Shown: positions 1-24,000 of the stretch, piece by piece | How the letters are laid out: every line of letters starts with the position of its first letter | Position numbering within the stretch: position 1 is the first letter of the stretch | Origin: Tolypothrix brevis GSE-NOS-MK-07-07A | GTDB taxonomy: Bacteria; Cyanobacteriota; Cyanobacteriia; Cyanobacteriales; Nostocaceae | Direction of reading: 5' to 3' | Assembly: GCA_019358985.1 (NCBI GenBank) | Contig: JAHHIJ010000031.1 | Span: 7,839 to 31,838 of the forward strand | DNA length: 24,000 bases | Notes under the pieces: generated by a model | The model's input: only the letters and a program-made list of their open reading frames with translations | Told to the model about the DNA's origin: nothing | The model's database searches: none | Translations under genes and position numbers: made by a program

Positions 1-430
1 AAACTGTACAAGTAGCGTAATCTAAAATCAGATTTCCTACTTTTAGTTGCGGTGCTTTAAAATTAGGATAACGTCGCTGTAAAGCACGCAATCTTGCTAG
101 CAATTCCACCATTCCAAAGGGCTTTACTAAATAATCATCAGCCCCAGCATCCAACCCAGCAACTTTATCTTCCATGCTATCTCTTGCTGTCAGCATCAGC
201 ACTGGTAATGAATTGTTGCGAACCCGCAGACGCTTACACAAATCTAAACCCGATAATCCTGGTAGCAACCAATCAAAGATTCCTAACGTGTATTGCGTCC
301 AATTACTTTCTAGATAACTCCATGCTTCATCTCCATCTTGAACCCAGTCAACAATATATTTTTCTTGATGTAGTTTTCGCTTAATTGATGCACCCAAATC
401 TAATTCGTCTTCAACTAGTAAAATTTTCAT
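1..430 (-). CDS. OmpR/PhoB-family response regulator, first ~143 codons (gene continues past the left edge)
   Basis: Hand translation of the minus strand from the ATG (complement of 428-430) gives MKILLVEDDELDLGASIKRKLHQEKYIVDWVQDGDEAWSYLESNWTQYTLGIFDWLLPGLSGLDLCKRLRVRNNSLPVLMLTARDSMEDKVAGLDAGADDYLVKPFGMVELLARLRALQRRYPNFKAPQLKVGNLILDY... This is a CheY-like receiver running into the start of a winged-helix output domain. It is missing from the ORF track only because its stop lies outside the window. Confidence 0.9.
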   Translation of the reverse strand, partial: MKILLVEDELDLGASIKRKLHQEKYIVDWVQDGDEAWSYLESNWTQYTLGIFDWLLPGLSGLDLCKRLRVRNNSLPVLMLTARDSMEDKVAGLDAGADDYLVKPFGMVELLARLRALQRRYPNFKAPQLKVGNLILDYATCTV

Positions 431-461
431 AGGAAGCGGATACAGTTCTATAATTTATTTA

Positions 462-947
462 TCAATTCACACGCAGTCGAACCACACCAATTGATAATTC
501 TGCATTTATTCCAACTAAAAATGCCGAAATCTTGTATAGTTTTTCTCCAGAAGTAACTCTAGTTTTTTTGACATTATTCATCTCAATGGTAAGCATAGTT
601 CCAGGAGCCACTGGTTCGGCAAATAATAATGTAACTTTTTTGTCATTAATAGTAATTTTTGGCTCAATCTTTTTACCCGATTGGTCAGACACATCAATAT
701 TATTCCTGACAACTATATTCTCTGGAGCTTCGATGTTTAGTTGAGAAACAGCCTTGCTTTGTTGGGGAATTTCTAACTTTAATGTATGTCTAAGAATTCG
801 CCAGTGTTTTATACCTTGGGGAAATTCTGATAAGCTAATAATGTGAGGAAAATTACCAGATTCTCTTGTAGAATTGGCATAAGTGCCTGGCATCGAAACT
901 GCTACAGTCAAGGTGAAAGCTGCTGCACAAATTAAAGCTTTTTTCAT
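462..947 (-). CDS. Secreted hypothetical protein, possibly DUF2808-like; first gene of the operon that also contains the response regulator
   Basis: 161-aa ORF with an N-terminal signal peptide (MKKALICAAAFTLTVAVSMPGTYA). The remainder looks beta-rich (..VTLLFAEPVAPGTMLTIEMNNVKK..). It ends 31 nt upstream of the response-regulator start on the same strand. The DUF2808 resemblance is from memory only. Confidence 0.75.
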   Translation of the reverse strand: MKKALICAAAFTLTVAVSMPGTYANSTRESGNFPHIISLSEFPQGIKHWRILRHTLKLEIPQQSKAVSQLNIEAPENIVVRNNIDVSDQSGKKIEPKITINDKKVTLLFAEPVAPGTMLTIEMNNVKKTRVTSGEKLYKISAFLVGINAELSIGVVRLRVN

Positions 948-1015
948 TACTACACTCCTCTAACTACTTAAATGAATCAACCATCAATATCTTCTTGGCT
1001 GAATAATACATTTAT

Positions 1016-1054
1016 TTAATAGTTTGGCAGAGCGAGATGAAATTAGGATGAAAT
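1016..1054 (-). promoter_or_regulatory. Direct-repeat operator (ATTTCATCCTAATTTCATC on the minus strand, 1036-1054), then 14 nt, then a -10 box TATTAA (1016-1021)
   Basis: One of four near-identical motif copies. Each lies upstream of a minus-strand transcription unit with identical 14-nt spacing to a TAnnnA-like hexamer. This copy is about 70 nt upstream of the ATG at 947. Confidence 0.65.
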
Positions 1055-1231
1055 TTGATAGTATCCCCGAAAAATTATCAGAAGTAAAATTTTTTAATTT
1101 ATTTTGTTTTAAAGAATTCTCAATTATTTAGATAATAACTTATTGTTACTTAACATTATTAAAAGCTATTAAGAAGTTAAAGCATCAGCTTATTGACTGT
1201 GTGCCATAAAGTAGATACTGGTTAAATTGGA

Positions 1232-1258
1232 TCAGGTGCGTTAATGTAGCGCACCTGA
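1232..1258 (-). terminator. Putative terminator hairpin after the lipoprotein gene
   Basis: 9-bp perfect stem TCAGGTGCG (1232-1240) / CGCACCTGA (1250-1258) with a 9-nt loop, 23 nt past the stop at 1281. The trailing T-run on the minus strand is weak (TCCAATTT). Confidence 0.35.
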
Positions 1259-1280
1259 CAAAAATTGTAAATTTTGATGG

Positions 1281-1799
1281 TTATCGTTTAAAGTTAAAAC
1301 GACCGTTGAATTTTTCACCTTTAATATCAGTTTGAAGGACAACTTTATAATCTCCCGTTGCAGTTGCAGGTAGCTTTGCTGTGTATTGCTTCTCCTCAGT
1401 ATTATAAGGAACTTGTAAAGTTTGGTTACTGCCATCTGGTAGCTGAACTTGAGCCGTGAGCTTGGCATCAGTAATTTCTTTGTCCTGCTCACCGTGTACG
1501 GTTATATCTAAATGCGTAGAATCTTTCACTATCTCAGGTTTGAACTCTAAATGGTATTTTCCTGACTGCACAACTTGACCACTATGACCATCTTTACTAT
1601 CTTTGGAATGGTCGTGACCATCTCCTTCAATATGTTTTTCCCCATCTTTTGCAGTTGTTTCAGTTTTAGCTGCTGTTTCTGTAGTTGAACTTGCCGTGGT
1701 ACTTTCTGGATTAGCGGCTTGATTACCACCGCTACAAGCACCTAAGAAAAGTAAGCTGGCACTGCCTAAAGCAATTAAGCTGGTTTTGATAACTTTCAT
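1281..1799 (-). CDS. His-rich lipoprotein, putative periplasmic metal-binding protein (YtkA/CopC-like guess)
   Basis: 172-aa ORF with a signal peptide and lipobox (..SLLFLGAC-SGG). This is followed by a Thr/Ala-rich linker, a His/Asp cluster (HIEGDGHDHSKDSKDGHSG) and a beta-sandwich-like C-terminal half. It lies downstream of the RND fragment and shares that fragment's operator/promoter copy. Confidence 0.8.
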   Translation of the reverse strand: MKVIKTSLIALGSASLLFLGACSGGNQAANPESTTASSTTETAAKTETTAKDGEKHIEGDGHDHSKDSKDGHSGQVVQSGKYHLEFKPEIVKDSTHLDITVHGEQDKEITDAKLTAQVQLPDGSNQTLQVPYNTEEKQYTAKLPATATGDYKVVLQTDIKGEKFNGRFNFKR

Positions 1800-1834
1800 T
1801 GATTTACACTCCTCAATATTTGATAAATAAACAA

Positions 1835-2089
1835 CTAAAAGCTGACTTCTCCGGCAATTTCAGTATTAATAGTTGGTTGAGTTTTTTTCGGAACCAAAAA
1901 CTTACCAAACTGAATATACAAAGCAGGAAGTACCAGCAACGTTAAAGCGGTAGATGTAAACAATCCACCCAAAACTACAATCGCAAGTGGTTGTAGTATT
2001 TCTTTTCCTGCACCGCTGCCAATTACCAAAGGCATCATACCCAGCGCAGAAGATAAAGCTGTCATCAAAATTGCAACCAATCTTTCCAT
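1835..2089 (-). pseudogene. Duplicated 3' fragment of a CusA/CzcA-type RND pump gene (last two TM helices only)
   Basis: The 84-aa ORF aligns by hand at 50/69 identical residues to the C-terminus of the 1055-aa RND protein (MERLVAILMTALSSALG..LQPLAIVVLGGLFTSTALTLLVLPALY..FGKFLVPKK vs MERLNAILMTALTSSLG..LQPLSVVVFGGLFTSTAITLVVLPALY..FGKFLFPKK). Homology continues about 10 codons 5' of the ATG (IREVLIEGSM vs LKEVITKGSM) and is then lost. Confidence 0.7.
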
Positions 2090-2168
2090 CGAACCTTCAA
2101 TTAAAACTTCCCGTATTAGGTATATTCGTACTCTTAGTACAGCTAGTAAATTTAAATATTGGGTACTT

Positions 2169-2207
2169 TATCTACTTTCTCAGATCAAGATGAAATTGGG
2201 ATGAAAT
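2169..2207 (-). promoter_or_regulatory. Direct-repeat operator (ATTTCATCCCAATTTCATC, 2189-2207), then 14 nt, then a -10 box TAGATA (2169-2174)
   Basis: Second copy of the motif with the same architecture. It lies about 80 nt upstream of the RND-fragment ORF and the lipoprotein gene. Confidence 0.65.
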
Positions 2208-2221
2208 TTCTGGCAGGTATT

Positions 2222-2302
2222 TTAGGGTGCGTACTTAACGAAGTTCGTAACGCACCGCTTCTCAAGGATTTGGTGCGTTACGCTCCGCTAACACACCCTA
2301 CG
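2222..2302. repeat. Short palindromic dispersed-repeat element (MITE/SDR-like)
   Basis: TAGGGTG (2223-2229) is inverted as CACCCTA (2293-2299). There is an internal imperfect palindrome GGTGCGTACTTAACGAA-G-TTCGTAACGCACC (2226-2256), plus a second GGTGCGTTACGC copy at 2271-2282. The sequence style matches Nostoc intergenic repeats. Confidence 0.5.
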
Positions 2303-2346
2303 TATATTTAAGTGCTGGGAACGAAGAGGAGTAATGATTATTTTAA

Positions 2347-5300
2347 CTACATATGCATCAAAAATTGCCCCTCTTTAGCTGACTCCACTTTCTTCGGAAA
2401 TAAAAACTTACCAAACTTCGCATACAACGCAGGTAAAACTACTAAAGTTATTGCAGTAGAAGTAAACAAACCACCAAATACAACTACAGATAACGGTTGC
2501 AAAAGTTCCTGTCCTGGTCCACCTTGAATCACCATCGGGGCTAAACCTAATGAGGAAGTTAAAGCTGTCATCAAAATCGCATTTAGTCGTTCCATTGACC
2601 CTTTGGTAATAACTTCCTTTAATGGCATTCCTTCAGCATACTTACTATTATAATTGTCCACCAATAACAAACCGTTGCGAGTTGCTACCCCAAACAAGGA
2701 AACAAACCCAACTAAAGACGCAACCGAAATTACCCCACCAGTTAAAGCAACAGCGATTACACCTCCTACCAAGGCAATTGGTAAGTTAATCATAATCATC
2801 GCGGTAGAAGGGATAGATTTAACTGAAAGGTACATTAATACTGTAATCGCAATGAATGCGATCGCGCTAAAAACGAGAATATTTTGGGTTGCACGTTCTT
2901 CAGCTTCAAACTGACCTGCATACTGAATAAAATAACCCGCAGGTACTTGGATATTACTTTTAACTTTGCTTTCAATATCAGTGACAATCGAGCGTAAATC
3001 TCGACCTTTAGCATTTGCAGAAACGACTATCAAGCGGGAAACGTTTTCACGGTTGATTGTATTGGGTCCCGTTCCATTAACAATAGTAGCAACGTTACCT
3101 AAAGGTACTTTCTGTCCATCGGGAGTATCAATCAACAAATTACGGATGGTTTCTAAATTTTGCCGTGCTTCAGGTTTTAACCATACAATCAAATCAAAAG
3201 ACTGTTGGTTTTCTAAGACCTTAGAAACAACTTTACCATTGAGTGCAGTTTCAATTGTATCTGCCAAATCCCCCACCGTATGACCGTAACGACTAGCTGC
3301 ATCACGGTCAAATTTAATTTGAATTTGTGGTACTGGAAGTTGTGGTTCGAGTTGTAAGTCAATGACACCATCAACTGTTGCCATTTGTTGCTCTACTTGC
3401 TGCCCAATTTTCCTTAACTGCGCTAAATCGGAACCGAAAATTTTCACAGCTATGGAACTACGAACCCCAGATAAAACTTCGTCCATTCGGTGCGAAAGAA
3501 ATCCGCCAACATTAGCTGCTGCACCCGGTATTTTCTCAAATGCTGCTCGCATCACTCCTAAAGTTTTTTCCCGGTTTCGCATTCCCTCATCGGTTAATTC
3601 AATGTCAAGGTGAGCAACGTTTACACCTGCGGCTTCGGAATCACCTGTAGCACGTCCAGAACGAGTTTGAATAAATTTAAATCTCTGGTCATTTTTTAAT
3701 GCTTCTTCAATTACATAACCAGCTTTGGTACTACTTTCTAGAGAAACAGTTGGGTAAGATATCAAAGTATTGACCATCGTTTGCTCTTGAAACTCTGGTA
3801 AAAATGCTCTACCGAAAGAAGGAATAATCGCAATTGATGCGACTGTTAAAACTGTTGCGATACCCATAATCAAGAAGGAATTTCGCATGGAAAAATTTAA
3901 ACAAGAGCTATAAATTGCCTTACAAAATCTAGCTAGCCAAGGTTCTCGCTTTGTTACCTTTGTATTCGGTAATAAAATTGCACATAAAGCTGGAGAAACC
4001 AACAAAGATTCTAAACTAGAAATGACAACTACCACTAAATAAGAAATACCCATTGGGGTAAAAATTCGACCTTCAATACCCGGTAAGGTAAAAATTGGCG
4101 AGAAAACAATAATACCAATAATCGTTGCACCAACCAGCGAATCGCGTACTTCTTGAGAACCTTCAAAAATAATTTCTAACGGTGATAATGGATCGTCAGA
4201 AGTTTTATTTTCCCGTAATCGGCGATAAGTATTTTCACCGTATACAATTGCATCATCAATTGCAGTCCCAATCGCAACTGCTAAACCACCCAAAGTCATT
4301 GTATTTAGTCCAATTCCCAACCATGAAAGTGCTAGCATCCCAAACAGTAATGTTAATAAAAAGTCTAACAAACATACTGCGAGGATACGCCAATTCATTA
4401 AAAAAGGAATCAGAATAATTGCGGCAATAATACTACCTTGAATCAAAGAGGAACGAACGTTGTCAACAGAAGATTCAATATAACTGTCTTGGCGAAATGT
4501 AGTAGTAACTTTAATATTTTTTGGCAATCCGGCTTTGATTTCTGCCATTGTTTTTTCTACCGCACGGGTGACAGTCGGAGTATCAACTATTGGCTGCTTA
4601 TTCACCATGACAATAATTGCGGGTTTGCCATTAAAACTGCCATCACCCCGTTTTAGTGCTGCCCCAATTTGGACATCGGCTACATCTTGCAATCTTACGG
4701 GAACGCCATTACGTGAAATAATAGTTGATTTTTTCAAGTCTTCAATTGATTCGATTCTACCGATACCCCGAATCAACTGTTCTGTATCTGGCGTAATCAA
4801 AAATCCACCAGGAGCATTGACGTTTGCTTTTTGAGTTGCTTGCGTAACTTGGTCTAGAGTAATATTAAAAGCTGCTAATTTTACTGGGTCAACTAGTACT
4901 TGAAATTGACGTTCGTCACCACCAAAACTTAAAATTTGGCTGACTCCAGGAACAGCTAAAAGGCGATTTGTTACTTGCCAATCGACGATTCGACGGGCTT
5001 CCATGAGGGGGTTAGGAGTTGCGGATGTAGCTTGTCCGTCCGGGGTAGAATTGGAGGAGTTTTCCCCATCTTCGACGGTAAAAGCGTACTGGACGACTAA
5101 ACCAACGGGGGAAGTGGTGGGGGATATTTGTGGTGTTTCAACTCCTGGAGGCAGCTTGTTAACCGCTTGTTGTAATCGTTCGGTAATTAGCTGCCGTGCT
5201 TGATAAATGTCAGTTGACGAATTAAATATCACCCTCACCGCAGAAATACCAGCCGCACTCGACGAACGAACTGCGGTTACTCCCGGTGTGCCGTTAATTG

Positions 5301-5514
5301 CACTCTCTATTGGTAAAGTTACTAGCGATTCGACTTCCTCCGGCGCGAGTCCAGGGGCTTCGGCTTGGATTTCTACTTGCGGCGGTGCAAAGGCTGGCAG
5401 TACATCCAACGGCATCTGAGGAATGACGTAGAATGTCCAAAACGAGACAATAATTGTAGCTAATACGACGAGCCAGCGTCGGTTAATTACCCACCTTACA
5501 ATGTTTCCAAGCAT
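2347..5514 (-). CDS. Heavy-metal efflux RND permease, CusA/CzcA family
   Basis: 1055-aa ORF with 12-TM RND architecture and two large periplasmic loops. The TM4 motif AIGTAIDDAIVYGEN resembles, from my recollection, the E. coli CusA motif (AVGAMVDAAIVMIEN) more than the CzcA motif (DFGIIVDGAVVIVEN). Confidence 0.95.
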   Translation of the reverse strand: MLGNIVRWVINRRWLVVLATIIVSFWTFYVIPQMPLDVLPAFAPPQVEIQAEAPGLAPEEVESLVTLPIESAINGTPGVTAVRSSSAAGISAVRVIFNSSTDIYQARQLITERLQQAVNKLPPGVETPQISPTTSPVGLVVQYAFTVEDGENSSNSTPDGQATSATPNPLMEARRIVDWQVTNRLLAVPGVSQILSFGGDERQFQVLVDPVKLAAFNITLDQVTQATQKANVNAPGGFLITPDTEQLIRGIGRIESIEDLKKSTIISRNGVPVRLQDVADVQIGAALKRGDGSFNGKPAIIVMVNKQPIVDTPTVTRAVEKTMAEIKAGLPKNIKVTTTFRQDSYIESSVDNVRSSLIQGSIIAAIILIPFLMNWRILAVCLLDFLLTLLFGMLALSWLGIGLNTMTLGGLAVAIGTAIDDAIVYGENTYRRLRENKTSDDPLSPLEIIFEGSQEVRDSLVGATIIGIIVFSPIFTLPGIEGRIFTPMGISYLVVVVISSLESLLVSPALCAILLPNTKVTKREPWLARFCKAIYSSCLNFSMRNSFLIMGIATVLTVASIAIIPSFGRAFLPEFQEQTMVNTLISYPTVSLESSTKAGYVIEEALKNDQRFKFIQTRSGRATGDSEAAGVNVAHLDIELTDEGMRNREKTLGVMRAAFEKIPGAAANVGGFLSHRMDEVLSGVRSSIAVKIFGSDLAQLRKIGQQVEQQMATVDGVIDLQLEPQLPVPQIQIKFDRDAASRYGHTVGDLADTIETALNGKVVSKVLENQQSFDLIVWLKPEARQNLETIRNLLIDTPDGQKVPLGNVATIVNGTGPNTINRENVSRLIVVSANAKGRDLRSIVTDIESKVKSNIQVPAGYFIQYAGQFEAEERATQNILVFSAIAFIAITVLMYLSVKSIPSTAMIMINLPIALVGGVIAVALTGGVISVASLVGFVSLFGVATRNGLLLVDNYNSKYAEGMPLKEVITKGSMERLNAILMTALTSSLGLAPMVIQGGPGQELLQPLSVVVFGGLFTSTAITLVVLPALYAKFGKFLFPKKVESAKEGQFLMHM

Positions 5515-5558
5515 TTTTGATTTTAGTGATTTGCGTTCTGTACTTGGCGTGTAGTTAC

Positions 5559-5597
5559 TTTCTAGTTTTTCATGCTCGGATGAAATTGGGATGAAAT
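5559..5597 (-). promoter_or_regulatory. Direct-repeat operator (ATTTCATCCCAATTTCATC, 5579-5597), then 14 nt, then a -10 box TAGAAA (5559-5564)
   Basis: Third copy of the motif, about 45 nt upstream of the RND ATG at 5514. Confidence 0.65.
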
Positions 5598-5646
5598 ATG
5601 TAAAGGCTGAATTATGAATTATAAATTATCAAATTCTGTAGCTTGT

Positions 5647-6000
5647 TCAAAATGGAAGCGACATAATCTGATTAATCCATTCCTCAGCCGTAGACGCTTC
5701 CCAAACCAGGATGAGTGCATCGATCGCTTCACTGATTGGGAGACTTTGGGAAATAATCAGAACGCCAGAACTGGTTTGTGACACGACAAACTGACCAAAC
5801 TCAGTTGGCATGGTTTTACGATCGTGTGTGACAAGCACTCTGCCATCTCGTGCTGCAATTGCCAGAACCTCTGGATCTTTGATGCCTTCAAGCCTTGCTT
5901 CGTTGGCTGACTGAAAATCAAGGTTGGATTGTCTGCGTGTAGCCCCAACTACAATTGCTTGTCTGAGATCGGCATCGGCTTGGAATCGAACTTTCGTCAT
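5647..6000 (-). CDS. DUF5615-like (PIN/Mut7-C-like) putative toxin
   Basis: 117-aa ORF (MTKVRFQADADL..VLVTHDRKTMP..). Its start overlaps the stop of the upstream DUF433-like ORF in an ATGA junction (5997-6000), which is typical type II TA-like coupling. Confidence 0.8.
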   Translation of the reverse strand: MTKVRFQADADLRQAIVVGATRRQSNLDFQSANEARLEGIKDPEVLAIAARDGRVLVTHDRKTMPTEFGQFVVSQTSSGVLIISQSLPISEAIDALILVWEASTAEEWINQIMSLPF

Positions 6001-6329
6001 ACCGCGCCTTGTTTGCGCTCTTGAGCTGCTTTTAATTTTTGGTACAGCAGTGGATTTTTTTCTCTAAAGGATTGTTGCAGTTGGTGAAACTCTGCTTCAC
6101 CTTGCTTTAAGTAGGCATCAAGCATCTCCCGGTTGGCAAGGTAGAAGGCGATCGCACCATATACCTGTTCTAACGAAAGTAAGGGGAAATTTTGAGCAAT
6201 GCTTTCTGGGGATTCTCCATTTAAGAAGGAATAAATGACTGAATCGAGGGAAACGCGGGTTCCTTCGATCCAGTATCCTCCCTGGCGTTGCTCGATATAT
6301 TGCTTTGTTGGGGTGGGTGATAATGTCAT
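5997..6329 (-). CDS. DUF433-like putative antitoxin (HTH)
   Basis: 110-aa ORF (..GGYWIEGTRVSLDSVIYSFLNGESPESIAQNFPLLSLEQVYGAIAFYLANREMLDAYL..), which matches the DUF433 pattern from memory. It is translationally coupled to the downstream DUF5615-like ORF. Confidence 0.8.
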   Translation of the reverse strand: MTLSPTPTKQYIEQRQGGYWIEGTRVSLDSVIYSFLNGESPESIAQNFPLLSLEQVYGAIAFYLANREMLDAYLKQGEAEFHQLQQSFREKNPLLYQKLKAAQERKQGAV

Positions 6330-6383
6330 AGGGCTACTGACGATCTCTACCTCAATGTTAAGCGTCTTTCATAACCTTTACTG

Positions 6384-8048
6384 CTACTCATCTTTCTTGC
6401 CCTTCTCTACCACAGACGCATCCGCCAAAGGTGATGAATGTTTATCTAGATAAACCTCAGTTTCATACCTGAACTCGTTGTAATCTAAATTACCTGCTGG
6501 AATTAAACGGGAATGCTTGCGACTCGACCAAAAACTTCCAGCCGCAAAAGCACCAGCCGCAACTATAGTTCCCCCACCTGCTACTAATAACCACAAAGGT
6601 AAAGCAAAATTATTACTTTTAACCGTAGTCTCTTCTTCGTGATTATCTTCCTCTACTTTTTTACTACCACTTCGTAATGACTGCGCGTATAATTGCGTAG
6701 CTCGTTGAGTAACAATCATATCGCCATCAAATAAACCTGTTTTCACCTCCACTATATCCCCAGAGGTTTGACCCAATATGACTTCAGCAGCTTGGTAAGC
6801 ACTACCATTTTGGACGTAGACAATTTTTTTACCATTACCATCAACCATTGCAGAGGTGGGAATCGCCAAAGTGGGTGCAGATTGTTGACCTGTCAATACT
6901 TCCAGTTCGGCAAACATTCCGGGTTTGAGTTGTCCACCTGGGTTATCCACTACGGCTTGTACGGGTACTACTCGTGTTTCTCCTTGTACAGATGTGCCAA
7001 TTCGGGTAATTTTTCCTGTGAAAGTGCGATCGCGTAAACTCGCAACTTTCAAATTCACCCTTTCACCAATTTTTACCTTACCTAAATCTTTTTCGTAAAT
7101 ATTCGCTGTCGCAAACACCCGACTATCGTTAACAATAGTCATCAATCTACCACCTGCATCGTTAAAAGTTTGACCGATGGTTACTTCGCGGTCAGCTATT
7201 TTACCAGAAATCGGAGCCGTCACTGTCACCAATCCCTTAGAATTGGGGAGGTTTCCTAATTGTTGCAGCCGAGTATTATAAATATCTCCACTGATGCGTA
7301 GTTGTACTTGTGCTACCTGAAGGGCAGATTGAGCGCGTTTAACTTGTGCTTCGGCTTCGATTACATCGCGTCTGCTACTGGCTGAAACGAGTTTAGCTTT
7401 TGCTTCTGCTAATTGGGTTTGAGATTCCAAAGCATTACGACGCGGTAAAGCACCAGCCAAGGCTAATTGTGTATCTTTAGTATATTTTTCTTGAGCAAAC
7501 GCGACTTGACTTTGTGCTTGCGCTGTCTCCGCTTGGGCTATTTGTAAATATCGCTCTCTATTTTGTTGAGCTAATGTTAAATCGGCTTGTGCTTGTTGCG
7601 CTTGTGCGATCGCCGAAGCGCGTTTTTCTTGAGATGTAACGCGCAGCTCAACTAAATCGGGACTTGTGACAACGGCGACAGGTTGACCTTTTGTGACTGT
7701 TGCACCAGGCTCTACCAATAACTCTACTACTTTCGCCCCTGTAATTGGAGTCGTGACTTCAACTTTTTGGCTGGGTAGCGTTTCAATTTGTCCGGTGGTT
7801 TTTATCCCAAGAGCGAGAGGCTGACGTTTTACGGGTTCGACTTTAATCCCTAAGCGTTGGGCTGTTTCTGCATCAACATTTACTGAACTATTTGCATCCC
7901 CTCCAGCTTGAAACGAACTTGCACCACTGTGATCGTGTCCAGCACCAGCAAGGACAATACCTTGAGTAGTTAGCAATAGCAAGCTCAGTATTGCAGAAGA
8001 AACATGGAGGAGTGATGCAGTTTGATTTTGAGAACGGTTAAATCGCAT
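6384..8048 (-). CDS. RND efflux membrane fusion protein (HlyD/CusB-type periplasmic adaptor) with an extra C-terminal TM tail
   Basis: 554-aa ORF with an N-terminal signal/anchor and a His cluster (AGHDHSG). It has a long Ala/Gln coiled-coil hairpin (AQAQQAQADLTLAQQNRERYLQIAQAETAQAQ..) and beta-barrel/lipoyl-type segments. The C-terminal ~100 aa contain a TM helix, ALPLWLLVAGGGTIVAAGAFAAGSFW. Confidence 0.93.
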   Translation of the reverse strand: MRFNRSQNQTASLLHVSSAILSLLLLTTQGIVLAGAGHDHSGASSFQAGGDANSSVNVDAETAQRLGIKVEPVKRQPLALGIKTTGQIETLPSQKVEVTTPITGAKVVELLVEPGATVTKGQPVAVVTSPDLVELRVTSQEKRASAIAQAQQAQADLTLAQQNRERYLQIAQAETAQAQSQVAFAQEKYTKDTQLALAGALPRRNALESQTQLAEAKAKLVSASSRRDVIEAEAQVKRAQSALQVAQVQLRISGDIYNTRLQQLGNLPNSKGLVTVTAPISGKIADREVTIGQTFNDAGGRLMTIVNDSRVFATANIYEKDLGKVKIGERVNLKVASLRDRTFTGKITRIGTSVQGETRVVPVQAVVDNPGGQLKPGMFAELEVLTGQQSAPTLAIPTSAMVDGNGKKIVYVQNGSAYQAAEVILGQTSGDIVEVKTGLFDGDMIVTQRATQLYAQSLRSGSKKVEEDNHEEETTVKSNNFALPLWLLVAGGGTIVAAGAFAAGSFWSSRKHSRLIPAGNLDYNEFRYETEVYLDKHSSPLADASVVEKGKKDE

Positions 8049-8167
8049 CGCCTAGAGTTTCCTTGAATAGAGGGGACAGTCACGCCTATGTGTATGGGAG
8101 CACATTCACCAAGAAATAGCTACATAGCTTTTGGAATATATTTCAAAAGCCAGCTTGAGCTTCTTAG

Positions 8168-8206
8168 TTAACATTCTTTCACACTGAAATGAAATTAGGA
8201 TGAAAT
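8168..8206 (-). promoter_or_regulatory. Direct-repeat operator (ATTTCATCCTAATTTCATT, 8188-8206), then 14 nt, then a -10 box TGTTAA (8168-8173)
   Basis: Fourth copy of the motif, about 120 nt upstream of the membrane fusion protein ATG at 8048. It has one mismatch in the distal half-site and the weakest -10 box. Confidence 0.55.
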
Positions 8207-8319
8207 ATAGAATGGATGAGAAGCATTCAACCTTAGCAAGAGGGGGTAAGAAATTGGAGGGGGATTGAAACCGCTTTTTTCCTTTCCCCTTTCCCCCTCC
8301 CTTAGTAAACAATATGATA

Positions 8320-8540
8320 TGGAAGACAAGTCACTAACCCAGGGCTAAAGCCGCTGGGCTTGTAAGAGGGGAATTCACCACTACCCAAATCAAGTTAAAA
8401 CTTGTGTCTAGCTATTTCAACTGAATTGCCTGGATGTGGTAGTCCAAAACACGTTAAGAATGCCTCCCTAGTTTTTAACCTCTGTGGCAGTCAGTAGCGA
8501 AGGGATATATACACCTAGTAATAGGGCTTATTGTAAATGT
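8320..8540 (+). ncRNA. Candidate omega RNA scaffold for IsrB (boundaries approximate; the guide is expected at or just beyond the 5' end)
   Basis: About 220 nt with no ORF immediately 5' of isrB on the same strand, which is where IscB/IsrB omega RNAs are encoded. It contains local hairpins (8338-8358; CAAGTT/AACTTG at 8391-8404) and possible long-range pairs (ACTACC at 8380-8385 with GGTAGT at 8438-8443; CCCTA at 8466-8470 with TAGGG at 8522-8526). It was not folded computationally. Confidence 0.45.
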
Positions 8541-9586
8541 TTGTTCCAGTAGTTGACCAAAACAACCGTCCCTTGATGCCAACGACCCCTAGCAGGGCAA
8601 AGCGTTGGATTAAGTTAGGTAAGGCTACACCATTTTTCAAAAAAGGAGTATTTTGTGTTCGATTAAATCAAGAACCATCTAATAGAAACACGCAACCAAT
8701 AGCGGTTGGAGTTGACCCTGGCAGTAAGCGCGAAGGCTACACGGTTAAGTCACAGTCGCATACTTATCTAAACATCCAATCTCATGCTGTTGACTGGGTT
8801 AAAGACCATGTTGAAGTTCGCCGAAATATGCGACGTGCTAGACGAGTTCGTAACACCCCATGCCGACAGAATCGCAAAAACAGGCTTGTAAATAAACAAA
8901 AGTTACCACCATCAACTAAAGCTAGATGGCAATGGAAATTACGTATTTGCAAGTGGTTAACATTAATGTTCCCTGTTTCGACTTTTGTTGTTGAAGATAT
9001 CAAAGCTAAGACGTGGAAGGGTGCAAGAAAGTGGAACGTTATGTTTAGCCCGTTAGAAGTTGGGAAGGGATGGTTTTATTCTGAGCTAAAAAGACTTGCC
9101 AATCTTGAAACTAGAACTGGCAACGACACTTGCGAAATGCGTCAAAGTTTAGGGTTGAAAAAATCAAAAAACAAGTTATCTAGCAAGTTTGACGCTCACT
9201 GCGTTGATTCTTGGGTACTTGCTAATTGGTTCGTCGGGGGGCATCTCAAACCTGAGAATACCCAATTGACTGAAATTGTGCCGCTAGAATTTCATCGTCG
9301 TCAACTACATCGACTACAACATTCTGTTGGGCATCTCCGCCCCAGATATGGAGGGACGATTAGCGTGGGATTTAAGCGCGGCTCAGTAATTAAACATCCT
9401 AAATTTGGTTTTTGTTATGTGGGTGGTTGGCAGGAATCCCCAACAAAGAAAGACCCAGCTAGAAAAACAATTAGTTTACACAGTCTAGATACTGGTAAAC
9501 GATTAACCCAAAATGCAATTCCTAATGATTGTAAATTCAAGTCTTACGGCTCGTGGAGAATATCCACTGCGACTAAAGTCGCTTGA
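8537..9586 (+). CDS. isrB: IsrB-type OMEGA RNA-guided nuclease/nickase (PLMP domain, split RuvC, Arg-rich bridge helix, C-terminal TID; no HNH)
   Basis: 349-aa ORF. The motifs in order are: N-terminal ..DQNNRPLMPTTPSRAKRWIKLGKA (PLMP motif); IAVGVDPGSKREGY (RuvC-I Asp); RRNMRRARRVRNTPCRQNRKNR (RRxRR bridge helix); TFVVEDIK (RuvC-II Glu); about 65 aa without any Cys/His HNH block; FDAHCVDSWVLA (RuvC-III His/Asp); and a Gly/Lys-rich C-terminal beta domain (GFKRGSVIKHPKFGFCYVGGW..). Confidence 0.85.
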   Translation: MFVPVVDQNNRPLMPTTPSRAKRWIKLGKATPFFKKGVFCVRLNQEPSNRNTQPIAVGVDPGSKREGYTVKSQSHTYLNIQSHAVDWVKDHVEVRRNMRRARRVRNTPCRQNRKNRLVNKQKLPPSTKARWQWKLRICKWLTLMFPVSTFVVEDIKAKTWKGARKWNVMFSPLEVGKGWFYSELKRLANLETRTGNDTCEMRQSLGLKKSKNKLSSKFDAHCVDSWVLANWFVGGHLKPENTQLTEIVPLEFHRRQLHRLQHSVGHLRPRYGGTISVGFKRGSVIKHPKFGFCYVGGWQESPTKKDPARKTISLHSLDTGKRLTQNAIPNDCKFKSYGSWRISTATKVA

Positions 9587-9849
9587 GTCGTGTTTCCTAG
9601 GAAGGGCTGAAGCCCCTGAGTTTCCACACATCCCACGACAACTTATGAATAAGAGTAAAATTTAAGTATTCTTGTCGGACAGTTCAAAAAATCTCTGAAA
9701 ATTAGTAATAACACAGAAGAGTAAATCTAGTATAAAAAATTGAAGTGATAAGAAATATCGCGATTTAATTGTCAAATAAAATTCACAGGTTGTTAAATGT
9801 AATCTTTCAGCATCGGCTTGTAGGTACTTGAAAAAACTAAAGGAAATAG

Positions 9850-11547
9850 ATGGGACAAGGTTTGTTGCAAATTGGGCTAACGCTCTGCATTGTCATAGGA
9901 ATAACTCCGTTCCTGGGTAAATACATAGCCCGTGTCTTCTTAGGAGAAAAAACGCTACTTGACTTAGTAATGCAGCCTGTAGAAAGATTGATTTATACAT
10001 TAGCAGGTGTCCGCAAACAAGATAATATGACTGGTTGGCAGTATGCGCGGGCAATACTGTACACTAATTTTGTTATGGGCGTTTTCGTATATCTGTTAAT
10101 AGCGCTTCAGAAATTTTTGCCCTTCAATCCCATGCGGTTAGGGACGCCTACTTGGGATACAATATTACACACTGCGATTTCATTTCTGACAAATACCGAT
10201 CAACAACATTATGCTGGTGAAACAACCTTAAGTTATTTCAGCCAGACAGCAGCTTTAGGCTTTTTAATGTTTACCTCAGCAGCGACGGGTTTAGCGGTAG
10301 GAATTGCCTTTATTCGCGGCTTAACAGGTAGACCTTTAGGAAATTTTTACGCCGATTTGACTCGTGGCATCACACGAATTTTACTACCAATTTCGGTGAT
10401 TGGAGCGATCGCTTTACTTTTAACAGGTGTACCGCAAACGTTAGCTGCACCGCAAGTTGTCAGAACCCTCGAAGGAAGTACGCAGTACATCGCCAGAGGA
10501 CCAGTAGCATCTTTTGAGATAATCAAACAACTAGGCGAAAATGGTGGGGGTTTTTTTGGGGTTAACTCGGCACATCCCTTTGAAAATCCCAATGGCATTT
10601 CTAACTTAATCGAAGAAATCGCCATGATTTCGATTCCAGCGGCATTGATTTATACCTACGGTTTATTTGCGAATAATATCAAACAAGCTTGGCTACTTTT
10701 CTGGATGGTATTTATAATTTTTGTAATTTTAGTTCTGATTACCGCTTCTGGTGAACTGCAAGGAAATACTCTAATTAATACCACTTTAGGAACAGACCTA
10801 CCGAATTTAGAAGGCAAAGAAGTCAGATTTGGCTGGGCACAAACTGCATTATGGGCAGTTATGACCACTGCAACCATGTGCGGCGCCGTCAACGGTATGC
10901 ACGATTCTCTCATGCCGAGTGGTGGCTTTTCAACCCTTTTCAACTTATTTTTGCAGATTATTTGGGGCGGTCAAGGGACAGGCACCGCTTACTTATTTAT
11001 TTACCTAATTCTCACGGTATTTTTAACTGGGTTAATGGTGGGACGCACTCCAGAATTTTTCGGACGCAAAATAGAAAAGCGAGAAATTGTCCTTGCGAGC
11101 GTAGTTTTACTGGTACACCCAATTGTAGTTTTAATTCCCACTGCGATCGCCTTAACTTCTCCCAACACTTTATCTGGAATTACCAACCCAAGTTTTCACG
11201 GTATCTCCCAAGTAGTTTACGAATATGCTTCAGCTGCTGCTAACAACGGTTCTGGTTTGGAAGGATTAGCTGATAGCCAACCTGCACGTACAGCTTTATG
11301 GTGGAACTTAAGTACTTGTGTGAGCATCTTAGTAGGACGCTACGTACCAATTATTGCCATCCTACTTTTAGCTGAGAGTATGAGACACAAACCAACAGTG
11401 CCAGAAACCCCAGGTACATTAAGAACCGATTCTCTGCTATTTACTATTGTTACCGCTGGAGTAATTCTGATTTTAGGAGTACTGACATTCTTCCCCGTTT
11501 TAGCATTAGGTCCCATCGCTGAAGGTTTTAAACTCGCTGTCCGTTAG
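9850..11547 (+). CDS. kdpA: Potassium-transporting ATPase subunit A
   Basis: 565-aa polytopic membrane ORF with the typical KdpA N-terminus (..LGKYIARVF..) and selectivity-filter-like NNGSG and GENGGGF segments. It is followed by kdpB and kdpC. Confidence 0.96.
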
Positions 11548-11715
11548 AAGAGGAGGGGGGGAGAGGGGGAGAGGGGGAGTGAGGGAGTGGGGGGCAGGAG
11601 GGGGCAGGGGAGAATTTACTTCGTCATCTTCTTCCACTCCCTCACTCCCCCCCTCCCCCCCTCACTCCCCCCCTCCCCCACTCTCCCAATACCCAATACC
11701 CAATGCCCCAAATAT
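11548..11715 (+). repeat. Intercistronic G-rich / C-rich inverted repeat plus a CCCAATA heptamer triplet
   Basis: The G-rich arm spans 11548-11613 and carries at least 7 G-runs. The C-rich arm spans 11628-11688. A perfect 17-bp pairing core joins GGGGAGTGAGGGAGTGG (11574-11590) with CCACTCCCTCACTCCCC (11634-11650). CCCAATA, CCCAATA and CCCAATG follow at 11685-11705, just before the kdpB ATG. Confidence 0.85.
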
Positions 11716-13917
11716 ATGAATCGCGTTGCAACTACTTCTAAAAAGAAACCTCCACGTTCTCTCAAAAGCGATCGCCGTCAATCGCCGAAAAAGTCTAAAG
11801 TAAATAATACAGGACTTTATCTCAGAGCAATTAAAGATGCTTTTGTCAAGCTAAATCCCAAATCTGCAATCAAAAACCCAGTCATGTTTTTGGTTTGGGT
11901 AGGCACAATTATTACTCTTTTGGTCACGATCGATCCTTATTTATTTGGACAAGTCCCAGGCAATAATTTACAACGTTTTAACGGCTTAATTACGGGAATT
12001 TTATTCTTTACGGTGTGGTTTGCCAATTTTGCCGAAGCTGTGGCGGAAGGACGCGGTAAAGCTCAAGCTGATGCTTTGCGCTCAACTCAGTCAGAAACTC
12101 CCGCGAGAAAACTCTCCCCTGATGGCTCAATTACCGAAGTACCTTCCACCAGCCTCAGACAAAGTGATACTGTATATGTAGTAGCTGGTGATATCATTCC
12201 CGCCGATGGGGAAGTGATTATGGGTATCGCTTCGGTGGATGAATCGGCAATTACTGGGGAATCTGCACCAGTATTGAAGGAGTCAGGCTCGGATGTTGCA
12301 AGTTCAGTTACTGGTGGTACGCGGATTATTTCCGATGAATTAATTATACGCATTACATCTGACCCAGGTAAAGGCTTTATTGACCGGATGATTGCCTTGG
12401 TGGAAGGTGCAGAACGCAGCAAAACACCGAATGAAATTGCTTTGACGGTGTTATTGGCAGTTCTGAGCTTGGTATTTTTATTTGTGGTGGTGACATTGCC
12501 AGCGATCGCCTTTTATGTTAAAAGTGAAATCAGCGTACCAATTTTAATTGCTCTGTTGGTGGCATTAATCCCCACAACCATCGGTGGTTTGCTGAGTGCG
12601 ATCGGTATTGCCGGTATGGATCGAGTTGCCCAATTTAACGTTATTGCTACTTCGGGACGAGCAGTAGAAGCTTGCGGTGACATTAACACTTTACTTCTCG
12701 ATAAAACAGGTACAATTACCCTTGGCAACCGCTTGGCAGAGGAATTTATCCCGATTAACGGTCACTCAATCGAGGAAATTGCCAGCGTAGCTTTGGCAGC
12801 TAGCGTCTTTGATGATACACCAGAAGGTAAATCCATTGTCAGACTGGCAGAAAAGTTAGGGGCAAAAATTGAATTTGACCACAATCAGTCAGAACCAGTT
12901 GACTTTTCCGCCAAAACGCGCATGAGTGGTACTAACTTGCCAGGTGGATATCAAGCGCGGAAAGGAGCAGTAGGAGCAATTCAGGGATTTGTGCGTTCAC
13001 GAAGTGTCTCCGTTCGTGAAGCGTCTCCGCTAGGAGAAGGAGAATCGCGAAGTGTCTCTGTTCGTGAAGCGTCTCCGCTAGGAGAAGGACAATCGCGTAA
13101 CGGACAAGATTCCCTAGAACTCAACGCTGCTTACGAACAAGTTTCCCACCAGGGAGGTACACCCTTAGCCGTTTGCTTAGATCAGGAAATTTACGGTATC
13201 ATCTATCTTAAAGATATTGTAAAACCGGGTCTTCGCGAACGTTTTGAGCAGTTGCGACGCATGGGTGTGCGTACTGTCATGCTAACCGGCGACAATCGCA
13301 TTACCGCTTCTGTAATTGCCCAGGAAGCTGGAGTTGATGACTTTATTGCCGAAGCAACACCAGAAGATAAAATTTCCGTAATTCAAGAAGAACAAGCAAA
13401 AGGCAAACTTGTAGCGATGACGGGGGACGGTACTAACGATGCTCCGGCTCTCGCTCAAGCAAATGTCGGTGTAGCAATGAATACAGGGACTCAAGCAGCT
13501 AAAGAAGCGGCAAATATGGTAGATTTGGACTCTGATCCCACTAAGCTAATTGATATTGTTTCTATTGGTAAACAATTGTTGATTACTCGTGGAGCATTGA
13601 CAACATTTTCCCTCGCTAATGATATTGCTAAATATTTTGCGATTATTCCAGTGCTATTTGCTACTGCTAATCTGCAAAGTTTAAATATCATGAAATTGAC
13701 CAGTATTAATTCTGCAATACTGTCAGCGCTGATTTACAATGCTCTAATTATTCCAGCTTTGATTCCTTTAGCGTTACGAGGTGTGAAGTTTAGACCGTTA
13801 ACTGCTAATGAATTGCTACAACGTAATATCTTAATTTATGGGTTGGGTGGGGTGATTGCACCATTTATTGCAATTAAATTGATTGACATGTTGATTACGG
13901 TGGTAGGTTTAGCGTGA
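11716..13917 (+). CDS. kdpB: Potassium-transporting ATPase subunit B (P-type ATPase catalytic subunit)
   Basis: P-type ATPase motifs are present: DKTGTIT (phosphorylation site), MLTGDN, and [17 protein letters not shown] place the start at ATG 11716 ([10 protein letters not shown]..) rather than the track start 11587, which would translate the C-rich repeat arm as poly-Pro. Confidence 0.96.
12997..13092 (+). repeat. In-frame 48-bp tandem duplication inside kdpB ([16 protein letters not shown] / [16 protein letters not shown])
   Basis: Two consecutive 48-nt units (12997-13044 and 13045-13092) differ at 5 positions. Each contains the small palindrome CACGAA/CGCGAA..TTCGTG. A third unit begins (TCGCG) and then diverges. 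Confidence 0.9.
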
Positions 13918-13969
13918 GGCTTGATTTTTTGATTGTAGAGATGTTGTAATTAATCGACATCTGGTAGAA

Positions 13970-14008
13970 AAGACGTAGAGACGTAGCATTGCTACGTCTA
14001 ATCAAGGG
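13970..14008. repeat. Dispersed hairpin element (AGACGTAGC-ATT-GCTACGTCT plus AATCAAGG tail)
   Basis: 9-bp stem at 13979-13987 / 13991-13999 with a 3-nt loop, preceded by a duplicated AGACGTAG. The same family occurs at 20412-20446 in inverted orientation, and related copies lie in the 17.7-18.3 kb repeats. Confidence 0.8.
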
Positions 14009-14027
14009 TTTCGGAGAAGAATTAAGG

Positions 14028-14064
14028 AACCGCAGATGAACGCAGATGGACGCAGATAAATCTG
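14028..14064. repeat. Decamer tandem repeat AAC-CGCAGATGAA-CGCAGATGGA-CGCAGATAAA
   Basis: Three 10-bp units share the core CGCAGAT. An inverted partial copy lies at 16386-16410. Confidence 0.8.
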
Positions 14065-14138
14065 TACTTGATTCAAACGAGAAGCGCTATAATTCTTTAC
14101 AATTATTAAGAAAACGAACCGCAAAGGGATGCAAAGTT

Positions 14139-14408
14139 ATGAAAAGAGTTAATTTACAATATAAATTTTTGGCAATGGATGCAGTACAGGGGATTTTGTA
14201 TGTTTGGTGGGGATGGTATAAACAAAAATTGCCCCTCGTTGTTTTTTTCGTACTATGTTTGAATTTGATAATTGCTCCAGTTGTTTACGCTGCTGGTGAT
14301 GGCAATTTGGAACGTCGTTCGGCTTGGGCGATCGGCGTTTTAGGATTTGTAATTCTGGGACTTATAATTTACTTATTTGATGTCATTTTTCGCCCAGAAC
14401 GCTATTAG
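14139..14408 (+). CDS. Small two-TM Kdp-associated protein (cyanobacterial kdpG position) with a KdpF-like C-terminal helix
   Basis: The ORF lies between kdpB and kdpC. Its C-terminal segment AIGVLGFVILGLIIYLFDVIFRPERY resembles the KdpF consensus (hydrophobic helix ending YL..AL.RPE.F). I prefer the start at ATG 14139 (MKRVNLQ.., GGGA about 10 nt upstream). The track start 14046 lies in the repeat region. Confidence 0.55.
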   Translation: MKRVNLQYKFLAMDAVQGILYVWWGWYKQKLPLVVFFVLCLNLIIAPVVYAAGDGNLERRSAWAIGVLGFVILGLIIYLFDVIFRPERY

Positions 14409-14458
14409 TTAGGCAATCTAAAAAATTAAAGAAAATATTAGAGGTTTTCAAAAAAATT

Positions 14459-15064
14459 ATGTCTATTGTGAGAGAAGCTATCAGAGCCATTCGCATTACT
14501 TTGGTTCTCTGGTTGCTGACAGCAATTATTTATCCTTTATTTATTCTTTTGATAGCTCAAGTTCCTTTCCTTCAAGAAAAGGCTAATGGCAGTATCATCT
14601 ATAATTTCAAAGATGAACCAATTGGCTCGGCTTTGATTGGACAACAGTTCAGAGATGAGCGTTATTTTCATGGTCGTCCTAGTACGGTGAGATATAGCCA
14701 AGGAAAACAAGCCAAACCAACCGGCATATCTGGTGCAAGCAATCTCGCTCCCAGTAACCCAGAATTGCTCAAACGAATTGTAGAGCGAGCAAATCAACTC
14801 AAAGACGAGAATATTCAACCACTCGCTGATTTCATTTATACATCTGGTTCTGGCTTAGATCCACATATATCACTAAAAGCAGCGCGGGAACAGTTAGATC
14901 GAGTTGCTCGTGCTCGTGGTGTCCGCGAAAATGAAATACGTTTTTTACTTGATAAGTATATCGATAAAAGATTTTTAGAGATTTTTGGAGAGCCTGGAGT
15001 TAATGTTTTACGATTGAATTACGCTCTCGATCTTCAAGAAATTAATCGTCGGCAAAATCAATAA
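14459..15064 (+). CDS. kdpC: Potassium-transporting ATPase subunit C
   Basis: 201-aa ORF with an N-terminal TM helix and the KdpC signature ..SGSGLDPHISLKAA... Confidence 0.94.
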   Translation: MSIVREAIRAIRITLVLWLLTAIIYPLFILLIAQVPFLQEKANGSIIYNFKDEPIGSALIGQQFRDERYFHGRPSTVRYSQGKQAKPTGISGASNLAPSNPELLKRIVERANQLKDENIQPLADFIYTSGSGLDPHISLKAAREQLDRVARARGVRENEIRFLLDKYIDKRFLEIFGEPGVNVLRLNYALDLQEINRRQNQ

Positions 15065-15215
15065 ATGATAGTTATACTATGCACATTATACCCTCAGGCT
15101 GGAAGACTGGGGCTATACAAACAAGGAACACCTACGTGGGCACTCATTAGGCGCATCTTCATATACAAATGGTATTAGTTTAACCAACAACTAACAACTA
15201 TTAACCAATAACTTT

Positions 15216-16367
15216 ATGAACACTAAACTTTCAAATTCTGGAAGTTATTATTCTATAGGTTCGGCGCGGCGGGGTAAACATAAAATATTTATTGGTATGG
15301 CTCCTGGGGTGGGCAAAACTTACCGTATGTTAGAAGAAGGACACGCACTCAAACACGAGGGTATTGATGTTGTCGTTGGACTTTTGGAAACTCACGGACG
15401 TAAGGAAACGACAGAAAAAGCGCAAGGGTTAGAAATAATACCCCGGAAGGAAATTCTTCGCAGCGGATTGACTTTGACGGAAATGGATACGGATGCAATT
15501 TTAGCGCGATCGCCTCAGTTGGTTTTAGTCGATGAACTCGCACATACCAATGTCCCAGATCAACAGCGGGAAAAACGTTATCAAGATGTAGAAATCATTT
15601 TGGCAGCAGGCATTGATGTATACTCCACAATGAATATTCAACATTTGGAAAGTCTTAATGATCTGGTAGCGCGAATTACTGGTGTGATAGTTCGAGAACG
15701 GGTTCCCGATCGCATTTTAGACGACGCAAATCAAATTATTGTTATAGATATAACACCAGAAACACTGCAAGAACGCTTGCGAGAAGGCAAAATTTATGCA
15801 CAACCAAAAATTCAACAATCCCTTGATAATTTCTTTCAACGTCGCAATCTGATAGCTTTGCGAGAATTGGCTTTGCGGGAAGTTGCAGACAATATCGAAG
15901 AAGATGCGATCGCTTCCACTCCCCCAGGACAAGTCTGTAATATTCACGAACGGGTTTTGGTATGCGTATCCACCTATCCCAGTTCAGTACAACTATTACG
16001 TCGAGGGGCTAGACTTGCTAATTATATGAATGCCCCCATTTTCGCTGTATTTGTCAAAGAAAAAGACCGCTTCCTCACCAAAGAAGAAAGTTTATATATT
16101 GAAACTTGTGAGAAACTGTGTAAAGAATTTGAAGGAAATTTTATTCATTTCAGTAGTAATGATGTGGCTGGTGCGATCGCTTTATTGGCGAAACAATATC
16201 ACATCACCCAGATTGTAATCGGCGAAAGTCAGCGATCGCGCTGGCAAATACTCTGGAAAGGATCTTTAACACAAACCTTAGTCCGCTTGCTCAAAAACGT
16301 TGATTTACATATAATTGGCACAGAAAAAAACAACGCAAAATTGTCACCGCAGATAAACAAAGGATGA
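15216..16367 (+). CDS. kdpD: Truncated KdpD: N-terminal KdpD domain plus Usp-like domain only, with no TM or histidine-kinase part
   Basis: 383-aa ORF containing RGKHKIFIGMAPGVGKTYRMLEEG (the Walker-A-like KdpD N-terminal domain) and a C-terminal Usp-like fold (ERVLVCVS..IVIGESQRS). It ends without an H-box or ATPase domain, as is known for cyanobacterial kdp operons. Confidence 0.9.
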   Translation: MNTKLSNSGSYYSIGSARRGKHKIFIGMAPGVGKTYRMLEEGHALKHEGIDVVVGLLETHGRKETTEKAQGLEIIPRKEILRSGLTLTEMDTDAILARSPQLVLVDELAHTNVPDQQREKRYQDVEIILAAGIDVYSTMNIQHLESLNDLVARITGVIVRERVPDRILDDANQIIVIDITPETLQERLREGKIYAQPKIQQSLDNFFQRRNLIALRELALREVADNIEEDAIASTPPGQVCNIHERVLVCVSTYPSSVQLLRRGARLANYMNAPIFAVFVKEKDRFLTKEESLYIETCEKLCKEFEGNFIHFSSNDVAGAIALLAKQYHITQIVIGESQRSRWQILWKGSLTQTLVRLLKNVDLHIIGTEKNNAKLSPQINKG

Positions 16368-16385
16368 GGTTTAGATAATTATCAG

Positions 16386-16410
16386 CGTCCATCTGCGTTT
16401 ATCTGCGGTT
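16386..16410. repeat. Inverted copy of the CGCAGAT decamer repeat
   Basis: CGTCCATCTGCGTTTATCTGCGGTT is the reverse complement of AACCGCAGATAAACGCAGATGGACG. Compare with 14028-14064. Confidence 0.8.
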
Positions 16411-16434
16411 AAAAATCCTTTCATCCAAAATAAA

Positions 16435-17658
16435 ATGACTTATGTAATCGGTTTAATTAGTGGCACCTCGGTAGATGGTATAGACGCTGCCTTAGTAGAT
16501 ATTTCCGGCACAGATTTGGATCTGAAAATTGAGTTGTTAGCTGGTGTTACATATCCCTACCCAGTCGAACTTAGAGAACGAATTTTAGCAGTTTGTGCAG
16601 GAGAGAGCATCTCAATGGCAGAATTGGCAGAATTAGATGATGCGATCGCCCTCGTTTTTGCCCAAGCTGCCCAAAATATCCAAAATGGTCACAAACCAGC
16701 CTCTTTGATTGGCTCCCACGGTCAAACAGTTTACCACCGACCACCTGGGGGAGAGGGGGGAATTTCTTCCTCAACTACAGACGCGATTCATCGCGTCTCT
16801 ACACAACCCCTTGGTTACAGCCTACAACTCGGACGCGGTGCTGTAATTGCTCATCTGACAGGTATCACCACTATCAGTAATTTTCGCGCCGCTGATGTTG
16901 CCGCAGGTGGTCAAGGTGCGCCCCTTGTACCGAGAGTAGATGCCTATTTGCTCAGTCATCCTCAAGAAGGGCGTTGTATTCAAAACATCGGTGGTATTGG
17001 TAATGTTGCTTACATACCACCTCGTCGTGACAACTGGCTAGAAAAAATTCTCGGTTGGGATACAGGACCAGGAAACAGCCTGTTAGATTTGGCAGTAGAG
17101 CATTTAACTGCTGGTGCGAAAACATACGATGAAAACGGTGATTGGGCAGCCAGTGGCACACCCTGCCATCCATTGGTAGAACAATGGCTAAATCAAGATT
17201 ACTTTCATTTACCGCCGCCTAAATCCACTGGTAGAGAGCTATTTGGCGTTGATTACTTGCATCAGTGTTTAAAAGACGCAGAAATATACCAACTCAGTTC
17301 TGCTGACCTGCTAGCAACTCTTACTGAACTAACCGCAGTCTCAATTGTTCACAATTACCGCACATTTCTTCCGCAAATGCCACAGCAAGTATTTTTATGT
17401 GGTGGGGGTAGTCGCAATCTTTATTTGAAACATCGTTTGCAGATTTTGTTACAATCAATCCCCGTATTAACCACAAATGAAGCGGGGTTGAGTGCCGATT
17501 TTAAAGAAGCGATCGCTTTCGCAATTTTAGCTTATTGGCGAAACTTAGGCATCCCCGGCAACCTACCAGCAGCTACAGGCGCCAGTCAAGAAGTGCTTTT
17601 AGGAGAGATTCATCAAAATAGTTTTGGTGTCGGGGTCATTTTTGAAGTTGCTGACTAA
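16435..17658 (+). CDS. anmK: Anhydro-N-acetylmuramic acid kinase
   Basis: 407-aa ORF. It has N-terminal [18 protein letters not shown], plus ..HGQTVYH.. and ..[11 protein letters not shown].., which match AnmK/UPF0075 motifs. Confidence 0.93.
16744..16803 (+). repeat. In-frame G-rich plus palindromic mini-insert inside anmK
   Basis: CCTGGGGGAGAGGGGGGAATTTCTTCC is followed by the palindrome AGACGCGA-TTCA-TCGCGTCT (16779-16798). It encodes ..[19 protein letters not shown].., which has no counterpart in my recollection of E. coli AnmK (HEPTGVAPHTLQIG). Confidence 0.65.
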
Positions 17659-17692
17659 TGTTTCCGAATAGACATAAGAGTAGAATTTAATT

Positions 17693-17874
17693 ATGCGTTA
17701 ACCGAAATTCTTGATTAGACTATTCTGTGCTACGTCTCTACATTCTCTGATTGGATGCGTTGTGCGATCGCATTCTCGATTATATGCGTTAACCGAAATT
17801 CTTGATTAGACTATTCTGTGCTACGTCTCTACATTCTCTGATTGGATGCGTTGTGCGATCGCATTCTCGATTAT
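17693..17874. repeat. 91-bp tandem duplication (2 units: 17693-17783 and 17784-17874)
   Basis: The unit ATGCGTTAACCGAAATTCTTGATTAGACTATTCTGTGCTACGTCTCTACATTCTCTGATTGGATGCGTTGTGCGATCGCATTCTCGATTAT is repeated exactly, read by eye. The second unit contains the 3' end and stop of the 76-aa gene. Confidence 0.9.
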
Positions 17875-18051
17875 CCGTTTATTCTCTTCTATCGGTGTAC
17901 CATCTTCAGCAAACATCGACGGATATATAATTGCTTCAGAATCCGGAGTGCGACGACTAAATAGAACTTCCAACGCTTCTACATCTTCTCGATGAGCAAG
18001 CGCATACGCTCTCAATTCTTTTGTAGACATTTCTGCAAAATTAGGCTTCAT
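17821..18051 (-). CDS. Small hypothetical protein (DUF6887-like, from memory)
   Basis: 76-aa ORF, MKPNFAEMSTKELRAYALAHREDVEALEVLFSRR... It overlaps the upstream small ORF by 11 nt. Confidence 0.7.
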   Translation of the reverse strand: MKPNFAEMSTKELRAYALAHREDVEALEVLFSRRTPDSEAIIYPSMFAEDGTPIEENKRIIENAIAQRIQSENVET

Positions 18052-18199
18052 TTACAAATCTCCAAGTTCCATCCCGAAATACAAGGATTTGCAGATCATC
18101 ACCTGCTAAAATAAATACATTCCCAGTTATGTCACTAAAACGGAATAACTCGATTTCTCGGTAGAAGTTGGACAAGTACTGGCAAATTATCAGACACAT
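18041..18199 (-). CDS. Small hypothetical protein (DUF6888-like, from memory); not in the ORF track
   Basis: Hand translation gives MCLIICQYLSNFYREIELFRFSDITGNVFILAGDDLQILVFRDGTWRFVNEA (52 aa from ATG 18199-18197). The frame stays open upstream to about 18257 (..IYPTARQAL-M..), so a non-ATG start is possible. The stop TAA is at 18041-18043. Confidence 0.55.
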   Translation of the reverse strand: MCLIICQYLSNFYREIELFRFSDITGNVFILAGDDLQILVFRDGTWRFVNEA

Positions 18200-18285
18200 A
18201 AGTGCTTGTCGAGCCGTAGGGTAAATAGTCCTTTCCTCAATTCTGACATAAATAATAGACTATTAATCAAGCGCGATCGCATCTA

Positions 18286-18344
18286 ATCAGAGAATGTAGA
18301 GACGTAGCACAGAATAGTCTAATCAAGAATTTCGGTTAACGCAT
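18286..18344. repeat. 59-bp inverted copy of the outer part of the 91-bp unit
   Basis: ATCAGAGAATGTAGAGACGTAGCACAGAATAGTCTAATCAAGAATTTCGGTTAACGCAT is the exact reverse complement of 17784-17842 and of 17693-17751. Confidence 0.9.
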
Positions 18345-18656
18345 AAAGCGGGTTTCTGGTTTTACCCATGTACCACATTGCCCCAATCGCACAAAAATAA
18401 GAAATATTTATAAATATATAGACATCAGATATAGGATTTGGCGCTATTGATGGTTTATAATCACCCACAGATAAGTGCAAATCGGCAATCATCTACAGGA
18501 GGCAGCGTCACACCATCCTTCACCTAATCTCATCCCATCATCACTACATCAGGGCTTGCTTGAAGTCAAACAAATAATTTTTGCTCAATGGCAACGCATA
18601 AATATTAAACTTATAAGTCTTGTGCAGCGATATCTCTAGCTATAAAATCAGCAATT

Positions 18657-20237
18657 ATGTCTAAGGTTCTTGTCTCCGATCCAATTGACCAAGCTGGGAT
18701 TGACATACTCTCCCAAGTTGCCACTGTCGATGTTAAAACAAATCTCAAGCCAGGGGAACTAATAGAAATCATTGGTGAATATGATGCGCTGATGATTCGT
18801 TCTGGCACTCAAGTTACCAAAGAAATCATCGAAGCCGGCACTCAATTAAAAATTATCGGTCGTGCTGGTGTTGGTGTCGATAATGTCGATGTTCCCGCAG
18901 CTACCCGCCAAGGTATAGTTGTTGTTAACTCTCCTGAGGGTAACACGATCGCCGCCGCTGAACACGCCCTAGCAATGATGCTATCTTTATCTCGCTACAT
19001 CCCCGATGCCAATGCCTCAGTCAAACGCAATGAGTGGGATCGTAAAACTTTTGTTGGGGCAGAAGTATACAAAAAAACTCTCGGTATTGTCGGTTTAGGC
19101 AAAATCGGTTCTCATGTAGCTGGTGTTGCCAGAGCAATGGGAATGAGATTGTTAGCTTTTGACCCTTTCATTTCCACAGAACGAGCCGAGCAAATAGGCT
19201 GTCAATTAGTAGATTTGGATCTTCTATTGCAGCAAGCAGATTATATCACGTTACACATCCCAAAAACTCCCGAAACGACCCATTTAATCAACGCCGAAAA
19301 ATTGGCAAAGATGAAACCCAATGCCCGAATTATCAACTGCGCTCGTGGTGGGATCATTGATGAAGACGCTTTAGCCGCAGCGCTGAAAGAAGGTAAAATA
19401 GCAGGAGCGGCTTTGGATGTTTATGAGTCTGAACCTCTGGGAGAATCTCAGTTGCGATCGCTCGGTAAAGAAATTATCCTCACCCCACACTTAGGTGCAT
19501 CTACCAGCGAAGCACAAGTAAATGTGGCGATCGATGTTGCTGAACAAATTCGCGATGTCCTTTTAGGACTACCAGCGCGTTCAGCGGTAAATATTCCCGG
19601 ACTTAATCCCGATGTCTTGGAAGAACTTAAACCTTACATGCAGCTAGCAGAAACCTTAGGTAGACTTGTGGGACAGCTAGCCGGCGGACGTGTAGAATTA
19701 CTTAATGTGCGGTTACAAGGCGAACTCGCAACCAACAAAAGTCAGCCTTTAGTTGTCGCCGCTCTTAAAGGACTACTTTACCAAGCTCTACGCGAACGTG
19801 TAAACTACGTTAACGCCACCATCGAAGCAAAAGAACGCGGAATTCGTGTCATTGAAACGCGGGATGCTTCAGTTAAAGACTATGCCGGTTCCCTGCATCT
19901 CGAAGCTACAGGTACTTTGGGTACTCATTCTGTAACCGGTGCTTTGTTAGGTGACGGAGAAATTTACCTGACTAATATTGATGGCTTCCCCATTAGCGTC
20001 CCCCCCAGTCAATATATGGTATTCACCTTACACCGTGACATGCCGGGAATTATCGGTAAACTCGGTTCCCTACTCGGCAGTTTTAATGTCAATATTGCCA
20101 GTATGCAAGTAGGTAGAAAAATCGTTCGTGGTGATGCTGTGATGGCACTCAGCATTGATGATCCCTTACCCGATGGCATTTTGACGGAAATCATCAAAGT
20201 GCAGGGAATTAGGGATGCATACACAGTAACACTATAA
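18657..20237 (+). CDS. serA: D-3-phosphoglycerate dehydrogenase (long form with ASB and ACT domains)
   Basis: 526-aa ORF with the NAD-binding motif GIVGLGKIGSHVA and catalytic ..NCARGG..D.. and ..TPHLGAST.. segments. A C-terminal ACT-like domain is present. Confidence 0.95.
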   Translation: MSKVLVSDPIDQAGIDILSQVATVDVKTNLKPGELIEIIGEYDALMIRSGTQVTKEIIEAGTQLKIIGRAGVGVDNVDVPAATRQGIVVVNSPEGNTIAAAEHALAMMLSLSRYIPDANASVKRNEWDRKTFVGAEVYKKTLGIVGLGKIGSHVAGVARAMGMRLLAFDPFISTERAEQIGCQLVDLDLLLQQADYITLHIPKTPETTHLINAEKLAKMKPNARIINCARGGIIDEDALAAALKEGKIAGAALDVYESEPLGESQLRSLGKEIILTPHLGASTSEAQVNVAIDVAEQIRDVLLGLPARSAVNIPGLNPDVLEELKPYMQLAETLGRLVGQLAGGRVELLNVRLQGELATNKSQPLVVAALKGLLYQALRERVNYVNATIEAKERGIRVIETRDASVKDYAGSLHLEATGTLGTHSVTGALLGDGEIYLTNIDGFPISVPPSQYMVFTLHRDMPGIIGKLGSLLGSFNVNIASMQVGRKIVRGDAVMALSIDDPLPDGILTEIIKVQGIRDAYTVTL

Positions 20238-20411
20238 AAAGGATGAAGGATGAAGGTTAAAGGGGAAGAAATTGGACTCTTGATAAGATTGGCAAGGGGA
20301 AAAGGGTAAGCAATATAGAGCAAGAGTGAATAAATCCGTATTTTATTTCCGTCCCTTTCGCCTTTTTTCTTTTAGATATCTCCGAAAATGAACTATGCAT
20401 TGCCCCAAACC

Positions 20412-20446
20412 CTTGATTAGACGTAGCACTGCTACGTCTCTACATT
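20412..20446. repeat. Dispersed hairpin element, inverted relative to 13970-14008
   Basis: CTTGATTAGACGTAGCACTGCTACGTCTCTACATT, with stem AGACGTAGC (20419-20427) / GCTACGTCT (20431-20439). Confidence 0.8.
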
Positions 20447-20504
20447 GTTTTCTGGAGATGTCTTTTCCCCTTTCCCCCTCTTTTTCATACTTTATACTTT
20501 AGAT

Positions 20505-21425
20505 ATGGCAAATACCTGGTGGGAACTACAAATTCTGTGCGAACCAGACTTAGAAGAATCTATCTTTTGGCGTTTGGAAAGTTTTGGCTGTCGTGGTACT
20601 GCAAGTGAAACAAAAGAAAATTCTTGTTTAGTGCGGGGATATTTGCCACAATTTCAAGCGCAGTTACTAGATTTAGCGGCATTGTCATTATGGCTGCGTC
20701 AAGATGCTTTGTGTGTGGGATTGTCTGCACCGACTTTACATTGGCAGATAATTGATGAAGAGGATTGGTCAACTAGTTGGAAACAACATTGGCAACCTCA
20801 AGAAATAGGCGATCGCTTTCTCATCAACCCCGCTTGGCTACCTTTACCAATTTCAGGCGATCGCTTGGTAATTAAATTAGATCCAGGTGTTGCTTTTGGC
20901 ACAGGCGGTCATGCCACAACTCAGTTGTGTTTAGAATCATTAGAAATGCGTTTTGCTGAAGTACCACCATCTTTTGCAGATATAAACGCCCAAAAAAACG
21001 ATGTGGTAATTGCAGATATCGGCTGCGGTTCTGGTATCCTTTCCATAGGGGCATTGCTTCTGGGAGCCAAGAAAGCTTATGCCGTAGATACCGACCCTTT
21101 GGCAGTACAATCAACTAACAGCAATTGCATCCTCAACGATATTGATGCACAAAAGGTGGTGACAGCACAGGGAAGTGTAGACGTTTTGGCGAAACTGCTA
21201 GAAAACCCCGTTGATGGTATCGTCTGCAATATTTTGGCTGATGTGATTATCGAATTAGTACCGCAAATGAGTGCGATCGCTAAATCTACTACTTGGGGTA
21301 TCTTTAGTGGTATTCTGTTGGAACAATCGAAATCTGTCGCTGATGCCTTAGAAAAAAACGGTTGGGTAGTTGCTACCTTGTGGCGTCGTAAAGAATGGTG
21401 TTGTTTGAATGTGAGGCGATCGTGA
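20505..21425 (+). CDS. prmA: Ribosomal protein L11 methyltransferase
   Basis: [14 protein letters not shown].. then ..[14 protein letters not shown].. and the SAM-binding motif [11 protein letters not shown]. The start is moved to ATG 20505 because the track start TTG 20445 lies in the repeat region. Confidence 0.92.
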
Positions 21426-21611
21426 CAGTTCTGACACTAATTCCATTTTTAGAAGCGGTTAGTAGTTTTCTTAGTCAATCTGTTCGGTTTGGGTGTCATT
21501 TTGCTCTGGCAATTTGGTAGAGAAAAACCTCAAATAGCTACTTAGTTAGCACGGCTGCATCTCGGCTCTTTTCTACCCGATCAATTGATTACACCGATCA
21601 ACTAACGAGAT

Positions 21612-22040
21612 TTAATTTACCAACGCCTTCGTAACGTCGCCATTTGTCGTCCCGTTCTCTGTATTCGGTATCATCACTGCTGCAATCGTCGCCGGTGGAG
21701 TATTCCCCACAGGTCGCTTACTACTCTTGCGTGGTCTGCCCCCAGCCTGAATATACTGCAAACTGTTCTTGCCATAGCGCGTTGCCACACTCATCAACAT
21801 TTTTTCCGAGTAGCTTGTCAAATCCTGCTCTAGCAATTTAATCTGCCCTACTGCTTCATCAACTTTAGAAAGCATTGTGTTGTAACTCGATAGCTTTGTT
21901 TGCAAGGTTTGAATCCGCCTTTCATACTCCGCTAAACTCAAGCTATCGCTAAACTCAAGCGTTTCGCTAATCGATCGCATCCCCGATATCCGTAGCGTTG
22001 CCTTATCCAATGGGATAGAACTGCGTTTCAGTCGTGCCAT
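21612..22040 (-). CDS. Hypothetical protein with a central coiled-coil and a basic/Pro-rich tail
   Basis: 142-aa ORF with no motif I recognise. It contains a heptad-like stretch (AEYERRIQTLQTKLSSYNTMLSKVDEAVGQIKLLEQDL). Confidence 0.55.
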   Translation of the reverse strand: MARLKRSSIPLDKATLRISGMRSISETLEFSDSLSLAEYERRIQTLQTKLSSYNTMLSKVDEAVGQIKLLEQDLTSYSEKMLMSVATRYGKNSLQYIQAGGRPRKSSKRPVGNTPPATIAAVMIPNTENGTTNGDVTKALVN

Positions 22041-22248
22041 GAATGCCTCTCCTACAAAAACTCGTGTGAAAATTAATACAGACTTGTGTTTCTACTTTAG
22101 CCATTTGCCATTCCTCTTTCCCTGAGTAAAAACCACCAAAATTGAAGTGAAGTTTACGGTAAAATCTGATAGTTTTTCCCTAATTTTACTTAAAATCTCT
22201 AGAATTAAAAGTATAAACAAATCATTTCTTGTTCTTAAGCCCTTGAAT

Positions 22249-22494
22249 ATCGTTTTGAAGTACCCAAACATCGTTTTGAAGTACCCAAATATCGTTTTGA
22301 AGTACCCAAATATCGTTTTGAAGTACCCAAATATCGTTTTGAAGTACCCAAATATCGTTTTGAAGTACCTAAATATCGTTTTGAAGTACCCAAATATCGT
22401 TTTGAAGTACCTAAATATCGTTTTGAAGTACCCAAATATCGTTTTGAAGTACCCAAACATCGTTTTGAAGTACCCAAACATCGTTTTGAAGTAC
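22249..22494. repeat. 21-bp tandem array, 11 full units plus one 15-bp partial unit (unit ATCGTTTTGAAGTACCCAAAT)
   Basis: Units were counted by hand. Units 1, 10 and 11 end ..AAAC. Units 6 and 8 have CCT in place of CCC. All other units are identical. Confidence 0.95.
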
Positions 22495-22631
22495 TTGCGC
22501 TGCTTTTATGCCGCGATCGCAATCTTGTAATTGGGACGATAGCGAATACTATACACCGACGATCGCGCTAAAATGTTCCAGTGCCGTGATTTATTAGCGA
22601 TCGCTCAAGTTCCTCAACGCAAACCATATAT

Positions 22632-23045
22632 ATGGCAAAAGATTTGTATCACGAGCAAGTTAAACGCGCTCTTGAAAAAGACGCATGGCAAATAACTCAC
22701 GATCCTTACGAATTGCGTATAGGTGGAGTTGAAATGTATATAGACATTGGGGCGGAACAGATTATTGGTGCCGAAAGGGGAAATGATAAAATTGCGGTTG
22801 AGGTGAAAAGTTTTATTAGTCCCTCAAGGATTTCTGATTTTCATTTGGCGCATGGACAGTTTTTAGATTATCGCTATGCTTTAGAAGATAAAGATCCAGA
22901 GCGAATTTTATATTTAGCAGTACCTCGTTTTGTTTATCAAACCTTTTTTAACTTAGCCTTTATTAATAGTGTGGTAGAACGCAGTCAAATTAAGCTTTTA
23001 GTTTATGACTTAGAAAAGGAGACAATTGAGCAATGGATAAAGTAG
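22632..23045 (+). CDS. xisH: XisH family protein (fdxN-element excision controlling factor-like; endonuclease-like fold)
   Basis: 137-aa ORF, MAKDLYHEQVKRALEKDAWQITHDPY..IDIGAE..IAVEVKSF.., which is the typical XisH pattern. Confidence 0.88.
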   Translation: MAKDLYHEQVKRALEKDAWQITHDPYELRIGGVEMYIDIGAEQIIGAERGNDKIAVEVKSFISPSRISDFHLAHGQFLDYRYALEDKDPERILYLAVPRFVYQTFFNLAFINSVVERSQIKLLVYDLEKETIEQWIK

Positions 23046-23374
23046 CTCTCTACAGGCAATATATTCAACAACTAATCCAAGCAAAAGCCGATCGCTCGAT
23101 GAAATCTGCAAAGGATGTTGAGGCTCAACCTATTTTTGATACGGAGCGCGATCACTATCAATTGGTGTATGTGGGTTGGAAGCAGAACGATATTAGGGAT
23201 TATGGATGTTTGCTACATTTGGATATTAAAAATGGCAAGATTTGGATTCAATATGATGGTACTGAAGATGGAATCGCCTATGATTTATTAAAATTAGGTG
23301 TACCCCATGAAGATATAGTTTTGGGTTTTCAACCTGCTAGGGTGCGCTCTGATACTGAGTTTGCTGTAGGTTAG
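23033..23374 (+). CDS. xisI: XisI family protein
   Basis: 113-aa ORF, MDKVALYRQYIQQLI..ERDHYQLVYVGW..LHLDIKNGKIWIQYDGTE.GIA..L...GVP..DIVLGF. It overlaps xisH by 13 nt. Confidence 0.88.
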   Translation: MDKVALYRQYIQQLIQAKADRSMKSAKDVEAQPIFDTERDHYQLVYVGWKQNDIRDYGCLLHLDIKNGKIWIQYDGTEDGIAYDLLKLGVPHEDIVLGFQPARVRSDTEFAVG

Positions 23375-23476
23375 GTTTCAATATTGATTGATGAATAGCG
23401 ATCGCAAGTTCAATTTTCATCAAGTCAAAGCGGGTATCATTTCAACCTATGCGATCGCCCCTAGAGTTAGAAAAGT

Positions 23477-24000
23477 CTATTTAACAGGGGGAAGCTTTAG
23501 TTCTATGCCTAATTTGTTCCCTATTTCCAGCACATTGTTTGTAAAGTCTGTCATACTTGCGATCGGGGCAGCGATTAGAGTACCAGCAGCTATTGCAGCT
23601 AGTAGACGCTTTTTGAGTTTGGGTAAATTGCGTTCTTTTTCTGGCTTTTGAATTTCTACTTCTATATCATCAAGATCCATGATGATGTCGTCGCGGGTTT
23701 CTGGTGGGAATTGGGCGGCAGTTTGGCGCAGGTTGCTGATGATTTGCATTAGTTCTGCTACGCTTGCGCCGCTTGTTTGGTTGAAGTTAGAGGCTTGCTG
23801 ACTGGCGTTATCTTTAACTTCGTTGGCGAAGCTGGCGATGTTTGCGCCTTGAAGGTTGTTTGTGAATTGAGGATTTTCTGACACAGCATTTGCCTCGGCT
23901 TTATTATTATTATTAATTTTAATTTCTCTGCTGACAGCTAGTTTAGCAATATCTCGCATATCTTCGTATGCAGTCCTATCATCTAAATCATTATCTCCTT
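23477..24000 (-). CDS. Hypothetical protein, C-terminal part (frame stays open to the right edge)
   Basis: The track gives 160 aa from ATG 23959, but the frame has no stop up to 24000 (..GDNDLDDRTAYED-MRDIAK..), so the gene probably starts outside the window. It has an Asn/Gln/Ala-rich low-complexity region and a C-terminal hydrophobic helix, LLAAIAAGTLIAAPIA. Confidence 0.5.
   Translation of the reverse strand, partial: GDNDLDDRTAYEDMRDIAKLAVSREIKINNNNKAEANAVSENPQFTNNLQGANIASFANEVKDNASQQASNFNQTSGASVAELMQIISNLRQTAAQFPPETRDDIIMDLDDIEVEIQKPEKERNLPKLKKRLLAAIAAGTLIAAPIASMTDFTNNVLEIGNKLGIELKLPPVK

Follow-up and report, generated by a model that had tools for sequence, protein, structure and literature searches.

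We found that positions 8330-9644 of the 24-kb window (the whole stretch of DNA that was analyzed) are a non-autonomous ISC1-type element of the IS200/IS605 superfamily. The element is 1315 bp long and lies on the plus strand, with termini 5'-GTCA... and ...CTT-3'. Its parts, an omega RNA (8330-8536) and isrB (8537-9586), are intact, and very probably they act together as an RNA-guided, HNH-less RuvC nickase that maintains the element by restorative homing. IsrB is a miniature relative of Cas9. The host is a filamentous cyanobacterium. The element has a divergent RND-efflux operon on one side and kdpABC on the other, and its insertion point, at N|ATGA, lies 205 nt upstream of kdpA. Overall, the locus is intact but unremarkable and belongs to a known family of small cyanobacterial mobile elements that combine IsrB with a guide RNA. 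It adds little as an IsrB locus, because the family, RNA, TAM and N|ATGA target are already published, the activity of cyanobacterial orthologues has been assayed, and solo elements of this type have been described before. In practice it is useful as a clearly bounded and apparently functional pair of compact nickase and omega RNA, with a natural pair of filled and empty alleles that defines target and TAM.

The isrB gene begins with ATG and encodes 349 residues comprising PLMP, a split RuvC with bridge helix and a TAM-interacting domain. The initial annotation had recognized the IsrB architecture from its motifs, each of which was found in place: PLMP at P12-L13-M14-P15, RuvC-I as GVDPGSKREGY with D60, the Arg-rich RRxRR helix as RRNMRRARRVRN (residues 95-106), RuvC-II as FVVEDIK with E153, and RuvC-III as FDAHCVDSW with H221 and D224. 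The D/E/H/D catalytic set is intact, and the 67-residue segment that separates E153 from H221 holds no HNH or CxxC block. A profile-HMM search, the check that had been proposed, gave RRXRR as the sole Pfam match (E 1e-34, residues 3-157). The best relative of solved structure by sequence was IsrB 8DMB (DtIsrB), which aligned over residues 3-305 with E 3e-37 for the single sequence and 2e-47 for a profile. An AlphaFold model from a shallow alignment (70-86% identity) reached a pLDDT of 48; a diverse alignment was used instead and gave 88.9. The top Foldseek match of this model was again 8DMB (E 2e-28, TM 0.80/0.85), with superposition over the full length including the C-terminal beta domain, and RuvC resolvases were among the distant fold matches. 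The PLMP region aligns with the PLMP domain of DtIsrB and has a pLDDT >90.

D60, E153 and D224 are invariant in 31 of 31 diverse representatives, and H221 is kept in 29. In DtIsrB, R323 and Q326 recognize the TAM bases G and A (Hirano 2022, PMC9581776). We infer that R322 and Q325, which are kept in 28 and 20 of the 31 representatives, are the counterparts of this pair and predict that they recognize the TGA in the TAM. This mapping is indirect because the residue alignment to 8DMB ends at position 305; the two residues line up with the R..Q pair in P0223, a DtIsrB-like relative, and comparison of the C-terminal fragment with PDB sequences gave no useful alignment. Relative to its homologues, the protein shows a dN/dS of 0.045-0.064 (about 0.05), at a near-saturated dS of 0.84-1.4 for the six closest, and the omega RNA is 85-92% identical to the RNAs of those six. 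Both protein and RNA are under strong purifying selection.

The omega RNA had been predicted immediately 5' of the ORF, and a HEARO match on the ORF strand together with covariation of 10 helices supported this placement. The 207 nt at 8330-8536 contain no plus-strand ORF; the sole nearby ORF upstream (68 aa, 8106-8312) is on the minus strand. An Infernal search matched HEARO (RF02033) to 8330-8512 on the correct strand, end to end over model positions 1-211, with 37.2 bits and E 1.3e-5. This score is under the Rfam gathering score of 83 bits, which was also missed by 16 of 16 relatives, marking this cyanobacterial IsrB RNA as a divergent subtype outside the cover of the curated model. The window RNA probably works like a HEARO or omega RNA, yet it falls outside Rfam membership. 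Across 74 relatives, 28 of the 45 consensus pairs carry compensatory changes, 96.4% of cells are paired compared to 83.5% in shuffles, and the covariation score is 0.445 versus at most 0.091 for slid partners. The window sequence accommodates the consensus helices. Folding of the single sequence gave a stability not above shuffles (z +0.34); therefore, thermodynamic stability is no evidence for the omega RNA and the covariation alone counts. The gene upstream of the element is divergent. A promoter and terminator scan of 8000-9900 was at chance level (4 consensus matches versus 3.6 expected), and we therefore propose no transcription start.

Borders were set using natural empty sites from metagenomes (L083-L085), which refined the previously suggested range of 8300-9650 to 8330-9644. 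The ends, the borders, the N|ATGA target and the tnpA-free window bear out a non-autonomous IS200/IS605-like element. Homology to 80 related loci ends sharply at 8330 and at ATGA. The initial annotation had named conservation confined to the ORF as a sign against the element; the alignment of other copies shows the opposite, with conservation spanning the RNA as well as the two ends. The ORF is intact in all 81 copies, which are spread across many genera. Genomes carry several copies, insertion sites vary among genomes, and filled and empty alleles both exist. An exact-sequence look-up of the window IsrB returned no record. For KdpA and the HlyD-like protein, look-ups returned only Logan contigs of run SRR11678125 that end within the element (window 9576 and 8492), consistent with a repeated element, and no empty site was found among them.

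Related hairpins at the two ends had also been proposed, and as many as 80 related loci keep them in position, with stems that show compensatory changes. At the omega-RNA end, the subterminal hairpin CCCAGGGC-TAAA-GCCGCTGGG (8338-8358) doubles as the omega RNA's first stem-loop; it corresponds to helix 2 of the consensus structure and covaries in 5 of 7 pairs. Its core AGGGCTAAAGCC (8341-8352) recurs as AGGGCTGAAGCCC (9603-9615) in the isrB-distal terminal region (9587-9644). There, the hairpin core GGGC-TGAA-GCCC (9604-9615) is flanked on both sides by a GTTTCC motif and enclosed, as first described, by the outer inverted repeat GTCGTG (9587-9592) and CACGAC (9634-9639). This region is 66-83% identical to the six closest relatives, and the same end in relatives reads hairpin, GGTTTC, 12-20 nt and then ATGA, with covarying stems. 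As single DNA strands, both hairpins fold just modestly above shuffles (-6.9 kcal/mol and z -2.2 for the omega-RNA end; z -1.7 around 9596-9622). The element has imperfect subterminal hairpins at both ends and no terminal inverted repeats, as is characteristic of ISC1. One earlier label does not stand: the omega-RNA and guide side had been called the transposon left end, but under the TnpA convention it is the right end (Meers 2023).

The host sequence ATGA at 9645-9648, outside the element, is the target site and predicted TAM. ATGA or GTGA is abutted by 70 of the 81 copies. The original HEARO paper (by Weinberg, in 2009) reportedly noted integration at ATGA/GTGA. The L084 empty site reads ATGA, those of L083 and L085 read ATCA, and comparison of the window with L084 shows no target-site duplication. 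The published IsrB TAM is NTGA or NTG (Hirano 2022, PMC9581776), N|ATGA is the published target of cyanobacterial ISC1, and terminus and target agree with ISC1-1_MA (Kapitonov 2016, PMC4810608). On the other side of the element, 8307-8329 is the original target flank: it is identical at 22 of 23 nt to the L084 sequence directly 5' of ATGA and is unique in the window. Given IsrB biology (Hirano 2022, PMC9581776), the last 20 nt of this flank (8310-8329, CAATATGATATGGAAGACAA) are predicted to encode the guide. The first search for an empty site used joined flanks and found no match because the relative has T for C at position -3; the right flank alone then identified L083-L085.

Upstream of the element, 23 nt of original flank are left, approximately one guide length, before synteny breaks. 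We rejected recombination between element copies as the cause in the window because these 23 nt of the original kdp flank persist, though it may account for the break in the L005/L006 pair of related loci. One possible hint from the short flank is that the element carries its guide segment along when it moves, or that the two are protected together. Because the DNA farther upstream has been replaced, an ancestral promoter may be lost.

The initial annotation reported no tnpA, and indeed the window ORFs with 120 aa or more include no Y1 transposase; a crude motif scan found none in the 80 related loci. Most IsrB loci lack tnpA (Meers 2023). By analogy with characterized systems, the window copy would operate as follows. 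Transcription entering from the upstream flank would produce an RNA with a 5' guide of ~20 nt (CAAUAUGAUAUGGAAGACAA) followed by the scaffold. [quoted passage not shown] Such RNA-guided, TAM-dependent nicking is putative, with indirect backing from the flanking ATGA and the conserved TAM-reading residues. The target would be the empty site left after excision of the element, which a Y1 transposase (TnpA) acting in trans would remove as single-stranded DNA using the two subterminal hairpins. The nick would then lead to recombinational re-copying of the element, that is, restorative homing. The occupied site would be immune to IsrB because the guide match there precedes GTCA rather than NTGA.

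A separate observation concerns where the relatives insert. In 39 of 62 independent related insertions (63%, against a background of 7%), the ATG beside the element is a host gene's native start codon, and these insertions have the same orientation as that gene. The window copy is an exception to this pattern, abutting a non-genic ATGA that is not a gene start. SD-like motifs at the element end showed no association with start-codon sites (Fisher p 0.31). It is conceivable, although we lean slightly against it, that these elements exploit ATGA as a start codon plus A, docking preferentially and co-oriented between host 5' UTR and ATG to use host transcription and translation. In this scenario, guide, omega RNA and isrB would form a leader transcribed from the host promoter, with the gene's own 5' UTR serving as guide, and translation of the host gene would proceed from the element's end. 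We found no description of this strategy in the searchable literature. If true, it would explain how guide RNAs are transcribed in promoter-less OMEGA elements, why insertions are tolerated beside essential genes (accC, leuA, ssb, trxA) and why the NTGA TAM persists. It would also connect the choice of transposon targets with host gene expression in a way that can be tested, and as such could outweigh the locus itself in importance.

Other readings of the locus must be weighed against a homing element. The window copy could be an immobile relic whose gene and RNA are still readable but whose expression or mobilization has been lost. The hairpin at its right-hand, isrB-distal end has a perfect core of 4 bp compared to 8-9 bp in the closest relatives, where the GAGGTTTT stretch stands in place of GACAACTT; this change, the absence of promoter signal in the 8000-9900 scan, the rearrangement that truncated the upstream flank to 23 nt and the lack of tnpA in the window would all fit a relic. 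We nevertheless consider this unlikely, as the ORF is intact with all catalytic and predicted TAM-reading residues, the omega RNA consensus helices fit the window sequence, and divergence from relatives is nearly all synonymous, unlike the expectation for a decaying copy.

An opposite alternative is effective domestication, in which IsrB, or the element as a transcription and translation cassette, works for the benefit of the host (perhaps driving or regulating the downstream gene) rather than as a selfish homing system. A dN/dS of about 0.05 at near-saturated dS, intact ORFs in 81 of 81 copies from many genera, the absence of TnpA nearby and the 63% of independent insertions lying exactly on host start codons in the same orientation would accord with this idea. 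It is rendered improbable by the conservation of catalytic residues together with both transposon ends, by the variable sites, coexisting alleles and multiple copies per genome, by the position of the window copy away from a gene start, and by the lack of association between SD-like end motifs and start-codon sites. We give almost no credence to a third proposal, that the protein is an IscB that recently lost its HNH domain in the manner of a pseudogene. The NCBIfam IscB model does match, but only the N-terminal half (96.8 bits, cutoff 175), and solved IscBs likewise align with the N-terminal part only. A ~345-aa architecture is common to the whole family, with its 4911 homologues and 205 cluster representatives (50% identity, E <1e-30). 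The E153-H221 linker can be aligned to the corresponding HNH linker in DtIsrB, and the fold is closer to IsrB than to any IscB (TM 0.64-0.69). A true IsrB within a homing element remains the preferred reading.

Among known systems, DtIsrB from Desulfovirgula thermocuniculi (8DMB; Hirano 2022, PMC9581776) shares with the window protein the order PLMP, RuvC-I, bridge helix, RuvC-II, HNH linker, RuvC-III, WED and TI. Both proteins have about 350 aa, the D-E-H-D set and a TAM-reading R..Q pair; the modeled fold is alike (TM 0.80/0.85), but identity is only about 30%. Each omega RNA lies directly 5' of the ORF, with 207 nt of scaffold upstream of the ATG in the window compared to 262 nt in DtIsrB, and the DtIsrB TAM, NTGA, fits the window ATGA. 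Unlike the DtIsrB host, the window host is a mesophilic cyanobacterium. CwIsrB (Crocosphaera) and DsIsrB (Dolichospermum) cleave at an NTG TAM when paired with their own omega RNAs (Hirano 2022, PMC9581776), and these are the expected functional equivalents of the window IsrB. ISC1-1_MA and cyanobacterial ISC1 (Kapitonov 2016, PMC4810608) are likewise non-autonomous and encode only HNH-less IscB1 (= IsrB). As described, they also share the 5'-GTCA, the subterminal hairpins and the N|ATGA target without duplication, verified by empty sites; ISC1-1_MA differs in its Microcystis host and 3' end ...CG, compared to a Nostocales-type host and ...CTT in the window. In HEARO RF02033, the 5' GUCA and first hairpin align with the window RNA, while several model helices are unmatched. 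IscB (OgeuIscB, 7XHT) and Cas9 have the PLMP/RuvC/bridge-helix core in common with the window IsrB and probably also RNA-guided targeting beside a 3' motif. The window IsrB has neither HNH domain nor REC lobe, and the absence of HNH predicts a nickase rather than a double-strand nuclease.

The 349-aa ORF at 8537-9586 (+) carries every motif listed for it in the initial annotation, and its proposed identity as IsrB was borne out by its Pfam domain, by solved structures and by superposition of its predicted fold. RRXRR was the only Pfam match (E = 1e-34, residues 3-157), and the NCBI IscB equivalog model matched only the N-terminal half of the protein with a score under its cutoff, as expected because the protein is an HNH-less relative. 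The best match among solved structures was Desulfovirgula thermocuniculi IsrB (DtIsrB, PDB 8DMB), which aligned over residues 3-305 (E = 3e-37 with the single sequence, 2e-47 with a family profile); IscB structures aligned to the first ~120-155 residues only. An AlphaFold model built from a shallow alignment (pLDDT 48) was set aside as unusable, and a second model from 55 diverse sequences was confident (pLDDT 88.9, pTM 0.85). In Foldseek, the full length of this second model superposed on 8DMB (E = 2e-28, TM 0.80/0.85, rmsd 3.2 Å), ahead of IscBs (TM 0.54-0.69) and far ahead of RuvC resolvases.

Residue conservation was scored in 31 diverse representatives with 33-64% identity. D60, E153 and D224 are invariant, and H221 is present in 29 of the 31. 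R322 is found in 28 representatives and Q325 in 20, with R replacing the latter in eight. The sequence in the set that is most closely related to DtIsrB has a K-R-x-x-Q motif, with which both residues line up. They are three residues apart, as are R323 and Q326 of DtIsrB, which recognise G and A in the NTGA target-adjacent motif (TAM) (Hirano 2022, PMC9581776). We infer that R322 and Q325 read these bases likewise. The isrB gene was intact in all 81 copies examined, and strong purifying selection on it is evident from a dN/dS of 0.045-0.064 against relatives at nearly saturated synonymous divergence (dS 0.84-1.4).

The limits of the element were defined with 80 related loci from filamentous cyanobacteria (Nostoc, Scytonema, Brasilonema, Microcoleus, Calothrix and others). 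Homology begins abruptly at 8330 and, in close relatives, ends directly before ATGA. A metagenome search with the right flank alone returned three element-free contigs of the same kdp region (L083-L085). The empty site of L084 reads ...AAACAATATGATATGGAAGATAA joined to ATGAATAAGAG..., and the filled site reads ...AAACAATATGATATGGAAGACAA, then 8330-9644, then ATGAATAAGAG.... The alignment therefore defines a 1315-bp element inserted at N/ATGA without duplication, with the ATGA target (9645-9648) abutting its isrB-distal end. The other two contigs have ATCA at the insertion site. The identity, integrity, boundaries and selection of the element are established in this analysis.

As predicted, related subterminal hairpins occur at both ends. 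They share a similar design, in which a stem with a CT[A/G]AAG-like loop precedes G-rich/TTTC sequence, and both stems covary among relatives, the right-end hairpin of the window copy being weaker than those of close relatives. The distance from hairpin to terminus is ~8 nt at the omega-RNA end and ~25 nt at the opposite end. In IS608, the left-end cleavage site precedes its hairpin by ~19 nt, and the right-end site follows its hairpin by ~10 nt. If this spacing applies, the geometry fits a TnpA active strand that is antisense to isrB, and the omega-RNA end would then be the transposon right end, as reported by Meers et al. 2023. The guide had been placed at the transposon left end; the physical end is the same, and only its name differs under the TnpA convention.

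An omega RNA had been proposed upstream of the ORF. The Rfam HEARO model (RF02033) matched 8330-8512 (+) end to end at 37.2 bits (E = 1.3e-5), far under its gathering score of 83, which was reached by none of 16 relatives tested; the cyanobacterial IsrB RNA subtype falls outside the curated model. Single-sequence folding against shuffles was uninformative (z = +0.34). A GTCA[CT] start lies 203-276 nt before the ATG in 76 of 81 copies, and 74 distinct aligned sequences gave a consensus of 45 pairs, 28 with compensatory changes. Cells were paired in 96.4% of cases versus 83.5% in shuffles, with 461 versus 117 double-change cells, and the covariation score was 0.445 compared to at most 0.091 for slid partners. 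In this region the window copy keeps 85-92% identity to the six nearest relatives, in which most synonymous sites have been replaced. On this comparative evidence, the 207 nt upstream of isrB (8330-8536) are its omega RNA.

The variable region of this RNA (alignment A1 columns 95-135 and 230-258) holds an extra stem-loop in many relatives that the window copy does not have, and further insertions in two (L018:3725-4030, L013:3163-3423). A cobalamin riboswitch (L011:3471-3616) and a group II intron domain (L018:2762-2837) lie close to related elements.

We found that related elements frequently sit at start codons. Among the 70 copies whose end is defined, 46 have an ORF of 100 codons or more that starts with the ATG of the flanking ATGA; once orthologous insertions were collapsed, this held for 39 of 62 independent sites (63%). 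In the same flanks, mechanically called long-ORF starts make up 7.4% of non-genic ATGA and 2.6% of all ATGA (binomial p = 8e-29 for 39/62 against 7.4%). This is a conservative figure: the search pattern mis-split at least two sites, and several of the "short" ORFs are 46-90 codons long. In ten host proteins at such sites, the Pfam match starts among the first residues of the protein and at position 1-2 of the profile, and these ATGs are therefore native host start codons. Host genes at start-codon sites encode AccC, LeuA, pyruvate:ferredoxin oxidoreductase, two SSBs, thioredoxin, MoaE and SecF, among others; example junctions at the isrB-distal end are L003:5108, L060:5116, L019:5113, L068:5084 and L030:5109. 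The host gene is co-oriented with the element, and so is the nearest upstream ORF at 29 of 44 start-codon sites (median distance 174 nt). It is plausible that the host promoter transcribes the 5' UTR, which would serve as guide, then the omega RNA, isrB and the host gene. The window copy is an exception, as its ATG opens six codons, with the same sequence in the empty site; the upstream gene is divergent, and a scan identified no promoter for this copy. Start codons are not mentioned in Kapitonov 2016 (PMC4810608), and a full-text search of the accessible literature found no paper describing the pattern.

On the downstream side of the element, the window and L083-L085 are ~90% identical across the kdp operon. 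Upstream, the shared sequence is 8307-8329 only (23 nt, 22 identical; L084:5475-5500, and likewise L083 and L085), and the window beyond 8307 is unrelated to these contigs. Synteny therefore breaks at the 5' border of the predicted guide (8310-8329). L084 and L085 are themselves 89% identical over 1.5 kb upstream of the site, including a PriA helicase gene; priA occupies this place in all three empty-site contigs. The relatives L005 and L006 have the right flank in common and not the left. The breakpoint could have fallen there by chance (roughly 25 of the 380 intergenic nt would qualify), and it adjoins a G-rich/C-rich inverted repeat (8230-8306). This shortened flank and the start-codon pattern are the parts that deserve follow-up.

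Blocks of the same kind (GGAGGGGG... / ...CCCCCTCC) also occur directly 3' of kdpA, at 11552-11593 and 11639-11683. Together with the one next to the guide flank, they resemble dispersed repeats that can form hairpins. Upstream of isrB is a divergent RND efflux set, with an HlyD/CusB-type adaptor gene (6384-8048, -) and an AcrB-type pump gene (2347-5514, -). Between them lies a toxin-antitoxin-like DUF433/DUF5615 pair (~5590-6330, -), annotated from the identical Logan contig L082. An 18-mer, ATGAAATT[A/G]GGATGAAAT, occurs four times in the window (0 expected; 1037-1054, 2190-2207, 5580-5597 and 8189-8206, +). At least three copies are 66-141 nt upstream of minus-strand gene or operon starts (DUF2808 gene, acrB-type pump, hlyD-type adaptor), and the sequence may be an operator or promoter element common to those genes. 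Downstream, kdpA (from 9850) is followed by kdpB, a KdpF-containing ORF, kdpC and a KdpD N-terminal protein. Within kdpB, a 48-nt unit occurs twice in frame (13000-13097), and ~92 nt there are missing from the otherwise 90% identical L083. The window also contains a perfect 91-nt tandem duplication (17692-17874), an XisH-family gene close to its end (22632-23045), and a 21-nt tandem array of 11.9 copies with 96% matches (22246-22494), across which the called ORFs (22092-22481, -; 22147-22530, +) are probably repeat artefacts. Exact matches to the window KdpA and HlyD-like protein were found only in L081 and L082, Logan contigs of run SRR11678125 whose ends fall within the element (window 9576 and 8492). 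The likely cause is an assembly break at a repeated isrB sequence, which would mean several copies in the source genome.

Published IsrB and IscB work points to a working cycle for the window element. The guide would derive from the 5' flank, and TnpA supplied in trans would excise the element, with restorative homing afterwards. No Y1 transposase occurs among window ORFs of at least 120 aa, in line with the absence of tnpA noted initially. IsrB would nick the empty allele, in which ATGA follows the guide match, and the occupied site would be spared because GTCA stands there instead.

The initial observation is real and was correctly interpreted. The element agrees with cyanobacterial ISC1 in its 5'-GTCA terminus and N/ATGA target (Kapitonov et al. 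2016, PMC4810608), and the ATGA at its end agrees with the NTGA/NTG TAM of IsrBs (Hirano 2022, PMC9581776). An ISC1 element with IsrB and an omega RNA is an already described kind, of which the window copy is a new example.
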